DNA from: Acidimicrobiia bacterium
GTDB lineage: Bacteria > Actinomycetota > Acidimicrobiia > Spongiisociales > ZC4RG35
Assembly: GCA_965215185.1 (NCBI GenBank)
Contig: OZ244034.1
Coordinates: 2,592,001 to 2,656,000 of the forward strand
DNA length: 64,000 bases
Reading direction: 5' to 3'
Shown here: positions 1 to 64,000 of the stretch, one piece after another
Layout of the letters: every line of letters starts with the position of its first letter
Position numbering within the stretch: position 1 is the first letter of the stretch
Position numbers and translations under genes: made by a program
Notes under the pieces: generated by a model
The model's database searches: none
Told to the model about the DNA's origin: nothing
What the model saw: only the letters and a program-made list of their open reading frames with translations

Positions 1-976
1 AGCGGACGGGTACGTGGCGGTCGACATGGCCTGCGCGCGACCCATCGTGGCCAACGGCCACAAGGTGGGCAACCTGGGTCATCTGGTCCAGGTGCCTCGC
101 GCCGAAGCGGAAGAAGCGGCGAGTCTGGCGCCGGAGTACTGGACGATCTTTTCCCGCAACAAGGCGGTCGAAGCGTCGCGGGCGGTTTCCGCGGGGGGAG
201 GCACACAACAGGTGCTTCTTCGCATTTGGGATCACGGAGATGTCTTCTATCCGGGACACGAGGGAGGGTTTCATCTGCAAGAGATCTCCAAGGCGATCGA
301 CTTCGTCAACGGTCTCGACGGACTGCGGTTCGCCGGGCTTACCACCTTCCCCGCCCTCCTGTACGACTCGGCGGCCGGGCAGGTTAACCCGACTCCCAAT
401 GTGGAAACCCTGGCCCGGGGGGTGGAGGCCGCCCTTGACCACTTGGGGTCGGACTTTCCCATCGAGGTCAATGCTCCTGGGACAACCTCGACGGTGGTGC
501 TCGATTTGCTGGCCGACATCGGCGCTACCCAGGTGGAGCCGGGGCACGGTTTGACCGGGACCACCCCGTTGCATGCGGTGGCGGATCTTCCCGAACAGCC
601 GGCGGTGCTGTATCTGACCGAGGTCGCCCATATACACCAAGGTGTGCCTTTGTGCTTTGGTGGGGGGTTTTATGTGGATCCGGTCTTCGACCCCTACCAG
701 GCCAAAGTGGTGGCGGCGACCGGGCCCGAGGACGTGGCTCAGCCGTCGGTGCCGATCGATATGCCCGATCCGGCGGGGATCGACTACTACGCGCGGCTTC
801 ACCCGCCGGAGGGCCGAAGCCTCCGGGAGGGCGACACAGTGATCGCTGGCTTTCGTATTCAGGCTTTCGTCACACGCGCCTGGGTGGCGGGGATTGCCGG
901 CGTCAGTCTGGGCAATCCGAGGGTGGTCGGGATCTGGAATGTGGAAGGCACTCCGGTCTCCTGGGGTAACAGATGA
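1..976 (+). CDS. YhfX-family PLP-dependent enzyme (alanine-racemase-like), 5' truncated by window edge
   Basis: Motifs VAVD..GHLVQVP, GLTTFP, NAPGTTS and QVEPGHGLTGTTPLHA resemble the YhfX family; the frame is open to the window start. Confidence 0.75.
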   Translation, partial: ADGYVAVDMACARPIVANGHKVGNLGHLVQVPRAEAEEAASLAPEYWTIFSRNKAVEASRAVSAGGGTQQVLLRIWDHGDVFYPGHEGGFHLQEISKAIDFVNGLDGLRFAGLTTFPALLYDSAAGQVNPTPNVETLARGVEAALDHLGSDFPIEVNAPGTTSTVVLDLLADIGATQVEPGHGLTGTTPLHAVADLPEQPAVLYLTEVAHIHQGVPLCFGGGFYVDPVFDPYQAKVVAATGPEDVAQPSVPIDMPDPAGIDYYARLHPPEGRSLREGDTVIAGFRIQAFVTRAWVAGIAGVSLGNPRVVGIWNVEGTPVSWGNR

Positions 977-1740
977 CGACACCGGCGCTTTCGGTGCGGA
1001 ATATGTCCAAGGCCTTCCGGGCGGTGCAGGCCTTGGACCAAGTGTCCCTGGATGTGTACCGGGGTCGGGTGACGGCGCTTTTGGGGGACAACGGCGCCGG
1101 GAAGTCCACGCTGATCAAATGCATAGCCGGGATATATCAGCCCGACTCGGGGACCATCAGCGTCGACGGCGCCACCCATCGCATCTCCTCTCCTGATGTG
1201 GCCCGGACCCTCGGTGTCGAGACTGTTCACCAGAACCTTTCTCTTATCGACTCTCTCAATGTGGTCGAAAACCTGTTTCTAAACCGGGAGTACACCCGGG
1301 GCGGCCGATTGGGAGCCCGGATCGGTTTTCTGAACAAGCGGCGAATGTACCGGGAGTGCCAGGGCACCCTGGCGAGGCTCGGTATCTTCATCCCTTCACT
1401 GCGAGGACCGGTGGGTCTGTTGTCTGGTGGTCAGCGCCAAGCCATCGCCATCGGTCGGGCAGTGGCCTGGGGACAACGGATCGTCCTGCTGGACGAGCCG
1501 GCCGCGGCGCTCGGAGTGGAGCAGGCGCAGAGGGTTGTCGATCTGATCATCGCCCTTCGGGATGCCGGCGTGGCGGTTTTGTTAATCACTCACAACATGG
1601 ATCGGGTGACCGCGGTGTGCGACAACGCAGTCATTTTGCGCCAGGGGCGCAAGGCTGCCGAGGTGGAGGTGAGCCAGGTTACCAAAGATGATCTGGTGGC
1701 GTTTATAACCGGCGCCAAGACCGGTGGGCTCCCTGCTTGA
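973..1740 (+). CDS. Monosaccharide ABC transporter ATP-binding protein (single domain)
   Basis: Walker A GDNGAGKS, signature LSGGQRQ, Walker B LLDEP; ATGA overlap with the upstream stop. Confidence 0.9.
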   Translation: MTTPALSVRNMSKAFRAVQALDQVSLDVYRGRVTALLGDNGAGKSTLIKCIAGIYQPDSGTISVDGATHRISSPDVARTLGVETVHQNLSLIDSLNVVENLFLNREYTRGGRLGARIGFLNKRRMYRECQGTLARLGIFIPSLRGPVGLLSGGQRQAIAIGRAVAWGQRIVLLDEPAAALGVEQAQRVVDLIIALRDAGVAVLLITHNMDRVTAVCDNAVILRQGRKAAEVEVSQVTKDDLVAFITGAKTGGLPA

Positions 1741-1795
1741 GGCCATTCTTACGACCTAAATATGTGTTTTGTCTGCCATCTGGGCGGTGACACCT

Positions 1796-2533
1796 ATGGA
1801 GGTGATTGTGGAAAGGGATTCTGGTGACTTGGCCCGCCATGTCGCCGAGGTGATTCAGGATTACTTTGTTTCCGTGCCTTGGCCGGTGCTGGGCCTGGCT
1901 ACTGGAGGGTCAATGCAGTCCCTCTACCGGGAACTGATCCGTCGTTGCCGCCAGGGGCGGTTGAGCTTTGTCAGAGTGCGGGCTTTCTTGCTGGATGAGT
2001 ACGTCGGACTCGGTGCGGAGCACCCGCAGTCGTACGGCAAAGTCATCGAAACTCGTTTCGGAAGGCATGTGGATATTGACCCCAGTCGTCTCCATGGGCC
2101 CGCCGGGGACGATTCGGACCTCGATCTGGAGTGCGCCCGATACGACCAGCTGGTGACCCGGGCGCAAGTGGGTTTGCAGGTCCTCGGGGTGGGTCGCAAC
2201 GGCCACTTGGCGTTCAACGAGCCGGGTTCTTCACTTGAGCCTCGCACCCGGGTGGTGCGTTTGACGGACACCACCAAGGCCGACAATGCCCGGTTTTTCC
2301 CCCGCCCCGAAGATGTACCCCGCCAAGCGATAACTCAAGGAATCGCCACCATAAGACAGGCGGGGCATCTGCTGGTCCTTGCGACCGGGCTTTCCAAAGC
2401 GGAGGCGGTGCGAGCCGCCCTCCATGGCCCGATCACTTCGGCGGTTCCCGCTTCGGCCCTCCAACTGCACCCCCGGGTTACTGTTCTCTTGGACCCCTCG
2501 GCCGCTCGATTGACCCGGTTTCGCCCGGGCTGA
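1796..2533 (+). CDS. nagB: Glucosamine-6-phosphate deaminase
   Basis: LGLATGGS, LDEYVGL, GRNGHLAFNEPG, AITQGI, PASALQLH motifs. Confidence 0.88.
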   Translation: MEVIVERDSGDLARHVAEVIQDYFVSVPWPVLGLATGGSMQSLYRELIRRCRQGRLSFVRVRAFLLDEYVGLGAEHPQSYGKVIETRFGRHVDIDPSRLHGPAGDDSDLDLECARYDQLVTRAQVGLQVLGVGRNGHLAFNEPGSSLEPRTRVVRLTDTTKADNARFFPRPEDVPRQAITQGIATIRQAGHLLVLATGLSKAEAVRAALHGPITSAVPASALQLHPRVTVLLDPSAARLTRFRPG

Positions 2534-2556
2534 TCACTTGCCTGGACTTGTCGATG

Positions 2557-3336
2557 TCAGTTGCTTGGTTCGGTGGTTGTGGTGGTCGTCTCGGTACCGG
2601 CGGTTCCGTCGGAGCCGGCGGGGGCTGTGACCGTCAGGCTTCTGCTCACGATGAGAGCAGTTATCTCTGCATCTCCGATAAATTCGGCGATGAGCTCATC
2701 GATTCCCTCCACGAAAACCCCAAACGCCGCAACCAGTCCCACCTGCGCCGCTTGACGCTGCTCACCGGTATCAGCTGACTGCAAGCCATTCAGCATCTCG
2801 GTTGCTGCTCCCGCCACCTGGCCAGCCGCGGAGACCACAGTTAGGTGTTTCTCTGGGAAGCTATCTGTGGGGGGTGGTTGCATTAGTTCGAAGTCCGCTT
2901 GGGCGGTCTGCATCCTTTCCACCGCCGCCTCCATTGCGGCTTCGGTATCCGTATAGGTGACATCGGTCTCGGACCGGTTGTCCCAATCGTTGCTGATCCC
3001 ACTTATCTCCTCTACTAAGTCGCTGACGCCAACTTCAGAGGTGAGCACTCTTTTCAGGTAATTCAGTATCACCTCGGTAGGGAAGGTGGTGGGGGTGGGT
3101 GGCGCGGTGGTGGTGGTTGTCTCGGGTGGCAGCGTGGTGGTCGTTGTGGGTGGCGCGGTGGTGGTGGTGGACAGGGGCGCGGTGGTGATGGTGGGGGGAG
3201 AAGTGGTGGCGGCTCCCTCTGCGGTGGTTGAACTTGCGGGAGGGGTCTCGACGGGATCAAGCAGGCATGACGAGCCGCCCAAAAAGATCAAGGACAGGGT
3301 CAAGAATAAAATCCCGGATTTACGCATGAGCATCAT
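2557..3336 (-). CDS. Putative lipoprotein, Thr/Pro linker plus helical domain (paralog 1 of 3)
   Basis: Hydrophobic N-terminus ending GGSSC, Thr-rich linker, NDWDN...GLQSADTGEQR domain shared with neighbours; start may be 3327-3336. Confidence 0.7.
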   Translation of the reverse strand: MMLMRKSGILFLTLSLIFLGGSSCLLDPVETPPASSTTAEGAATTSPPTITTAPLSTTTTAPPTTTTTLPPETTTTTAPPTPTTFPTEVILNYLKRVLTSEVGVSDLVEEISGISNDWDNRSETDVTYTDTEAAMEAAVERMQTAQADFELMQPPPTDSFPEKHLTVVSAAGQVAGAATEMLNGLQSADTGEQRQAAQVGLVAAFGVFVEGIDELIAEFIGDAEITALIVSRSLTVTAPAGSDGTAGTETTTTTTEPSN

Positions 3337-3508
3337 CAGTTGAAATGGGATTGCAGATCTTAAACGCGATCCCCGTACGGCCTTTGTGCGTACTGAAAAA
3401 GCAATTCCATCCTCTCGCAATATACCTAGTGGCCCATCTTAACCAAGGTAATAACTCAGTCTTGAGCCGGGGGGAGTTCTCCTGGCGGCGGAGTCCAGCC
3501 GCCCCTGC

Positions 3509-4463
3509 TTACGGCAGGAATTCGCAGGCGATCTGGTTGTCGTTGGTATCCAACTTCCCGACATCGCCATAGAAGGGAAAGTAGGTGTCATACCACTTCT
3601 GAGCTTCAGCCTGAGTGGTGAAATCACTGCAGTTCTTGGTATTTCCGGGATCGGGAGGGGCCGTCGCCGTATTGGAGGCGGTTCGCGGCGCCGTAGTTTG
3701 TGGAACTGAAGTTTCCGGTACCGTGACACCGGACCTGCTGGTTTCAAGCGCTGCTATCCCTTCGTCTCCGATGAGGATCGCCACCCGACCGACAGCTTCT
3801 TGGAGGATGTCGAAAGCGGTTAGGAATCCCACAACCGCCGCTCGGCGAGCCTGGCCCGTATCCGTGGACCGAAGACCGTCCAGCATCTCCGAGGCTGTAT
3901 CCGCGATGAGCCCGACCGCGGCTGTGGCCGTTCGATGTTCTTCCGCCATCCCGTCTGCCGGCGCAGGTTCTATGAGTTCAAAGGCCTCGCGCAGCTGTTC
4001 CGACCGCTCGACCGCGCTCTCCAGAGCCGCTTCGGTCTCAGAAGATGAGACGCCGGTCTGTGACCGGTTATCCCAGTTGTCATTAATGGTCTCCACGCCC
4101 GCCACCAGTTCGCCTATGTCGGCCACGGCAACCAACATCTGGTCCAGATAGGTCATTGACTGCTGATGGGGGGACAGGGTCGTGGAGGTTGTGTCGGGAC
4201 TCTCGGATTCAGCTGGTCTGGGTTGGCGCAGCGGCACTGGTGGTGGAGGCGGCAGTTGTGGTAGGGGCGGGGGGTGCGATGGTTGTGGTGGGGACCGGCG
4301 CGGTGATGGTGGGGCTCGGTTCGAGAGACTCTTCAGGTTCGAAGAGTAAACACGAACCGCTGCTCAGAACCACTGTTGCGAGGACGAAAAGGTAGACGAC
4401 AATACTTCCGCGCGGGGTCGGGCGGGAACCGCCTGGTTCCTCAGATGTTCGAGACAATTCCAT
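3509..4463 (-). pseudogene. Putative lipoprotein with C-terminal Excalibur-like Ca-binding domain (paralog 2), split by a +1 frameshift near 4210-4237
   Basis: ORF 4209-4463 supplies the signal/lipobox (SSGSC) and linker; ORF 3509-4237 supplies the shared domain and NCSDF..QAEAQ..LDTNDNQIACE. Confidence 0.7.
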
Positions 4464-4505
4464 AGAGCGTGGAGAACGATACTGAGCGGATGCCGCATCT
4501 GGAGG

Positions 4506-6617
4506 TCATGATGGTGGCACCCCGACATATTGAGGATTGAGCCGCGGGGAGTTCTCCTGGCGTGGGTCGCTGTAGTAATGAACGTGGTTCGGTGGCCAGA
4601 GGTCACGGTCGTAGAAATCGGAGTCAGGAAAATGTGGAGTGGGATCACCGGGGCAGAGAAACTGCGGCTGGTCGACCACATTCAGAGTTCGATGGAAGCG
4701 GCAGAATGAGCGGTAGGACATCCGCCATGTACCGTCGGCGGTGCGGACCATCAAAGTACTGTTCCAGTCCCACGCAAAGCCCATAGTGAATTGCCCTTGT
4801 AGGAAACTGGAATCGATGGATATACCCAGTTCCTCCAGACCCGTGAAGTAGGTGATGGCGTCCCGTTTCTCCTCTCGGGTCAATTCCCGGTCCGCCTGCG
4901 TATTCTGATACTCAAGGTAGATCATGGAGGCCCCAGCCCAGTTGCCCGCCCAGCGCACGTTTCGCACCTTGCTGGTGACCCCGGCTCTTGCCTTCTCTCC
5001 ATAAAGCCCGGCCAGGTAGGCGTTGTCCTGGTTGTCGAGCCGACCGAAGAGGCCGGTCAGGACATGCCCATCTCGTACGGCTCTTTGACGAAGATCCGAG
5101 GATTCCGTCCACAAGTAGTCAAGAGCCTTCTCTATTGCGTTCAGGGTGCAGGAGTCTGATACCGCCGCGCCCCTGGTCCAGATGTCTTCGACGGCCGGAC
5201 AGTTCCTTCCCAGGATCCCCGCGGTATCCGCCCAACGCGGCGTCGCGAAGGGCGTCGTGGCACGGATGGGAGGGCCGCCCGGGAGGTCAACATTTTGATC
5301 GGCGGTCCAGGAGGCGCCACTTCGGCGGGTAATTATCTGACGTGTTTCTCCCTGCGGGTAGGCGGCGGACACGGTGGCCACATTGGGATATTCATCCCAG
5401 CGGATGTCGTACCGGTAGGGGTAGTAAATGATGGGGCTCTGCTCCAACGCCTGCCGCGCGCTGGTGAGAGCCCCACCGAAGAGGACAAGCTCCACCCGTT
5501 GCTGTTCGGTCAGACCGTCCGCCTCAGAGACCGGCGTGCTCAGGAAATGAAATCTGTAGAACGAGCGTGTTCCGTAATTCTGACTCTCTTCGACCAGACT
5601 CCAATCGTCCGCCCCAACCGAACCCGGGTTCACCAGCGCCAGCGCCTCCTCAGCCAGACCAGGACGCCAAAACTCCGCTGTCACTGCAGCCGCCGTCTCG
5701 GGTTGGGTGGTGGTGGTGGTTTCCTCTTCGGGTTGGGTGGTGGTGGTGGTTTCCTCTTCGGGTTGGGTGGTGGTGGTGGTTTCCTCTTCGGGTTGGGTGG
5801 TGGTGGTGGTTTCCTCTTCGGGTTGGGTGGTGGTGGTGGTTTCCTCTTCGGGTTGGGTGGTGGTGGTGGTTTCCTCTTCGGGTTGGGTGGTGGTGGTTTC
5901 GTCGGGTTGGGTGGTGGTGGTCCCGGCGCTGTTGCCCTCGAGCGCCGCGATTCCTTCATCCCCGATGACCATCGCCACCCGTTCGATCACTTCATTGAAG
6001 ATGTTGAACGCGGCGGAAACCCTCGACAGCGCCGCCTTGCGAGCCTGGCCGGTGTCCGACGACCTTAATCCCTCCAGCATCTCTGTCACCATGTCGGGTA
6101 TCCGGCGGACCGCGGTGAGAGCGGTCTGATGTTCGTTCGGAATCCCGCTCTCCGATGGAGGTTCTATGAGTTCAAACGCTTCAAGCAATACCTGAGCGCG
6201 CTGGACAGCATCCTCTAAGGCCGTTTCGAATTCCGCATACGTGACCCCGTTTCCAAACGGGTTGTCCCATTCGTTGTTGACCGCGCGCACCTCCGCCACC
6301 AGTTGGCCGATGTTGGCCTCGGAGGACAAGAGTTGATGGAGATAGCTCAGGGCCCTCTCGGCCGCAATCGTCGTGTCTGGTATGGAGGTGGCAGTTGAAG
6401 ACGGCTCCGGTACAACAGTGGCGGTCGTGGCCGGCGCGGTGGTTGCGGTTTGGCCGGCGGGGGCAGTTGTCCCCACCGCCTCGGTGGTCGCCGAGTCCGC
6501 CGCAGGCGTCTTTTCGGAATCAGGCGAACATGACGCCCCAACGACCACGGTCATCAGGATTGCTATGAAGACAGATCCTCGTCTGTTAGTAACAGAGGAA
6601 GTAAGCACAGATCGCAT
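4506..6617 (-). CDS. Large putative lipoprotein (paralog 3): shared helical domain, QPEEETTTTT stalk, ~390 aa unknown C-terminal region
   Basis: ATG at 6617 avoids overlap with the upstream gene; VVGASC lipobox-like site; NNEWDN...GLRSSDTGQAR domain. Confidence 0.75.
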   Translation of the reverse strand: MRSVLTSSVTNRRGSVFIAILMTVVVGASCSPDSEKTPAADSATTEAVGTTAPAGQTATTAPATTATVVPEPSSTATSIPDTTIAAERALSYLHQLLSSEANIGQLVAEVRAVNNEWDNPFGNGVTYAEFETALEDAVQRAQVLLEAFELIEPPSESGIPNEHQTALTAVRRIPDMVTEMLEGLRSSDTGQARKAALSRVSAAFNIFNEVIERVAMVIGDEGIAALEGNSAGTTTTQPDETTTTQPEEETTTTTQPEEETTTTTQPEEETTTTTQPEEETTTTTQPEEETTTTTQPEEETTTTTQPETAAAVTAEFWRPGLAEEALALVNPGSVGADDWSLVEESQNYGTRSFYRFHFLSTPVSEADGLTEQQRVELVLFGGALTSARQALEQSPIIYYPYRYDIRWDEYPNVATVSAAYPQGETRQIITRRSGASWTADQNVDLPGGPPIRATTPFATPRWADTAGILGRNCPAVEDIWTRGAAVSDSCTLNAIEKALDYLWTESSDLRQRAVRDGHVLTGLFGRLDNQDNAYLAGLYGEKARAGVTSKVRNVRWAGNWAGASMIYLEYQNTQADRELTREEKRDAITYFTGLEELGISIDSSFLQGQFTMGFAWDWNSTLMVRTADGTWRMSYRSFCRFHRTLNVVDQPQFLCPGDPTPHFPDSDFYDRDLWPPNHVHYYSDPRQENSPRLNPQYVGVPPS
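5701..5920. repeat. 30-bp coding tandem repeat, 6 perfect copies plus degenerate copies
   Basis: ggttgggtggtggtggtggtttcctcttcg repeated head-to-tail over 5701-5880; encodes QPEEETTTTT on the - strand. Confidence 0.97.
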
Positions 6618-6697
6618 TTCCCAACACCCTGGTTCTTTACGGGGAAAACTACCCTTACGGGCCCACAGAAGACGGCATTGCCCCCCGATACGCTGTT

Positions 6698-7411
6698 TTA
6701 GGAGCTTCGGCGGGAGGCCTTGCGTTTCCAGACTTTGGCCAGATAGGGGATGGCCTCGGGTGTCTTGCAAGAAGTCTGGCCGTGGTCGACTTCCACCTTG
6801 CCGATGCGGGCGGCCGCTTGTTCCGCCGCCCGCCGCATCTCCGGGCTCCTGCAACCTATGGCTATCAGAGCCCCGTTCATGGAGTGCCGGACTCGATTGG
6901 CAGCCTCCGCGATATATCTTTCTATATAGGCCAGGCGCTCGCCTAAATAGGTGTCAGTCAGAGGGCTTTCAGTGTCCAGAGCTTGGGCTGCCACCAGTGA
7001 CCAGCCGGTCGTTCCGGTCCATTCGTCCGGGGGGTCGGTGGTCCATTCGGCTGCCAGTTGGTCCCGCAAGGTGGTTCGACTGACGAGAGAAGCCAGTGCA
7101 TCGGCCAGAACGTAGCTGTTCACATCCTCTACCCGCCTGCGGAGGATGTGCGCCGTGACCTGAGCAGGATCGTCCACCTTCGTGGCCAGCACCCGGGCGT
7201 CGTGATTGCCCGATGACCACAATTCCCGGGCCAGACGATGGTCTGGCCCGAGCCTCTTAGCGAGTTTCCTCAAGTTGGCGTAACTCACCCCGAACATCGG
7301 CTCTCTTACCCCGTGGCGGGCGTAAATCTTGCGATTCTGGGCAGTCCCCATTGCTTCCAATTCAGCCATCGCCTTCTTACAAAGCGGGGACCGAAGGGCA
7401 ACATTGGACAT
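6698..7411 (-). CDS. DNA alkylation repair protein (AlkD-like HEAT-repeat family)
   Basis: FGV..ANLRKLAK, LARELWSSGNHDAR, MNGALIAIG, KVEVDHGQTSCKTP. Confidence 0.82.
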   Translation of the reverse strand: MSNVALRSPLCKKAMAELEAMGTAQNRKIYARHGVREPMFGVSYANLRKLAKRLGPDHRLARELWSSGNHDARVLATKVDDPAQVTAHILRRRVEDVNSYVLADALASLVSRTTLRDQLAAEWTTDPPDEWTGTTGWSLVAAQALDTESPLTDTYLGERLAYIERYIAEAANRVRHSMNGALIAIGCRSPEMRRAAEQAAARIGKVEVDHGQTSCKTPEAIPYLAKVWKRKASRRSS

Positions 7412-7534
7412 GAGGGCCTCCCTCCGACGGCAGGAATACGACTCACCCCATTCTAATGGTGGAGCAGAGTTGTCTCGATGAAACGAGACAACTCTGCTCG
7501 CCTATGCTCCAACACACATGCAAAGGAGCAGTAC

Positions 7535-8710
7535 ATGAGCAACTTGGCAAAGGCCGCAGACGCGGTCCTTGACGGCGTGATATCCGGGAGTCCACGGGTC
7601 CCCGGCGTCGTCGCCCTGGCAACTAACCGTGAGGGCAACATCTATGAGGGGGCGGCAGGTGTCCGTTCGCTCGGTAACGGTGCGGCGATGACCACCGACA
7701 CCATATGCGCGATCTTCTCGACAACCAAGGCCATCGCCGGCACGGCCTGCCTGCAGCTGGTCGAGGACGGACGGCTTGACCTCGACGCTCCGGCTAAGAA
7801 CTACGTGCCGGAGATCGGCGATCTGCAGGTGCTGGACGGGTTTGATGACAACGGAGACCCCATGCTCCGTCCCCCGAAGCGGGATGTGACAACCAGGATG
7901 TTGCTCCTCCACACCGCTGGTTTTGGCTACGATTTCTTCAACGAAAAATACAACAAGTTGGCGGAGGATCACGGTCAGCCCAGTGTCGTCACGGCTTCCA
8001 AGGCGGCCCTGATGACCCCGCTCCTTTTCGATCCGGGAGACGAGTGGGAGTATGGATCTAACATTGACTGGGCCGGTCAGGTGGTTGAGGGCATCACCGG
8101 GAAACGTCTTGGCGAGGTGATGTCGGAGCGGATACTCGAACCACTGGGGATGGATTCGACTTCCTTTGACTTGAGTGAGCAAATGCGGAGTCGCATGGCG
8201 CTTATCCATAGCCGCGCCGATGACGGGTCGTTGGCGCCCCTGGACTTCGAGTTGCCGGCGGACCCCGAAGTGCACATGGCCGGTCACGGTTTGTACTCGA
8301 CCGTCGAGGACTACTGCAAGTTCATCCGGATGTGGCTGAACGATGGCATGGGTCCGGGCGGGCAGCGGATAGTCAGCAGGGAAACGGTGGAGATGGCGGC
8401 CCAGAACGGGCTGGGCGAGATGAAGATCAAGGGTCTACCCGGAGTGATCCCGTTTCTTTCCAACTATGCCGAGTTCTTCCCCGGCATGCCCAAGTCCTGG
8501 GCTCTGACCTTCATGATCAATGACGAGGACGCCCCCACCGGCCGACCGGCGGGAGCACTCGCTTGGGCCGGATTGGCCAACCTCTACTACTGGATCGACC
8601 GCAAGAACGGCGTCGGAGGCTTCTGGGCCACCCAGATCTTCCCGTTCGCCGATCCCACATCCGTGGTTGGCTATCTCGACTTCGAGACGGCGATATACAA
8701 CAACCTCTAG
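7535..8710 (+). CDS. Beta-lactamase-fold serine hydrolase / family VIII esterase
   Basis: SxxK motif [27 protein letters not shown]; AAGGAG RBS before ATG 7535. Confidence 0.9.
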
Positions 8711-8729
8711 TTCGCGATACCACTTAACC

Positions 8730-8764
8730 AAAAAGGGGGTTCCCACAGTTGGGAACCCCCTTTT
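8730..8764. terminator. Bidirectional intrinsic terminator
   Basis: aaaagggggttccca-cagt-tgggaaccccctttt perfect stem with A/T tails between convergent genes. Confidence 0.88.
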
Positions 8765-8795
8765 GTGATAGAGGACCGCATCTGTGGCCGAGTAG

Positions 8796-10366
8796 CTATC
8801 GGTATCCGCCACCTCGTCGCAGACTGTCCAGAGTGACGGCGATTATCAGGATGGCGCCGCGCACCACCGATTGCCAGTAGATCTGCACTTGAGCGAGGAT
8901 CAAGCCGTTCTGTACGACTCCGATGATCAGCAATCCCAGGAGAGTTCCCAGCAGGCCTCCCCTTCCTCCGCTCAAAGCGATCCCGCCCAGAAGTACGGCG
9001 GCGATGATGTCCAACTCCGCTCCGTTCAGGGCACTCGGCAATGCGGTGCCGCTCTGGGACGTGAGCATCAGGCCGGCCAGCCCTGCCAAACAGGCTTGGG
9101 CCACATATGTCCAGCCTCGAAGCCGGTCAACCCTGATGCCGACGTTGCGGCAGGCCTCGCTGTTGCCGCCGACGGCATAGAGGTGACTGCCCGCCACGGT
9201 AAATCGCATGAAGAACATGCCAATCACCACCACCGCCAGGAACAACCAAACGGTGATCGGGGCCCCCAGCCAGGAACCCCTTCCCAGTTCGCTCCAAGCG
9301 TTGACCCCGACCACGATGTTGTCGCCACCGGTGGACACGAAGGCCAAGCCTCGATAGAAGAGCAGGGTTCCCAGGGTGGCGATGATCGGGTTGATCCGGA
9401 ACTTGACTATCAGCAAGGCGTTGAACGACCCCAGCACGCCCGCTGCCAGTAGGCTCAAGGGGCCCCTATAAGTATGAGTGGTTGAGGCTCCGGTTCCGGT
9501 AGCGGCGGCGTTGCCCAAGAAGCCATTCTGTTCCAGCGCCAGACCGCAGTCCACGCCGGGCTGGTCGCTGTGCCCGAAGCACAAAACATGCTTGGCGTCG
9601 GGGTTGCCGATCGACCAGGTGGTTACGTTGGGAAGGGTGTCGCTGAGGCCTTCGGTGGGAATGTCGTGGATGTTGTCATCGGGAATGTCGAACAACTCCC
9701 GAACGCCGTCGGTGGTGCCATCTGCCCGGGCCTTGTGAACGGGCACGTCTGGAGTCCAAACCAACAGCAGTTCGGTATCGGCGGGATTCCATCCTTGGTC
9801 CATTGCATAATTGAGCCAGGAACCGACCGGCGGCCACTCCGGCTTCGTAATTGTCGGGGCCGAAGGCCACGCATCCGGGGTGGGGGCCGTCGTAGGAGAC
9901 GCAGGGGACTCCAGCGTCGTGGAAGATGCCCGAGATGAGATCTTCCGTGCCGGCGATCCAGTTGGCGAAGATCACTCCGTCAACTTCCTGGGTGATCAGC
10001 AGGTTGGAGCACTCCACGGTCTTTTCCTGGTCGTAGGCGTTGTCACAGTAGATGATGTCAACGCCCATCTCCTCGGCGATGGCGTTGATGTTGTCGGTCA
10101 CGCTGTCGGTGAACGGAATACCGGACAAGCCGTCACCGTAACCGATCCGCCAGCGCTGTTGGGCCGGGCGGATCACCGCTTCATAATCACCGGAAGGCGC
10201 CGCTTCTTCTTCCTCCGTGGCGCCCTCACCGGTTGGCGGGTTCTTCAACCGCGGCGGCCGTGGTCTCAGGGGCCACGGTGGTGGCGGGCTCCTCCTCGGC
10301 ATCTCCTCCACAGGCTGCTGCCAAGAGGGCTACAACCGCCAATCCAACTATCAACTTACGTGGCAT
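8796..10366 (-). pseudogene. Degraded sugar ABC locus: lipoprotein solute-binding protein (two frameshifts) fused to the C-terminal part of an RbsC-type permease
   Basis: MPRKLIVGLAVVALLAAAC from 10366; frameshifts near 10233 and 9810; the SBP sequence switches to permease (INPIIATLG, YAVGGN, IAAVLLGG) near 9460-9490. Confidence 0.75.
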
Positions 10367-10475
10367 TCGCGACCTTTCTCTGTCAATCAACACAAGGACG
10401 GCCTCTTATTCAGTCGCCGTTAATCGGAAAATACCCTAACTGTGAATTGGGCTGTGAGGCCGGGTAAAGGGCCAG

Positions 10476-11771
10476 TCATTTTGGCCGGGAGAGCCCCCAG
10501 GCATAGGCAGCCAAAGACTGGTTTACGGGATCGTCGGGATGGAATGCTCCTGGTTCCAGATCTTTGACCGTCACCCGCTGTCCTCGTCGGAAGACCTCCT
10601 CAACTTGGCCCACGTGATGTATCTCGGAGAGAGGATCATCCTTAACGATCACCAGATCTGCCACCTTTCCCTCTTCCAGGGTCCCAGTTAGATGGTCCAC
10701 GCCCAACCGTTTGGCGGCCTCTTGGGTGGCGGAGGTAAGCGCTTGGACGGGTGTCAGGCCCGATGCTGTCAGCATGGCCAACTCGTCGTGGAGGCTGAAC
10801 CCAGGGATCAGATACGGCCATGGTGCGTCGGTCCCGCTGATGATCGACACTCCGGCTCGATATAGCAACGGGATCATCTGTCTCATCTCTTCCACTGCCG
10901 CCACCCGACCTCGAGACCCTTCCGGATCGTGGCGGTGCGGGAAAGCGTCCCACGCCGCCCTGATCTCGGCGGGAACCCACCGGAGTCTCGGGTCGGGGCG
11001 GGTAACGAAATGGCTGAGGCGGGCCAGCCGATCCCAAACCACAAGAGTGGGGCACAAGGCCGTGTCGGCCTCGATCAGCGCTGGCGCTAATTCCTTCAGG
11101 TTGACGAGGCGGGCGCCGTCGAAGGGATTGATTATCCCGCTCAAATGCTGGATTTCCGCCACTCCCGCCCGGGCGGCTTCCAGAGCGTTTACTTCTCCCA
11201 GATGAGCCACAACTGGGACCTGGTGGCGGCGGCCGGCCTTTACTGCCGCCTCTACCTGTTCCAGATCAAGATGCACATAGAGCTTGATCTCGTCCACTCC
11301 GGCCGCGGCAAGCGCAGCCACTTTTGCAGCCACGCCCGCCGGGTCCGGGTGGGGTTCTCCGAGCAGCGGCCAGTTGACCGTGTTGCCGTCAAGAACCGGG
11401 CCGCAGCAGCGAATGCGGGGACTGGGCCGCGGATCGGCGGCCAGTCGGCGGCGCAGCCCAAGTATCCAGTCGAGATTGTTGCCGATGTCGCGGACGGTGG
11501 TCACTCCTGCCGCCAGGAGGGCAGGGATCATCCATGAGGCCAGGTGAACATGGCCGTCGATCAAACCCGGGAGGAGGGTGCAGCCAGGAAAACGCAACCG
11601 GTCCATAGCGCCTGGGAGGGTCCTGGCGTCCACGACGCTCTGGATTCGGTCTCCTGTGATTACCAGCGCCTTGCCGGGCTGCGCTTCGGCGTCCGGTGGG
11701 TTCCACAGCCGGTCGGGAACGAGCGCCAGCCGCGGCTGGCGCTCGTCTTGGGAAAAAGATTGGTGTTCCAT
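10476..11771 (-). CDS. Metal-dependent amidohydrolase
   Basis: LPGLIDGHVH, GVTTVRD, VVAH, SGTDA, GKVADLV. Confidence 0.88.
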   Translation of the reverse strand: MEHQSFSQDERQPRLALVPDRLWNPPDAEAQPGKALVITGDRIQSVVDARTLPGAMDRLRFPGCTLLPGLIDGHVHLASWMIPALLAAGVTTVRDIGNNLDWILGLRRRLAADPRPSPRIRCCGPVLDGNTVNWPLLGEPHPDPAGVAAKVAALAAAGVDEIKLYVHLDLEQVEAAVKAGRRHQVPVVAHLGEVNALEAARAGVAEIQHLSGIINPFDGARLVNLKELAPALIEADTALCPTLVVWDRLARLSHFVTRPDPRLRWVPAEIRAAWDAFPHRHDPEGSRGRVAAVEEMRQMIPLLYRAGVSIISGTDAPWPYLIPGFSLHDELAMLTASGLTPVQALTSATQEAAKRLGVDHLTGTLEEGKVADLVIVKDDPLSEIHHVGQVEEVFRRGQRVTVKDLEPGAFHPDDPVNQSLAAYAWGLSRPK

Positions 11772-11856
11772 ATAGAGGCGTACCGGTCGATGCCGAGGTT
11801 TACCCTACCGCTTTGTGAGTCCTGTCGTCCCGAGTCACGCTAGCCTTTTTGGATCA

Positions 11857-12636
11857 ATGAGTGACCACCAGCTTTCGATCGGCGCCGGGCTCGCCGACCG
11901 GGGGGTGATCATCACCGGCGCCGCCAGTGGCATTGGAAGGGCGACCGCTCGGCTGGCTGCGGCTTGCGGGGCGCGAGTGTGCGGGGTGGATCTGAACGGT
12001 CCGGCGTTGCGGGAGGAAGTGAAAGAATGGGATAATCCTGATCGTCATCTGGCCTTAGAGATCGATCTGGCCGGTGCCGACGCTCCCCAAAAAGTGGTCG
12101 ATCAGGCCATCGCGGAGTTCGCTGATCTGTGGGGGTTGGTCCATTGTGCAGGAGTTTTGATACGCCGATGGAGCACGGCCGAGATAACCGTGGAGGATTG
12201 GGACATTCAGCACGGAATAAATCTGAAGGCGTCTTTCTTTTTGAATCAGGCGGTGGGAGAGGCGATCAAAGCCCGCGGCGGGGGCGGACGCATGGTCAAT
12301 CTCAGCTCCCAGGGGTGGTGGACGGGTGGAAGCCACGGGTCGGTGGTTTATGCGGCCTCTAAAGGAGGGATTGTCTCGATGTCGCGCGGGCTTTCCACCG
12401 CTTACGCTCCTCATGGGATCTTGGTGAACTCTATTGCTCCGGGGTTGGTCGACACGCCCATGTTGGGTGTGGGGCTCACTTCATCTGATCTGCAGGCCAT
12501 GGCCGAATCTTGTCCGGTTGGTCGGCTGGCGAGACCCGAAGAGATTGCCCAGGTAGCGGTATTTCTGCTTTCCACTCATGCCAGTTACATCTCGGCAGCC
12601 ACCATAAATGTGAGCGGGGGACTGCTCTTCTACTGA
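11857..12636 (+). CDS. Short-chain dehydrogenase/reductase
   Basis: TGAASGIG, YAASK, VNSIAPG. Confidence 0.9.
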   Translation: MSDHQLSIGAGLADRGVIITGAASGIGRATARLAAACGARVCGVDLNGPALREEVKEWDNPDRHLALEIDLAGADAPQKVVDQAIAEFADLWGLVHCAGVLIRRWSTAEITVEDWDIQHGINLKASFFLNQAVGEAIKARGGGGRMVNLSSQGWWTGGSHGSVVYAASKGGIVSMSRGLSTAYAPHGILVNSIAPGLVDTPMLGVGLTSSDLQAMAESCPVGRLARPEEIAQVAVFLLSTHASYISAATINVSGGLLFY

Positions 12637-12765
12637 TCCACCCAGACGGGCCTGAAAAATTAGATCGGCAGTGGAGTTACCGCTGGTTGTTTCCTTATAT
12701 AGTCGTAACAGTCGAATGACCATCCTGACCAAAGGAGCGACCTCATTACTTCTGACCACACAAAC

Positions 12766-14205
12766 TTGCGAGGGGGGGTAGGTCGGACCGACATAACTCC
12801 TCCGGTCCCAGCCGACCTGGTTGGATACGTGCGCCGGTGGCGTCCCGCCTTGGAGGTGCGGGCGCCGCTCACCGCCACCGCCCTGGTGCTCGATTCCGGC
12901 GCCGAAAGGGTGGCGATATTGGGGATCGACCTGGCAATTCTCAGTCCCGACTACGCCACCATGATCCGAGGACTAATAGCCGAAGCCATCTCCACCCGAC
13001 CCGAATCGGTGCTGCTCAATGTGAGCCACACCCACGCCGGTCCGCATACTCCCGCACGGGTGAAGCTGGGGGGTCGGTTGGACGAGATCAACCCTTCCGA
13101 GCAGGCCTACTTTGAGATTCTCCCGCACCAACTGGTTTCCGCTGCTCGGCTGGCCGCCGAGAACCTGATTCCGGTGCGGGTGGGTTCGGCCAGCACGGAG
13201 GTGAAGGGACTGTCTGTGAACCGCCGGGAGCGGGTGCAGAGAGTGGAGGGGACGGTCGGTTCACTCAACACCATCCTGGGATGGAATCCGGACGGCCCGA
13301 TCGACCGGGATGCGGGAGTGATTCGGGTCGACCGTGAAGACGGTTCGCCTCTGGCGGTGGTGGTCAGCTTCGGATGCCACCCGGTGGTGGTGGGCCCCGA
13401 GGACCCCGCCATCAACCCCGATTTTCCCTGGCCGCTGCGGGAGGCGGTGGAAAAAGCGACCGGGGCCACCTGTTTGTTCTTGCAGGGTGCGGGGGGAAAC
13501 ATCCTTCCCCTGCAGGCTTTCCTTCCCGAGACCGGTCCGGAGCGGGCGTTCGGGGAGAAGTTGGCGGCCGAGGCGTTGCAAGCCTTGGGGAACATCGAGA
13601 CCTTCGAGACCCGCATCGAACGCACCTCCTATGGCTCGGTAACGCCCATCTCCCTATACCGGGTGGTTCGTTCCGAGACGCAGCCTCCTCAGGAACTGGC
13701 GGTGGCGACAACCGTGGTGGACCTACCCCTCAAGCGGGTCCCTACCATCGCCGAGGTTCAGGCCGAGCGGGACCACTACCAAAAGTACCTGGAGGAAGCC
13801 CGCCGGGCCGGGGCCGGTCCCGAGGAGCTCAATCCCATCCAGTACCACATCAGTTGGGCGGATGCGGCTCTCCCCCAGTTGGAAGAAGCGCCCTACGACC
13901 GGGTCCCGGCTTTCATTCAGGCGATCAGAATCGGCGACACGGCGATCGTGACCATTCCCGGTGAGGCCTTTGCCGAGATTGCCCTGGCTATCAGGGAGCG
14001 ATCTCCTGCCGGTCGGGCCAATACCATCTTCTCGGGTTATTCCAACGGGGTTATCTCTTATCTGCCCAGTGCCGCTGAGTACCCTCATGGTGGGTATGAA
14101 GTGGACTACGCCCACCATAGTTATGGTTTGATAGAGCAGGTTGCCCCCGAGTCGGAGGCGATCCTGGTGGAAGCAGGTGTTGCGATGCTCAAGGAGTTGT
14201 GGTAA
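12766..14205 (+). CDS. Neutral/alkaline ceramidase-like metallohydrolase
   Basis: DITP, SHTHAGP, NRR, CHP, FLQGAGG, PGEAF, GGYEV motifs. Confidence 0.75.
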   Translation: MRGGVGRTDITPPVPADLVGYVRRWRPALEVRAPLTATALVLDSGAERVAILGIDLAILSPDYATMIRGLIAEAISTRPESVLLNVSHTHAGPHTPARVKLGGRLDEINPSEQAYFEILPHQLVSAARLAAENLIPVRVGSASTEVKGLSVNRRERVQRVEGTVGSLNTILGWNPDGPIDRDAGVIRVDREDGSPLAVVVSFGCHPVVVGPEDPAINPDFPWPLREAVEKATGATCLFLQGAGGNILPLQAFLPETGPERAFGEKLAAEALQALGNIETFETRIERTSYGSVTPISLYRVVRSETQPPQELAVATTVVDLPLKRVPTIAEVQAERDHYQKYLEEARRAGAGPEELNPIQYHISWADAALPQLEEAPYDRVPAFIQAIRIGDTAIVTIPGEAFAEIALAIRERSPAGRANTIFSGYSNGVISYLPSAAEYPHGGYEVDYAHHSYGLIEQVAPESEAILVEAGVAMLKELW

Positions 14206-15228
14206 ATGGCCCGCATGCGGATGAACCAGGCGGTGGCGGCAGCCATCGCCGACGAGATGCGGGAAGATGCCGATGTGGTGATGTTCGGTGAGGATATTGC
14301 CGCCGCCGGCGGACCGTTCAAGACTTCGGACGGGCTGTTGGAGGAATTCGGGCCTTCCCGGGTAAGAGATACCCCTATCTCGGAGATGGGCTTTCTGGGA
14401 ATGGCGGTGGGAGCGGCCGCCACCGGCCTCCGGCCCGTGGCCGAAATCATGTTCATAGAGTTTCTGGGGGTGGCGCTGGATCAGTTGGTGACCGAAGCTG
14501 CCAAGTTCCATTACCTGTCCAAGGGCGCGTTCAACTGCCCGATGACCGTTCGGGCTTCGATCGGCGCCGGATTGGGTTTTGGCTGCCAGCATTCCCAGAC
14601 CATGGAGAACTGGATGAGCCACGCTCCCGGGTTGAAGATGGTGATGGTTTCTGGTCCCCAATCCGCCTACGGACTGTTGCGCTCCGCGATCCGCGACCCC
14701 AATCCGGTGGTGGTGCTGGAGCCTCGGGCGCTCTACGGTGGCCGCGGGCCGGTAACTACCGGAGACGAGGGGATCATTCCCCTGGGTAGAGCCCGCCAGG
14801 TGCGGGAAGGCTCCGATGTCACAATCGTCACTGCCGGGGCGATGTTGAGGGTGGCCTTGGCTGCCGCCCAGGCCTCCGACTATTGGTCGGCCGAGGTGAT
14901 CGACCTCCAAACCCTCATCCCCTGGGATCGGGAAGGCATAATGTCGGCGGTGCGGCGGACCGGCCGGCTGGTGATAGTGGAGGAAAGCCCTTACACCTCC
15001 GGTTGGGGGACCGAGATTTCCGCCTATGTAAGTTCCCGGCTGTTCGGGGAATTGAAGGCTCCGGTGTTGCGGGTCACCTGTCCCGATGTTCCCGTGCCCT
15101 TCGGACGGGACCTGGAGCAGCGCTATATGCCCAACAGTGAATACGTAACCGACCAGACCGATCAACTGTTGGCCACCGGCCGGGCGCCCGAGCCATGGTG
15201 GGTGGGAGAAGGGAGGACGGCCCGATGA
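14206..15228 (+). CDS. 2-oxoacid/acetoin dehydrogenase E1 beta subunit
   Basis: GEDI, DTPISE, PVAEIMF, QHSQ, DPNPVV. Confidence 0.92.
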   Translation: MARMRMNQAVAAAIADEMREDADVVMFGEDIAAAGGPFKTSDGLLEEFGPSRVRDTPISEMGFLGMAVGAAATGLRPVAEIMFIEFLGVALDQLVTEAAKFHYLSKGAFNCPMTVRASIGAGLGFGCQHSQTMENWMSHAPGLKMVMVSGPQSAYGLLRSAIRDPNPVVVLEPRALYGGRGPVTTGDEGIIPLGRARQVREGSDVTIVTAGAMLRVALAAAQASDYWSAEVIDLQTLIPWDREGIMSAVRRTGRLVIVEESPYTSGWGTEISAYVSSRLFGELKAPVLRVTCPDVPVPFGRDLEQRYMPNSEYVTDQTDQLLATGRAPEPWWVGEGRTAR

Positions 15229-16217
15229 GCGACGGAACGAAGATGGAACGCCGCCAAGCCCTCGCCACCGACCGGGTGGCTCGCTATGAGCGGATGGTGG
15301 AGATCCGCTCATTCGAGGATCGGGTACAGGGGTTGTTTGCCGAGGGTGGGGTGCATGGCACCACCCACACCGCCCAGGGACAGGAGGCGGTGGCGGTGGG
15401 CCTCGCCGCTGCTGCCCGGACCACCGACCTGGTCACCTGCACCTACCGAGGGCACGGCATAGGACTGGCGCTCGGCATGACCCCCGAGGTGATAATGGGG
15501 GAAATCATGGGTCGACAGATGGGCTGTATCGGAGGCATCGCCGGTTCCATGCATCTCGTCGACCGGGAACTGGGTCTGTTTCCAACGTTCGCCATCATCG
15601 GCGCCGGGATTCCGGTGGCGGCCGGAGCGGCACTAACCGCGCAGGTGAAGGGAACCGACGATGTTGCTATCGGCGTGTTCGGCGACGGCGCCTCCAACAT
15701 CGGGGCCTTCCATGAAGGCCTCAATCTGGCGGCCATCTGGAAGCTTCCGGTGGTGTTCATCTGCGAGAACAACCAGTACGGGGAGTACAGCCGGATCAAC
15801 TTGACCACTCCCATCGAGGATCTGGCCGACCGGGCCGTCTCCTATGGCATTCCGGGGATAATTGTCGACGGACAGGATCCCGATCAGACCGTCAAGGCAA
15901 TAGGAGACGCTTTGGAGAGGGCGCGGTCCGGTGGGGGCCCCACCCTTCTGGAGATGAAGACCTACCGCTACGCCGGGCACTCGCGGGCAGACAAGGCAGA
16001 GTACCGACCCGAGGGGGAGTTCGAAAGGTGGTACCAGCGGGACCCCATCAACACCTTCCGGGCAAAGCTCGAAGCCGAGGGGCTGTTAGCCGAGGGCCAA
16101 GCCGCGCAGATAGACCAACGGGTTGCCGCCCGCATCGAAGCGGCGGTTGAAACGGCCAAGGCGAGTCCCCCGGCGAGTGTGGACGCCATGTTCCAAAACA
16201 TCTACGCACCGGCATAG
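15225..16217 (+). CDS. ThDP-dependent dehydrogenase E1 alpha subunit
   Basis: GQEAV, TYRGH, GSMH, ThDP motif GDGA...ENN, TYRYAGHS. Confidence 0.92.
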   Translation: MSDGTKMERRQALATDRVARYERMVEIRSFEDRVQGLFAEGGVHGTTHTAQGQEAVAVGLAAAARTTDLVTCTYRGHGIGLALGMTPEVIMGEIMGRQMGCIGGIAGSMHLVDRELGLFPTFAIIGAGIPVAAGAALTAQVKGTDDVAIGVFGDGASNIGAFHEGLNLAAIWKLPVVFICENNQYGEYSRINLTTPIEDLADRAVSYGIPGIIVDGQDPDQTVKAIGDALERARSGGGPTLLEMKTYRYAGHSRADKAEYRPEGEFERWYQRDPINTFRAKLEAEGLLAEGQAAQIDQRVAARIEAAVETAKASPPASVDAMFQNIYAPA

Positions 16218-16234
16218 AAAGGAAGACACAGCCA

Positions 16235-16486
16235 ATGCGGTATGAGGTGAAGATGCCCCGACTGGGCGAGACCGTGGATGAAGTAGTTCTCCTGGAATGG
16301 ATGGTGGAGGTGGGGGACGAAGTGGATAAGGACACCGAACTGGCTCTGGTGGAAACCGACAAGGTGGAGACCGAAGTGCCCTCCCCCGTGGCGGGCACCG
16401 TGACGGAGATAATGGTAGGAGAAGACGCCGAAGTTGTAACCGGCGAGGCGATCTGCGCAATTGAGACATCGCGTATGGCTGGCTAG
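16235..16486 (+). CDS. Stand-alone lipoyl-domain protein
   Basis: 83 aa; MPRLGE...VETDKV (lipoyl lysine)...SPVAG; no E2 catalytic domain follows. Confidence 0.88.
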   Translation: MRYEVKMPRLGETVDEVVLLEWMVEVGDEVDKDTELALVETDKVETEVPSPVAGTVTEIMVGEDAEVVTGEAICAIETSRMAG

Positions 16487-16531
16487 GGCGACTTCGCACC
16501 GAATGGGTGAGAGGACTAACGCCTAAAAGCT

Positions 16532-16867
16532 ATGCGGTCAATTGGATGTCTAGGCTTCCTCGCTGCTTTTTTCTTTTTTATGCTCATGTTGGGTGCGTTG
16601 TTTGCAGCCTACAGAGCATTACCAGCACTCATTGTGGCGTGCATCGTTTACTGGATGGCTTTTGGAATCGGAGCAGTTTTCGATTTCGGTCGCGGTGGCA
16701 GAAGGCTCACGGCTTCGGTGCTCTCTCTTGGCGCCTTTGTATTGGTTCCGTCTTCCCTTTATCTCTCGGTTCAAGGCTTCGAATTAGATAGACCTGCACA
16801 ATTGATGGTGGGACTTGTAGCGATGCTGGTACTGATCTTGGGTTTCTGGTGGTGGTCGGAGGCGTAG
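16532..16867 (+). CDS. Small hypothetical membrane protein
   Basis: 111 aa with about four hydrophobic segments; visibly more T-rich than the flanks. Confidence 0.5.
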   Translation: MRSIGCLGFLAAFFFFMLMLGALFAAYRALPALIVACIVYWMAFGIGAVFDFGRGGRRLTASVLSLGAFVLVPSSLYLSVQGFELDRPAQLMVGLVAMLVLILGFWWWSEA

Positions 16868-17163
16868 GGGAGGCCAGCTTCTGCGAGTGACAGTTAAAGG
16901 CGCGGGACGGAGGACAGCAGAGAAGCACCTTCCGGTGTTAGCGTTTCCGTCCCGATGTGGAAGCCAGGGCTGTTTGTCGGGGGTGTCCTGTGAAGTGGGG
17001 GCGGTCACCGAGCGGTTCGGCGCACCGGTTGCGACAGAAGGCCATAAACGTTGGCCTTTGGCGTGAATTAAAACACGCTTGGCTGCCATAGCCACCGTCC
17101 TCTCCTCTTAGCATGGATGGTGTCCATTGTCAAATTCTGACAGTATTTTAGAAGGAGGTAAGA

Positions 17164-18483
17164 ATGAAACAAGGTTTAGACAGCTATTTCAATATCTCAG
17201 AGCGGGGCTCCTCGGTAGGCACCGAGGTCCGCGCGGGTGTCACCACTTTCCTGGTGATGGCATACATTTTGTTCGTAAACGCCGGGATTCTGAGCGCCGC
17301 GGGGCTTGATGCCACTGCCGTGGCAGCCGGTACGGCGCTGGTAGCCGCCATCATGACGATCGCTATGGGTGTTTTCTCCAACTACCCGATCGCCATGGCC
17401 GCCGGCCTGGGACTCAATGCCATCGTTGCCTTTGGTCTGACGGCCGACGGCCTTTCGATCCAAGGAGCAATGGGAGTCATTGTCTGGGAAGGCATCTTGG
17501 TAACCATCCTCGTCCTCTTGGGTCTGCGGGAAGCTGTGATGGCAGCGATACCGACCAGTCTCAAGTACTCGATCGGGGTAGGCATAGGCCTCTTCATCCT
17601 GTTCATCGGGTTGGAAACTGGTGGGTTGGTTCAGCAGGGCGGCGCGATCGTCGAGTTCGTGTTTCCCACTACCGCTGCCCACGGCGTGACCTTGATAGGC
17701 GTGCTTATCGGGATTGTTCTCTTGGCGCGCAAGGTCAAGGGGGCGATGATCATCACCATCGTGGCCACCACCATCGTGGCTCTGATAGCAGGAGTGGCCA
17801 GTGTGCCGGATACCATCTCGGCATCCGTGAGCTTCGAGACCTTCGGGGACTTCGACCTGGGCAACTCGTTTGCGGAGCTCGGTGTCCTGGCGGCGATCTT
17901 GACGATCTTCACCCTTATGCTCACCGACTTCTTCGACACGATGGGCACAGCCACCGCCATTGTCGAGCAAGCGGGGTTGAGCGATGACGAAGGTCGGATT
18001 CCTCGCCTCAAGAGCCTGCTGTTGGTCGACTCGCTGGGCGCAGCGATCGGTGGAGTGTTCGGGGTCAGCTCGAACACCAGCTACATCGAGAGTTCGGCAG
18101 GGGTGGCAGAAGGAGGAAAGACCGGACTCACGTCCGTGGTCACGGGGATACTGTTCCTGCTCGCCATTGTCCTGTCGCCTCTGGCTGGGATCGTCCCGGC
18201 GGAGGCGACTGCGCCGGTGCTGATCCTGATCGGTTTTCTCATGGTCGGGCTGCTCAAGCACATCGACTTTACGGACCTGGAGGAAGGATTACCGGCTTTG
18301 CTGGCGATCATCCTCATGCCGCTGGCATTCTCAATCACAGTGGGGATAGCGGCTGGTTTCGTGTCACACACGTTGATCAAGGTGGTGAAGGGCAAGTCGG
18401 GTGAGATTCACCTCTTGATGTGGATAGTCTCGATTGCCTGTGTGATCTACTTCGCCAGCGAGTGGATCGAGATGTTCCTGTAA
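17164..18483 (+). CDS. NCS2/AzgA-type purine permease
   Basis: EVRAGVTTFLVMAYI, DFFDTMGT, YIESSAGV..GG.TG; AAGGAGG RBS. Confidence 0.92.
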   Translation: MKQGLDSYFNISERGSSVGTEVRAGVTTFLVMAYILFVNAGILSAAGLDATAVAAGTALVAAIMTIAMGVFSNYPIAMAAGLGLNAIVAFGLTADGLSIQGAMGVIVWEGILVTILVLLGLREAVMAAIPTSLKYSIGVGIGLFILFIGLETGGLVQQGGAIVEFVFPTTAAHGVTLIGVLIGIVLLARKVKGAMIITIVATTIVALIAGVASVPDTISASVSFETFGDFDLGNSFAELGVLAAILTIFTLMLTDFFDTMGTATAIVEQAGLSDDEGRIPRLKSLLLVDSLGAAIGGVFGVSSNTSYIESSAGVAEGGKTGLTSVVTGILFLLAIVLSPLAGIVPAEATAPVLILIGFLMVGLLKHIDFTDLEEGLPALLAIILMPLAFSITVGIAAGFVSHTLIKVVKGKSGEIHLLMWIVSIACVIYFASEWIEMFL

Positions 18484-18509
18484 ACCCAGGCGCATATTTT
18501 CATGTCTGC

Positions 18510-18543
18510 GAGAGAGCGCCTTTTGGCGCTCTCTCCCTTTTTA
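18510..18543 (+). terminator. Intrinsic terminator
   Basis: gagagagcgcc-tttt-ggcgctctctc stem followed by ccttttt. Confidence 0.75.
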
Positions 18544-18616
18544 GGGACCACATAGCCACTACGGTCTTACGACTAACGTTTTACTAACGTGAAGCCCGCC
18601 GAGAGGGAGCCGAGGC

Positions 18617-19615
18617 ATGGAGAGTTTCGTTCGGGGCCTGCCGAAGACCGAGTTGCACATTCACATCGAGGGGACGCTGGAACCGGAGATGATGTTCGAG
18701 ATGGGGGAGGGCAACGATGTGGCGCTGCCGTTCGGGTCCGTTGAGGAAGTCAAAGCGGCGTACGAGTTCAACGATCTCCAGTCCTTCCTTGACATTTATT
18801 ACCAGGCCGCCTCGGTACTGCAAACGGAGGACGACTTCGCTCAGTTGATGACGGCCTATCTGGTGAGGGCGGCGTCCGACGGAGTCCGTCATGCGGAGAT
18901 CTTCTTCGATCCTCAAACACACACCGAGCGAGGGATCGACATCGGGACGGTGATCCGAGGATTGGCGCGGGGGCAGCAAGAGGTGGCCGAGGTTTCCTCG
19001 ACCCTGATCCTGTGTTTCCTCCGTCATCTCTCGGCCGAGTCGGCAATCGAGGTCTTCGAGAAAGCCCGACCGTTCCTTGGACACATCCAGGGGGTAGGGC
19101 TCGATTCGGGCGAGTTGGATAATCCTCCTGAGCTGTTCGCCGAGCCGTACTGTCTGGCTGTTGAGGCAGGTTTGAGACCGGTGGCCCACGCCGGCGAGGA
19201 GGGTCCGGCGGGATACGTCTGGTCGGCTCTCGATGTATTGGGAGTGGAGCGGATCGACCATGGGGTGCGGGCCGGAGAGGACCCGATCTTGTTGGAGCGG
19301 TTGGTCAAAGAGCAGATTCCCCTCACCATCTGTCCTCTGTCGAACCAAAAACTCCAAGTGTTTCCCGACCTCCGCCGCCACAATCTCAAGGAGTTGATGG
19401 ACACCGGAGTTCTGGTAACTGTCAACTCCGACGACCCTGCCTACTTCGGCGGTTACGTCGGGGACAACTACCTCAGGATCGCTTCGGCCCTGGATCTCTC
19501 CCGCGATGATCTGGTACAACTTGCCCGCAATTCGGTCACAGCTTCTTTCCTGCCTGACGATCGAAAAGCGGCTCTCCAGCAGGAGATCACAGAGTACGTC
19601 GCCTCCGTTCTCTAG
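18617..19615 (+). CDS. add: Adenine/adenosine deaminase
   Basis: PKTELHIHIEG, HAGEE, RIDHG, CPLSN, NSDDPAYF. Confidence 0.9.
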   Translation: MESFVRGLPKTELHIHIEGTLEPEMMFEMGEGNDVALPFGSVEEVKAAYEFNDLQSFLDIYYQAASVLQTEDDFAQLMTAYLVRAASDGVRHAEIFFDPQTHTERGIDIGTVIRGLARGQQEVAEVSSTLILCFLRHLSAESAIEVFEKARPFLGHIQGVGLDSGELDNPPELFAEPYCLAVEAGLRPVAHAGEEGPAGYVWSALDVLGVERIDHGVRAGEDPILLERLVKEQIPLTICPLSNQKLQVFPDLRRHNLKELMDTGVLVTVNSDDPAYFGGYVGDNYLRIASALDLSRDDLVQLARNSVTASFLPDDRKAALQQEITEYVASVL

Positions 19616-19826
19616 GGTTGAGCACTGAGCCTCCGGTCAATTCTGGGTTGATCTCGGGCGCCGGACTGATTATCTTCGCCATGTCCGCCACTGGCGCCGA
19701 CATGGGCTGGGAACCGGGTGCCCGCCTCTTCGACCTCTGAGATCCGCCAGCCGAGGGGACGCTTACCAATGTGGGCGTCTTTGTGGCCCTGTGGCCATCG
19801 GTATATGTTGTTGTAGTCTTTTCGAG

Positions 19827-20918
19827 ATGAGTCTTAATGGCGCGCCCCTGAGAGTTGCCGTGATCGGCGCCGGGTGGTGGGCGGTGGAGAACCACCTCCC
19901 GGTATTTGCGTCCCGTCCCGATGTTGAAGTCAGGGCTGTTTGTCGGAAGGGTGTTGCTGAGGTAGAGGCGGTGGCAGAACGGTTCGGCGCGCCTATAGCC
20001 ACCGAGGATCACAACCTTCTGCCTTGGGATGAGTTGGATGCGGTGGTGGTTTCCTCGCCGCACAGCTTTCATCACGAGCATGCCATGGCCGCCTTGGATC
20101 GGGGCTTGCATGTGATGTGTGAAAAGCCCCTCGCCATCACCGCAGCCGATGCCTTCGACATGGTGAGACGGGCCCAGGAACAGGGCGTGGTGCTGCTGGT
20201 TCCGCACGGGTGGCAATTCCTTCCCCAGGCCTCGGCCGCCCGTCAGTGGATCAGAGAGGGCCGGATCGGCCGCTTGGAGCATGTAGTTGCCCAAATGGCT
20301 TCCCCTGCCCGGGGGCTTTTTTCTGGAGAGGAGGACTCTATTCCCGGGGCGGAAAGCCCTCCGGAGCCTTCAACCTGGGTTGGTGAGGACGGCGGCTATG
20401 CCTACGGGCAGTTGAGCCACCTGTACTCCTTGGTGTTCTGGCTGACCGGTCTGATTCCCACCGAAGTGATGGGGGCGGTGACTCCCGGCCCGGCAGGAAG
20501 CGACCTGTTTGACGCCTTCCTTTCCACCACCCGCCAAGGTCCTTTGGTGTCGGTCTCTGGAGGAGCGGGGGTCCCGACGTCGCAACGTCACCACATGGAG
20601 GTAAGGGTGTTCGGAACCGAGGGAGTTGTGATTGTGGACTTGGAGAGGGACCGTATAGAGGTGGTTCGTGAAGACGGTGACGACTACGCCTTCCCCTTGA
20701 TGCGGGGGGCCACCCTCTATCCGGGCACTTTCCCGGTGCACGGTTTCTGCGACCTGGCTCTTGGTTATCCGAATGCAGTCAATCATGGGGACCCAGTCGC
20801 CTCTGCTTTGGGGATCTCGGTGATCGAGGCGGGCCTCCGCTCTGCGCAGACTCGCCGTGCCGAGTCTGTTTCTCGGGTGGTGGCTGAAGCCGAAGCTAGG
20901 GGCGTCAAGCTGGACTAG
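19827..20918 (+). CDS. Gfo/Idh/MocA-family oxidoreductase
   Basis: VIGAGWW Rossmann motif, HVMCEKP. Confidence 0.88.
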   Translation: MSLNGAPLRVAVIGAGWWAVENHLPVFASRPDVEVRAVCRKGVAEVEAVAERFGAPIATEDHNLLPWDELDAVVVSSPHSFHHEHAMAALDRGLHVMCEKPLAITAADAFDMVRRAQEQGVVLLVPHGWQFLPQASAARQWIREGRIGRLEHVVAQMASPARGLFSGEEDSIPGAESPPEPSTWVGEDGGYAYGQLSHLYSLVFWLTGLIPTEVMGAVTPGPAGSDLFDAFLSTTRQGPLVSVSGGAGVPTSQRHHMEVRVFGTEGVVIVDLERDRIEVVREDGDDYAFPLMRGATLYPGTFPVHGFCDLALGYPNAVNHGDPVASALGISVIEAGLRSAQTRRAESVSRVVAEAEARGVKLD

Positions 20919-21208
20919 CCAGCCGCGGCAGGCGGGATTAGCCTCCACGATTTCACCTGAGCGCACCGCCACTGCTCTGTTGTCTTTCCTGCCGTGCCCC
21001 TGATCCACCGTCATCGGGTGGGGTGGGCGAATGGGAAACCCTGGTTTGTCTTCGGATGCTCTAGCCTGCCAGCGGGCCAGAGTCCATGACCCTTTGACGG
21101 CTGAAAAAAACCGAGCCTACGGCAGTCGGGGGATGGCAACCCAACCTAGCATGATCAATTAGGTGTTCGGTCATCCTGTGATCGAACTTGGTAGAAAGCA
21201 GGTGAGTC

Positions 21209-21985
21209 ATGGCAAGTATTCCGCCCGACGAACGCCCGCTTCTGGTTTGTCGTGTCGACTGTCCTCCCCCTCTGCAAGAGGAGCTTGACGATTGGACTCC
21301 CTGGCACTTTGACGACTTCGGCCGTCATTACGCAGTCCTAGGGGCGTCCAGCTACAAGATTGTTCGCGACTTTGATCCTGAAACCGGGCTACCCGCGGCA
21401 TTCAATGCCTCCCAGGCCACCCGCTTCATTCCATATGTGGCAACTAATATCCCGGACATGCACGCCTGGATCGGAAGTGAAGTGGTGACGGGAGGTTTGG
21501 ACGAACCCACAATGGAACGCGAGTCGAAGTATCCATCATTGGAGCAAGAGCCGTTCAATGGAACGATGATGACCGCTTCCAAGGTGATTGGAGCTTTGGG
21601 AAGAGAGCAGGTCGGCAGCGGTGGTTGCGTTATCGAACGCTTCGAAGTGGGCCCCGAGCACGAAACGGAGTTCGACGAGTGGCTCGACGATCCTCATCTT
21701 GGTAGCTACGCGGAGCTGGACGGATGGATCAGAATTCGGACCTTTCGAGGGGACCGCACTGCCGACTATGCCTTTCCCTGGAATCGTTACCTGGGCAAGG
21801 GCAACCGGATGCTCTGGTGTGAGTTGAGGGGGGATGTGGACCCCAAAGAGTTTGTTCGACGCCCGGAATACAACGAGATACTGCGAAGCTCACTCCGCTG
21901 GGACGCGGTGTTGCCGTACATAACACGGGAAGCCTGTGAGGGCTTCATCGTTCGTGATCTCTCCCAGATTCCTTCAGCCGTCTGA
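21209..21985 (+). CDS. Hypothetical tandem dimeric alpha+beta barrel (EthD/DUF4286-like) protein
   Basis: Two repeats of the E(F/L)DxW...H pattern; homologous to 25344-26066. Confidence 0.55.
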   Translation: MASIPPDERPLLVCRVDCPPPLQEELDDWTPWHFDDFGRHYAVLGASSYKIVRDFDPETGLPAAFNASQATRFIPYVATNIPDMHAWIGSEVVTGGLDEPTMERESKYPSLEQEPFNGTMMTASKVIGALGREQVGSGGCVIERFEVGPEHETEFDEWLDDPHLGSYAELDGWIRIRTFRGDRTADYAFPWNRYLGKGNRMLWCELRGDVDPKEFVRRPEYNEILRSSLRWDAVLPYITREACEGFIVRDLSQIPSAV

Positions 21986-22091
21986 CGCTTGGCGTCATGA
22001 CAATGAACAAAAAGGAACTCCTTGTCGCTAAGGAGAACTGCTACTTGAACCACCAGTCCGGAAAGAAAACGATTACTACGAGGAGTTGAAA

Positions 22092-23477
22092 ATGAGAATG
22101 CGTACCGAAAGAGAAATTATCCAGCGGGCGAGGCTGGCTGGCATGTCCCGGCGAGAGTTTATCAGGCTTGGCGGGACAGTGGCCGCGGCCGCAGCGTTCC
22201 TGGCCGCCTGCGGCGATGATGCGAGCCCAACCACTACAGCTGCTCCAACCACTGCGGCGCCCACCACTGCGGCCGCGCCTACCACCACCGCAGCTCCTGA
22301 CGCTGACGACATTGGTGGCGAGATCACTCTTTGGGCCTGGGGGGCGGGCCTTGAGGGAGAGAAGATTCAAGAGAGAATCGCGTACTTCAAGGGCAAGTAC
22401 CCCAATGTCACCGTCAACTGGGAGCCGCTGGCCGCCAACGGATATGAAGAGTATCCGCAGTTGCTGGCGCGATTTGCCGCTGGGAACGCACCGGATGTGA
22501 TGCGGGTGCTCAACTTCCAGCCCACCCAGCTAGTAGCCGAGGGTGAGGCCCTTCTTCAACTTGATGACTACATAGCGCGAGATGCTGAAGAACTCAATAT
22601 GGGCGATTTCATCCCAACCACGGTCCAAGGAGCGATGGTCGACGGGAAGATGTATGGATTGCCCGACAACACCGAACCATATGTCATCTACTACAACCGT
22701 GACGCTTTCGATGCGGCGGGGTTGGACGATCCGCAGGCGCTTTTCCAGGCGGGCGAATGGAACGAGGAGGCTTTCACCGCTTCCATCGACGGTCTTATCG
22801 CCAACGGTATGCGCTTCGGAGCTTCATTTGAGTCTTGGAACTACGACACCTTCTGCTTCATGGGCGGCGGGACCATTCTCAACGAGAATCTTGAGGCGAC
22901 CATCAATCAGGGGGCCAGCCCCGAGATGCTCGGCTATTTTGCCAAACTGATCCAGGATGGCAAGTCGCCCAGCCCGGTGGTGGCCGGAGGGACTCATTTG
23001 GAGGCTTTCCGGAATCAGCAGACGGGCATGTACCTGATGGGTCCGTGGTGGTACGGAGCTTTGGCGGGAACCGTTGATTTCGACTACGACGTGACTGCGC
23101 TCCCCAGCTTCAACGGGGTCCGGGCAGGCAAGCTCGAGTTGGGATCTCTCTCCATATCTTCGCAATCGAAGAATCCCGAGGCGGCTTGGGCCTTTGCCAA
23201 GACTGTCACAGACACTAGGGGTCTTGAGATTTGGAGTGCGGTGGCCACGCCGACTCGTCGCAGCGCCCTGGAGGTCGCCGGATTCAACGACGTGCAATGG
23301 AAGAAGGATGCGGTCGCCATGGTCGAAGCCGGAACGTGGACGCCTTTCACTACCCAGGGCTTTGCGGTCGATTCTGCTGCTGGTGCAGCTTTGGACTTGC
23401 TGTGGGCCGGTGAGGCTACCGCGGAAGAGGCTACGGCTGATGCGGCGAGCAGAATCACGGAAGCTCTCGCGGGCTGA
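22092..23477 (+). CDS. Carbohydrate (CUT1) ABC substrate-binding lipoprotein, Tat-exported
   Basis: SRREFI twin-arginine motif, LAAC lipobox, APDV, MYGLP, YYN. Confidence 0.88.
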   Translation: MRMRTEREIIQRARLAGMSRREFIRLGGTVAAAAAFLAACGDDASPTTTAAPTTAAPTTAAAPTTTAAPDADDIGGEITLWAWGAGLEGEKIQERIAYFKGKYPNVTVNWEPLAANGYEEYPQLLARFAAGNAPDVMRVLNFQPTQLVAEGEALLQLDDYIARDAEELNMGDFIPTTVQGAMVDGKMYGLPDNTEPYVIYYNRDAFDAAGLDDPQALFQAGEWNEEAFTASIDGLIANGMRFGASFESWNYDTFCFMGGGTILNENLEATINQGASPEMLGYFAKLIQDGKSPSPVVAGGTHLEAFRNQQTGMYLMGPWWYGALAGTVDFDYDVTALPSFNGVRAGKLELGSLSISSQSKNPEAAWAFAKTVTDTRGLEIWSAVATPTRRSALEVAGFNDVQWKKDAVAMVEAGTWTPFTTQGFAVDSAAGAALDLLWAGEATAEEATADAASRITEALAG

Positions 23478-23524
23478 TCCGTCTGGGTGATCGCATCACC
23501 AAGATAAAAACGCCACGATCGGAT

Positions 23525-24454
23525 ATGGGGGGCTCACCCGTTGAGTCCCCCATATTCAGACGGCCGACGTTGCGCTGGAGGAGTAAAAGCACGCTCGTCG
23601 CCTACGGGTTTCTCGCTCCATGGATCATTGGTCTAGCCGTCTTCTACCTCGGCCCGATTGCCACTTCGGCCGTTCTGTCGTTCACCGATTACAACATCAT
23701 CTCACCGGCGGAGTTCACCGGTCTGGACAACTATGAGAAGATGCTCACCGACGGTGATTTTGTGCAGTCCGTCAAGGTGACTCTCTACTACACGGTCTTT
23801 TTCTTGTTCACCTATGTGGTCTTGGCTCTGTTTGTGGCGATGCTGGCGCACCGCCCTGGAAGGGGAACCGGACTGTTTCGGTTGATTGTCTTCCTTCCGT
23901 CCCTGATTCCGTTGTTCGCGGCGGCGGTGCTGTGGGGGTGGATATTCAACACCGACTTCGGGCTGGTCAACTATGTGTTCGAGCAGTTTGGTATTCCCCG
24001 TCAAGGGTTCTTTCAGTCTCCGGACCAGGCCCTTCCTCTGATTGGAATGCTGACCTTCTGGTCTATCGGGTCGGCCTTTCTGGTTTATCTTTCAGGGCTT
24101 CAATCGATCCCGATTCATCTCTATGAAGCGATTACTGTCGATGGTGCGTCGGGCATTCGCCGGTTCTGGCACATAACTCTTCCCATGCTGAGCCCGGTAA
24201 TTCTTTTCAACCTCATAATCGGCATCGTGCTGTCTTTTCAGGTCTTCGACATTGCTTGGGTGCTGACCGACGGCGGTCCCGCCAATCGCACGCTCTTTTG
24301 GGTGCTGTTGATTTTCCGGCGGGCGTTCGAAGACTTCCAGATGGGGTATGCCTCCGCTTTGTCCTGGGTGTTGTTCATTGTGGTTGCCGGAGTGACCGGT
24401 TTGATTTTCCGGACGGCGCGGTGGTGGGTTCATTACGAAGGCAAGTCGCAATGA
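23525..24454 (+). CDS. Carbohydrate ABC permease
   Basis: YEA..VDGA...FWHITLP EAA loop, multiple TM segments. Confidence 0.9.
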   Translation: MGGSPVESPIFRRPTLRWRSKSTLVAYGFLAPWIIGLAVFYLGPIATSAVLSFTDYNIISPAEFTGLDNYEKMLTDGDFVQSVKVTLYYTVFFLFTYVVLALFVAMLAHRPGRGTGLFRLIVFLPSLIPLFAAAVLWGWIFNTDFGLVNYVFEQFGIPRQGFFQSPDQALPLIGMLTFWSIGSAFLVYLSGLQSIPIHLYEAITVDGASGIRRFWHITLPMLSPVILFNLIIGIVLSFQVFDIAWVLTDGGPANRTLFWVLLIFRRAFEDFQMGYASALSWVLFIVVAGVTGLIFRTARWWVHYEGKSQ

Positions 24455-25344
24455 CGGTTGCGAGAAACGCGTCGCGTCCGCCTCCTGCCGGAGATCTTGC
24501 GCAACGGCTGCAGCAGCGGCGCAGGGTCTTGTGGTACCTGGGGTTGGTTTTCATAGCCCTTGTCATGATCGTCCCTGTCTATTACATGATCTACCTGGCA
24601 TTTTCCCAGCCGGGGCGCGAATTTGCGTTTCCCCCAGGCTTTTTTCCCGATCCCATAAGCGTCGAAAACATAGCACGGGCCCCCGGCGGTACGGCCACCC
24701 CGTTGTGGGGGTTCGCCCGCAACAGTGTCATGTATGCTGGTTTGGCGACTTTGGGAGCATTGGTGGCGGAATCCATGGCTGGCTTTGCTCTGGCGCGGAT
24801 GCACTTCCCTGGTCGAAACGTCATTTTTGCTCTCACCGTGGGCATGTTGATCATGCCGTTTGTGGCGACCATCATTCCCAAGTTTTTGCTGTTCAGCAAG
24901 ATTGGGCTGGTGGACAGCTATTGGGCGTTGATTCTGCCGTGGTGGTTCGGAGGGTCCCCCTATGGGATCTTCTTGATGCGTCAATTTTTCCTCACCATTC
25001 CCCGAGAATTCGACGAGGCCGCACGCATTGATGGGGCCGGTCCGTGGAGAACCATGTGGTTGGTGCTCATGCCCCAGTCGGTCCCGGTTCTGGTGGCGCT
25101 GGGCATGCTGCACTTCGCCTACTTTTGGAATGATCTGTTGGGACCCCTGGTGTTCTGCCAGACACGGGTTTGCAAGACGCTTCCGCAGGGCATTCTATCC
25201 AACTACCTGTCGACGTGGGATCCCCAGTGGGCGCTGTTCATGATGTCCACATCGCTTATGGTGCTGCCGGTCGCCGTGGTGTTCATTCTGGCTCAAAGGC
25301 GGTTCAAACAGGGGTTCCTGTTCTCGGGACTGGGAGGACGCTGA
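24451..25344 (+). CDS. Carbohydrate ABC permease
   Basis: DEAARIDGA EAA loop, WND; ATGA overlap. Confidence 0.9.
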   Translation: MTVARNASRPPPAGDLAQRLQQRRRVLWYLGLVFIALVMIVPVYYMIYLAFSQPGREFAFPPGFFPDPISVENIARAPGGTATPLWGFARNSVMYAGLATLGALVAESMAGFALARMHFPGRNVIFALTVGMLIMPFVATIIPKFLLFSKIGLVDSYWALILPWWFGGSPYGIFLMRQFFLTIPREFDEAARIDGAGPWRTMWLVLMPQSVPVLVALGMLHFAYFWNDLLGPLVFCQTRVCKTLPQGILSNYLSTWDPQWALFMMSTSLMVLPVAVVFILAQRRFKQGFLFSGLGGR

Positions 25345-26066
25345 TGGCGCATCTGGGAGCCGTGCTGATCGCTCGGGCCTGGCCACAAAAGCACGCCCTT
25401 GCCGACTTCGATCGGTGGCAAATGAGTAAACATCTTGTCGAATTGGTGGAGCTACCAGGTGTCCGGCGGGTGAGTTACTATGCCACTCGAACTTCCGGCG
25501 TTCCGCAAGCCTGGCAGGGCAGCGGCAACCGGATGGCGGCCTATTGGGCGGAGGACCTGACCGCGCTCAAGCGCTGGATGTCGGACCCCGGCCTGGCGCT
25601 GGCCATTGAAGACGGGAGCCGGTTTTTCGATTCCTTCAACGAACTGGATGGCAGCACCTACACGGGAAATGTCTATCAGCTCGGACCCAGGTGGCCAGGA
25701 GATCCCGATCCATCCCTGGAGGGTTGTCTGCTCATGCAGCGATTCGAGGTGGGCGATCATCAGAAGGAGGAGTTTGACGATTGGATCGTGCGCAAACACC
25801 TGCCGGCGCTGCGCAGTATCAAAGGGTGGAGGTGGGTCCAATGGGGAAAGGCGGTTCGGGGACTGCCGGTTCAGTATTACAACTCGCCGGGCAATCGCGT
25901 TGTGTTGGCGGAGTTGGATCAGCCGAAGGCGCCTTCCCTGACTGTCCGGTCCGTAGACCGCGTCTTGGCCGATTCAGTGAGGTGGGATCGCTGTCTTGAT
26001 TATGTCCGGCGGGAGGTTGACGAGCCTGTCGCACTATTGGAAAAGCCTTTGGGGGTGTCCGCATGA
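25344..26066 (+). CDS. Hypothetical tandem alpha+beta barrel (EthD/DUF4286-like) protein
   Basis: FDRW...H...LPGV and EFDDW...HLP repeats; start and stop overlap both neighbours. Confidence 0.6.
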   Translation: MAHLGAVLIARAWPQKHALADFDRWQMSKHLVELVELPGVRRVSYYATRTSGVPQAWQGSGNRMAAYWAEDLTALKRWMSDPGLALAIEDGSRFFDSFNELDGSTYTGNVYQLGPRWPGDPDPSLEGCLLMQRFEVGDHQKEEFDDWIVRKHLPALRSIKGWRWVQWGKAVRGLPVQYYNSPGNRVVLAELDQPKAPSLTVRSVDRVLADSVRWDRCLDYVRREVDEPVALLEKPLGVSA

Positions 26067-27283
26067 CGTCCGTGACTCTGGAGAACGTTTGGAAGGTCTA
26101 CTACGACGGCACGGTCGCTGTCGACAATCTGGACCTGACTGTGGAGGAGGGCGAATTGATGGTATTGGTGGGTCCGTCCGGTTGCGGGAAATCGTCCATT
26201 CTCAGGATGATCGCCGGGTTGGAGGAGATCTCTGAAGGGTCTCTCTACATCGGAGGGGAAAGAGTCAACGACGTCTCTCCCGACAAGCGCAACATCGCCA
26301 TGGTCTTCCAAAACTACGCGCTTTATCCCCATATGACCGTAGCCAAGAACATGGGATTCAGCCTGAGACTCCAACATGTGGCCAGGGCCATCCGGGATCG
26401 GGTGGTGGGCGAGACCGCCAATGTGCTGGGTTTGAGCGACCTATTGGAACGACAGCCGGCCCAACTGAGTGGTGGACAGCGACAACGGGTGGCCATGGGA
26501 CGCGCCATGGTGCGAGACCCCCGGGTTTTTCTGCTCGACGAACCTCTTTCGAATCTGGACGCCAAGTTGCGAACTCAGATGCGTTCGGAGGTGCGGGAAC
26601 TTCAGCGCCGTCTCGATTCGACGATGATCTATGTCACCCACGACCAAACCGAAGCCATGACCATGGCCGACCGGATCGCGGTGCTGAGGCGGGGGGTGCT
26701 GCAGCAGGTGGGTGCCCCCAGGCAACTGTATTGGGAGCCGGCGAACCTGTTCGTGGCGGATTTCATCGGTTCGCCTGCGATGAATCTGCTCCAAGGGCGA
26801 CTCCAAGTCAATGGCGACCGAGTTGCCATGCTCTACGGTGACGGAAGAGTTTTCGAACTGCCATCTGGACTCCTGACAGGTTCTCCTCGTCCCGATGCAC
26901 AGGGGAAAGAGGTGATACTGGGTGTTCGACCGGAGCATTTCGCATTCGCCGACAACGGATCACAGCGGGGTATCCCGGTACGGGTACGATTCTCCGAGGT
27001 ACTCGGATCGGAGACTCTGGTGCACGTTGATGTGCCCGCCCCCACTGTCGTCACCGAAGGACTCCGTGAAATCGCCAAGGACATTGATGAGACCATCTTG
27101 AGCCAGTTGGAGGAGGCTCGCGAGAGCAGGTTCGTCATCAAGCTGAACGGTGATAGACCGATTGAGGCTGGCGAAAACCTGCATGTCGTTCCGAACGAGG
27201 ACAGCCGTCTCTATTTCTTCGACCCGGAGTCGCCGTCGACGCCCGCTTGGCTGTTGAACCCAAAGGAGGAAGATCATGAGTGA
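26063..27283 (+). CDS. MalK/MsiK-type ABC ATP-binding protein
   Basis: GPSGCGKS, LSGGQRQR, LDEPLSNLD, GVRPE. Confidence 0.93.
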   Translation: MTSVTLENVWKVYYDGTVAVDNLDLTVEEGELMVLVGPSGCGKSSILRMIAGLEEISEGSLYIGGERVNDVSPDKRNIAMVFQNYALYPHMTVAKNMGFSLRLQHVARAIRDRVVGETANVLGLSDLLERQPAQLSGGQRQRVAMGRAMVRDPRVFLLDEPLSNLDAKLRTQMRSEVRELQRRLDSTMIYVTHDQTEAMTMADRIAVLRRGVLQQVGAPRQLYWEPANLFVADFIGSPAMNLLQGRLQVNGDRVAMLYGDGRVFELPSGLLTGSPRPDAQGKEVILGVRPEHFAFADNGSQRGIPVRVRFSEVLGSETLVHVDVPAPTVVTEGLREIAKDIDETILSQLEEARESRFVIKLNGDRPIEAGENLHVVPNEDSRLYFFDPESPSTPAWLLNPKEEDHE

Positions 27284-28295
27284 TCCCAAGCTTTCGAGAC
27301 TCGCGCTCGGTTGTTACCCGCTTGGTGGCGGGTACGGGAATCTGGATTTGGATGTAGCCCGCGCCACCGTGGACGCGGCTGTGGATGCCGGTTGGACGTT
27401 TCTAGACACGGCCGAGGGGTATCTGGATTCGGAGGTGAGGCTGGGAAGATTCCTGTCGGGGCGCCGAGACCAGGTCTTCCTGGCCACCAAGGTGTTTCCG
27501 AACGAGCCTTATACATATGAAAACATGCGGGTCTCTTTGAACAACAGCCTGCGGAAGCTACGCACAGATCGGGTTGATCTGCTTCAGTTGCACGGCCCCC
27601 CCGACTGGGTGATCAAATTCGATGACGCACCTTCCATGGCCGAGGTGGGAGAGTCCTTGGCCCGTTTGGTGGAAAGCGGAGACGTTCTCAACGTGGGCGT
27701 CTGCAACCTTCCCGTGTCCCTGATGGAGGAGCTTTCTACAACCGTCTCGCTGTTTTCGACCCAGAACCTGTGGTCGCTGTATGACCAGGTTGGGACAGAC
27801 GACGGGATCCATCTGCCGGTGGGCGAGTCGATCATCCCCTGGTGCCGGGATCACGGGGTAAATGTGTTTGCCTTCAGTCCCCTCGGTCGGGGTCTGCTCG
27901 CCGACGGATTGTCGCCCGACCGCACCTTTCCGACTCACGATGAGCGTTTTTACCTTCCCCGTTTCCAGCCCGATGTATATCCTGACTGGGCACGCCTTTC
28001 GAATCGCCTTAAGGGATGGGCGCGGGATCACGGACGGACACTGGTGCAGTTGGCGGTGGCGTGGACGCTGGCCACTCCCGGGGTCACTTCGACGCTGATA
28101 GGCGCCAAGACACCGCGACATATCGAAGCCATGGCCGGGGCCGACGAATGGGAGCTGTCAGAAAACGATCTTCAGGAGATAGACCACATCATTGCCACGC
28201 TTCCACCTAAGGCCGCCGCTGCCCTGTCCATCGTCTGGGACCACTTCCCCGAGGATGCGGTTCGGGCCATGGCCGATCGTCGCCACGGCCGTTAG
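27276..28295 (+). CDS. Aldo/keto reductase
   Basis: DTAEGY, LATK, DLLQLH, FSPLGRG. Confidence 0.9.
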   Translation: MSDPKLSRLALGCYPLGGGYGNLDLDVARATVDAAVDAGWTFLDTAEGYLDSEVRLGRFLSGRRDQVFLATKVFPNEPYTYENMRVSLNNSLRKLRTDRVDLLQLHGPPDWVIKFDDAPSMAEVGESLARLVESGDVLNVGVCNLPVSLMEELSTTVSLFSTQNLWSLYDQVGTDDGIHLPVGESIIPWCRDHGVNVFAFSPLGRGLLADGLSPDRTFPTHDERFYLPRFQPDVYPDWARLSNRLKGWARDHGRTLVQLAVAWTLATPGVTSTLIGAKTPRHIEAMAGADEWELSENDLQEIDHIIATLPPKAAAALSIVWDHFPEDAVRAMADRRHGR

Positions 28296-28346
28296 GCAGA
28301 CCACCGGAACGACCCTATTTTCGACTAACAAAGACAGGCGCCGGTT

Positions 28347-29213
28347 CTATATTGAACCTAGGGTTGCCAGGGCTTGGCGGATCTGGTCGCGGACGTAGAT
28401 GGTCTCCGACAGGTTATCCACCCGGTCGCAGTCCCACTTCTGCATCCGAACGTATTCGGCCGAAATGAACCCGTTGTAGTCCATGGCGGCCAACTGTCGG
28501 ACGAGCCGTTGGATGTCAATGGTTCCCTCATAGGAGATGGCCTGCATAACCTCTGGCGCTGCTTGACGGACCTGATGATGCCTCGAGATAGGCAGAAGCG
28601 TCTCGAGGCGTTCTTGGGGGATGCCCTGGTAGATGAAATGGGCAAAATCAAGGCACACCTTCAGGCCAGGGACCTGCGCAACGAACTGGGCGGTAGTCTC
28701 GGGGGTCTCGGTGATGGAACCTAAGTGGGGCTCGAAACCAAGTTCCAAGCCGGCTTCCTGGGCCACTTCCACCCGCCAATTCAGTTCCTCAGCGGCAAGT
28801 CCCCAGTCCCGGGAGGGATCGTTGCCGTCGAAAGGGCAGCCGGGCAGGATGGTGAGTCCGGGAGACTCCAAGACCAGGGTGAACTCCACGAAACGCCGGA
28901 AGTCGTCGCGGGCGGTGGTGCGTACCTCCGCCGAGGGGTTATTGGGCGCCGCCGACTGCACGTCGAACACGGGCCGAAAGTCGGTGATCACTATGGGAAA
29001 CACATCTGCCACCACCAGTCCGGCATCGTCGACCATGGCCTTCACCCTCCGGCCAACGCCGGTCGGATCGGCGATCACCTCCTCGGCGGAATTGTTGGGG
29101 TTGCCCGAGAAGACAGCCACGTCCACCGCGTCGAATTCCAATCCCTTGATAAGAGCAAGATTCACATCGTAAGGCAGGAGCGGGAAGGAATAGTCGGCGC
29201 ACGAAAGCCTCAT
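28347..29213 (-). CDS. Sugar phosphate isomerase/epimerase (xylose-isomerase-like TIM barrel)
   Basis: FEPH, LDFAH, HxQxR, YNGFISAEY metal-site pattern. Confidence 0.8.
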   Translation of the reverse strand: MRLSCADYSFPLLPYDVNLALIKGLEFDAVDVAVFSGNPNNSAEEVIADPTGVGRRVKAMVDDAGLVVADVFPIVITDFRPVFDVQSAAPNNPSAEVRTTARDDFRRFVEFTLVLESPGLTILPGCPFDGNDPSRDWGLAAEELNWRVEVAQEAGLELGFEPHLGSITETPETTAQFVAQVPGLKVCLDFAHFIYQGIPQERLETLLPISRHHQVRQAAPEVMQAISYEGTIDIQRLVRQLAAMDYNGFISAEYVRMQKWDCDRVDNLSETIYVRDQIRQALATLGSI

Positions 29214-29266
29214 GAGGCGTTCCTTTCGGTGGCGGGATAGCAGCTGCTATTAAAGTTAGACCAACC

Positions 29267-30685
29267 ATGACCCGCCCCTCCCTGAATCAGCCACCTCGCA
29301 TCGGGCAATTGTCGGTCTACTTCGGGTTGTTCGACGAGGCTATGCCTCCCGAGTTCCGCCGTGATCGGGAAGCATTGGCCCACCGATTCACCAAGTTTCT
29401 GGCCGGTGCCGGGGAGGTGATCTACCCGGGCTTGGTCGACTCGGAGGAGGCAGGACGAAGGGCGGGTGAGGTTTTCGCCGCCCAAGAGGTGGAGGTGGTG
29501 GTGTTTGTCCCCTCCATGGCCGCCCCACCCAGTTACGGATGGGAGGCCGTCTCCGGGTTGGACGTTCCGGTGATTTCGGTGGCCGCTCAGGAACTCACCT
29601 CCATACCCCCGGTTTACACCACCGAGGAGGGCACCCAGCGCAGCACCCTGGTGGGCCTGGTGATGTTCACCAACGTGCTGGCCCGGGAAGGCAAGCCCAT
29701 GGTCACCCTGGTGGGCCGATTGGAGTCGGACGAATTCGCGGCTCAGGTGGCTGAAACCGTTCGGTCGGCGGCGTTAGCCAACCGGCTCAACGGCCTGCGG
29801 GTAGGGGCGATCGGAGCCCCGATCGGCGGGTATTTGGATGTGGAGGCCACGCCGGAGGAGGTTGAACAGCTGGGTCTTCAGATGGTGTCGATCTCCCGGG
29901 AGGAACTCAACGAGGCCTTTGCGGGTGTGTCGGAACAAAGAGTCCAAGAGCTTTCGGACGGCCTTCGAGAACGCTTCGAAGCCAGTGCAACATCTGATGA
30001 GATACTGGCTCGTTCGGCCCGGCTCGCCCTGGCGCTTCGGGGGATCTGCCAGCGACACGACCTGGCGGGGGGAACGGTGAACTGCCACGGTGACATGTTC
30101 CGGTGGAATCCCGAAGTGGGGATTACCGCCTGTTTGGGGGTCACCTGTCTTACCGAGGAGGGGACGCCCCTTTCCTGTACGGGTGACCTTCCCGCCGGGA
30201 TCGCCTTGGTGATAGGAAAGGCTGTGGCGCAAGGGGCCCTCTACTGCGAGGCCTACGGGGTGGACTTCGAGGGTGACTGGGTGTTGCTGGCCAACGGCGG
30301 CGAGAGTGATGTCTCCATGGCCGATCATTCTCGCCCCATCAGGCTGCTTCCCGAAGATCACTACATGGGCGAACAAGGCCCCGGAACGGCGATCGTGTTT
30401 TCTCTTCCCACCGGCCCCGCCACCCTGCTCAGCATGTCTCCCATCCGGGGAGCCGACGGCGGATGGGCGCTGGTGGTGGGGGAGGGAGAGATTATCGGCT
30501 CCAAACACGAAGCCATAGAAGGACCCAACGCCATGTTCCGCTTCTCCTCGGGTCCCGCTCAGCAGGCTTTCCAGCGGTTTTGCAATGCGGGCGCCACCCA
30601 TCACAGCGTGCTGACCCCCGGTCATCACCTGCAAACCCTGGAGATGATGTCCAAATGGGCTGGGTTCGAGGTTCGGGCGGTTTAG
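29267..30685 (+). CDS. L-fucose/L-arabinose isomerase-fold protein
   Basis: Size, CLG..CL..EG.P.SCTGD, GPATL and C-terminal HHSVL.PGH pattern. Confidence 0.75.
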   Translation: MTRPSLNQPPRIGQLSVYFGLFDEAMPPEFRRDREALAHRFTKFLAGAGEVIYPGLVDSEEAGRRAGEVFAAQEVEVVVFVPSMAAPPSYGWEAVSGLDVPVISVAAQELTSIPPVYTTEEGTQRSTLVGLVMFTNVLAREGKPMVTLVGRLESDEFAAQVAETVRSAALANRLNGLRVGAIGAPIGGYLDVEATPEEVEQLGLQMVSISREELNEAFAGVSEQRVQELSDGLRERFEASATSDEILARSARLALALRGICQRHDLAGGTVNCHGDMFRWNPEVGITACLGVTCLTEEGTPLSCTGDLPAGIALVIGKAVAQGALYCEAYGVDFEGDWVLLANGGESDVSMADHSRPIRLLPEDHYMGEQGPGTAIVFSLPTGPATLLSMSPIRGADGGWALVVGEGEIIGSKHEAIEGPNAMFRFSSGPAQQAFQRFCNAGATHHSVLTPGHHLQTLEMMSKWAGFEVRAV

Positions 30686-30829
30686 GTCTCTGGCGTTCTT
30701 CCCGGGATGCCCTGATTGCCGGTCATTTAACTTCCCGTCCCACCTGCCACCCCTTCCCCCCAGCATCTACTATCACCGGTAGAGCCTTCTGTAGCTAAGG
30801 GGCCGCCGCGTCCCGGTAAAGGAGAAGTC

Positions 30830-31954
30830 ATGCGCATAGCCAAGGTAACTCCCATTTCGGTTGCCTATCCCGAACCCAACGATTCGGGCGCCACCCGGCA
30901 TCTCACCTTTTGTCGAATCGAATCGACCGATGGGACTGTGGGATGGGGAGAGTCGGTGACCATGTGGCCGGAAGCCTGCCGGGCCACCGAGAAGATCATT
31001 GAGGGGATGGGTGAACTAATAGTTGGGCGGGATGTAGCCGACAACCGCGCCATCTGGCGGCAGTTGCGCGATCACATCTGGTGGTACGGATATCGCGGTG
31101 GGGTGTCATACTTTGCGCTTTCGGCCATAGACCTGGCACTGTGGGACTTGAAAGGAAAGGACCTGGGCCGATCCGTTCTCCAGATGCTGGGCGGCGCCGT
31201 GCAGGATTCTCTGCCGGCAATCGCCAGCACCCACGCCTTCCTTACCATGGAAGAGGAAGTCGAAAAACACGGCCGGTGGGTGCAAGAAGACGGATACCGA
31301 GGGGTGAAGATCGGAATGGGCAAAGCGGGAGCAACCCGCCTGGGGTACGAAGCCAAACGGGATATCGAATTTGTGCGACAACTTCGGGAAGCGGTGGGTC
31401 CCGACGCCTGGATCATGTTGGACCGCGGCGTCAAGTTGACCTGGGATCTGGAACACGCCATCCGGTTGATCCGCAAACTCGAAGAGTACGGGTTGCGATG
31501 GATGGAAGAGCCCTTCGAGCCCTACGAGTTCATCAACTACAAGAAGCTGCGAGGGGCCGTTAACACCATGCTGGCCTGGGGAGAGCGGGAGTGGGACGAA
31601 CGCGGCTACCGGGAGGTGATCGGCACGGGCACAGCCGACGTGGTGGGATGCGACCCGGGTCGGGTCGGAGGCATCACCGGAGCTCTGCAGACCATCCGGC
31701 TGGTGGAAGAGGCAGGAGTGTGGTTCAACGCCCACGCCTGGAGCAGCGCGGTGGTGACCTCGGCCAGCCTGGCGCTGTCCTTGAGCACCGACCGGTGTCT
31801 ACTCTTCGAGTTCAAACCCATCGAAAACCCCATGCAGCACGAGCTGGTCACCAACCCCATCGTCCATGATCGGGGAACCGTCAGGATTCCCCCCGAGAGG
31901 CCCGGCCTGGGTATTGACCTGCAAGAAAAGGTGATCCGCAAGTACAAGATGTGA
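30830..31954 (+). CDS. Mandelate racemase/enolase-superfamily enzyme
   Basis: GWGE, AIDLALWDLKGK, WMEEP, PGLG. Confidence 0.88.
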   Translation: MRIAKVTPISVAYPEPNDSGATRHLTFCRIESTDGTVGWGESVTMWPEACRATEKIIEGMGELIVGRDVADNRAIWRQLRDHIWWYGYRGGVSYFALSAIDLALWDLKGKDLGRSVLQMLGGAVQDSLPAIASTHAFLTMEEEVEKHGRWVQEDGYRGVKIGMGKAGATRLGYEAKRDIEFVRQLREAVGPDAWIMLDRGVKLTWDLEHAIRLIRKLEEYGLRWMEEPFEPYEFINYKKLRGAVNTMLAWGEREWDERGYREVIGTGTADVVGCDPGRVGGITGALQTIRLVEEAGVWFNAHAWSSAVVTSASLALSLSTDRCLLFEFKPIENPMQHELVTNPIVHDRGTVRIPPERPGLGIDLQEKVIRKYKM

Positions 31955-32016
31955 TTCAGGCCGCCCGCGCGGGCTGCACACGGAAGGCTGGGTTGGACTG
32001 AACCCAGGTCGCCCGA

Positions 32017-32874
32017 TCAGCGGTCGGTGCGATAGGGGTTGAGGAGGTCGGTGAGGGTGTCGCCCAGCAGGGTGAAAATCAGGACGGTCAAGAAGATGGC
32101 GCTTCCTGCTCCCACCGCCAGCCAGGGGTTGATGGAGATCAGGGTCTTTCCGGTGTTGAGCATGGCGCCCCAGGACGGCGCGGGCGGCTGAGCGCCCAGG
32201 CCCAGGAAACTGAGCGCCGCCTCGGGGAGGACCGCAGTGGCGAAGGTGAGGGTGAACTGCACCAGGATGATCGAGGTGAGGTTGGGCAAAAGCGACCGTT
32301 GCATCAGATAGATGTGGCTGGCCCCCAAGGCTCTCCCGGCCAGAATGAACTCGCTTTCCCGAAGGGACAGGGCCATACCGCGCACCAAGCGGGCGAAGCG
32401 GGGAATCTGGACGATGCCGATGGCGATGATGGTATTTCGTAGGTTGGTTCCCAGCACCGCCACCGTGGCCATGGCCAGGATGATGGGGGGAAACGCCAAC
32501 AGTCCGTCGGTAGTACGCATCATGATCGTGTCGGTGAGTTTGCCGAAGTAACCGCTGATAACCCCCATAGGCACTCCGAATATCACCGCAATCGCGGTGG
32601 AAGCAAAGCCCACATAAAGCGAGACTCGGGCACCGTAGATCACCCGACTGAAAATGTCCCTGCCAATCTCATCGGTCCCCAGCCAGAACTGGGCCGAAGG
32701 CAACTCAAAGGGATAGGCGACCGATTCGGTGGAACCGTACGGCGCCAGCAGATCGGCGAAAACCGCCACCAGCACCAGAGCCGCCACCATGGTCAAGGTG
32801 AACAGGTGCACCGGGTTGCGGACTATTGCCCTCCAAAGTTTGCGTTTCTCCGAGAACGGCGCCGGCGACGTCAT
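32017..32874 (-). CDS. Peptide/nickel ABC permease (DppC-like)
   Basis: LGTDEIGRD, LSFLGLG, PSWG. Confidence 0.9.
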   Translation of the reverse strand: MTSPAPFSEKRKLWRAIVRNPVHLFTLTMVAALVLVAVFADLLAPYGSTESVAYPFELPSAQFWLGTDEIGRDIFSRVIYGARVSLYVGFASTAIAVIFGVPMGVISGYFGKLTDTIMMRTTDGLLAFPPIILAMATVAVLGTNLRNTIIAIGIVQIPRFARLVRGMALSLRESEFILAGRALGASHIYLMQRSLLPNLTSIILVQFTLTFATAVLPEAALSFLGLGAQPPAPSWGAMLNTGKTLISINPWLAVGAGSAIFLTVLIFTLLGDTLTDLLNPYRTDR

Positions 32875-32896
32875 ATTGAGTTTCTGCCTTCTTTGT

Positions 32897-33844
32897 TCAT
32901 GAGCGGGAGATCCTTGGGTCGAGCCACGAATAGGTCAGGTCGACCAGCAGGTTGATGATCACGAAGGTGGCGGCTGACACCAGTACCGCGATCTGCACGA
33001 CGTCAAAGGCCCGGTTAAGGATGGATTGGATCATCAGCCACCCCAATCCCGGCCAGGTGAATATTTGTTCGATCACCACCATCCCTCCCACCAGCAGCCC
33101 GAAGTTGACTCCCACCTCCGTAATAAGCGGTATTGCGGCGTTCCGGAATGCGTGCCAGTAGTTCACCCGCCGTTCGGTCAGCCCTTTGGCGCGGGCGGTG
33201 CGCACGTAATCGGCCCGGAGAACCTCCAACATCCCGGCTCTCATGAACCGGGTGAGCCGGGCGGCGGTCACCGATCCAATGGTGATGACCGGCATGATTA
33301 GTTGGCTGAGGTGCTTGATCGGATCTTCTCCGAATGGAACATATCCACCGGGCGGAAGGAGGGGGAACACCTCTACCAGAAGGATGAGCAGACCGATTCC
33401 CATCACATAGGTGGGCATGCTGAAACCCAGGGTGGTGAAGACCCGGGCAGTGTGGTCAACCCAGGTCCCTTCCCGGATGGCGGAGATCATCCCCAGTGGA
33501 ATGGCTACCAAAACAGCCAGGATTATGGACAGCGTGGTCAGTTCCAAGGTGCGCCCCAAAGCCGGGAAAACCAGGCTGGAGACTTCGGCGCCTCCATGAG
33601 TGATCGAACTTCCAAAGTCCCCTCGAGCCAGGTTCCCCATCCATCGCAGATACTGGGTAGCGAGCGGGTCGTTGAGACCCATCTCCTCACGCAGCGCTTG
33701 GTAAGCCTCGGGTGGCGCGTCGAGACCGAGCGTCATGGCGGCGGGGTCACCCGGCACCAGCCGGAAGATTACGAACACGGCGGTGGACACTATCCACATC
33801 ACCAAAAGCCCGTGCAGCAGGCGACGGACGAGGTATCTGGTCAT
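32897..33844 (-). CDS. Peptide/nickel ABC permease (DppB-like)
   Basis: MTRYLVRR start at 33844, PGDPA, TARAKG, LDPRI; the long upstream ORF extension is spurious. Confidence 0.9.
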   Translation of the reverse strand: MTRYLVRRLLHGLLVMWIVSTAVFVIFRLVPGDPAAMTLGLDAPPEAYQALREEMGLNDPLATQYLRWMGNLARGDFGSSITHGGAEVSSLVFPALGRTLELTTLSIILAVLVAIPLGMISAIREGTWVDHTARVFTTLGFSMPTYVMGIGLLILLVEVFPLLPPGGYVPFGEDPIKHLSQLIMPVITIGSVTAARLTRFMRAGMLEVLRADYVRTARAKGLTERRVNYWHAFRNAAIPLITEVGVNFGLLVGGMVVIEQIFTWPGLGWLMIQSILNRAFDVVQIAVLVSAATFVIINLLVDLTYSWLDPRISRS

Positions 33845-34852
33845 GGCCCACCGACCGCGTTTGCTTCGCCACCCGGATAATGGCAGGCCACCATGGTCTT
33901 GGCCACCGACGCCAGCGGGGGATCCTGGTCCACGCACCTGTGGTCGCCGCGCCAACATCTGGTGCGGAACCGGCAGCCCGAAGGGGGATCCAAGGGATTG
34001 GGCAGGTCGCCGGTGAGGATGATCCGTTTGCGGGTTTGCCTGCCCAGAGCGGCCGAAATGTCGGGAACCGCCGAGAGAAGGGCGATCGTATAGGGGTGCT
34101 GCGGGGAGTTGAACACCTCGTCCCGGGGGCCTTCCTCGACTATCCGACCCAGATACATCACGGCCACCCGATCGGAGACCTGTCCTACCACCGACAGATC
34201 GTGGGCGATAAACAGGTACGCCAGGCCCAGTTCGTTTTGGAGGTCTTCCAGCAAGTTGAGAATCTGGGCCTGGATGGAGACATCCAGGGCTGACACCGGC
34301 TCGTCCAACACCAAAAGGGAAGGCTGAAGGGCCAAGGCTCTGGCGATGGCGATCCGCTGGCGCTGGCCGCCAGAGAACTCGTGGGGAAACCGCCGCAGGG
34401 AATCGGGAGGCAGTTGCACCAGGGAAAGAAGCTCCGGGATGCGCTTTCGGGCTACTTCTCGAGGTATGCCATGGATAGTGAAAGGCTCGAGGAGGATCTG
34501 TTGCACGCGAAAACGAGGGTTGAGGGAAGCGTAAGGATCCTGGAAGACAATCTGCATCTGTTGACGCAGCGGACGCATCTGCTGATGGTTGAAGTGAGTG
34601 ATCTCCTGTCCCGAAAAACTCAGGCTGCCGGCCGAAGGCTCTAGGAGTCGAAGGATCGTTCTCCCCAAGGTGGACTTGCCGCATCCCGACTCTCCCACCA
34701 ACCCCAAGGTTTGACCCGGCTTGATGGAGAGGGTGACGTTCTCCACCGCCACCAAAATGGTGGCCTTCTGAGCGCCGCTTCGGCGGATGTGATAACGGGT
34801 GGTGATATCCCGTACCTCCAGAATCGGCCCCTCCGGCGCCGTCTTTACTCAT
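33841..34852 (-). CDS. Peptide ABC ATP-binding protein (DppF-like) with a +1 frameshift at codon 3
   Basis: GESGCGKS, FSGGQRQR; removing one A at ~34845 gives MSKTAPEGPILEVRD in frame with 33841-34755. Confidence 0.82.
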
Positions 34853-35859
34853 GTTCCCCTCTCCTTAGCCCAAGAGGCCGCCTCGTCGGTGAAATGGCAG
34901 GCAGCCTGTTGGCCGGTCCCCAAATCCAGGAGTTGCGGAGTGTCAGATCTGCACACCGAACGTTCTCGTCCTATTGCGCAACGGGGATGGAAGGGACAGC
35001 CCGGCGGCACGTTGGCCATGTCAGGAGGCTGCCCGGGAATGGAGTAGAGCTTGGTCCGTTTACGTTGTATTGAGGGGATGGACGCCAGCAACCCGATCGT
35101 GTAGGGGTGCCGGGGCCGAGAAAAGATATCGGCGATGTTGCCCTCCTCAACGATGCGCCCGGCGTACATCACTATCACCCGGTCGGCTATCTGGGAGACC
35201 AGCCCCAGGTCGTGGGTGATGAGAATCGAGGCCGCCCCGGTCTCTTCACGAGCGGCTTTCAGTGTTTCGATCACCTGCGCCTGAATGGTGACATCCAGGG
35301 CGGTGGTCGGTTCGTCGGCGATCAGCAGTTTGGGCCGGTTGGCCATAGCCATGGCGATCATGGCCCGCTGTCGCATGCCACCTGAGTATTCGTGAGGGAA
35401 CTGGTTGTAGCGCCGTTCAGGTTGAGGAATGCCCACCATTTCCAACAACTCGACCCCGCGCCGCCGATGGGCGTCATTGGGACTTGATGGATTGTGGGTC
35501 CACAGTGCTTCTCGTATTTGTTCTCCCACCCGGATCACCGGATTCAGAGAGGTCATGGGATCCTGGAAAACCATGGAGATCTCCCGACCTCGGATAGAGC
35601 GCAGGGCTTCTGCCGAGAGTGAGAGCAGGTCCTTGCCTTCGAAGAGAGCCCGTCCGACGGTGATCTCTCCGGGCGGACGGGGGATGAGCCCAAGGATGCT
35701 GAGTACCGTCACGGTTTTCCCGGATCCGGATTCGCCCACTATCCCCAGGGTTTCTCCGGCGCCGATGGAGAAACTGACGCCGTTGACGGCATTGATCACC
35801 TGGTCGGGGGTGTTGAACCGGACGCACAACCTGTCCACGGTCAGCAGCGGAGCGTGCAT
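34849..35859 (-). CDS. Peptide ABC ATP-binding protein (DppD-like)
   Basis: GESGSGKT, YSGGMRQR, GCPFHPRC. Confidence 0.92.
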   Translation of the reverse strand: MHAPLLTVDRLCVRFNTPDQVINAVNGVSFSIGAGETLGIVGESGSGKTVTVLSILGLIPRPPGEITVGRALFEGKDLLSLSAEALRSIRGREISMVFQDPMTSLNPVIRVGEQIREALWTHNPSSPNDAHRRRGVELLEMVGIPQPERRYNQFPHEYSGGMRQRAMIAMAMANRPKLLIADEPTTALDVTIQAQVIETLKAAREETGAASILITHDLGLVSQIADRVIVMYAGRIVEEGNIADIFSRPRHPYTIGLLASIPSIQRKRTKLYSIPGQPPDMANVPPGCPFHPRCAIGRERSVCRSDTPQLLDLGTGQQAACHFTDEAASWAKERGT

Positions 35860-35898
35860 CTCGCTTGAAAGTACCTCGTCTCGGAAAATCTTGTGGAA

Positions 35899-35930
35899 GG
35901 GGAGGAAGACGCCGAAACATCTTCCTCCCC
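35899..35930. other. Intercistronic hairpin downstream of the SBP gene
   Basis: ggggaggaaga...tcttcctcccc inverted repeat, no U tail. Confidence 0.6.
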
Positions 35931-35947
35931 TCCGGGGATTGCTGTGG

Positions 35948-36856
35948 TTATCCGCCCTTGGAAACGTTGGTCAAGAACAGATGTCCTTGGGTATGAGCGA
36001 TAAAGCCCGAGACGTTGGCCGCCGCCGCAATCGGCGTGACCCGTCCACCCAGCACGATTTGGGGCTGTTCCTCCATCGCCCACAACTGCAACTGCTGCAT
36101 AGCGGCGTAATAGTCGTCGTCGGACGGTATGGACCGGACATTGGTCAGTAGCTCATAGAACTCCGGCTTTTGGTCGATCCATCCCAGCGTCTCGGTGAAG
36201 AGCTTGTTGTAGGGATGGTTCAACAGGTCATACTCGTCGGGCTTGGGAACCATGGCGCACAGGGCCAAGTCGAAGTTGCCGAAGTTGTCCAAGTCCTGGC
36301 TGAAGGCGATCAGGGTGCGGTTCACGTAAGTGCCCACATCCATGATGTTGAGCTCTATATCGATGCCAAGATTGGCCAACTGGCTCTGGACTCCCTGGGC
36401 CAGGGTGTCGAACTGGAATCCCAATCCGCACACGATCATCTCTCCACCATCGAACCCGTTGGCATAGCCGGCCTCGGCCAGAAGGGCCTTGGCGCCTTCC
36501 ACATCAGGCGTGTTGTACGATGGAGCGTCGGCGTTGAAGAAGGCGGGGTTGGCTTCCATCGGGTTGGAGATCAACTGCATGAAGCCGAACAGGCTCCGCG
36601 CCAGGCCCTGGCGATCCAAGGACATACTGACCGCCTTGCGAACCTGGGGGTTGGACCAGGGGTCGTGGCGGGTATTCACATGGAAGTGGTAGATACCCGA
36701 GTTGAAGCCCTCGGCCGGGCCCAGGATCTGCACACCGGCGCTCTGCAGGGTGCCGATCTCGCCCAGCGGCGTCGCGGCCAGCATGTCCACCTCACCGGTG
36801 CGGATCTGCAGCGACTGCACCGTACCGTCGAGAACCGTGCGATAGACGATCCCGTC
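35948..36856 (-). pseudogene. Family-5 ABC substrate-binding protein, C-terminal half
   Basis: Begins DGIVYRTVLDGTVQ; VRKAVSMSLDR, AKALLAEAG; continues from 62263-62772. Confidence 0.85.
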
Positions 36857-36997
36857 AGCTCCACCGGATTGGAGATGGTTTCCCAGGTCAGAGGCTTGGT
36901 CTCGCTACGGGTTATCACTTCTTCACAGCGGAGGCGGGCTTTCCCTGTCGCTGCCTCGATTGTTGCACGTGCCTTTACCTTGATGGACCCCTGTCGG

Positions 36998-37207
36998 CTA
37001 GTCGATCAGTTCTATGGCGCCGGTCGGGCAGGCTCGCACAGCCTTGCGCACATTGTCGATGAGCTGCGGCGGGATCGAATCGAGCCGAGCAGTCGAGTAT
37101 CCCTCGTCGGTCATTTCGAAGGCTTCCGGTGCGATGGCCACGCATTGTGCGACTCCCACGCATTCTTCGGTGACTCTTACACGGGAGGCTTCGCCGGTGC
37201 TTGTCAT
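36998..37207 (-). CDS. Ferredoxin (P450 partner, 3Fe-4S type)
   Basis: CVGVAQC...CPTGAI; start overlaps the P450 stop. Confidence 0.85.
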   Translation of the reverse strand: MTSTGEASRVRVTEECVGVAQCVAIAPEAFEMTDEGYSTARLDSIPPQLIDNVRKAVRACPTGAIELID

Positions 37208-38451
37208 TCTCGGGTTAGGGATGAGAGGACTGGCAGTGAGATCATTCCTCTGTGGGTCGTAACCGTGTGCCATTGAGGTCTGAAGTCTGGGTCGAGCCGT
37301 GGTGAAGGTACGTGGGTGAGGAGCGATTTGATAGCCACCGCGGTCTCGAGCCTGGCGACGGGCGCCCCGAGACAGAAATGGACGCCGCGGCCGAACGCGG
37401 CTTGTTGCTGGGGTGTGAAAGAGCGATGGATGTCGAACTTCTCCGGATCCTCGAAATGAGCCGGATCCCTGTTTGCCGCTGCAAGAACACAGACAACCCG
37501 TTCACCCGCTTGGATGATCTGTCCGCCGAGTTCGCAGGTCTCAATCGCCGTCCTTCTGTCTTTGGGGAGCGGAGATTCAAAGCGAAGACTCTCCTCCACG
37601 CAGTTGGCGATCAGCCTCTCGTCCTCCTCGACTTCGGCCAGCTGATCAGGATGCGAAAGGAGCAGGAATGCCGTGTTGCCGATTGATGCGGTGGTCGTGC
37701 CGTTGCCGGCGATGATCAGATGAAGACATGTGGCGATGGCCTCCGGCAGCGTGAGGTGGCCGGCGTCGATCATCTGAGCGGCTCGTGTTAGTACATCGTC
37801 TCGAGGTTGCTGGCGGCGTTCGTCGATCCAGGAGGTGAGCAGGCCATGCCATTTGGCGAGATTCTGATCGAAGTCGCGTGCACGATTGGGATCCGGCGGC
37901 GTGGCTCCGAAGAAGTGGCGCTGGTCCATAGTGACGCTCGGGATGTCCACCCGGTGAGACCGAGGAACTCCTACTACCTCGGAAACAACCTCCACGGGAA
38001 GTGGTTCCGCCAACTGGGTCACGACATCGACTATTTCATCATCAGCGGTGGCAGCCTCCATCAGCCGGTTGGCCGACGCGGTTATGGCCTCTTCGAAGTT
38101 CGCTACCACACGAGGGACGAAAGAACGTCCGAAGGCTCGCCGGAGCCGCAAATGATCGGGCGGGTCTGTGATATTCAGTTGAGCCACACCGAAGTGGTAG
38201 GCCAGCATCGCGTTCTCTTCGCGCACGGCTGGGTCCAGGTTGTTGATGTGGCTCAGCTCTGCTCCCATGCTGGAGAACATGTGAGGGTTGGTGAGTACCT
38301 CGTCCACGAGGTCGAAGGCGGTCACCAGCCATTGATTCAAGGTCGAGCTCCAGTAGACAGGTGACTCCTCCCGCAGCTTCTTGTAGATGTCATACTGTCG
38401 CGTTGCAAAATCAGCGGAAACCAGGGCGTTTTCGATCTCGGTAATGGGCAT
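37204..38451 (-). CDS. Cytochrome P450
   Basis: DPPDHLRLR, EESLR, ANRDP, FGRGVHFCLG heme motif. Confidence 0.95.
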   Translation of the reverse strand: MPITEIENALVSADFATRQYDIYKKLREESPVYWSSTLNQWLVTAFDLVDEVLTNPHMFSSMGAELSHINNLDPAVREENAMLAYHFGVAQLNITDPPDHLRLRRAFGRSFVPRVVANFEEAITASANRLMEAATADDEIVDVVTQLAEPLPVEVVSEVVGVPRSHRVDIPSVTMDQRHFFGATPPDPNRARDFDQNLAKWHGLLTSWIDERRQQPRDDVLTRAAQMIDAGHLTLPEAIATCLHLIIAGNGTTTASIGNTAFLLLSHPDQLAEVEEDERLIANCVEESLRFESPLPKDRRTAIETCELGGQIIQAGERVVCVLAAANRDPAHFEDPEKFDIHRSFTPQQQAAFGRGVHFCLGAPVARLETAVAIKSLLTHVPSPRLDPDFRPQWHTVTTHRGMISLPVLSSLTRE

Positions 38452-38640
38452 GAGGACCTAACTCGCCCGCAGGGCGGATCGTATCCTTACCAGGGGCATC
38501 AATTGCCAAGAAAACTGGATAATCATCTGTCAGGAAGCTCCCCCTCACACGGAGGGCTGTGGTGGAGACTAGCAGCCCTCCGTGTGACCCGGCCTTACTG
38601 GTTTGCGTGCGTACGGTTGTCCGAACCGGCAAATAGCTGG

Positions 38641-39420
38641 TCAGACCATAAGGTCGCCGCCGTTTATGTCCATCGAAGCCCCGGTGATGTAGGCGGCGCG
38701 GTCGGAGGCGAGGAAGGCGACAAGGTCTGCCACTTCGGTCGGTGATCCCAACCGTTGGATCGGGAAGCCAGACGCATACTCATCGGCTCGTTCTACAGAG
38801 ATCGTGCGTCTTGTCATTTCGGTGTCGAACAGCCCGGGACAGATGGCGTTGACGGTTATACCATGCACGGCGACTTCTTTGGCCACTGCCCGGGTCAGTC
38901 CGAGGATGGCGGTCTTTGCGGTCGTGTAGTGGGCGCCTCCCATGGTGCTCACGCTTTTCCCGGCTGTGGATGACATGTTGATGATCCGCCCCCAGCCTTT
39001 CCGCACCATGTCCGGAATCACTTCCTGGGTGCAGTGGAACGTGCCAGTGAGGTTTACCCCCATTACCCAATTCCATTCGCTCTCGGTGATGTCCACAAAG
39101 CGGGTGGGACGCAGGACTCCGGCATTGTTGACCAGGATGTCGATCGAACCTAGTTTCTCCCCGGCGATACCCACCATCCGTGAGACTTCGGCCCGATCAG
39201 TCACATCGGCGGCTACGGCCAGGGCAGCGGCTTCCATCTGACATAGCTCTTTCATGGTCGACGCCAGGTTGTCGACCTCCAGGTCATTGATCACCAAGTT
39301 GGCCCCGGAGCGGGCCAGGCGGAGCGAGATTGCCCTGCCCATCCCTTGGGCCGCGCCGGTTACCAGCGCCGTTTTTCCAAGAAGATCGTCGGATGTTGTG
39401 TTCAGTTGATTGTTATTCAT
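38641..39420 (-). CDS. Short-chain dehydrogenase/reductase
   Basis: TGAAQGMG, NNAG, YTTAK. Confidence 0.9.
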   Translation of the reverse strand: MNNNQLNTTSDDLLGKTALVTGAAQGMGRAISLRLARSGANLVINDLEVDNLASTMKELCQMEAAALAVAADVTDRAEVSRMVGIAGEKLGSIDILVNNAGVLRPTRFVDITESEWNWVMGVNLTGTFHCTQEVIPDMVRKGWGRIINMSSTAGKSVSTMGGAHYTTAKTAILGLTRAVAKEVAVHGITVNAICPGLFDTEMTRRTISVERADEYASGFPIQRLGSPTEVADLVAFLASDRAAYITGASMDINGGDLMV

Positions 39421-40423
39421 CTGGGGTCAATCCTCTTTGTGAGCGAGCCTCGGGGTTGACAAGATTCTTGGGTAACTGACCATCCAGGTAACGGATCGCC
39501 TCTTTCGCGGTGTTGATAGCGAGTTCATGGGAGGCGTCCTCGGAGAACCAGGCGGTGTGTGAGGTCACGAGAACGTTTGGCCGGCTGAGGATCGGATGGT
39601 CCAAGTCGGGGTCGGGCTCTCCGTCGAGCACATCCAGTGCAGCATACGAAACCGATCCCGATTCGATTGCCTCATCAAGTGCATCCAGATCGATAAGCCC
39701 TCCCCGGCTGGTATTGAGGATCACCACACCCTTGCGAGCCGTTTCAAAGCTGCGGGCATCCAGCAGATGGTGAGTCTCTTCGGTCAATGGGCAATGAAGC
39801 GAGACAATGTCCGATGTTGCTAAGAGCTCCTGCAGATCGACAGATGTCGTCCCCACCGCTTGGTGTTGTTGGGGTGGCAGGAAAGGGTCAAAGGTAACGA
39901 CATCCAGACCGAAGCTGGCCGCTCTGCGCGCCACCGATCGGCCGATTCTCCCAAAGCCCACGATGCCAAGGCGCCTGCCGTTTAGCCGGCGCATGGCAGG
40001 AAGGGTTGCGGTGACATGCCAGGAGCGCTTCTGCCGCCAGGTTGTCATGCACTCCGGCAGCCTCCGCATTGCCGAGAGCATCAGGAGCATCGTATGGTCG
40101 GCGACCTCGTCAACGCAGAAATCCGGTACGTTGGCAACCCAGATACCGGCAGCTGTGGCGGCTTCCACGTCGATCACGTCGTAGCCAATCCCAGCCCTGA
40201 TCAGCAGACCGGTTTCCTTCAGTTTGGAGATCTCCGCCGAAAAAAAGTGCATGCCCCCGATAATGACCACCGGTATCTGCGCTGCTCGGGCTGCGGCCTC
40301 GGCGGGTGTGACACCCGCATCAAGTACATGGACTTTCACCGAAGCAGCTTCGAGATGCTCTACAGCCGGTGCCAGGATTTCGGCTGCGTCGGTTACGAGA
40401 GCCTCTCGCGGTTCGATCCTCAT
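39413..40423 (-). CDS. D-2-hydroxyacid dehydrogenase (CtBP/PGDH-like)
   Basis: GFGRIG, LHCPL, NTSRG, LDVL.GEP, SHTAW. Confidence 0.9.
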   Translation of the reverse strand: MRIEPREALVTDAAEILAPAVEHLEAASVKVHVLDAGVTPAEAAARAAQIPVVIIGGMHFFSAEISKLKETGLLIRAGIGYDVIDVEAATAAGIWVANVPDFCVDEVADHTMLLMLSAMRRLPECMTTWRQKRSWHVTATLPAMRRLNGRRLGIVGFGRIGRSVARRAASFGLDVVTFDPFLPPQQHQAVGTTSVDLQELLATSDIVSLHCPLTEETHHLLDARSFETARKGVVILNTSRGGLIDLDALDEAIESGSVSYAALDVLDGEPDPDLDHPILSRPNVLVTSHTAWFSEDASHELAINTAKEAIRYLDGQLPKNLVNPEARSQRGLTPDE

Positions 40424-40487
40424 CGTGCCGCCTGCCTTTTTCGCCTAGGGATCGCGAAACCGGCTCCCCAGCCGCTGATCGGGGTAT

Positions 40488-41447
40488 TCACAGGCGTCCC
40501 GCGTCCTTGAGCAGATGGAGGATCTTCTTGGCGGCAAGTTGGTGCAGATCGCCGAGGGCCGAGGCTGATGCCCCGGCCATGTGCGGTGTCTGGATTACGT
40601 TGTTCCGGCCGGAGAGGGGGTCGCGCCTCTCCGGTGGCTCAGGATCTCGAACATCGAGAGCGGCTCCGGCCAGCCGGCCGCTGTCGAGTGCATCGACGAG
40701 CGCCTCTTCGTCGACGAGGCTTCCACGAGCGATGTTTATGAGCACGGCGCCGGGTTTGATAGCCGACAGGGTTTCGTGGTTAATCATCCTTATCGAGTCA
40801 GCGTTCAGCGATGCGCACAAGATCACGTTGTCGGATTCGGCCATAAGGTCTGAGAGTTCCATATGCGGCAGGAGAGGATCGGCGGCGGCCGGCGGGTAGT
40901 GGTGGTGAGCGACGGTGCGCATTCCGAAGGCCCGGGCCCGGATGGCTACCTCCCTTCCAACCCTCCCCGCGCCGATGATCCCGACGGTCTGGCCGTGGAG
41001 GCGGGGGATCTCCCAGACCTCGGGGAAGCGCCTCAGGTCCCATTCCCCGGAGGCGGCGGCAGCCGCCATTGGAACCAAGCGGCGGCGCAGGGCCAGCAGC
41101 AGAGCCATTGCATGCTCGGCCACCTCCTTGGTATTGGCCTGAACATTGGTGACCGCTATTCCGGCCTTCCTGGCAGCCTCGGCGTCGACTTGGTCCTTTC
41201 CGGAGCTGTAACAGAGGATTCCGACGCATCGCTTGAAACCCGCAATAAGCCGGCTGTCAACCTGGACCAGACTGCTTGAAACGACCACGTCCGCCCTTGC
41301 CACGAGGGTGTCCCGGTGTTCCTCATCCTCCGGCACGATAAGGTCGACTCCATGCGCGGCGAGGATTGAACGCTCGATCTCGTACGACCAGCCGTGAGAC
41401 CAGGTCAGGGGGTCGAGAATCGTCGCGACCGGTGGCTCAGACTCCAT
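40488..41447 (-). CDS. D-2-hydroxyacid dehydrogenase
   Basis: GAGRVG, NIARG, LDV..PEP, TPHMA. Confidence 0.88.
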   Translation of the reverse strand: MESEPPVATILDPLTWSHGWSYEIERSILAAHGVDLIVPEDEEHRDTLVARADVVVSSSLVQVDSRLIAGFKRCVGILCYSSGKDQVDAEAARKAGIAVTNVQANTKEVAEHAMALLLALRRRLVPMAAAAASGEWDLRRFPEVWEIPRLHGQTVGIIGAGRVGREVAIRARAFGMRTVAHHHYPPAAADPLLPHMELSDLMAESDNVILCASLNADSIRMINHETLSAIKPGAVLINIARGSLVDEEALVDALDSGRLAGAALDVRDPEPPERRDPLSGRNNVIQTPHMAGASASALGDLHQLAAKKILHLLKDAGRL

Positions 41448-41539
41448 AAACACCTTCGTAGAGAAACGTGCAGTTGCGACGAGCGGGTTCCATGGCTCCT
41501 GGACTACAGTACAGACCAGACGATCGACTAACAAACAGT

Positions 41540-41571
41540 TGAATAGGCGGGATTGTGAATAGGCGGGATTG
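41540..41571. repeat. Perfect 16-bp tandem duplication in a divergent intergenic region
   Basis: tgaataggcgggattg x2. Confidence 0.9.
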
Positions 41572-41574
41572 CAG

Positions 41575-42681
41575 ATGAAACGTGTCTATGCCCGAGGTGG
41601 CGTTGCGATCGTCCGTGATGTGCCAGAGCCGGAGATTCGCAAGGGCGAAGTGCTGATAAAGACGGCATACTCCGCCATAAGCGTGGGCACCGAGATGTGG
41701 TTGATCGAAGGGTCAGCCGATCCCACCTTCACCAACCATGAGTATCCGCCAGATCCGCCGCGATGGCCGAAGACGCGAAGCCCGATCGGCCGGAATTATC
41801 CTCTGCCGCGCCCGCCGGACCCGGAGGCGATCTCATTGGGCTACAGCCTCTCAGGTCGTGTTGTAGACGTCGACGACCAGGTCACAGATCTCCGGGCCGG
41901 AGATGCAGTGGCTGCTTCCGGCTCGCAATGCGCTCATCACGCGGGAGTCGTAGCTGTTCCCAGAAGCCTGGTGGCCCGTGTCCCTGCGGGCTTACCCTTG
42001 CGTGATGCGGCGCTGGTAACTCTCGGCTCAGTGGCCGTGACAGCGTTGCGGGAGACCCGCTGCCAGTTCGGGGAGCGCATTGTGCTTTACGGTCTCGGGC
42101 TCCTCGGCCTACTAGCTGCCCAGGTGGGAAAGGCCGCCGGGTTCGACCTGATCGGTATCGAGATCGACGAGGGCCGGTTGAGTCTGGCCCGATCCATGGG
42201 TCTAGAGGTGATCAACCCGAACACGACGGATCCCGTGAGGAGGGTGAAGAATCTCACAGACGGCTTCGGCGCTGACGCGGTTATTCTCGGCCTCAAAACG
42301 GCGTCGAGCGAGGCCATGAATATGGCATTCGACATGTGCAGGCAACGTGCCCGAGTAGTCGCCCAAGGCTTGTTTGGCATGGAGGTGGAGCGTTCCCGTT
42401 TCTACGCGAACCAGGTGGAACTAGTTCCGGTTATCGGATACGGGCTCGGTCGTTACGACCCCGTCTACGAGGAAGGCAATACCGACTATCCGATTGGCCT
42501 CGGACGATGGACCGAGAACCGCAACCAGGAGTACTTCCTCCGGCTTCTGGTCGAGGGTCACGTCACCTCGAGACTGATCGCCCCCGTCTCGGTACCTATC
42601 GAGCGTGCGCCGGAGGCCTATGACATAATCCGAGGACCGGACCGTCCGCCAACCGTGCTACTCACTTACGAGGGCGGATAG
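41575..42681 (+). CDS. MDR-superfamily (alcohol dehydrogenase-like) oxidoreductase
   Basis: ISVGTE, LGYS.SG, GLGLLG, GRYDP.YEE..DYP...RWTE.RN. Confidence 0.82.
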   Translation: MKRVYARGGVAIVRDVPEPEIRKGEVLIKTAYSAISVGTEMWLIEGSADPTFTNHEYPPDPPRWPKTRSPIGRNYPLPRPPDPEAISLGYSLSGRVVDVDDQVTDLRAGDAVAASGSQCAHHAGVVAVPRSLVARVPAGLPLRDAALVTLGSVAVTALRETRCQFGERIVLYGLGLLGLLAAQVGKAAGFDLIGIEIDEGRLSLARSMGLEVINPNTTDPVRRVKNLTDGFGADAVILGLKTASSEAMNMAFDMCRQRARVVAQGLFGMEVERSRFYANQVELVPVIGYGLGRYDPVYEEGNTDYPIGLGRWTENRNQEYFLRLLVEGHVTSRLIAPVSVPIERAPEAYDIIRGPDRPPTVLLTYEGG

Positions 42682-44549
42682 TGAACAGAGGCAGACCGGT
42701 GTCTGCCAACGACCTAGGGGCGATTCGGTGGCCGCTGGACCCTGCCCTAAGCGCTGATGGCAAATCCCTGGCCTACGTAGTTTCCGGGGTCGACATGCGC
42801 CGCGACCACCTGGCCTATCGACTCCATCTTCGAAACCTCGACACCGGTCAGGATGAGGTGGACGGTGGGAGCCGGATCAGGAAACCCCTCTGGTCCCGCG
42901 ACGGCGAGTTGCTTGCCTATTTGAGGGAAACTCCTCGAGGCTGGCAGGTGGCGATTCACGGTCGGGGGAGCATCCTGACTGATGTGGCGGGGGGAGTGGC
43001 GACATTCGACTGGTCACCTTTAGGCGATCGGATTGTGGCTCTCCATGCGGGTGGCGAGCCGGCTTATCACAGGAGCGTTGGTCCGGCAGACCGCACCGAC
43101 GGATCCATCTTGGCCGATGTGGCGACCGGTGAAGTTCGGCGTCTGGCCACTGTCCCCGGGCCGATCCGGGTGGCCCGATGGTCCCCCTCGGGCGCGGAGG
43201 TCGGCCTGGTTGTCGGCGACGCAGTCGGTGACTCGCTGTGGCTGGCGCCGGCTGGAGGCGGCGTGCCCAGACAATTATTCTCATGGCAGGGGCCCATCAA
43301 CTCTTTCGAGTGGTCACCTGACGGCCAGTCAATCGCGGTCACCGGCCGACCGGAGGGTATTGATCCCTGGCTCAATAACGAGTTGTGGGTCGTGGACCCC
43401 GACGACAGAATACCTCCACAGCGGTTGGCGCCGGATCTCGATCGCAGCATCGGGCAGGTGGTCCGTGGTGATGACGAACGAGGCGTTATCCCCGTTGATG
43501 TCCAGTGGACCGGAAATGGAACGGCAGTGTTGGCTGTCTACGCCGATGGTGGTCGCAGCCTCCTCGGCGCTTTCGGATTAGATGGCACATTGCGTCCGGT
43601 TGCCGGAGGAGACCGGGCAATTCTCGACTTCTCAGCGTCCGGGGACACCGATCGAGTTGTCATCTCCTGGTCGGACGCCGGAAACCCCGGCGACCTCTCA
43701 CTCCTTGCCGGTGGCGAAGAGACTGCCGTCACCGATCTCAATGCCGGGTGGCTGTCGGCTATCGAGTTGGCGCCGACTTCTGTGATCACCACTCCCACAT
43801 CCAGAGCAACACGGGTCGAAGGCTGGCTGACCTCACCGGTCGGAGCAGATGAGCCATTTCCCCTGGTGGTCCAAGTACACGGTGGCCCGCACTATTCGGT
43901 GGGACAGCGATTCTCCTTCGACGCCCAGCGGCTGGCAGGTATGGGAATCGCTCTACTACGGAGCAATCCGCGGGGGAGCCAAGGCTATGGAACGGAGCAC
44001 GCTTCAGCGATCAGAGGGGATTGGGGCGGTGGGGACTTCGAAGACATCCTGTTGATCGTTGAAGCCGCCCTCGAAGCCGCTCTAATCGACTCCGAACGTT
44101 TGGGCATGATCGGTGAGAGCTACGGAGGATTCATGGTGAACTGGGCGCTAGGTCAAACTGGACGGTTCAGCGCCGGTGTGGCCGAAAACGGCATAAGCGA
44201 CCTCACCGCTATGGGGAGAGGGCGAAATGGCCGAGCCTTCTGGCACCTGGAGTTAGGGGGCAGCCCCGATGATCTGCCGGATCTATACACCGAGTTGTCC
44301 CCGCTCACACACGTCGGCTCGATCGACACTCCACTGCTTCTGATCCACGCCGAGGAGGACACCACATGCCCGATCGAGCAAAGCGAGATGATGCACGAGG
44401 CAATGAGCCCCTTAGGCAAGGAAGTGTCGATGTTCAGGGTTCAGGGCGAGGAGCACTTCGTCAACGTATTCGGCCGCCCATCCATGAGACGCCTCCGAAC
44501 GGACATCCTAGACTCGTTCCTGTTGGAACATCTCGATGTCATTTGGTGA
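42681..44549 (+). CDS. S9-family (acylaminoacyl/dipeptidyl) peptidase
   Basis: WSP.G propeller repeats, HGGP, GESYGG nucleophile, Asp and His of the triad. Confidence 0.9.
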   Translation: MNRGRPVSANDLGAIRWPLDPALSADGKSLAYVVSGVDMRRDHLAYRLHLRNLDTGQDEVDGGSRIRKPLWSRDGELLAYLRETPRGWQVAIHGRGSILTDVAGGVATFDWSPLGDRIVALHAGGEPAYHRSVGPADRTDGSILADVATGEVRRLATVPGPIRVARWSPSGAEVGLVVGDAVGDSLWLAPAGGGVPRQLFSWQGPINSFEWSPDGQSIAVTGRPEGIDPWLNNELWVVDPDDRIPPQRLAPDLDRSIGQVVRGDDERGVIPVDVQWTGNGTAVLAVYADGGRSLLGAFGLDGTLRPVAGGDRAILDFSASGDTDRVVISWSDAGNPGDLSLLAGGEETAVTDLNAGWLSAIELAPTSVITTPTSRATRVEGWLTSPVGADEPFPLVVQVHGGPHYSVGQRFSFDAQRLAGMGIALLRSNPRGSQGYGTEHASAIRGDWGGGDFEDILLIVEAALEAALIDSERLGMIGESYGGFMVNWALGQTGRFSAGVAENGISDLTAMGRGRNGRAFWHLELGGSPDDLPDLYTELSPLTHVGSIDTPLLLIHAEEDTTCPIEQSEMMHEAMSPLGKEVSMFRVQGEEHFVNVFGRPSMRRLRTDILDSFLLEHLDVIW

Positions 44550-44591
44550 CGCAGTAGATGTGAGGAGCCATCCGGACGGCAGGAGAGCTCG

Positions 44592-45743
44592 ATGAGAGTC
44601 ATGGATTACGAGTGTTTCGTGGTGAGCCACGAGCTCGATCCCCGCACCGGACCCTCCATCGCCTACAGCAGCGCCCACTCCTACGTTGTCGTGAGGATCA
44701 CCGGATCGCTGGGCCACATGGGGTGGGGCGAGACGTACAGGGCTCCGGGAGTGCTGGCGACTGTCGAGGAAACGCTCCGGTCGGTTTCCGGTAAGGAGGA
44801 TTCGCTGCGGTCGCTGTTGCGGGAGGTCCGCTGGGTCGCCGGAGGTCTCGAGGGTGGAGGCTTCGCCAACTCCGCAGTTGCCATCGCCCTGGAGGATCTC
44901 CGAGCCAAGGAGCTAGGTGTACCCATCAGCGAGATGTTTGGCGGTCCGACTCGCTGGCGAGTGCGGATGTACGCGGCCAGCGGAGGCTACGTGGAGGGTT
45001 TGCCCCCCGAGGAAACCTGGCCGCAAGAGTACGATCGAGTCCGGAAAGCCGGCTTCACCGCCATGAAGTTGCGGGTCGGAGGGTACCCGATCGAGCACGA
45101 AGCTCCTCTCTTGGAGCAGCTGCGAGTCGGTGCGCCCCACGACTTCGACCTCCTGGCGGACGGAAACGCCGCATACACTTTCAAGGAGTCAGTTCGCATG
45201 GGGAAAGTCATGGAGAAGCTCGGCTTCCTGTGGTTCGAGGAGCCCATGGAACAGCGGAGCGGATATGTCGGATATGGCCGTCTCCGGGACCTACTCGAAA
45301 TCCCTCTGGCTGGGGGAGAGGCCCTGATGACTCGTATACGAGCGCGTCAGCTCTTCGAAGCGCATAGTGTTGACATCGTACAGCCGGATCCGGTAATAGC
45401 CGGCGGCGTTACCGAGGTTCTCGCTATCGCAGAACTGGCCGCTCTGTACGGAATCGTCACCGTTCCTCATACATCGAACTCGGCCATCGGCATTGCCGCG
45501 GCTCTGCAGGTCATCGCCTGCCTACCCGACTACACGAGGTCGCCCTCAACACTGCAGCCGCTGCTCGAATACGGGGTCGACGACAGTCCATGGCGCCGGG
45601 ACCTGCTCACTAGCGACTTCGAGATCTCTGACGGACGGGTCACGATTCCTACCGGCCCGGGTTTGGGGGTAGAGATCGCAGAAGACTATCTGCGATCCGT
45701 TGCAGTGGAGCGCCGGTCCGGTCCGGGCCACGGGGGCGTCTGA
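44592..45743 (+). CDS. Mandelate racemase/enolase-superfamily enzyme
   Basis: GWGE, MKLR, ADGN, WFEEP, GGE, QPD, PGLG. Confidence 0.88.
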   Translation: MRVMDYECFVVSHELDPRTGPSIAYSSAHSYVVVRITGSLGHMGWGETYRAPGVLATVEETLRSVSGKEDSLRSLLREVRWVAGGLEGGGFANSAVAIALEDLRAKELGVPISEMFGGPTRWRVRMYAASGGYVEGLPPEETWPQEYDRVRKAGFTAMKLRVGGYPIEHEAPLLEQLRVGAPHDFDLLADGNAAYTFKESVRMGKVMEKLGFLWFEEPMEQRSGYVGYGRLRDLLEIPLAGGEALMTRIRARQLFEAHSVDIVQPDPVIAGGVTEVLAIAELAALYGIVTVPHTSNSAIGIAAALQVIACLPDYTRSPSTLQPLLEYGVDDSPWRRDLLTSDFEISDGRVTIPTGPGLGVEIAEDYLRSVAVERRSGPGHGGV

Positions 45744-45750
45744 TCCGGCG

Positions 45751-46191
45751 ATGCAGGAGAAACGGGATATGAGACCACTTCCTGGGGCCGAGACTGAGCG
45801 ATTCCTGCGAGGGCAGCCCAACCTCGTCCTGGGCACGACACGGCGTGACGGATCACCCCAGTCTTCACCCCTGTGGTACCTGTGGACAGGCGTTTCGTTT
45901 CTTATGTCGACCGTCTCCTGGACGGCGAAATGGCACAACCTGAGGCGTGACCCAAGGTGCTCTGTTTGTGTAGACGATCCGGAAACCGGAAGGATGGTCG
46001 TGGCCTACGGAGAGGCCGAGCTTCACGAGGGTGACGTTCGCGAGCGGACTAGAGGGATTGTCGATAAGTACTACCCCTTTGACCAAGCCGCCGCTGATGC
46101 TCATATGGAACGGATCTTCACCTCGCCCGACCCCCGTGTGTTGATCGAGGTGGCGCCGACCAGGCTGATCGCCAGAAGGCTGGATCAGTGA
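45751..46191 (+). CDS. PPOX-class (F420-dependent-type) split-barrel oxidoreductase
   Basis: GTTRRDGSPQ, K..NLRRDPR. Confidence 0.8.
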   Translation: MQEKRDMRPLPGAETERFLRGQPNLVLGTTRRDGSPQSSPLWYLWTGVSFLMSTVSWTAKWHNLRRDPRCSVCVDDPETGRMVVAYGEAELHEGDVRERTRGIVDKYYPFDQAAADAHMERIFTSPDPRVLIEVAPTRLIARRLDQ

Positions 46192-46219
46192 ACGCTGGTT
46201 TAGGTTAGGTCTGGTAACC

Positions 46220-48337
46220 ATGACTTCAGGTGTTGTCTCACCCGCCGGCGATGGACAAGGCTCTGATGGTTCGGCGCTTCTCCGGGTGCGAGACCTGAAA
46301 GTGCGATTCAGAACGGGCCAGGGCACGATTCACGCTGTCAACGGACTCAGTCTTGACCTCGACCCAGGTGAGACTCTCGCAATCGTGGGAGAGTCAGCAT
46401 CGGGAAAGTCGGTCACGGCCCTTGCCATCATGGGTCTCCTGCCGCCTGAAGCCGATATCGAGGGATCGGTTCGATTGAAGGGTCGCGAATTGCTTGGGCT
46501 CCCGGATAAAAAGATGCGAACTGTCCGCGGCCGTCACATCGGGATGGTGTTCCAGGACGCAATGACATCTTTGGATCCAGTCTTTACGGTAGGCAACCAG
46601 ATCGTCGAGGCTATCAGAGCGCACCGAAAGGACATATCGTCGAAAGAAGCCGAGGCTCGAGCCGTCGAGCTCCTCGACCTAGTCGGGATCGCTGCCGCAT
46701 CGAAGCGGATCCACGACTTTCCTCACGAAATGTCCGGCGGGATGCGGCAGCGGGCAATGATCGCCATCGCCATTGCCAACGATCCGAGCATCCTAATTGC
46801 CGACGAGCCAACCACGGCCCTAGATGTCACGATCCAGGCACAGGTGATGGACGCACTAGCCTTGGCACAGGAAACGACCGGTGCAGCCATCTTGTTGATC
46901 ACCCACGATCTCGGTCTCGTGGCGAGTCACGCGGATCGCGTGCAGGTCATGTATGGCGGCTTCACCTTCGAGGCTGGTGGATCCGATGAGGTCTTCTACA
47001 GGAGCAAGAACCCGTACACGCGGGGTCTTCTCAGTGCGATCCCGAGGGCCGACCGGCGGGACGAGAGACTGCAACTCATACGCGGTTCGCCTCCCACGGC
47101 TGTGCTCAACCCGGTGGGCTGTGTCTTCGCGCCGAGGTGTGACTACGCACAAGACATCTGTACGGAGCAACGTCCGGCACTGGTTCAAATTGGTGAAGGA
47201 CACGTTTCCAGGTGCCACTTCGCCGCCGCGATCGACCGGCTTGCCGGGAACCAGCCCGCCGGACCTCGAGAGTTGCGTGACTTGCGGGGCTCGGCAAGGG
47301 TCACCGACTCTGCGGCCCCGACTCCGCCGGTTCTCGAAGTCACCGATCTGGTTAAGCACTTCCCTGTCAGGCGGGGCTTCTTCAGGCGTGTTGTGGGCTC
47401 TGTCAAGGCGGTGAACGGTGTGAGCCTCACAGTCGACCGCCAGCAGTCGCTTGGAATCGTGGGGGAGAGCGGCAGCGGTAAGACCACCCTTGCCCGTTGC
47501 ATCCTCAGAATGACCGAACCGACCTCAGGATCGATCCGCTTTCTCGGACGAGAGCTAACCGAGGCGGACGCAGCAACCATGCGGCGGCTGCGAAACAATC
47601 TTCAGCTTGTTTTCCAGGATCCCTATGCCTCGCTCAACCCCCGGATGACCGTTCGGCAGATCGTCGGTGAGCCCCTCAAGATCCAGGGCTGGGACCAAAC
47701 GCGGGCGCGCACGCGGATTGGCGATCTGATTGAGGCGGTCGGCCTTTCGACCAGTCACCTAAACCGATATCCCCATGAGTTTTCGGGGGGACAGCGGCAG
47801 CGGATAGGCATCGCCCGCTCACTGGCCCTCGGACCGGATCTGGTCATACTCGACGAGCCTGTCTCGGCGTTGGACGTCTCGGTTCAAGCCCAGGTCCTCA
47901 ATATGCTCGACAGTTTGCAGGCTGAGTTCGACCTGGCCTTCATATACATTGCCCACGACCTGTCTGTGGTGCGACACGTCTCCGATTTCGTGGCGGTCAT
48001 GTATCTGGGAAAGATCGTCGAGACGGCAGACAGCGATCAGCTATACGAGAACCCTGCGCACCCGTACACACAGTCGCTTCTCTCGGCGGTGCCGGTTCCC
48101 GACCCGATCAATGCCCGAAGACAGCAGCGCGTGATTCTCAAGGGCGACATTCCCGACCCGTCGGAGTTGCCGCCAGGATGTGCGTTTCATACCCGCTGCC
48201 CTATCGTCCAGGACCGCTGCCGGGTCGAGACACCGCTTCTGGAAGAGGTGTCACCGGGTCACTTCGCCTCCTGCCACTTTGCGTTGAGGCCGGGAGAGAC
48301 ATTGGACAAAGCACTCCGTCAAAGCAGTACAACATAA
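46220..48337 (+). CDS. Fused two-domain peptide ABC ATP-binding protein
   Basis: Two Walker A motifs (GESASGKS, GESGSGKT) and two signature motifs. Confidence 0.92.
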   Translation: MTSGVVSPAGDGQGSDGSALLRVRDLKVRFRTGQGTIHAVNGLSLDLDPGETLAIVGESASGKSVTALAIMGLLPPEADIEGSVRLKGRELLGLPDKKMRTVRGRHIGMVFQDAMTSLDPVFTVGNQIVEAIRAHRKDISSKEAEARAVELLDLVGIAAASKRIHDFPHEMSGGMRQRAMIAIAIANDPSILIADEPTTALDVTIQAQVMDALALAQETTGAAILLITHDLGLVASHADRVQVMYGGFTFEAGGSDEVFYRSKNPYTRGLLSAIPRADRRDERLQLIRGSPPTAVLNPVGCVFAPRCDYAQDICTEQRPALVQIGEGHVSRCHFAAAIDRLAGNQPAGPRELRDLRGSARVTDSAAPTPPVLEVTDLVKHFPVRRGFFRRVVGSVKAVNGVSLTVDRQQSLGIVGESGSGKTTLARCILRMTEPTSGSIRFLGRELTEADAATMRRLRNNLQLVFQDPYASLNPRMTVRQIVGEPLKIQGWDQTRARTRIGDLIEAVGLSTSHLNRYPHEFSGGQRQRIGIARSLALGPDLVILDEPVSALDVSVQAQVLNMLDSLQAEFDLAFIYIAHDLSVVRHVSDFVAVMYLGKIVETADSDQLYENPAHPYTQSLLSAVPVPDPINARRQQRVILKGDIPDPSELPPGCAFHTRCPIVQDRCRVETPLLEEVSPGHFASCHFALRPGETLDKALRQSSTT

Positions 48338-48549
48338 AATTACCGGGCTATCCATGCGAGGGGATCCTGTTGACCGTTAGGATCAATTCCAGCCCCGTGT
48401 GACGGTCGGCAAGGGCCCCTTTGGGCGCCGCTGATCATTTGACGGGCATCCCTCTTCCGTCACGTGAGTATGGACCATTGGTTTGTGTTGGGTCGATTCC
48501 TAAGCGATGACGGTCGAGGGGCAGTGTTCTACGCGGAAAGGAACGAGAC

Positions 48550-50376
48550 ATGGGATCGCACAAAATGAAGAGATGGGTCGTAGTCCTGCTGGCGTTTGCC
48601 CTGGTGGCGAGCGCCTGCGCAGCAGACGATGACACCGTCGACACAACAGCCCCCGCCCCCGCCCCTACGACCACAACCACGGCGGTGATGGACGATGGCG
48701 GTGATGAAGCCCCCGCCCCCACGACCACAACCACGGCGGTGATGGACGATGGCGGTGATGAAGCCCCCGCCCCCACGACCACAACCACGGCGGTGATGGA
48801 CGATGACAGTACCACAGAAACGACTGCTGCGAGTACTGACGGCGGGGTGGAAGCCCCGGACACACTCAATATTCATGTTGGCGAGTTCGCCACTTTGAAC
48901 CCTTTCCTCTCCAGCGGCATCGGCCGCGGGACGGTTACAGCCGTGATCTACCAGCCGCTGGTTTTCATAGGACCTGACAACACCGTTCATGGTGGAGCTG
49001 CGGAGTCCTGGGAGATAAGCGGCGATGGTCTCACGATCACCTTCCATCTGCGAGATGACCTGATTTGGAGCGATGGTGAGCCTTTCACGTCCGAAGATGT
49101 CCTTTGGAGCATCTCGAAGTATCTCACCGCCGACCTGAGCCTCTGGGCCAACCGGATCGGTGGCGTCCTCGGTCAGGGTGAAGGGGATGTGCCCGCGGGT
49201 CTGAGCGCCCCCGACGACCACACTTTTGTGGTCCAGCTCGCCGGATCCAATCCGCCATGGCTGAGTATTCTGGCGGCGCAGGGTTTCGTGATCTCGATGC
49301 TCCCCGAGCATGTGCTGGGTGGCATGTCCAACGAGGAACTCGCTACAACGGAGTACTTCAACGAGGCACCTGTCACGCTCGGTCCTTACAAGTTCGTTCG
49401 TTGGGAACGAGACCAGTTTGTGGAGCTGGAAGCCGACCCGAATTGGCCTGCTTCGGTCGCGTTCGACAGGGTGAGATTCAGCCTTCTCCAGACCGATGTG
49501 GCAACCGCTCAACTCGAGACAGAAGACCTGCACCTTTCAACCCAGATCGCGCCTCTTGATGTAGCGCGGCTCCAAGCGTTGGACAACGTCGTGATCCAGA
49601 CGGTTACCGGAGTCTGGCCCGAGGTTCTGCAGTTCTTCGTGGATCAGCCGGAACTCGCCGACCCGCGTGTTCGCCAGGCAATGGCATACGCGCTGGATCT
49701 CGAAGGGCTCTGCCGGGAGGTGCTGGTGGGCTACTGCACGGTCACCAGGGACCAGGTTCGCCTTCTGGCGCCTGCCTGGGCGATTCCCACTGAAGGCATG
49801 ATCGTGTATGAGTACAACCCCGACCGCGCTCGCGAGCTACTCGCCGAAGCCGGATGGGATTCCGGTACCAAGTTGACCCTGCTCAACATCGGGGGTCAGG
49901 ACCGTATCCGTAACACCGAGTCGGTAATCATCCAGGCAAACTTTGCCGCGGTGGGCATCAGCTTGAACGTCCTGGCTACAGACGTCGGAACGCTGCTCGA
50001 CATCGGACGCAATGCGGATCGCCGCGGAGAGATCCATATGTTCCTCAACCGTGGCGCTCACTTTTCTGCCGACCCGAATCAGGTATCCCCGTACAACAGT
50101 TGTCACACCCACTATCCGAACGGCGCAAACCTGTCGTGGTTTTGCCGCGACGACCTTGATGCGCTCTGGGAGCGAGGGCTTCAGGTGGCCTCGCCCGAGG
50201 AGCGTGCGCCGATTTACCACGAGGCGTTCAGGATCCTCAACGCTGACATCGACTCGTTGAACCTTTACTGGCCCGAGACGATCGTGGCTCACGCAGGTGC
50301 CCTGAGGGGTGTGCAACCGGTCGGCCAGCCGGAGCACGTCACTTGGAACATCGCGGACTGGACATGGGGAGGTTGA
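48550..50376 (+). CDS. Family-5 ABC substrate-binding lipoprotein
   Basis: VASAC lipobox, WSDGEPFT.EDV, GPYKF, VRQAM.YALD. Confidence 0.9.
   Translation: MGSHKMKRWVVVLLAFALVASACAADDDTVDTTAPAPAPTTTTTAVMDDGGDEAPAPTTTTTAVMDDGGDEAPAPTTTTTAVMDDDSTTETTAASTDGGVEAPDTLNIHVGEFATLNPFLSSGIGRGTVTAVIYQPLVFIGPDNTVHGGAAESWEISGDGLTITFHLRDDLIWSDGEPFTSEDVLWSISKYLTADLSLWANRIGGVLGQGEGDVPAGLSAPDDHTFVVQLAGSNPPWLSILAAQGFVISMLPEHVLGGMSNEELATTEYFNEAPVTLGPYKFVRWERDQFVELEADPNWPASVAFDRVRFSLLQTDVATAQLETEDLHLSTQIAPLDVARLQALDNVVIQTVTGVWPEVLQFFVDQPELADPRVRQAMAYALDLEGLCREVLVGYCTVTRDQVRLLAPAWAIPTEGMIVYEYNPDRARELLAEAGWDSGTKLTLLNIGGQDRIRNTESVIIQANFAAVGISLNVLATDVGTLLDIGRNADRRGEIHMFLNRGAHFSADPNQVSPYNSCHTHYPNGANLSWFCRDDLDALWERGLQVASPEERAPIYHEAFRILNADIDSLNLYWPETIVAHAGALRGVQPVGQPEHVTWNIADWTWGG
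48655..48805. repeat. 54-bp coding tandem repeat (~2.8 copies)
   Basis: Encodes APAPTTTTTAVMDDGGDE; units start at 48655, 48709 and 48763. Confidence 0.93.
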
Positions 50377-50414
50377 GCAACTCTCGTTGAACACCGAACC
50401 TTTAATGTCATGTG

Positions 50415-50445
50415 GTTGGGGGCGTCCGATTGGACGCCCCCAACC
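50415..50445. other. Intercistronic hairpin after the SBP gene
   Basis: gttgggggcgtcc-gatt-ggacgcccccaac. Confidence 0.7.
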
Positions 50446-50505
50446 CGATCACGATCCTTGTAAGGATTTCACTGGCCGCTAACGGATGGAAGTTTGGAAG
50501 GACTG

Positions 50506-51468
50506 ATGGGCCGATACGTTCTCAGGCGTTTGCTGACCTCCATTCCGGTCGTGACCGGCATCATGCTCCTCTCCTTCGTCCTGGTGCAGTCGATGCCTGG
50601 AGACCCGCTGCTCATGCTGATTCCACCCGACCTGCTGCAGGGGGCCGAAGGCCAGGCATTTCTCGCTGCGCAGAGAGAACGATTCGGACTTGATGATCCG
50701 TTAATCGTGCAGTTCTTCAGGTGGGTCGGTGAACTCTTCCAGGGAAATCTCGGTTTCTCATTCCACCTGGGCAAGCCCGTCACCGAGATACTGGGCGATA
50801 GGGCGGGTCCCAGCTTGATACTTATGGGGGGGTCGATGCTGGTAGCTCTGGTGATCGCAGTTCCCACTGGACTCGTAGCGGCCCTGCGCAGGAACAGAGC
50901 CTTCGACTATGTCGCCTCGGCTGTCGGGATGTCGGTCATTGCCATTCCCAGCTTCTTCACAGCTCTCGCTGTCATCTACATCTTCGGTGTCAAGCTGCGC
51001 TGGCTTCCGCCCGGGGGGATGGGAGAGGAGGGGATCGGTGACTTTCTCATCCACGCCATCATGCCGATCGGAGTTCTCAGCGCCGCCCTGTTCGGCCCCT
51101 ACATGCGATACACCCGGCAGTCCGCCCTCGAGGTGCTCAACGAGCCCTACATAACCGCCGCCCGCGCACGCGGCGTCTCGAGAAGCCTGGTTGTCGGAAA
51201 GCACACACTGAAAAACGCTGCCATCCCGATAGCCACCGTCACGGTCGTTCAGATCCCGCTCCTCGTTGGCGGGGCAATAGTCATCGAGAAGATGTTCGCC
51301 TGGCCGGGTACAGGGCTGATCGTCTTCAATGCGATCACCACGCGAGACTTCCCGGTGATCATCGGCTTTACGCTGCTGGTGGCTCTGATCGTGGTCTTGT
51401 CACAACTCTTCCTCGACCTATTCATAGGGTGGCTCGATCCCCGCGTGCGTATCGAAGGAGCGCAATGA
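50506..51468 (+). CDS. Peptide ABC permease (DppB-like)
   Basis: PGDP, AARARG, LDPRV. Confidence 0.9.
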   Translation: MGRYVLRRLLTSIPVVTGIMLLSFVLVQSMPGDPLLMLIPPDLLQGAEGQAFLAAQRERFGLDDPLIVQFFRWVGELFQGNLGFSFHLGKPVTEILGDRAGPSLILMGGSMLVALVIAVPTGLVAALRRNRAFDYVASAVGMSVIAIPSFFTALAVIYIFGVKLRWLPPGGMGEEGIGDFLIHAIMPIGVLSAALFGPYMRYTRQSALEVLNEPYITAARARGVSRSLVVGKHTLKNAAIPIATVTVVQIPLLVGGAIVIEKMFAWPGTGLIVFNAITTRDFPVIIGFTLLVALIVVLSQLFLDLFIGWLDPRVRIEGAQ

Positions 51469-52424
51469 CCAGGCCCGGCGCCCGAGGCAGGTTCCTTTCT
51501 CCTGCCGACGTGCAGGAGGTGTCGGACGCACTCATCGAAGAACTGGAAGGCGCTGCGAAGTCCGCCAAGAGTCACCAGAGCCCCTCAAGGAGGGCTTGGC
51601 GCCGATTCCGACGGAACAAGTTGGCGATGTCGGGTCTGGTGTTTCTCGTCTTCGTTGTGGTGCTGTCGGCCCTCGGCCCGCTGATCGCCCCGGACCCTTT
51701 AGCCATCGATTTGGCGGCTGTCCTCAGGCCACCTGCTTGGGAATATTGGCTTGGCACAGACCAGGCAGGCCGTGATGTCTTCGCTCGGGTTGTCTCCGGG
51801 GGACGAGTCTCATTGACCATCGGCTTTGCCTCGGCGATCTCCACCGTCCTGGTCGGCTTGGTGCTCGGAACAATCGCCGGATACCGGGGTGGGGTCTTTG
51901 ACTGGTTCTTCATGCGCCTTGTCGAGGTGGTCCTCTCCTTCCCAACCCTGGTGCTGATCATCTTTTTCGTCACGCGATTCGGGCGCAGTGTCACGAGCAT
52001 CGTTCTCGTGATGGCGCTGTTTCAGTGGCCGATCGCAGGGAGGTTGGTCAGGAACATGAGTGTCGCTGTGAAGGAACTAGAGTTCGTGCAGGCGGCGCGT
52101 GCGTTCGGGGCCAAGGGTTTCCACACGGCGGTTCGACACGTCCTCCCCTCGGCGGTGGGCCCGCTGACTGTGGCCGGCACCCTGCTGGTGGCACAGGCAA
52201 TCCTTATCGAGTCCGCGCTGTCGTTTCTGGGGTTCGGGATTTCACCCCCCACGGCGACATGGGGAAGCATCTTGAACGAGGCGCAGTCGCTGACAATCCT
52301 CGAGACAATGCCCTGGCTCTGGATCCCGGCCGGCCTGCTGATCACTCTCACGGTGCTGGCCATCAACTTCGTGGGTGACGGGCTGCGAGATGGACTGGAT
52401 CCACGGGCAAGCGAAATGACCTGA
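51465..52424 (+). CDS. Peptide ABC permease (DppC-like)
   Basis: LGTDQAGRD, LSFLG, GDGLRD.LDP. Confidence 0.9.
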   Translation: MTRPGARGRFLSPADVQEVSDALIEELEGAAKSAKSHQSPSRRAWRRFRRNKLAMSGLVFLVFVVVLSALGPLIAPDPLAIDLAAVLRPPAWEYWLGTDQAGRDVFARVVSGGRVSLTIGFASAISTVLVGLVLGTIAGYRGGVFDWFFMRLVEVVLSFPTLVLIIFFVTRFGRSVTSIVLVMALFQWPIAGRLVRNMSVAVKELEFVQAARAFGAKGFHTAVRHVLPSAVGPLTVAGTLLVAQAILIESALSFLGFGISPPTATWGSILNEAQSLTILETMPWLWIPAGLLITLTVLAINFVGDGLRDGLDPRASEMT

Positions 52425-52431
52425 TCCCGAA

Positions 52432-53457
52432 TCAATCCGGCGACTCGAACAACTCAACCTGCTGGGTCTGCCCAGTGAGCATGGCCCGCTCGATCAGCCG
52501 ACTCACGACGACCGAGATCGTCCCGTCCCTCAGTCCCGGGTTAGGATGATCACCGTCCAACACAGCTCGGGCGAAGCGATCGACAAGCTGGTCCATTCCC
52601 ACCGCGAACGGGTCCTCAACGTCGTCGACGAAGTGAACTGTTTCCGATACCGAGTTGTCGTGCAGGATCAGCCTACGCCCGTGGTCGAATACAGTGGCAT
52701 TCACTCCCCGACCAGCGGACTGGAATGACCATACCGACAGGAGCCCACTTTTGCCCGCGGTTCCGTGAACCACCGAAGCGATTGCCCCATTTTCGAAGAG
52801 AATCGTTGCCACCGTGTTATCCGGGTCCGAGAGGCCTTCGATGGCGAGGGCGCCGCCTTCTGCTCCGATTCGAACCGGTTCGCTTCTTGAGAGGAACCGC
52901 ACCACGTCGACGGAGTGGACCAACGAGCTCATCAGTCTCCCACCGCTCAAAGACCGGTCATTGACCCAGCCAGCGGTCTCCTGCTGCAGGTCGTAAAGAG
53001 TGTGAGCAGTCAGGACAATCGGATCGGGAACTGCGCGTCGGGCCCGCCGGATCGCCGGGGCGAATCTGAACTTGAAGCCCACCATGAGCGTGACTCCTGA
53101 ACGCGCAACAGCCTCTTCGATCCTCATGCAGTCATCAACGGAGGTTGCCATCGGTTTTTCCACAAGAATGTGCTTGCCTGCCTCAGCTGCCCCAATAGCG
53201 ATCTCCGCGTGGGTATGGGTAGTGGTTGCGATCACCACGCCGTCGATGTCAGGCCTCGCCATGACGCTCTTCCAGTTCGGCGACCATTCGTCGACTCCGG
53301 TTGCTTCGGACAGAGAAGCGGCGCGTCCGATGTTCCTGTCACAGCACACGACAAGATCCGCGTGAGGCGACCTAAAGGCGGCCTGAGCGTGGTAGGCCCC
53401 CTGGAAGCCACAACCGATCAACGCCAACCGAGCCTTGCCCGGCAGGGTGGCTTTCAT
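52432..53457 (-). CDS. Gfo/Idh/MocA-family oxidoreductase
   Basis: IGCG, HILVEKP, HSVD. Confidence 0.88.
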   Translation of the reverse strand: MKATLPGKARLALIGCGFQGAYHAQAAFRSPHADLVVCCDRNIGRAASLSEATGVDEWSPNWKSVMARPDIDGVVIATTTHTHAEIAIGAAEAGKHILVEKPMATSVDDCMRIEEAVARSGVTLMVGFKFRFAPAIRRARRAVPDPIVLTAHTLYDLQQETAGWVNDRSLSGGRLMSSLVHSVDVVRFLSRSEPVRIGAEGGALAIEGLSDPDNTVATILFENGAIASVVHGTAGKSGLLSVWSFQSAGRGVNATVFDHGRRLILHDNSVSETVHFVDDVEDPFAVGMDQLVDRFARAVLDGDHPNPGLRDGTISVVVSRLIERAMLTGQTQQVELFESPD

Positions 53458-54743
53458 GGAGATCTATCACCCAAGGCGCTGGATGCCTTGGAGTCCAACA
53501 CTTTCGAGTCGCTGCTGTCGGGAGCTTTTACGAGTACACCGCTTTTCCACACATGCGTGATCGAAGAGGCATCTTCGAGGACGGTGATCTTCTCCAAGGG
53601 ATTGGCTGACACCGCTATCACGTCTGCCCGAGCGCCTCTCTCGAGCACACCTTCCGATTCGGCCTGGGCGCCTACAGTGAGGGGCCCGTGTGCAGTGGCG
53701 GCCTGGATCGCCGCTCGCTGAGTCATGCCCAACTCAACGAGAAGGGAGAGTTCTCTGCCGTTGCGGCCCCACATGTCACCACTGGTGATGATGTCGGTGC
53801 CTGCTGCGATCTTTACGCCGGCCGCCAGAGCATGCTGTATGGCCTCGGCGCCCCGACGGTAAGTGATCTCCAGTTTCCGTCGGGCGAAATCAGGTAACTC
53901 CACGAGCGAGTCCTCGGACAGCAACGCTTCGCCTATGAAACGCGTCGAGACCAGGATCGTGCCGGAGTCCGCCATAGCTCGAGCACTTTCGGAGTCGAGG
54001 AAGGTCCCATGCTCAATGGTCCGAACCCCCGCCCTGACGGCCGCCATAATGCCGGCTTTGCCATGGCAGTGAGCCGCCACTACACGATCAGCCCGCCCTG
54101 CCTCCTCGACTATGGCTGCCAATTCCTCGGGAGAGAACTGCGGGTGTTCCGGCTTGTCCAGTTCGCTGACCACTCCACCGGTTGCGCATACCTTGATGAC
54201 TCTGGCGCCTTTCCTCAGCTGCCTGCGCACTCCCCTGAGACATTCCGGCACCCCATCGCAGAGTTCGAGGTCGGGCAGTGACCGGGACGACGCAACGAAG
54301 TCGAGCGGGAGGGAGTGGAGATCTCCATGCCCACCTGTCATCGAAAGCATCGCTCCCGAGCCATAGATATGGGGGCCGACCAGTATTCCTTCCTCAACGG
54401 CTGCCGCCAGATCAACTCCTAGGCCGCCGACTTCGCGAAGGCTGGTGAAGCCGGCCTTCAACGCCTGTCTGGCGTCCTCGGCGCCGCGCAAACCACGTTT
54501 GACAATTGGTTCCGTCACCAGTTCTCTGAGGTTTACCGACCTTATTCCAAAGAAATGGCAGTGGCTGTCCCAGAGGCCGGGCATGAGCACGGGCACCCTG
54601 GTCGTCTCATCTCCGGGTGGGGCGGTGGCCTGGGGCCCCGCATAGACGATTCGATCGCCCTTGATGACCAAAGACCCGTCTGTTATGGGCGCGTCCGTGC
54701 CGTGGATCAGGGTTTCGGCGTCGATTCGCTGCGAAACACCCAT
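53454..54743 (-). CDS. Amidohydrolase (Xaa-Pro dipeptidase-like subgroup)
   Basis: PGLWDSHCH, GGHGD, IKVCATGG, AHCHG, IEHG, AGTD. Confidence 0.88.
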   Translation of the reverse strand: MGVSQRIDAETLIHGTDAPITDGSLVIKGDRIVYAGPQATAPPGDETTRVPVLMPGLWDSHCHFFGIRSVNLRELVTEPIVKRGLRGAEDARQALKAGFTSLREVGGLGVDLAAAVEEGILVGPHIYGSGAMLSMTGGHGDLHSLPLDFVASSRSLPDLELCDGVPECLRGVRRQLRKGARVIKVCATGGVVSELDKPEHPQFSPEELAAIVEEAGRADRVVAAHCHGKAGIMAAVRAGVRTIEHGTFLDSESARAMADSGTILVSTRFIGEALLSEDSLVELPDFARRKLEITYRRGAEAIQHALAAGVKIAAGTDIITSGDMWGRNGRELSLLVELGMTQRAAIQAATAHGPLTVGAQAESEGVLERGARADVIAVSANPLEKITVLEDASSITHVWKSGVLVKAPDSSDSKVLDSKASSALGDRSP

Positions 54744-54768
54744 CTCTAGTGGGACTCTTCCACGCTGC

Positions 54769-56373
54769 TCATGGGTCGAGCAACTTCCCGGAGCGGGATC
54801 CAGTAATCGTGTCTTGCCTAACTGCTTGCTGACCGTTCACCATGACGAATTCGATGCCCGACGGATGGCGTGCAGGAGCCTCGGGACTACTCCGGTCCCG
54901 GAGAGATTCGGAGTCGAAGACGACGATGTCGGCGAACCCACCTACTTTGATCACCCCTCGATCGGTGAGTCCCAGCGAAGACGCAGGCAGTGAGGTCATG
55001 CGCCGAACAGCCTCTTGTATCGAGAACAACCCTACGTTCCTCACGTAATGCTCGATGACCCTCGCCACGTACCCGTATGACGAGGCATTCCACACGAGAG
55101 GACAACTGTCGTCCTCACCAGCCGTGACGACACCGTCGCTCTCGATGCTGCAGTAGGGGAGCGACAGCACCCGTCGGAGGTCCTCCTCAGTGGCGTAGAT
55201 ATGCCGTATGGCGACCGAACGAAGCTGGCCTTGCGCTGCTAGCAGAATGTCACAGCAAGCATCCGAAACGCTTCGACCGGTCGCGTTTGCAATCTTGGGC
55301 AAACACATGCCTGTCAATCCCGGATCGGCCGGAGTGTCCGCGATATAGATCTCCTCGTAGCCGGCGACTCTGGCAAGGAATCCGGGCGCCGACTCGAAAT
55401 GGTTACCGATCGCCGAGCGTGCCCTCTCGGACGCCAAGCGCGCGAGCGCTTGATCCGTAGAACCCTCCAGAGCCCATCCCGGGAATAAATCGATCAAGAG
55501 CGCCGGCCCCCAAATCTCGGGGAAGGTGTCCACCCCGATCTGCTCTCCATCCACCACCGCCTCGGAAACGAGGCGGAAAGCCTCCTCGCTGGAATCCTGT
55601 GGTGCGTTCGGTCTCGATGCGAAGTGCGAGAGTTGCAGACGCGCTCCCGAACCTCGGAAGGTGCTGAGGGCCTCGGTAGTTGCCTCTGCGTGTTCTTCGG
55701 CCCGCCCACGAATATGCGTAGCGTACAGCCGTGACCGAGCGCCGACTTCGGCAACCAATGGCTTGAGCTCGTCCTGGTGGGCCCACATACCTGGCTGGTA
55801 CTCCAGTCCCGTGGACATCCCGAAGGCACCCTCATCGAGACACCGAGAGAGGAGTTCTCGCATCTGACGAAGCTCGGCCGCGTTGGGCTGCATCGCCTCC
55901 ATACCCATCACTGCGTTGCGGAGGGCCCCATGGGGCACCAGCGGCGCGACGTTGATTGCCGTCGCATGGAGTCGGGCTGCGTACTCTCCAAAACTTGACC
56001 AGTCGACTGTGACATTCCACTCTGGTGAGTATCCGAACGCAACTGTGCCCACTTGGTCCCGGTGGCGCAAGGGAGCTACTCCTCCACCGCAGTTACCCGT
56101 CGCGATGGTGGTGATGCCCTGTCGGAGAGCACTGTCTGCCGACGGGTAGGCCAGAAGCGTGAAGTCGGCATGAGAGTGCAGGTCGATGAAACCTGGACAG
56201 ACGGTCATTCCTTTAAGCTGGACAACGCGGACCCCTTCCGAGACCGGCAAGTGAGGGCCGAGCGCTACGATTCGCTCCCCCTCAATTAATACATCTTGGA
56301 CCAGTGGTGCAACTCCGGTTCCGTCCACGACCATGCCGCCTTTCAGCAGCCATCGTTCAGTCACGGTTCGCAT
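54769..56373 (-). CDS. N-acyl-D-amino-acid deacylase (D-aminoacylase family)
   Basis: PGFIDLHSH, QGITT...GNCG, GMSTGL.Y.PG, HIR, MTSLPA. Confidence 0.85.
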   Translation of the reverse strand: MRTVTERWLLKGGMVVDGTGVAPLVQDVLIEGERIVALGPHLPVSEGVRVVQLKGMTVCPGFIDLHSHADFTLLAYPSADSALRQGITTIATGNCGGGVAPLRHRDQVGTVAFGYSPEWNVTVDWSSFGEYAARLHATAINVAPLVPHGALRNAVMGMEAMQPNAAELRQMRELLSRCLDEGAFGMSTGLEYQPGMWAHQDELKPLVAEVGARSRLYATHIRGRAEEHAEATTEALSTFRGSGARLQLSHFASRPNAPQDSSEEAFRLVSEAVVDGEQIGVDTFPEIWGPALLIDLFPGWALEGSTDQALARLASERARSAIGNHFESAPGFLARVAGYEEIYIADTPADPGLTGMCLPKIANATGRSVSDACCDILLAAQGQLRSVAIRHIYATEEDLRRVLSLPYCSIESDGVVTAGEDDSCPLVWNASSYGYVARVIEHYVRNVGLFSIQEAVRRMTSLPASSLGLTDRGVIKVGGFADIVVFDSESLRDRSSPEAPARHPSGIEFVMVNGQQAVRQDTITGSRSGKLLDP

Positions 56374-57409
56374 CCTCGCGGAACTCGAAGGCTTTGATGA
56401 TCTCTTGCTCCGATGACCAGTTGCCGGTGATCAGAAGCCCGATGCGCTCACCAGGGATCGATTCTCCAAAGCGTTCCAGTGCCGCGATTGGTGAAGCTGC
56501 GGCACCCTCCAGCGCCATCCCTGTGCAGAAGAGTGCCAGCGCCATAGCTCGGTAAAGGTCATCTTCCTGGACGAGTGCGATCGTATCGAGGTACTCGATC
56601 ATCACTGCCAGGGCCAACTCTCCGGGACGCGTAGTAGCCAGGCCGCCAGCGAACGTCAGACACTCGGACTCGACTATCTCTCCACCGAGCCAGCTCTGGG
56701 TTGCTCCACTGGCTGCCGTCGATTGCACACCAATAATCCCGGTTTTTGATCGGCGAAGCTCGCAGGCCAGCAATGACCCTGCGATCAGATTGCCACCTCC
56801 GATGGGCGCGATAACAGTGTCCAGATCGGAGTCGGATTCGAGAATCTCCAAGAGCACTGTTGAAGCTCCTGCCATCAGGTCGCCACTTTCACCATCCTCA
56901 ATGTATGAAATGCCATTGCCCGCGATTCCAGCAGCGGCCTGTTGGGCTTGCCCGAGGTGTTCACCTTCGATGCGAATCTCGGCCCCGAGACCGCGCATCG
57001 CTTGGAGCTTCTCCTTAGCGGTGCCTTCCGGTGCATAGACCACTGTCTTGAGACCGTAAAGAGAGGCGGCGAACGCGACACCCTGTCCGTGATTGCCCGT
57101 CGAAGCTGTTACTACCGTGTGAGCTCCCGATTCCTCGGATATCCGACGGAGGGCAACGAGGGCTCCCCGGTGCTTGAACGAGCGGATGGGGGAAGCAAAC
57201 TCGAGCTTCATGTAGATCTGGCGACCGTAGCGAGCAGAAAGCGACTGTGATAGCACAAGGGGAGTGGGCCGCTGGTGACTGCCAATCACCATCTCGGCAA
57301 CTCTCAACTCTTCCGGCTGTGGAACCGGGGAGTCGGGCCACGTTCTGGAGATCGGCCGTCTGTGATAGGTACCAGGACCACGATTCTTCGATGACGGTCC
57401 CATGCTCAC
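56357..57409 (-). CDS. Fold-type II PLP enzyme (threonine dehydratase/serine racemase family)
   Basis: KLE...SFK.RG, ASTGNHG, PIGGGNL; exact start uncertain. Confidence 0.85.
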   Translation of the reverse strand: MSMGPSSKNRGPGTYHRRPISRTWPDSPVPQPEELRVAEMVIGSHQRPTPLVLSQSLSARYGRQIYMKLEFASPIRSFKHRGALVALRRISEESGAHTVVTASTGNHGQGVAFAASLYGLKTVVYAPEGTAKEKLQAMRGLGAEIRIEGEHLGQAQQAAAGIAGNGISYIEDGESGDLMAGASTVLLEILESDSDLDTVIAPIGGGNLIAGSLLACELRRSKTGIIGVQSTAASGATQSWLGGEIVESECLTFAGGLATTRPGELALAVMIEYLDTIALVQEDDLYRAMALALFCTGMALEGAAASPIAALERFGESIPGERIGLLITGNWSSEQEIIKAFEFREDANRD

Positions 57410-58632
57410 CGGCGCGTGGCGGCTAGGACGGACAGGACGTGGTCGATGTCGGCGGTGGTGTGGTCGGCGTTGACTTGGAGGCGGATTTCTTCGTGGCCTC
57501 TGGGTACTACGGGATAGGTGAGGCCGGTTGCCAGGACGCCACTGTTAAAGAGGGCCGTGACCATTCGGCGGGTCTGGTTGGTGTCGCGTAGCATGAGGGG
57601 GACGATGGGGTGCTCACCGGGTATGATCTGGTATCCCAGCGCTACCAGGTTGGACTCGAGCCGGCGAGTGAGGTGTCTCAGCTGGCCTAGGAGCGTCTGC
57701 CCTTCGGGACTGTCCAGTATTCGTAGGGCGGTAAGGGCGGCGCTTGCTTCGGCGGCGGTGATCGGGTTGGAGTAGATGTAGAAGGGGGAGGTCTCCCGCA
57801 GGAAACGGATGACCGTGCTTGCAGAGACCACGTATCCTCCGTTGACTGCCAGGGCCTTTCCCAGGGTGCCGATGAGTATGTCGGCGGGCGGGCTGCCCGT
57901 GTGTTCTTCGGTGCCCCGGCCGGTGGGGCCGAAGGCGCCCACTCCGTGCGAGTCGTCTACGACCACCACCACGTTTTCGGGGAAGCTGTGATCGTGGCGA
58001 CGGGCGATGTCCATGATCTGGTCCAGTGGAGCGTGGTCTCCGCGCATGGAGAAGATGCCGTCGGTCACGACTATCGCCCGTTTTGCCCGCCCGGCCGCCT
58101 CGGCAAGTTGATGATCAAGAGCCGCCATGTCCAGATGCGGGTAGACGGACTTGCTTAGAGGCCGGGCGAGGCGGATGGCGTTGATTATGGAGTTGTGGTT
58201 GAGTTCGTCGGAGATCACTGTGGTGGTCGGGTCGATGAGGGAAACCAGGGTTCCTAGCACGGCGGCGTAGGCGGAGGAGAAGATCATCCCTTCCTCTCGC
58301 CCGTGGAAGGCGGCCAAGCCATGCTCCAGTTTCACATGGGGAGTGTGGGTCCCCACGATGAACCGCACCCCTCCGGGTCCGGTTCCCATCGCCCGGGCGG
58401 TGACCTGTTGAGCCCGGATCACTTCGGGATGCAACGCCAACCCCAGGTAGGAGTTGGAGTTCATCCGGATGAAAGCACGGTTCCCGTGGCCCTCAAGCAA
58501 GTATCTGGGGCCTCGCTCCCTCTCGGGACCGACGACCTGTCTTACCACCAGTTCCCCGCCCTTGGCCATCCCCTGTTCATCAAGGCGGGTGACATGGCGG
58601 TCAAGTTCATCGATCAATCGGTCCAGCGGCAT
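57406..58632 (-). CDS. Alpha-oxoamine synthase, probably 2-amino-3-ketobutyrate CoA ligase (Kbl-like)
   Basis: SNSYLGL, VRFI.GT, SDELNH.SII, DG.FSM.G, DDSH, GTLGKA. Confidence 0.85.
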   Translation of the reverse strand: MPLDRLIDELDRHVTRLDEQGMAKGGELVVRQVVGPERERGPRYLLEGHGNRAFIRMNSNSYLGLALHPEVIRAQQVTARAMGTGPGGVRFIVGTHTPHVKLEHGLAAFHGREEGMIFSSAYAAVLGTLVSLIDPTTTVISDELNHNSIINAIRLARPLSKSVYPHLDMAALDHQLAEAAGRAKRAIVVTDGIFSMRGDHAPLDQIMDIARRHDHSFPENVVVVVDDSHGVGAFGPTGRGTEEHTGSPPADILIGTLGKALAVNGGYVVSASTVIRFLRETSPFYIYSNPITAAEASAALTALRILDSPEGQTLLGQLRHLTRRLESNLVALGYQIIPGEHPIVPLMLRDTNQTRRMVTALFNSGVLATGLTYPVVPRGHEEIRLQVNADHTTADIDHVLSVLAATRR

Positions 58633-58739
58633 TCAAAGCCTCGTGGTAGTAAACCCTTTCAAATGTTATAGGCGTTGGCCGAAAATTCCGGGCCTCCAAA
58701 AAACGTGTATCGCGCCTGTATCTTGGCTTCCGTGCCTGG

Positions 58740-58845
58740 GATTGTCTTCTCAGAAGCCCTGGGCGATGCACCATTTCATGACCGCGGCGGTGCGCTGTTT
58801 GACACGGTGGGCGGTTTCAGGTTCTGGTGCCAGATAGGGGTGGGA
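58740..58845 (-). pseudogene. Fragment of a second, diverged integrase copy
   Basis: PETAHRVKQRTAAVMKWCIAQGF vs PETARRVKQRIAAVMKWCIAQGF in 59558-60769. Confidence 0.8.
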
Positions 58846-58861
58846 AACGGCTCTAACGCTC

Positions 58862-59100
58862 GGCCCAATAGGGCAACTGCTACCACTACGCGATGTCCTG
58901 GAAATCACAAGCCTCAAGAAATCGCAACTGTACCGGCTAATGGCAGCTGGGGAGTTCCCAAAACCGCCCAAGATAGGATTCCGAACAGTCCGCTGGACTC
59001 TCGATTCGATCCTGGCCTGGGTCGAGAATCTGCCAGAGGCAACTTACACCAGCCCACCAGAAGACGAGGAACCGACACCCCACGGGACGAGACCAATGGT
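58862..59100 (+). pseudogene. AlpA-family regulator/excisionase, start codon lost
   Basis: The frame upstream of ATG 58940 reads LLPLRDVLEITSLKKSQLYRLMAAGEFPKPPKIGFRTVRW; in-frame TAG at 58835; 3' end uncertain. Confidence 0.75.
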
Positions 59101-59557
59101 GTCTAACCACACGCCAGCCGACCAAAACCAGCGCCCTCCAAACCGGATAGTGCCCACCTCCTGCAAGAGAGAAAGAACCTGCCCCCACCCGCACCGCTCC
59201 AGCACTGAAGTGCAGGGCGGCCTCTGTGTCCGGTCGTGTCACGTTAGTTGGCCGACTGGTGTCATTAGTGCCTTGCCTGTCGTTTTGCGACTCCCATACG
59301 GTTTGAAACATCATCAACACCGTGTTCATCTCCCCAATGGCTACTGCCCACTTTGACGGTTTGTCTTTTGTCGCTCTGATCATTTTGCCAAATTGAGTCG
59401 CCCCGGTTTTGTAGAGGGTTGGTTGTGAACAGCCCTGGGTGTCGAAGCTGTTAGGAAGAGTCGCCTTTTAGCGATCCCGATGACCCAACCTCTTTTGTTC
59501 CTTGACACAGCATCATCCTTGGGAGGCCGATTACCCGCGAGGGTGTTCCACGGCCTT

Positions 59558-60769
59558 CTACAACGTGCTACCAATCGAGCTGTCTGTCCCAATCGGTGCC
59601 ATGAAAAGGATTGAGGCTTCGCGGATGTTTAGGTAGCGGCTCCAGTTTTCCATCAGTTGGCGGCGTCTTTCCAGTAGGTCGGTTCGAGCGTAGGCTTTTT
59701 CTACAGCGTTTCGGATTTCGTGACCGAGGGCCCGTTCCGCGACTTCACGGCTAACACCGGTTTCTCCGCACCAGTCCCGAAACGAGCTTCTCATCCCGTG
59801 TGGCACACAACCCACATTGTTCTCTTTGCACAGTTTGCTCATAGTGGCGTTACTAGGCGGCCGTCCGGTAGGCGAGGGAAAAACCAGGCCATCCCCGCCG
59901 GACAGTTGGTGTGCGGTGTGGAGAACCGCCAGAGCCCCGCTGCTCAAAGGCACCCGGTGTATTTGCTGTGTTTTGGTGTGCTCGGCAGGGATTGTCCAGG
60001 TTGCTGTGGTGAGATCAATTTCTGTCCATGTGGCGTGTCTGACTTCACCGCTTCTGGTGGCGGTAAGGGTCAGGAATTTGAAAGCGGCGATCGTCGCCCA
60101 ATGGGCATCTGTTGTTTCGACGGTTCGAATGGCTGCGCCGACCTGGCTGTGGGGTAGGGCCTTCATGTGTTGGGGTCGTTGGGTGTTGGAACCTAGGGCG
60201 GCGGTGATACGGTCGTCGGCTGGGTTGTTCTCTCGGAACCCCTGGGCGATGCACCATTTCATCACCGCGGCGATCCGCTGTTTCACCCGGCGGGCCGTTT
60301 CGGGTTTTGGGTGCCATATGGGGGTGAGACAAGCCATGACGTTGGCGGTCGTGATTAGGTCCACCCGCCTTTTCCCAAGGTGAGGATAGGCATAGGTGTG
60401 GAGGGTTGACCGCCAGTGCTCTTCGGACCTGCCACCCGGTTTCCACTTGGCGGCGTGAAGCCGGATTACCTGTTCGGTCGCCTGGCGAAAGGTAGGTGCC
60501 TTGCGGGGGCGGGGGTTGCGGCCTTCTGCGATGGCTTGTCGGTTCCGGAGAGCCCGCCGGCGGGCTTCGGCGAGGGTGACTGCCGGGTAGCTACCCAGCC
60601 CCAGGTTGGTGTATCTGCCGTTGATCTGGTTTCGTTGCGCCCAGGTTTTGGAGAGTCGCCCCTGGATGTTGGTTGGTTTGACCAACAGGCTCAGTCCATG
60701 GCCGCCTCGGCCGTTGCCATAGCGTCCGGGTTGGGTCACTGTCCTAACGAAAGATGCTGTGAGTGTTGG
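59558..60769 (-). CDS. P4-like tyrosine integrase, interrupted after codon 4 by IS110 (first codons at 62040-62051)
   Basis: N-terminal arm-binding region (GLSLLV...LG.YP.VTLAEAR); catalytic R(SGE), K, HGMR, LGH, Y all present. Confidence 0.9.
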   Translation of the reverse strand, partial: PTLTASFVRTVTQPGRYGNGRGGHGLSLLVKPTNIQGRLSKTWAQRNQINGRYTNLGLGSYPAVTLAEARRRALRNRQAIAEGRNPRPRKAPTFRQATEQVIRLHAAKWKPGGRSEEHWRSTLHTYAYPHLGKRRVDLITTANVMACLTPIWHPKPETARRVKQRIAAVMKWCIAQGFRENNPADDRITAALGSNTQRPQHMKALPHSQVGAAIRTVETTDAHWATIAAFKFLTLTATRSGEVRHATWTEIDLTTATWTIPAEHTKTQQIHRVPLSSGALAVLHTAHQLSGGDGLVFPSPTGRPPSNATMSKLCKENNVGCVPHGMRSSFRDWCGETGVSREVAERALGHEIRNAVEKAYARTDLLERRRQLMENWSRYLNIREASILFMAPIGTDSSIGSTL

Positions 60770-60776
60770 TGAGCTC

Positions 60777-61805
60777 CTATGTCAAAATCGGGGTTGGTTT
60801 TGGTGGTTGGAGGTGGGTCCAGATGCGGTCTGAGATTCGGCGTTTGAGGACGCGTATGGCGTCTCTGTGGGTCTTTCCTCGGGTGATGAGTTTCTGGTAG
60901 TAGCGGCGGCCTTCGCTGTCTGCGCGGGCGATCTGGGTCAAAGCGGCGGTGTGGATGGCCCGGTTTAGTTGGCGGTTCCCACCCCGGTTGAGTCGATGGC
61001 GTACTACTCGTCCGCTGCTGGCTTCGATGGGTGCGGTGCCGTTGGCCATGGCGAACTTGTCTTTGGTCGCATAGCGGTGTGGGTTGCCCACCTCCGAAAG
61101 GATGGTGGCAGCGACCAGTACACCCACCCCGTGAATGTCTAGTAGACGGGTTTCGGATTGGTCGACCAGTGTTTTGATCTCGGCGGTGAGTTGTTTGATC
61201 TCGGTGTCCAGTTGTCGCAGTCTTCGGATGCGTTGTTTGGCTACCCGCCCGTGGGGGGTGGTGTCCCGCCAACACAGTTTCATGGCCTGGTCGAGGGCTT
61301 TTCGGGTGGTGAGCCGGGGAATGTTCTGGTGGTAGCCTGGTCGGAGTTTCCCCAGGTCGGCGTGGAGCCGGTTGGCCTGGGCGGTGCGGTCTTCTACCAG
61401 TTCACGGCGGTATGAGACCAGCACACGGAGGTCTTCGGTGTCCTCCCAAAACGTCGGCGGGGCGAGCGTGTTGTCTCGGAGAGCGACCCTGGCGATCACC
61501 CAAGCGTCGACCTGGTCGGTTTTGGTCTGGGTACGGCCCCGGCGCCGGACCTGGGCGGTCAGCTGCGGTGGAACCTCCCGGATGTCCAGACCAGCGGCCA
61601 TAGCGGCGACCGCGGCTGGGCGGCCGAACGTGCCGGACCCCTCGACCGCTACCCTGGCGGCGTTGGTGGTGTGAGCCCAATCTATGAGTTGACGGTGACC
61701 AGTAGGGGTGTTAGCGATGGTCCGGTACTCCAGGGCGGTGCCCAGGTGGTCTACCAAACAGGCAGAAAGGGTATCCTTGTGCGAGTCGATCCCGATAACG
61801 AACAT
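60777..61805 (-). CDS. IS110-family DEDD recombinase/transposase
   Basis: GID, VEG, KTDQVD (DEDD), ASSG catalytic serine, GGNRQL. Confidence 0.95.
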   Translation of the reverse strand: MFVIGIDSHKDTLSACLVDHLGTALEYRTIANTPTGHRQLIDWAHTTNAARVAVEGSGTFGRPAAVAAMAAGLDIREVPPQLTAQVRRRGRTQTKTDQVDAWVIARVALRDNTLAPPTFWEDTEDLRVLVSYRRELVEDRTAQANRLHADLGKLRPGYHQNIPRLTTRKALDQAMKLCWRDTTPHGRVAKQRIRRLRQLDTEIKQLTAEIKTLVDQSETRLLDIHGVGVLVAATILSEVGNPHRYATKDKFAMANGTAPIEASSGRVVRHRLNRGGNRQLNRAIHTAALTQIARADSEGRRYYQKLITRGKTHRDAIRVLKRRISDRIWTHLQPPKPTPILT

Positions 61806-61848
61806 GGTTCAATCCTCCAATTTCGGGGGTTTGCGGGAGCGGCAGAAG

Positions 61849-62017
61849 GCTCGGCGAAGCGCATCCATGCGTCGAAACAACACCCCCACAGGGGGCAGAT
61901 ACAAGTCACGCTCCTATCAAGCGACAACACCGAGCGGGCAACCGGTGGGGAGACACTCACTAACTAAGCCACCACAATGGGGCAGGGTCGTTTGGAGTCA
62001 TCCCCACCGGCACTGCC
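61849..62017 (-). ncRNA. Predicted IS110 bridge RNA
   Basis: Two stem-enclosed internal loops (ccggtgggga/tccccaccgg; gctcgg/ccgagc) containing matches to target and donor sequences. Confidence 0.8.
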
Positions 62018-62159
62018 ACACCCCAACATATAACACGCATGGTCGTTTCACCCCTGCTTCTCCCTTTCGGCTAACCCAGAGAAGGTCCGGTACCGCCGAT
62101 TACTCCGATGGGTTACTTCGATAGTTATCAACATTGCAATGCGATTAGGTGCAACCCTA

Positions 62160-62250
62160 TGGGACTGTCTGGAACTACCTGGGACACCAATACCCCGTTG
62201 ACCTGGGCAAATATGAACCACATGGGACACTATGCGCCTATATAGGACAC
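62160..62250. repeat. Phased short direct repeats at the island end (candidate integrase/Xis binding sites)
   Basis: tgggact 62160, tggaact 62170, tgggacac 62180, tgggacac 62223, taggacac 62243. Confidence 0.55.
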
Positions 62251-62262
62251 TAAACCCGCGGA

Positions 62263-62772
62263 CGTCCAGGTAAGGCAACCCTTCCTGCCAGAAGTTCTCG
62301 TTGCGTACGATTTCAACCTGCTGGTTGCGTTCCCATTCCACGAACTTGAAGGGACCGGTTCCGATCGGCGTCTCGTTCAGGTCGATGTCGGGATCCCGCG
62401 GCGAGATGTACACATCCACCAGGGTGCTGGCCAGGATGCGGTCGGGCTCGCCGAGTCGGATCTCCACGGTCATGTCATCGACCGCTACGGTCCCGACTAC
62501 CCGGGTCAGGAGAGAAGATGTCCGTCCAGACTCAGGCTCCTGCGCCCTGCCCATGGATACCACCACGTCTTCGGCGCCAAAGGGAGAACCGTCGTGGAAG
62601 GTCACGCCTTCCCGGAGGTTAAAGGTCCAGGTGGTGGCCAGCGAGGGAGACGGTCCAGGTGGTGGCCAGCGAGGGAACTATCTCATAGGTCTCCAGGTCG
62701 AACTCCACCAGGGTGTCATACATGTTGGTGATGATGTTGCGGTCGTTAGTCGAACCGAATCGGTTGGGATGC
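62263..62772 (-). pseudogene. Family-5 SBP, N-terminal half (signal peptide missing, internal frameshift)
   Basis: MYDTLV...PSLA..W...F.LREGVTFHDG...GTGPFK...GLPYLD. Confidence 0.85.
62624..62676. repeat. 25-bp direct repeat with 28-bp period
   Basis: ggtccaggtggtggccagcgaggga at 62624 and 62652. Confidence 0.9.
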
Positions 62773-63390
62773 AGTACCTACCAGTCGCTGCAGGTCATCG
62801 CCGACGCCCAAGCAGACGGCGCCGAACCGTTTGATTTGATGATCTGCGACGTAGCCCATCGAACCACCGGGGTTCATAAGAAAGCCCGGATCACGGTGTC
62901 TTCGTGGTTGTTGCCCCACGACCAGACGATTCTCCAAGCCGACCGGCGGCTGTACATGACCGCCACGCCTCGGCTTTACAGCGCCAATGTCAAAGAAAAA
63001 GCCAAAGAGCGGCAGGCGGCTATCTATTCGATGGACAACGAAGCCACCTACGGGCCTGAGATTTACAAGATGAGCTTCAAAAAAGCCGTAGACGACGGTT
63101 TCTTGTCGGACTATGAAGTAGCCGTCGTCGCGGTGTCTGACAGTCTGTTCGCCAATCTGGCGGGCGACTTTGTCTAGGAGCATGAAGAAACCGGGGTGAA
63201 CGTCGAGGATGTGGTGAAACTCCTCGGGTGTTGGGACGCTCTGGCCGATCCCGACCACCCGTGGCACGAATGGTCGGGTCACCGGGCAGGTCAACACTCC
63301 CCACGCCGCCCAGCGGGCCATCGCCTTCTCCAACACCATCAAGAGTTCGATGAATTTGGAGAAGTGGTGGCCGGACATCATCAGCCGACT
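62773..63390 (+). pseudogene. Fragment of SF2 helicase of Type ISP restriction-modification type
   Basis: STYQS, DL.ICDVAHRTTG (DEAH degenerate), YMTATP, SMD...YG, LSDY; stop at 63175 and later frameshifts. Confidence 0.72.
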
Positions 63391-63392
63391 AG

Positions 63393-63620
63393 GGCGGCTG
63401 GGCGCTGGTGGTGGGGGAAGGCGAGATCATCGGGTCCAAGCACGAATCGATCGAGGGACCCAACGGAATGTTCCGCTTCTCCTCGGGTCCGGCGCCCCAG
63501 GCCTTCCAGCGATTCTGCAACGCCGGCGCCACCCACCACAGCGTGCTGACCCCCGGCCACCACCTCCGGACGCTTCAACTGATGGCGGAGTGGATGGGCT
63601 TCGAGGTCCGGGCGGTCTGA
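63393..63620 (+). pseudogene. 3' fragment of a paralog of the isomerase at 29267-30685
   Basis: WALVVGEGEIIGSKHE.IEGPN.MFRFSSGPA...GFEVRAV nearly identical in protein. Confidence 0.88.
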
Positions 63621-63759
63621 TACCGGCCTCGGCCCGGGGATTCTCCCCGCCAATTAACTCTCTCTCCCACCGGAGCGCCGGAGGGTCTGTGCTCTACCAT
63701 TACCTCATAGGGCTTTCTTGCAGAAGTAGGGGCTGAGTGGTCCCGGAACAGGAGAAGTG

Positions 63760-64000
63760 ATGCGCATAGCCAAAGTAACTCCAATCTCGGTCGCCTATCC
63801 CGAGCCCAACGACTCGGGCGCCACCCGGCACCTCACCTTTTGCCGGATCGAGACCACCGATGGGACCCTGGGCTGGGGAGAGTCGGTGACCATGTGGCCG
63901 GAGGCGTGCCGAGCAACCGAGCAGGTCATCTTAGGGATGGGGGAACTCATTCTGGGACGGGACGTGGCTGACAACATCGCCATCTGGCGGGAGTTGCGCA
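63760..64000 (+). CDS. Enolase-superfamily enzyme, paralog of 30830-31954, truncated by window end
   Basis: MRIAKVTPISVAYPEPNDSGATRHLTFCRIE shared. Confidence 0.9.
   Translation, partial: MRIAKVTPISVAYPEPNDSGATRHLTFCRIETTDGTLGWGESVTMWPEACRATEQVILGMGELILGRDVADNIAIWRELR

Follow-up and report, generated by a model that had tools for sequence, protein, structure and literature searches.

The closest described systems are IS621 and the other elements of the IS110 group (PMC11208160). According to that description, the left guide of the bridge RNA base-pairs with 8-9 nt of the bottom strand, core included, and 4-7 nt of the top strand are bound by the right guide. In this study, we analysed a window of 64,000 nt from an Acidimicrobiia bacterium, in which an insertion sequence (IS) interrupts an integrase gene. 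Features that this IS has in common with the elements described in PMC11208160 are a DEDD/Transposase_20 recombinase, a gene preceded by a long non-coding left end, two loops whose left guide has the sequence of the top strand and whose right guide is its complement, a dinucleotide core present at each junction, and a right-end -35 element that would meet a -10-like box of the left end only in the circle. It differs from IS621, as described there, in its core (CA instead of CT) and in a left guide that pairs with 8 flank bases and the first core base only. In addition, two of its three natural sites need a skipped guide base, and its left end has no Rfam match. Its transposase matches the NCBIfam model of the family.

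Other guided elements have been reported in PMC11187229. The IS1111-family elements ISKpn4 and ISPst6 are found in integron attC sites, and IS4321 and IS5075 in the terminal repeats of the Tn21 family. Like these, the IS studied here is a guided element at a fixed position within the recombination machinery of another mobile element. However, those four belong to the IS1111 group, carry the RNA downstream of the gene and target recombination sites rather than a recombinase gene; they are described as generally associated with the target element, whereas the association seen here concerns two sites in one genome. ISPa11 and ISPpu10 target REP or stem-loop repeats (PMC11187229; 10.64898/2026.03.19.712850). 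Similarly, the commonest target motif of the present clade resembles an arm of a palindromic intergenic repeat, and the third copy of the IS is situated in such a repeat. Unlike those targets, the two integrase sites are coding sequence, with no inverted partner within 100 nt upstream. It has also been reported that the seekRNA/bridge RNA was redirected between close relatives, namely ISEc11 versus ISXne4 and ISEc21 versus ISMch6 (PMC11187229). The relatives of our IS similarly differ in their guides and occupy correspondingly different sites while being 86-95% identical elsewhere, but, unlike in the reported pairs, an out-of-register alignment is needed to fit the new guide to its most frequent site. 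Among the best-ranked literature matches (titles and abstract openings), none described an IS110 element that targets the start of an integrase; such targets may be included in the target tables of PMC11208160 and PMC11187229.

An IS110-family element with a predicted bridge RNA gene

The element and its main parts are listed below.

60772..62039, minus strand: IS110-family insertion sequence, 1268 bp, with CA flanking both ends and no terminal inverted repeats
61806..62039, minus strand: left end of the IS, 234 nt, non-coding, predicted bridge RNA gene (11 distinct left ends, aligned and folded to a consensus)
60777..61805, minus strand: transposase/recombinase of 342 aa with DEDD and Transposase_20 domains (open reading frame and domain matches)
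60780..60785, minus strand: TTGACA in the right end of the IS (read from the sequence)

In a domain search, the transposase matched PF01548 (E 6.2e-31) and PF02371 (E 1.8e-20), and it scored 210.8 bits against NF033542, "IS110 family RNA-guided transposase", for which the cut-off is 140. The right end is very short, with 5 nt past the transposase stop codon. A CA dinucleotide adjoins each end of the IS (left copy 62041-62040, right copy 60771-60770); this 2-nt core, instead of a longer target duplication, was present at both junctions in all three copies in the genome and in the relatives. The absence of terminal inverted repeats is a reading of the IS ends by eye. By its domains, end architecture, target guides and donor guides, the element is a member of the IS110 family (IS110 group) and an RNA-guided insertion sequence.

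A promoter scan of 59400-62400 in the integrated state found no sigma-70-like site. In the circle, the right-end TTGACA would stand 17 nt upstream of TATATG in the left end (62027-62032), a -10 element without the final T demanded by the scan. We infer that TTGACA-17 nt-TATATG would act as a junction promoter in the circular form.

Guides and fold of the predicted bridge RNA

In the predicted bridge RNA, an outer stem pairs 62013-62019 with 61839-61845 and the target-loop stem pairs 62001-62010 with 61942-61953. Folding of the left ends predicted the stem that closes the target loop, together with a compensatory apical hairpin. Compensatory change was found in 3 of the 51 predicted pairs of the consensus fold, and this covariation is thin because the relatives are close. 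A search of 58500-63000 against Rfam 15 gave no matches at E up to 1, and a bridge RNA model may be absent from that collection. Four guides were located.

61985..61993, minus strand: left target guide, AAACGACCC (one of the main variable blocks in related left ends; co-varies with the left flank)
61958..61964, minus strand: right target guide, GTTAGTG, the complement of CA+CTAAC (comparison of related left ends and flanks)
61910..61917, minus strand: left donor guide, ATAGGAGC (read from the sequence)
61866..61872, minus strand: right donor guide, ACGCATG, the complement of CA+TGCGT, that is, the core and the first 5 nt of the left end (read from the sequence)

The left donor guide is present a second time in the right-end tail (..ATAGGAGC-T-CA), and both donor guides correspond to the sequence formed where the right end meets the left end. 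They are invariant among the relatives, and therefore no covariation was obtained for them. With the register taken from 16 related elements, the target guides specify AAACGACC-CA-CTAAC, a target of 15 nt. The sequence-only reading had picked both target guides correctly; the target it derived, AAACGAC-CA-CTAAC (14 nt), is one C short.

Target guides co-vary with the flanks in related elements

In the 17 genomes of the genus, 22 copies of the IS clade were found in eight genomes, including the three copies here. Their left ends differ mainly in the two target-guide segments and in the hairpin between them. The target loop was readable in 18 of the 22 copies; L039, L052, L053 and L059 were omitted as remnants or as too diverged. 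In 16 of the 18 readable elements, the 9-nt left guide agreed with the 8 flank bases and the core C at 6-9 of 9 positions; the exceptions were the two integrase copies described below. The mean left-guide match was 7.33 for cognate pairs, compared to 5.55 for pairs with a different guide. These results show that the target guides co-vary with the flanking target and that the left guide tracks the left flank. When one guide base was skipped in the 16 readable elements other than the two integrase copies, the match reached at most 7/8, and 15 of them stayed at or below 5. The commonest target of the clade resembles an arm of a palindromic intergenic repeat, not an integrase.

The IS separates an integrase from its start codon

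The interrupted gene and its surroundings consist of the following parts.

62052..62266, minus strand: about 215 nt upstream of the integrase, 92% identical in paralogs, with similarity ending at 62266 (BLAST of the IS-less region against the genome)
62040..62051, minus strand: integrase codons 1-4, GTG AAA CGA CCA, the last two bases being the left CA core (sequence; same start in paralogs)
59558..60771, minus strand: second CA core copy, on the right (60771-60770), followed by the integrase from codon 5 onward, frame open (open reading frame, domain matches and paralog comparison)

After the second CA (60771..60770) the integrase continues with CCA ACA CTC. The insertion after codon 4 had already been recognised from the sequence alone, as had the restoration of the integrase by precise removal, and our results agree. 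When the IS and one CA were taken out, the restored integrase start was MKRPPTLTASFVRTVTQPGRY, and the IS-less frame was open, reading VKRPPTLTASFVRTVTQPGRYGNG (locus L055; V stands for the GTG start). In a paralog without the insertion, the corresponding stretch is ...GGGGTGAGACGACCACCAACACTC.... The longest open reading frame of the interrupted integrase begins at an internal GTG (60739), which is codon 16. The remaining 393 aa matched Arm-DNA-bind_3 (PF13356), Phage_int_M (PF22022) and Phage_integrase (PF00589), and with arm-binding, central and catalytic domains all matched the gene encodes a P4-like tyrosine integrase.

The sequence-only reading had further held all catalytic residues to be intact. 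The motifs TRSGE, HRVPL, HGMRSSFRDW, GHEIRN and EKAYAR were indeed present and were conserved in four intact paralogs; these motifs would contain the catalytic R-K-H-R-H-Y residues of tyrosine recombinases. A PDB sequence search with the integrase returned arm-binding and central-domain fragments only, with no catalytic-domain match.

The insertion separates the integrase from its start codon and ribosome-binding site, and translation from the native start would end after 17 codons, inside the IS. The integrase is probably inactivated. The predicted bridge RNA and the transposase are placed sense-wise behind the integrase upstream region. Since the IS is co-oriented with the integrase, this region could drive it, and the IS may be transcribed by read-through.

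Two of three identical copies occupy the same integrase nucleotide

The genome holds three copies of the IS, identical at 1268/1268 positions. Two of them lie at the same nucleotide, after codon 4, in two diverged integrase paralogs, and the third lies in a degenerate copy of a palindromic repeat (about 65 nt). We compared these sites with the guides. The repeat site fitted at 14 of 15 positions in register, with 7/7 for the right guide. The integrase site fitted at 9/15 in register and at 13/14 if one C of the CCC run in the guide was skipped; the left guide accounted for 4/9 in register and 8/8 with one base skipped, and the right guide for 6/7. In the register of the 16 relatives, the guides can thus be matched to the integrase 5' end only if 1 nt is skipped and one more mismatch is accepted. 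A genome scan found 8361 CA-core sites whose in-register match equals or exceeds that of the integrase site. Because so many sites are equal or better, in-register pairing does not explain two hits at one nucleotide, and we ruled it out as the cause of the integrase insertions.

Occupancy followed match quality. Both exact genomic copies of the integrase 14-mer AAACGAC-CA-CCAAC are occupied by the IS, and three integrase starts that are one mismatch worse are empty. These results suggest that the IS is an active, bridge-RNA-targeted element of the IS110 group with a diverged target loop, which probably hits the integrase 14-mer through a one-base skip in the guide. In such a mechanism, the target would be selected by the bridge RNA encoded in the 234-nt left end. 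The target loop would have drifted from the repeat-arm target of the nearest relatives until it specified the 15-nt sequence given above, for which the best genomic site would be the degenerate repeat copy where the third IS sits. The same guides would pair with the integrase 14-mer, with one C of the CCC run left unpaired and one right-side mismatch tolerated. The 14-mer corresponds to codons 2-7 in one subgroup of the multicopy P4-like integrase, and each of its two genomic copies carries the IS.

Under the skip model, one further site in the genome (776744) matches equally well and is unoccupied; this observation counts against the proposal.

We also considered that the match between guide and integrase is a coincidence, the insertions being untargeted, half-match off-target events or an assembly artefact. 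The left side pairs poorly in register (4/9), and half-match off-target insertion has been reported for IS621 in a preprint. However, a 14-mer with at most one mismatch is expected by chance about once per genome (43/4^14 × 6.2 million positions), and both insertions fall exactly on the 14-mer, in the correct orientation and at CA. As for an artefact, contigs of run X1 span both junctions; X1 may be the source data of the assembly. We consider a coincidence very improbable.

A single guided insertion could also have reached the second paralog by homologous recombination or gene conversion through the conserved flanks, in which case its recurrence would not be independent evidence. The two interrupted paralogs share 27 and 26 identical bases right beside the IS and are about 88-92% identical farther out, which would allow a tract of up to 27 nt per side, and both paralogous integrase segments and recent duplications are abundant in the genome. 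On the other hand, within the 50 nt nearest to the IS, the flanks of the two copies show 4 differences on one side and 1 on the other. These differences start within 28 nt on each side while the IS itself is 1268/1268 identical, so that a conversion tract would need to have its limits nearly at the IS ends. Recent transposition is evident from the third copy, which occupies an unrelated site. We regard this explanation as unlikely and favour two insertions by slipped guide pairing.

The guides are not plainly aimed at integrases

The sequence-only reading had proposed that the IS is programmed against a multicopy integrase family. Put more fully, the target loop would have been selected for the 5' coding end of the integrase, and the IS would ride on integrative elements and disable them, with scarless excision serving as a reversible switch of mobility. 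Several findings agree with this. The integrase is multicopy, with 12 loci aligning over at least 339 of 393 residues and many fragments besides (tblastn against the genome), and two of the three IS copies interrupt two paralogs after the same codon. The left guide has C at position 4, in agreement with the integrase site but not with the repeat site. Integrase and IS point in the same direction, the scan above found no promoter-like site within the integrated IS, and the rest of the interrupted integrase is still an open frame of 393 aa.

Other findings oppose it. The in-register fit is better at the non-integrase site (14/15 versus 9/15), and none of the 19 other clade copies in the 17 genomes lies at an integrase start. 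The exact site is present in only two of the at least 12 integrase loci of the genome. The exact IS-less integrase start was absent from the 16 other genomes of the genus and, like the target-loop variant of this IS, gave no matches to an exact pattern in public metagenome-contig and genome-contig collections, from which records of the genome itself may be left out. The second IS-interrupted integrase carries a frameshift in addition, and the nearest empty paralog carries an in-frame stop; the integrase genes concerned are decaying anyway. Selection of the loop against integrases thus seems improbable to us. The idea was to be given up if most copies of the IS lay outside integrase genes and other integrases lacked the target; here two of three copies lie in integrases at the same codon, whereas none of the other clade copies lies at an integrase start and most integrase loci lack the exact site. 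The insertion is most likely guided, and the guides are not plainly aimed at integrases. For the same reasons, namely the out-of-register fit, the few loci with the site and the clade copies elsewhere, we rejected a classification of the IS as dedicated to another mobile element in the manner of IS5075 or ISKpn4.

A related possibility is that the bridge RNA is being redirected from the palindromic repeat to the first codons of the multicopy integrase via one bulged RNA base, which would make the IS a guided parasite of mobile elements. We consider this rather doubtful. If it were true, the IS would be transcribed from the integrase promoter and carried along by integrative elements, which it would at the same time freeze in place, and the locus would demonstrate in nature that out-of-register (bulged) pairing of the left guide is accepted by bridge recombinases.

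Implications for guide pairing

The element is an RNA-guided IS110 of a known kind in which guide pairing has probably slipped under natural conditions. Programmable genome editors are being built from bridge recombinases, and off-target prediction for them assumes gap-free pairing of guide and target. Here, two of three natural insertions fit only with a skipped guide base, while thousands of better in-register sites are untouched. If pairing can slip in this way, off-target searches would need to allow bulges. The word "bulge" was absent from the bridge-recombinase papers found by a literature search, in which the only match concerned prime assembly. With this locus, the fixed targets of IS110/IS1111 elements come to include a recombinase gene that belongs to another mobile element, and it provides a compact example of guide drift among elements that are 86-95% identical.

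Excision and the surroundings of the integrase

Neither of the broader proposals, that the IS is programmed against integrases and that it acts as a reversible switch, found support in what could be tested. It had been suggested that an empty site and a circle junction be sought in reads. In the contigs of four runs, we found neither a locus-specific empty site nor a circle junction, that is, a joint that goes back at the IS ends; contigs drop rare forms. No evidence for a mobility switch was thus obtained, and recent papers describe excision of IS110 elements as inefficient or as retaining the donor copy. Runs X5, X6 and X7 each contained a single contig with a joint skipping 60770-62039, and X1 contained no such contig; all runs consisted of contigs. 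We did not accept these contigs as evidence of excision at this locus; at 90% likeness they may represent an uninterrupted paralog, of which there is one in the genome, or other strains.

The IS had also been pictured as hitch-hiking on an island. No island boundary was found when the IS-less region was compared with the genome by BLAST: paralog similarity was confined to 59582-62266, that is, to the gene and 215 nt. A tRNA scan of the window found none, hence no tRNA-type attachment site. The genes below 58632 are metabolic. The conserved 215-nt stretch upstream of the integrase may hold a promoter or an attachment site.

An IS110-family element interrupts the integrase gene

The IS110-family insertion sequence (IS) lies inside a P4-like integrase gene and encodes a transposase.

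62051-62040, minus strand: integrase start, GTG AAA CGA CCA (from the sequence)
62039-60772, minus strand: IS, 1268 bp (from the sequence), then a second CA, CCA ACA CTC and the remaining integrase gene
61805-60777, minus strand: IS protein, 342 aa, with DEDD_Tnp_IS110 and Transposase_20 domains

As the sequence-only reading had stated, the IS follows codon 4 of the integrase; codons 1-4 end at 62040. Its precise removal restores the frame, as also claimed: the gene reads VKRPPTLTASFVRTVTQPGRY once the IS and one CA are taken out, and a paralog at genome 896904-897033 runs without interruption across exactly the insertion point. From the native start, the interrupted integrase has 17 codons before a stop within the IS (read from sequence). 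Read from an internal GTG, the remainder is 393 aa long and keeps all three P4-like integrase domains; the gene is broken by the IS alone, and its frame is still open.

With the NCBIfam model NF033542 ("IS110 family RNA-guided transposase", cut-off 140), the IS protein scored 210.8 bits. The window belongs to a single 3.12-Mb contig, and when IS copies and homologous integrases were listed, three IS copies were found, each identical at 1268/1268 positions.

Copy 1: window 62039-60772, minus strand, in the integrase
Copy 2: genome 984061-985328, in another integrase paralog, at exactly the position of copy 1
Copy 3: genome 1647194-1648461, elsewhere, at a non-integrase site

Within 50 nt of the IS, copies 1 and 2 differ in their flanks at 4 positions on one side and at 1 on the other; farther away the divergence is about 8-12%. 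Because these copies are identical while their flanks differ, the IS arrived after the paralogs had diverged. Another 20 or so genome loci resemble the transposase (30-49% identity, for the most part 30-37%), several of them clustered near 372-375, 978-981 and 2340-2345 kb; these are probably other IS110-family transposases.

A tblastn search placed members of the integrase family at 12 genome loci where 339 or more of the 393 residues align (identity 34-100%), and also returned numerous fragments. Its three closest members, the window copy included, are all broken. The IS-bearing paralog (genome 982914-984028) is a pseudogene, in which a frameshift after 269 residues adds to the IS; the nearest empty one (895816-896985) is a pseudogene whose reading frame meets a stop codon at residue 162. 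Among the less closely related paralogs, four are intact (385-393 aa). Integrase genes and fragments cluster at genome 859-985 kb. Just downstream of the interrupted gene, window 58738-58860 (minus strand) is a short paralog remnant (about residues 133-173, 68% identical).

The left end carries a predicted bridge RNA

In its fold, the 234-nt left end has an outer stem, and another stem encloses a large internal loop; Rfam gave no match to this end in a scan of window 58500-63000. A left-end pattern search found 22 copies of the IS clade in 8 of 17 genus genomes, with left ends 86-95% identical. The left ends vary chiefly at three points: a pair of short blocks within the first internal loop, plus the intervening hairpin, where the substitutions are compensatory. 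According to Durrant et al. (PMC11208160), in each loop the 5' block repeats the top-strand sequence on the left side of the crossover, core included, and the 3' block is the complement of the core and the right side. The loop was readable in 18 of the 22 copies; the remaining four, L039, L052, L053 and L059, are remnants or have diverged too far and were not used. In 16 of these 18 elements, the 9-nt left block agreed in 6-9 of its 9 positions with the eight flank bases followed by the first core base. The mean match was 7.33 for cognate versus 5.55 for non-cognate pairs. The second loop contains ATAGGAGC, which is the end of the IS right end, and ACGCATG, which is the complement of CA and the initial 5 nt of the left end. 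The IS shows every testable defining feature of IS110-group bridge-RNA elements; it is a real, recently active one. Two solo left-end fragments of the clade (L039 in G008 and L041 in G011, both genus genomes), 47-59 nt long and followed by no transposase, represent what is left of copies that have decayed or been rearranged.

A promoter scan found no sigma-70-like site in the integrated state. In the circle form, the right-end TTGACA would stand 17 nt from the left-end TATATG. At both integrase sites the IS and the integrase point the same way, so bridge RNA in the integrated state would most likely come from read-through out of the integrase upstream region.

The guides match the integrase site out of register

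In the register of its relatives, the IS variant specifies AAACGACC-CA-CTAAC, and the copy 3 site, AAATGACC-CA-CTAAC, fits at 14/15. The integrase site, GAAACGAC-CA-CCAAC, fits in register at 9/15 (left 4/9, right 6/7), and 8361 CA-core sites in the present genome are as good or better. When one C of the guide CCC run is left unpaired (the skip model), the left side fits at 8/8 and the whole at 13/14, and only one free site, at genome 776744, equals it. The remaining 16 elements require no skip; scored under that model, they reach 7/8 at most, and 15 of them do not exceed 5. Three empty integrase starts, GAGACGACCACCAAC, AAACGACCATCAAC and AAACGACCAGCAAC, are one mismatch worse under the skip model. 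Both genomic copies of the exact 14-mer are occupied by the IS and near-copies are empty; therefore, the guides probably chose the integrase site, out of register. The recurrence at codon 4 is real, and the guides account for it only with slipped left-guide pairing. The guide target first proposed, AAACGAC-CA-CTAAC, was one base short.

The clade usually targets a palindromic repeat

The commonest flank among relatives, CAAAnTGAAC-CA-CTACC, resembles one arm of a palindromic repeat of about 65 nt, GGTAGTGGTTCAGTTTG ... CAAACTGAACCACTACC, with 12 genome arms matching a strict motif and no copy within the window.

Locus L001, G000:C1:1645694-1649961 (G000, the genome of the window): palindromic repeat
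Genome 1308111, 1600613, 1644042, 1644356, 1658787/1658818: palindromic repeat
Genome 1669269, 1961856/1961887, 2002669/2002700: palindromic repeat

An inverted partner lies within 100 nt upstream in 5 of 22 insertions, copy 3 included. An occupied site in the genus genome G014 has flanks identical to the empty repeat at genome 1669269. In PMC11187229, the superfamily is described as targeting REP sequences and attC sites, with natural redirection between close relatives; Tn21-end targeting appears there as a reference title.

The integrase-start pattern occurs with at most two mismatches at seven places in 4 of 17 genus genomes, with no exact match in the 17. Pattern scans of metagenome_contigs and genome_contigs found neither the loop variant nor the exact IS-less integrase start, so the association amounts to two sites in one genome. 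The proposal that the IS is programmed against integrases is weakly supported: two of its three copies are at codon 4, whereas none of the 19 clade copies outside these two sites lies at an integrase start. At L045 (G017:C1:282773-285796), a 95%-identical IS relative has inserted into a short perfect palindrome, 55 nt past the stop codon of an integrase homologue, adjoining that gene rather than within its start.

Island and switch

No tRNA was found in the window, and paralog similarity is confined to the gene and 215 nt upstream (59582-62266). The genes below the integrase encode an aminotransferase, a PLP enzyme, amidohydrolases and a peptide ABC transporter. No island was delimited, and the suggested hitch-hiking on one was not borne out. 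The proposed search for the empty site and circle junction, made in run contigs, did not favor a reversible switch either. IS-less joints occurred in contigs of three of four runs, from three studies; at 90% likeness, they may come from paralogs or from other strains. In none of the four runs did the contigs show a circle junction. The abstracts of three recent papers describe excision as less efficient than insertion, or as copy-out leaving the donor copy, and the switch idea is therefore without support here, although the still open frame of the window's integrase would be compatible with it.

Window 57839-59480 is 99.7% identical to genome 1271186-1272827, a recent duplication followed, as in the window, by a partial integrase (88%). 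Window 57408-58737 is 97% identical to genome 2742738-2744067, also a recent duplication. The two segments may be common cargo of one integrative-element family. Amid gene fragments at 62048-63200, a tandem duplication of about 27 nt (window 62618-62675) carries GGTCCAGGTGGTGGCCAGCGAGGGA twice (read from sequence).

Follow-up and report, generated by a model that had tools for sequence, protein, structure and literature searches.

What does the non-coding end of an insertion sequence do, and can the choice of its insertion site be read from it? This question is raised by an element near one end of a 64,000-nucleotide stretch of Acidimicrobiia DNA (hereafter, the window; positions count from its first letter), part of a genome, G000, of 3.12 Mb in one contig. 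Bridge RNAs have been established for the IS110-group element IS621 (Durrant et al. 2024, PMC11208160; Hiraizumi et al. 2024, PMC11208158), and the first of these accounts reports their prediction for 85.7% of the IS110-group elements in ISfinder and for thousands of orthologues. The original prediction for this locus, made from the letters of the window, held that the element encodes such an RNA on the minus strand and that all four of its guides match the insertion that it occupies.

The window element is an IS110-group insertion sequence of 1268 bp (62039..60772, minus strand), delimited by comparison of filled and empty paralogous sites (Table 1). The empty site (G000:C1:~896975, also given as ~896969) reads ...GAGACGAC-CA-CCAACACT... 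with one CA only, whereas the filled sites read flank-CA-IS-CA-flank, which fixes both the bounds and a 2-bp CA core that flanks the insertion and occurs once in the empty site, as is usual for the group. The CA core put forward in the original prediction is thus borne out, and relatives with a CG core compensate for the change in both right guides (see below). The non-coding left end is ~234-235 nt long (62039-61806, minus strand), the right end stops 5 nt past the stop codon and long terminal inverted repeats are lacking, in agreement with the end architecture (long left, short right) by which PMC11208160 describes the IS110 group. The open reading frame of the element matches the Pfam families DEDD_Tnp_IS110 (PF01548; 6.2e-31) and Transposase_20 (PF02371; 1.8e-20), both above the cut-offs, and its best solved relatives are the IS621 transposase (8wt6_A; E = 9e-20, with an alignment confined to two stretches) and, in second place, the ISCro4 transposase (PDB 9t56; E = 3.2e-17), a member of the same recombinase family that was compared by protein sequence alone. 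Residues D7, E55, D97, D100 and S264-G265 align with D11, E60, D102, D105 and S241-G242, the catalytic residues named for IS621 (PMC11208158). The protein accordingly has the DEDD RuvC-like domain and the Tnp domain with an aligned catalytic serine that mark the IS110 group, and the reading frame is intact with all catalytic residues kept.

Table 1. Features of the window element and of the flanking host DNA, with the evidence for each
Feature	Position	Strand	Evidence or remark
Whole insertion sequence	60772..62039	-	TGCGTG... start, ...ATAGGAGCT end; filled/empty site comparison
Left CA core copy	62040..62041	-	single CA in empty site vs CA-IS-CA in filled site
Right CA core copy	60770..60771	-	filled/empty site comparison
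Recombinase gene, 342 aa, DEDD/RuvC-like and Tnp domains	60777..61805	-	Pfam and structure-chain matches
Left target AAACGAC, host DNA	62042..62048	-	identical to first 7 nt of left target guide
Right target CCAAC, host DNA	60765..60769	-	4/5 vs right target guide complement CTAAC; L003 has CTAAC, 5/5
Predicted bridge RNA body, ~190 nt, with predicted start and end	61835..62024	-	fold, constrained fold, alignment pair counts; RNA-library contig over 3' two thirds
Target-loop closing stem, 5' strand	62001..62010	-	pairs with 61942-61951; 99.1% of cells paired, 16 sequences
Left target guide (LTG), 9 nt, AAACGACCC	61985..61993	-	same sense as left flank; covaries, 21 rows
Right target guide (RTG), 10 loop positions	61958..61967	-	matching part is the 3' 7 nt GUUAGUG; covaries, 16 rows
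Putative target-loop handshake guide AG	61956..61957	-	complementary to CT, donor positions 6-7; placed by analogy to IS621 (PMC11208158)
Donor-loop closing stem, 5' strand	61928..61935	-	pairs with 61849-61856; fold; helix 83.9% paired in alignment, some compensatory changes
Left donor guide (LDG), AUAGGAGC then G then UG	61907..61917	-	8/8 identity to right end
Donor-loop capping hairpin, then U-rich tract	61881..61897	-	scores terminator-like
Right donor guide (RDG), ACGCAUG	61866..61872	-	complementary to core and left end CATGCGT, 7/7
Putative donor-loop handshake guide GA	61864..61865	-	first base pairs with target position 7
TTGACA, -35 half of candidate junction promoter	60780..60785	-	right end, overlaps stop codon; by analogy to IS621
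TATATG, -10-like half of candidate junction promoter	62027..62032	-	AT-rich block at same left-end positions, 16/16 aligned relatives

All four predicted guide matches were found at their places on the minus strand. Within the target loop, AAACGACC (61993-61986) recurs at 62048-62041, and GTTAGTG (61964-61958) has the complement CACTAAC, against the CACCAAC that is present at the core and right flank (60771-60765), an agreement of 6/7 that rises to 7/7 at one of the other copies (L003, see below); the second core-binding base of the LTG, a C, is unable to pair with the core. Within the donor loop, ATAGGAGC (61917-61910) recurs at 60780-60773, and ACGCATG (61872-61866) is complementary to CATGCGT (62041-62035) over 7/7 positions. 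At one locus alone, the 8-mer matches are suggestive rather than conclusive, because each 8-mer is expected about one to two times per 64-kb window (4 and 2 occurrences on both strands vs 2.25 and 0.91 expected in shuffles); for a copy in one ~60-nt loop, on the right strand, an arithmetic estimate puts the chance at roughly 1 in 1000 per 8-mer.

To compare many RNAs with their own sites, we assembled relatives from a genome-collection scan and a search of the genus. These are of 58-97% protein identity, come mostly from Acidimicrobiia assemblies and include matches in 10 of the 16 other genomes of the genus. A search of 401 genomes of the class (a sample holding only 3 genus genomes besides the window's own) with the pattern of the target-loop stem matched three and added one new locus, L091, from another bacterial family. 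A metagenome scan yielded 20 loci, among which no new RNA/site pair was found, the left end of this family being present only in L071-L073, which are of the same kind as L030. The resulting table holds 21 distinct combinations of loop sequence and insertion site, with L091 in addition.

Across these rows the guides covary with the flanks of their own copies. Left-target matches number 127, compared to 77.4±5.3 when the sites are shuffled among the RNAs, and right-target matches outside the core number 62/80, compared to 34.1±4.5; in both cases 0/20000 permutations were as high, although the rows are related elements, several sharing one RNA, and these counts overstate independence and are not true probabilities. 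The LTG agrees with its own left flank and core at 9/9 positions in L031, L018 and L023 and at 8/9 in L091, and the RTG at 7/7 in L031 and L091 and at 9/10 in L028. Divergent members (L018, L023, L025, L028, L031, L049, L050, L058 and L091) have quite different flanks, and their loops match these flanks.

The donor side follows the element ends in the same manner. The RDG matches its own left end in 19/21 rows, the exceptions being L049, with one guide mismatch, and L026, with a CT left junction; in elements with a CG core it becomes ACGCACG, and both the RTG and the RDG end in bases that pair with CG, which amounts to compensating changes in two guides. The LDG follows the right-end change from ATAGGAGC to ATAGAAGC, and elements with the right end ATAGAAGCT show the same change in the LDG. 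L026 itself has CT at its left and CA at its right junction, a mixture that would be expected if the target and donor cores differed at insertion.

The original prediction further remarked that the LDG lies 2 nt further from the core than the LTG and that this could reflect a different geometry. The arithmetic is right, in that the LDG 8-mer ends 1 nt before the core and the left-target 8-mer includes the first core base. A new geometry is nevertheless not needed, because the CG-core relatives L028, L029 and L049 have, in the same loop columns, a continuous 11-nt LDG that runs through the core, and the window LDG differs from it by a mismatch and putative core wobbles: donor position 7 (T) is faced by a non-matching G, the ninth base of the guide, and the UG at the guide's end could engage the bottom strand of CA through U·G and G·T wobbles. 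Donor position 7 is reported to tolerate mismatches in the IS621 screens (PMC11208160). The continuous guide agrees with its own right end and core at 11/11 positions in L028 and L049; the right end of L029 was not recovered, the sequence after TTGAC at this locus being unrelated.

In IS621, the two bases 3' of each right guide are described as handshake guides: once strands have been exchanged, they pair with the other DNA at its positions 6-7 (PMC11208158). The corresponding bases of the target loop are AG in 21/21 rows, and the right end reads ...GCT in 16/16 rows in which it was recovered, the last two bases before the core being the donor CT; this pairing is invariant and shows no covariation. 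Of the two donor-loop handshake bases, the first pairs with target position 7 in 21/21 rows (GA-C, UU-A, GC-C) and the second finds a partner in 5/21; L091 has UG with CA.

The two stem-closed loops that the original prediction saw in the non-coding end also emerge from folding and alignment. The fold of 61806-62048 (minus strand) consists of two long closing stems, CCGGUGGGGA/UCCCCACCGG and GCUCGGUG/CGCCGAGC, each with an internal loop capped by a hairpin; its energy is -97.7 kcal/mol (z = -3.15), and 0/200 shuffles fold as well. The closing stems are the robust part, and the unconstrained fold draws some guide bases into weak pairing within the loops. In an alignment of 16 distinct relatives, from which identical or near-identical RNAs (L002, L003, L019, L021, L024 and L064) were left out, the proposed structure pairs 86.1% of cells, compared to 43.7-59.1% when partners are slid by 1-3 columns. 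Structural covariation is modest, with 9 pairs changed on both sides vs 6.9±1.6 in shuffles (80/500 shuffles reach this number): compensatory changes are few because the stems are nearly invariant, and it is mainly conservation that supports the two-loop structure. One compensatory change lies next to the target-loop stem, where the window has GAC/GUC and relatives have GGC/GCC. RNAalifold also paired the start of the left end, TGCGT, with the RDG, a pairing that we rejected as an artefact: the alignment included DNA that probably lies upstream of the transcription start, and the pairing adds nothing beyond the complementarity of guide and donor. A constrained fold was therefore used.

In 11/16 aligned sequences, those of the window's subfamily, a long-range helix (62013-62024/61835-61845, minus strand) encloses both loops; its 5' strand is deleted in the distant members L028, L029, L049 and L050 and largely missing in L031. 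The terminator-like hairpin of the donor loop (61897-61881) could truncate the RNA after the left donor guide, so that it would carry, besides this guide, the target loop only. A scan of 60500-62400 against Rfam 15, at E values up to 10, returned no match to the RNA region and three chance-level matches to unrelated families.

As for transcription, a promoter scan detected no sigma-70-type site in the integrated arrangement. When the right end, core and left end are joined, TTGACA is followed, after 17 nt (8 of the right end, CA and 7 of the left end), by TATATG, and TTGACA is retained in most relatives. By analogy to the junction promoter described for IS621 (PMC11208158, PMC11208160), the bridge RNA probably owes its transcription to a promoter that exists only once the right and left ends are joined in a circle. 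One metatranscriptome run contains a single 188-nt contig that extends, with 3 differences, over the donor loop, the leader and the 3' portion of the target loop, and nothing falls on the reading frame; the contig is a weak hint of transcription of the left end, and its source may be a related copy or DNA contamination. Joints of a circle or joints that skip the element were not seen in the contigs of three DNA runs and the RNA run, contigs being a form of data that cannot show absence.

G000 contains three copies of the element that are 100% identical: the window copy, L002 (C1:~984061-985330) and L003 (C1:~1647194-1648463). The window copy and L002 occupy the same position in paralogous integrase-bearing elements, of which a third close paralogue (C1:~896975) is empty. 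Their flanks are 92.1% (229 nt) and 87.5% (1191 nt) identical, whereas the element is 100% identical over 1270 bp, which suggests, from sequence comparison, two independent insertions at the same site, with gene conversion as a possible alternative source of the identity. L003 lies at an unrelated locus, where the flanks are unlike those of the other copies beyond the guide-specified bases; on the right, the CA and these bases are all that L003 and the window copy have in common. No copy with identical loops was thus found at a site unrelated to its guides, the right half of the L003 target agreeing at 7/7 and the left half at 8/9 positions.

The window copy lies 33 nt upstream of a tyrosine integrase gene (Arm-DNA-bind_3, Phage_int_M and Phage_integrase domains), inside the end of an integrative element (window 59558-62269, minus strand). 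Homology to the paralogous integrative elements ends ~229 nt left of the insertion sequence, and an SBP_bac_5 reading frame (62048-62605) loses its family match at that point; the integrative element therefore appears to interrupt a gene for a solute-binding protein. The third copy (L003 984-1469; G000:C1 1.60-1.67 Mb) adjoins a 161-aa reading frame without a Pfam match, the DNA of which recurs more than 15 times within ~70 kb, and nearby are a small nucleotidyltransferase reading frame (NTP_transf_2/Polbeta) and an Abi_C reading frame, because of which the neighbourhood is possibly a defence or toxin-antitoxin island.

The target predicted from the guides, built from the window's loop coordinates, was scanned over the genome in two registers. 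With 7 left bases (14 nt), the intact sites comprise 0 perfect matches, 1 with one mismatch and 11 with two mismatches; with 8 left bases (15 nt), the corresponding numbers are 0, 0 and 1. The three occupied sites have one mismatch each and a single other intact site is as good, which means that the element has taken three of the genome's four best sites. Five paralogous sites lie upstream of integrase genes (G000:C1 ~21461, ~896969, ~984061 and ~2504924, and window 60765-62048): the element is present at the two that have one mismatch and absent from the three that have two.

The need for two registers comes from the left half-site. The LTG lies in the same loop columns in all members; in 15/21 rows it fits 8 flank bases and the first core base (8+1), and in 6/21 rows, namely the window/L002 site, L025, L028, L029, L031 and L049, it fits 7 flank bases and both core bases (7+2), as it does in L091. 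The window RNA, with an LTG that ends in CCC, is found with both: the window/L002 site agrees at 8/9 positions in the 7+2 and 4/9 in the 8+1 register, and the L003 site at 8/9 in the 8+1 and 4/9 in the 7+2 register. The right flank of L003 has CA and exactly the five bases specified by the RTG, 7/7 with the core. A three-base core (CCA/TCA) was considered as the cause of the difference and rejected, because both right guides follow a 2-nt CA/CG next to TGCGT and L026 has CT at the same position.

Taken together, these observations make it very probable that the window holds an intact, recently active IS110-group element that works like IS621 by means of a bridge RNA. If the left end were instead a mere leader or promoter region, with the protein picking the target, the likeness between loops and flanks would be due to chance or to shared ancestry of the sites. 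Such an account fits the mostly invariant stems with their weak structural covariation and the similar targets (AAAnGAAC-CA-CTACC) of many related copies, owing to which part of the covariation signal is phylogenetic; yet it fails to explain why the loops of the nine divergent members match their own, differing flanks, why a CG in place of CA at the core goes along with matching changes in two separate guides, why none of the 20000 permutations attains the observed agreement of guides and flanks and why, within 3.1 Mb, the occupied sites make up three of the four that match the guides best, and we give it almost no credence. It also seems very unlikely that the element, while a genuine bridge-RNA element, is no longer mobile and owes its three copies to duplication or gene conversion of host DNA. 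Two of the copies do share a position in paralogous integrative elements, and joints of a circle or an empty site were not seen in the contigs of the sequencing runs; against this stand the complete identity of the element over 1270 bp between flanks that are 87.5-92.1% identical at the paralogous sites, the unrelated flanks of the third copy beyond the guide-specified bases, the intact recombinase gene with all its catalytic residues and the empty third paralogue of the integrase element.

Within the bridge-RNA reading, the two registers invite a further, tentative proposal, namely, that one natural bridge RNA directs insertion at left half-sites that lie 1 nt apart when measured from the cleaved core (AAACGAC-CA in the two window-type insertions and AAATGACC-CA in the third), such that the spacing of duplex and core is not rigid in this subfamily. 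We regard this as a reasonable possibility that falls short of being probable; if the spacing is flexible, the C run at the 3' end of the LTG would allow slippage or a one-base bulge. An assembly error within the run of C, or an indel of 1 bp that arose later at one junction, could produce the same difference between the window/L002 and L003 sites, and it is true that the difference lies in a C run (ACC vs ACCC) that adjoins the core and that the pre-insertion sequence of L003 was not recovered: among 40 relatives, none had a left flank continuing to the junction (0/40), with weak partial matches in 2 genomes. However, contigs of two further short-read runs, which may be the assembly's own source, bridge the left junction of L003 with 0 differences (records 17 and 25; 2749/2753-3313), the window-type site is fixed by the empty paralogue and both registers occur elsewhere in the family (15/21 and 6/21 rows), all of which makes an error or indel unlikely.

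The sequences themselves show the bounds of the element, its core, the placement of the guides, their covariation with the flanks and the occupancy of the genome sites that fit best; the transcript ends, the circular intermediate and the chemistry are proposed by homology and analogy to IS621. On this basis the element would operate as follows. A bridge RNA of ~190 nt would be transcribed from the left end, starting at the promoter (TTGACA-17 nt-TATATG) that is assembled on circularisation. In its target loop, the LTG would pair with the bottom strand and the RTG with the top strand of CA and the right flank; in its donor loop, the LDG with its terminal UG, which matches the right end, and the RDG, which would pair with CA and the left end, would recognise the joined ends. 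The RNA-bound DEDD-plus-serine recombinase would exchange strands at the CA core, after which the handshake nucleotides would pair with positions 6-7 of the other DNA as in IS621, and the circle would be inserted into sites resembling AAACGAC(C)-CA-CTAAC.

The mechanism is already known, and the window element is a further IS621-type bridge-RNA member. The layout of target and donor loops that the original prediction recognised, together with an IS110 recombinase, is supported by the Pfam matches, the aligned DEDD and serine residues and the covariation of guides with flanks and ends. As far as the published descriptions of the E. coli element drawn on here go (PMC11208160, PMC11208158), the likeness extends to the DEDD-plus-serine recombinase, the long left and very short right end, the order of target loop and donor loop, the sense of the guides (left guides in top-strand sense, right guides complementary), the inclusion of the core within the guides, the 2-nt handshake guides 3' of each right guide and a pair of short inverted repeats, ATA...TAT, around the donor. 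Compared with the same descriptions, several traits differ. The core is CA, or CG in some relatives, rather than CT; the RTG matches up to 7-9 nt rather than 4; the RDG pairs without interruption over 7 nt, whereas 9 RNA bases of its IS621 counterpart pair discontiguously with 7; the left guides meet the CA core with CC and UG, neither of which is a Watson-Crick match; and a long-range helix around both loops in the window's subfamily takes the place of a separate 5' stem-loop. The use of the LTG in two registers is not predicted by the simple IS621 model (7+2). The CA and CG cores or the alternative register may already be contained in the supplementary tables of PMC11208160. Elements of the IS1111 group share the recombinase family and likewise recognise target and donor by RNA guidance (PMC11208160), but carry the RNA in a long right end, with subterminal inverted repeats of 7-17 bp, rather than in the left end as here.

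The locus brings together in one genome the whole set of a recombinase, its RNA, the donor ends, an empty site and three identical copies that occupy two kinds of target. It belongs to a small family, so far found mostly in one Acidimicrobiia genus, in which guides, CA and CG cores and handshake bases can be read directly. For engineering, the family offers natural cores other than CT, longer right target guides and a hint at slack in the left guide; should one RNA indeed serve two registers, this would be a natural case of indel-type off-target or alternative-target recognition by bridge recombinases, beside the non-Watson-Crick pairing of both left guides with the core. For the biology of the genome, it presents one mobile element homing to another, namely, an insertion sequence that settles at a conserved site directly upstream of the other element's integrase genes.
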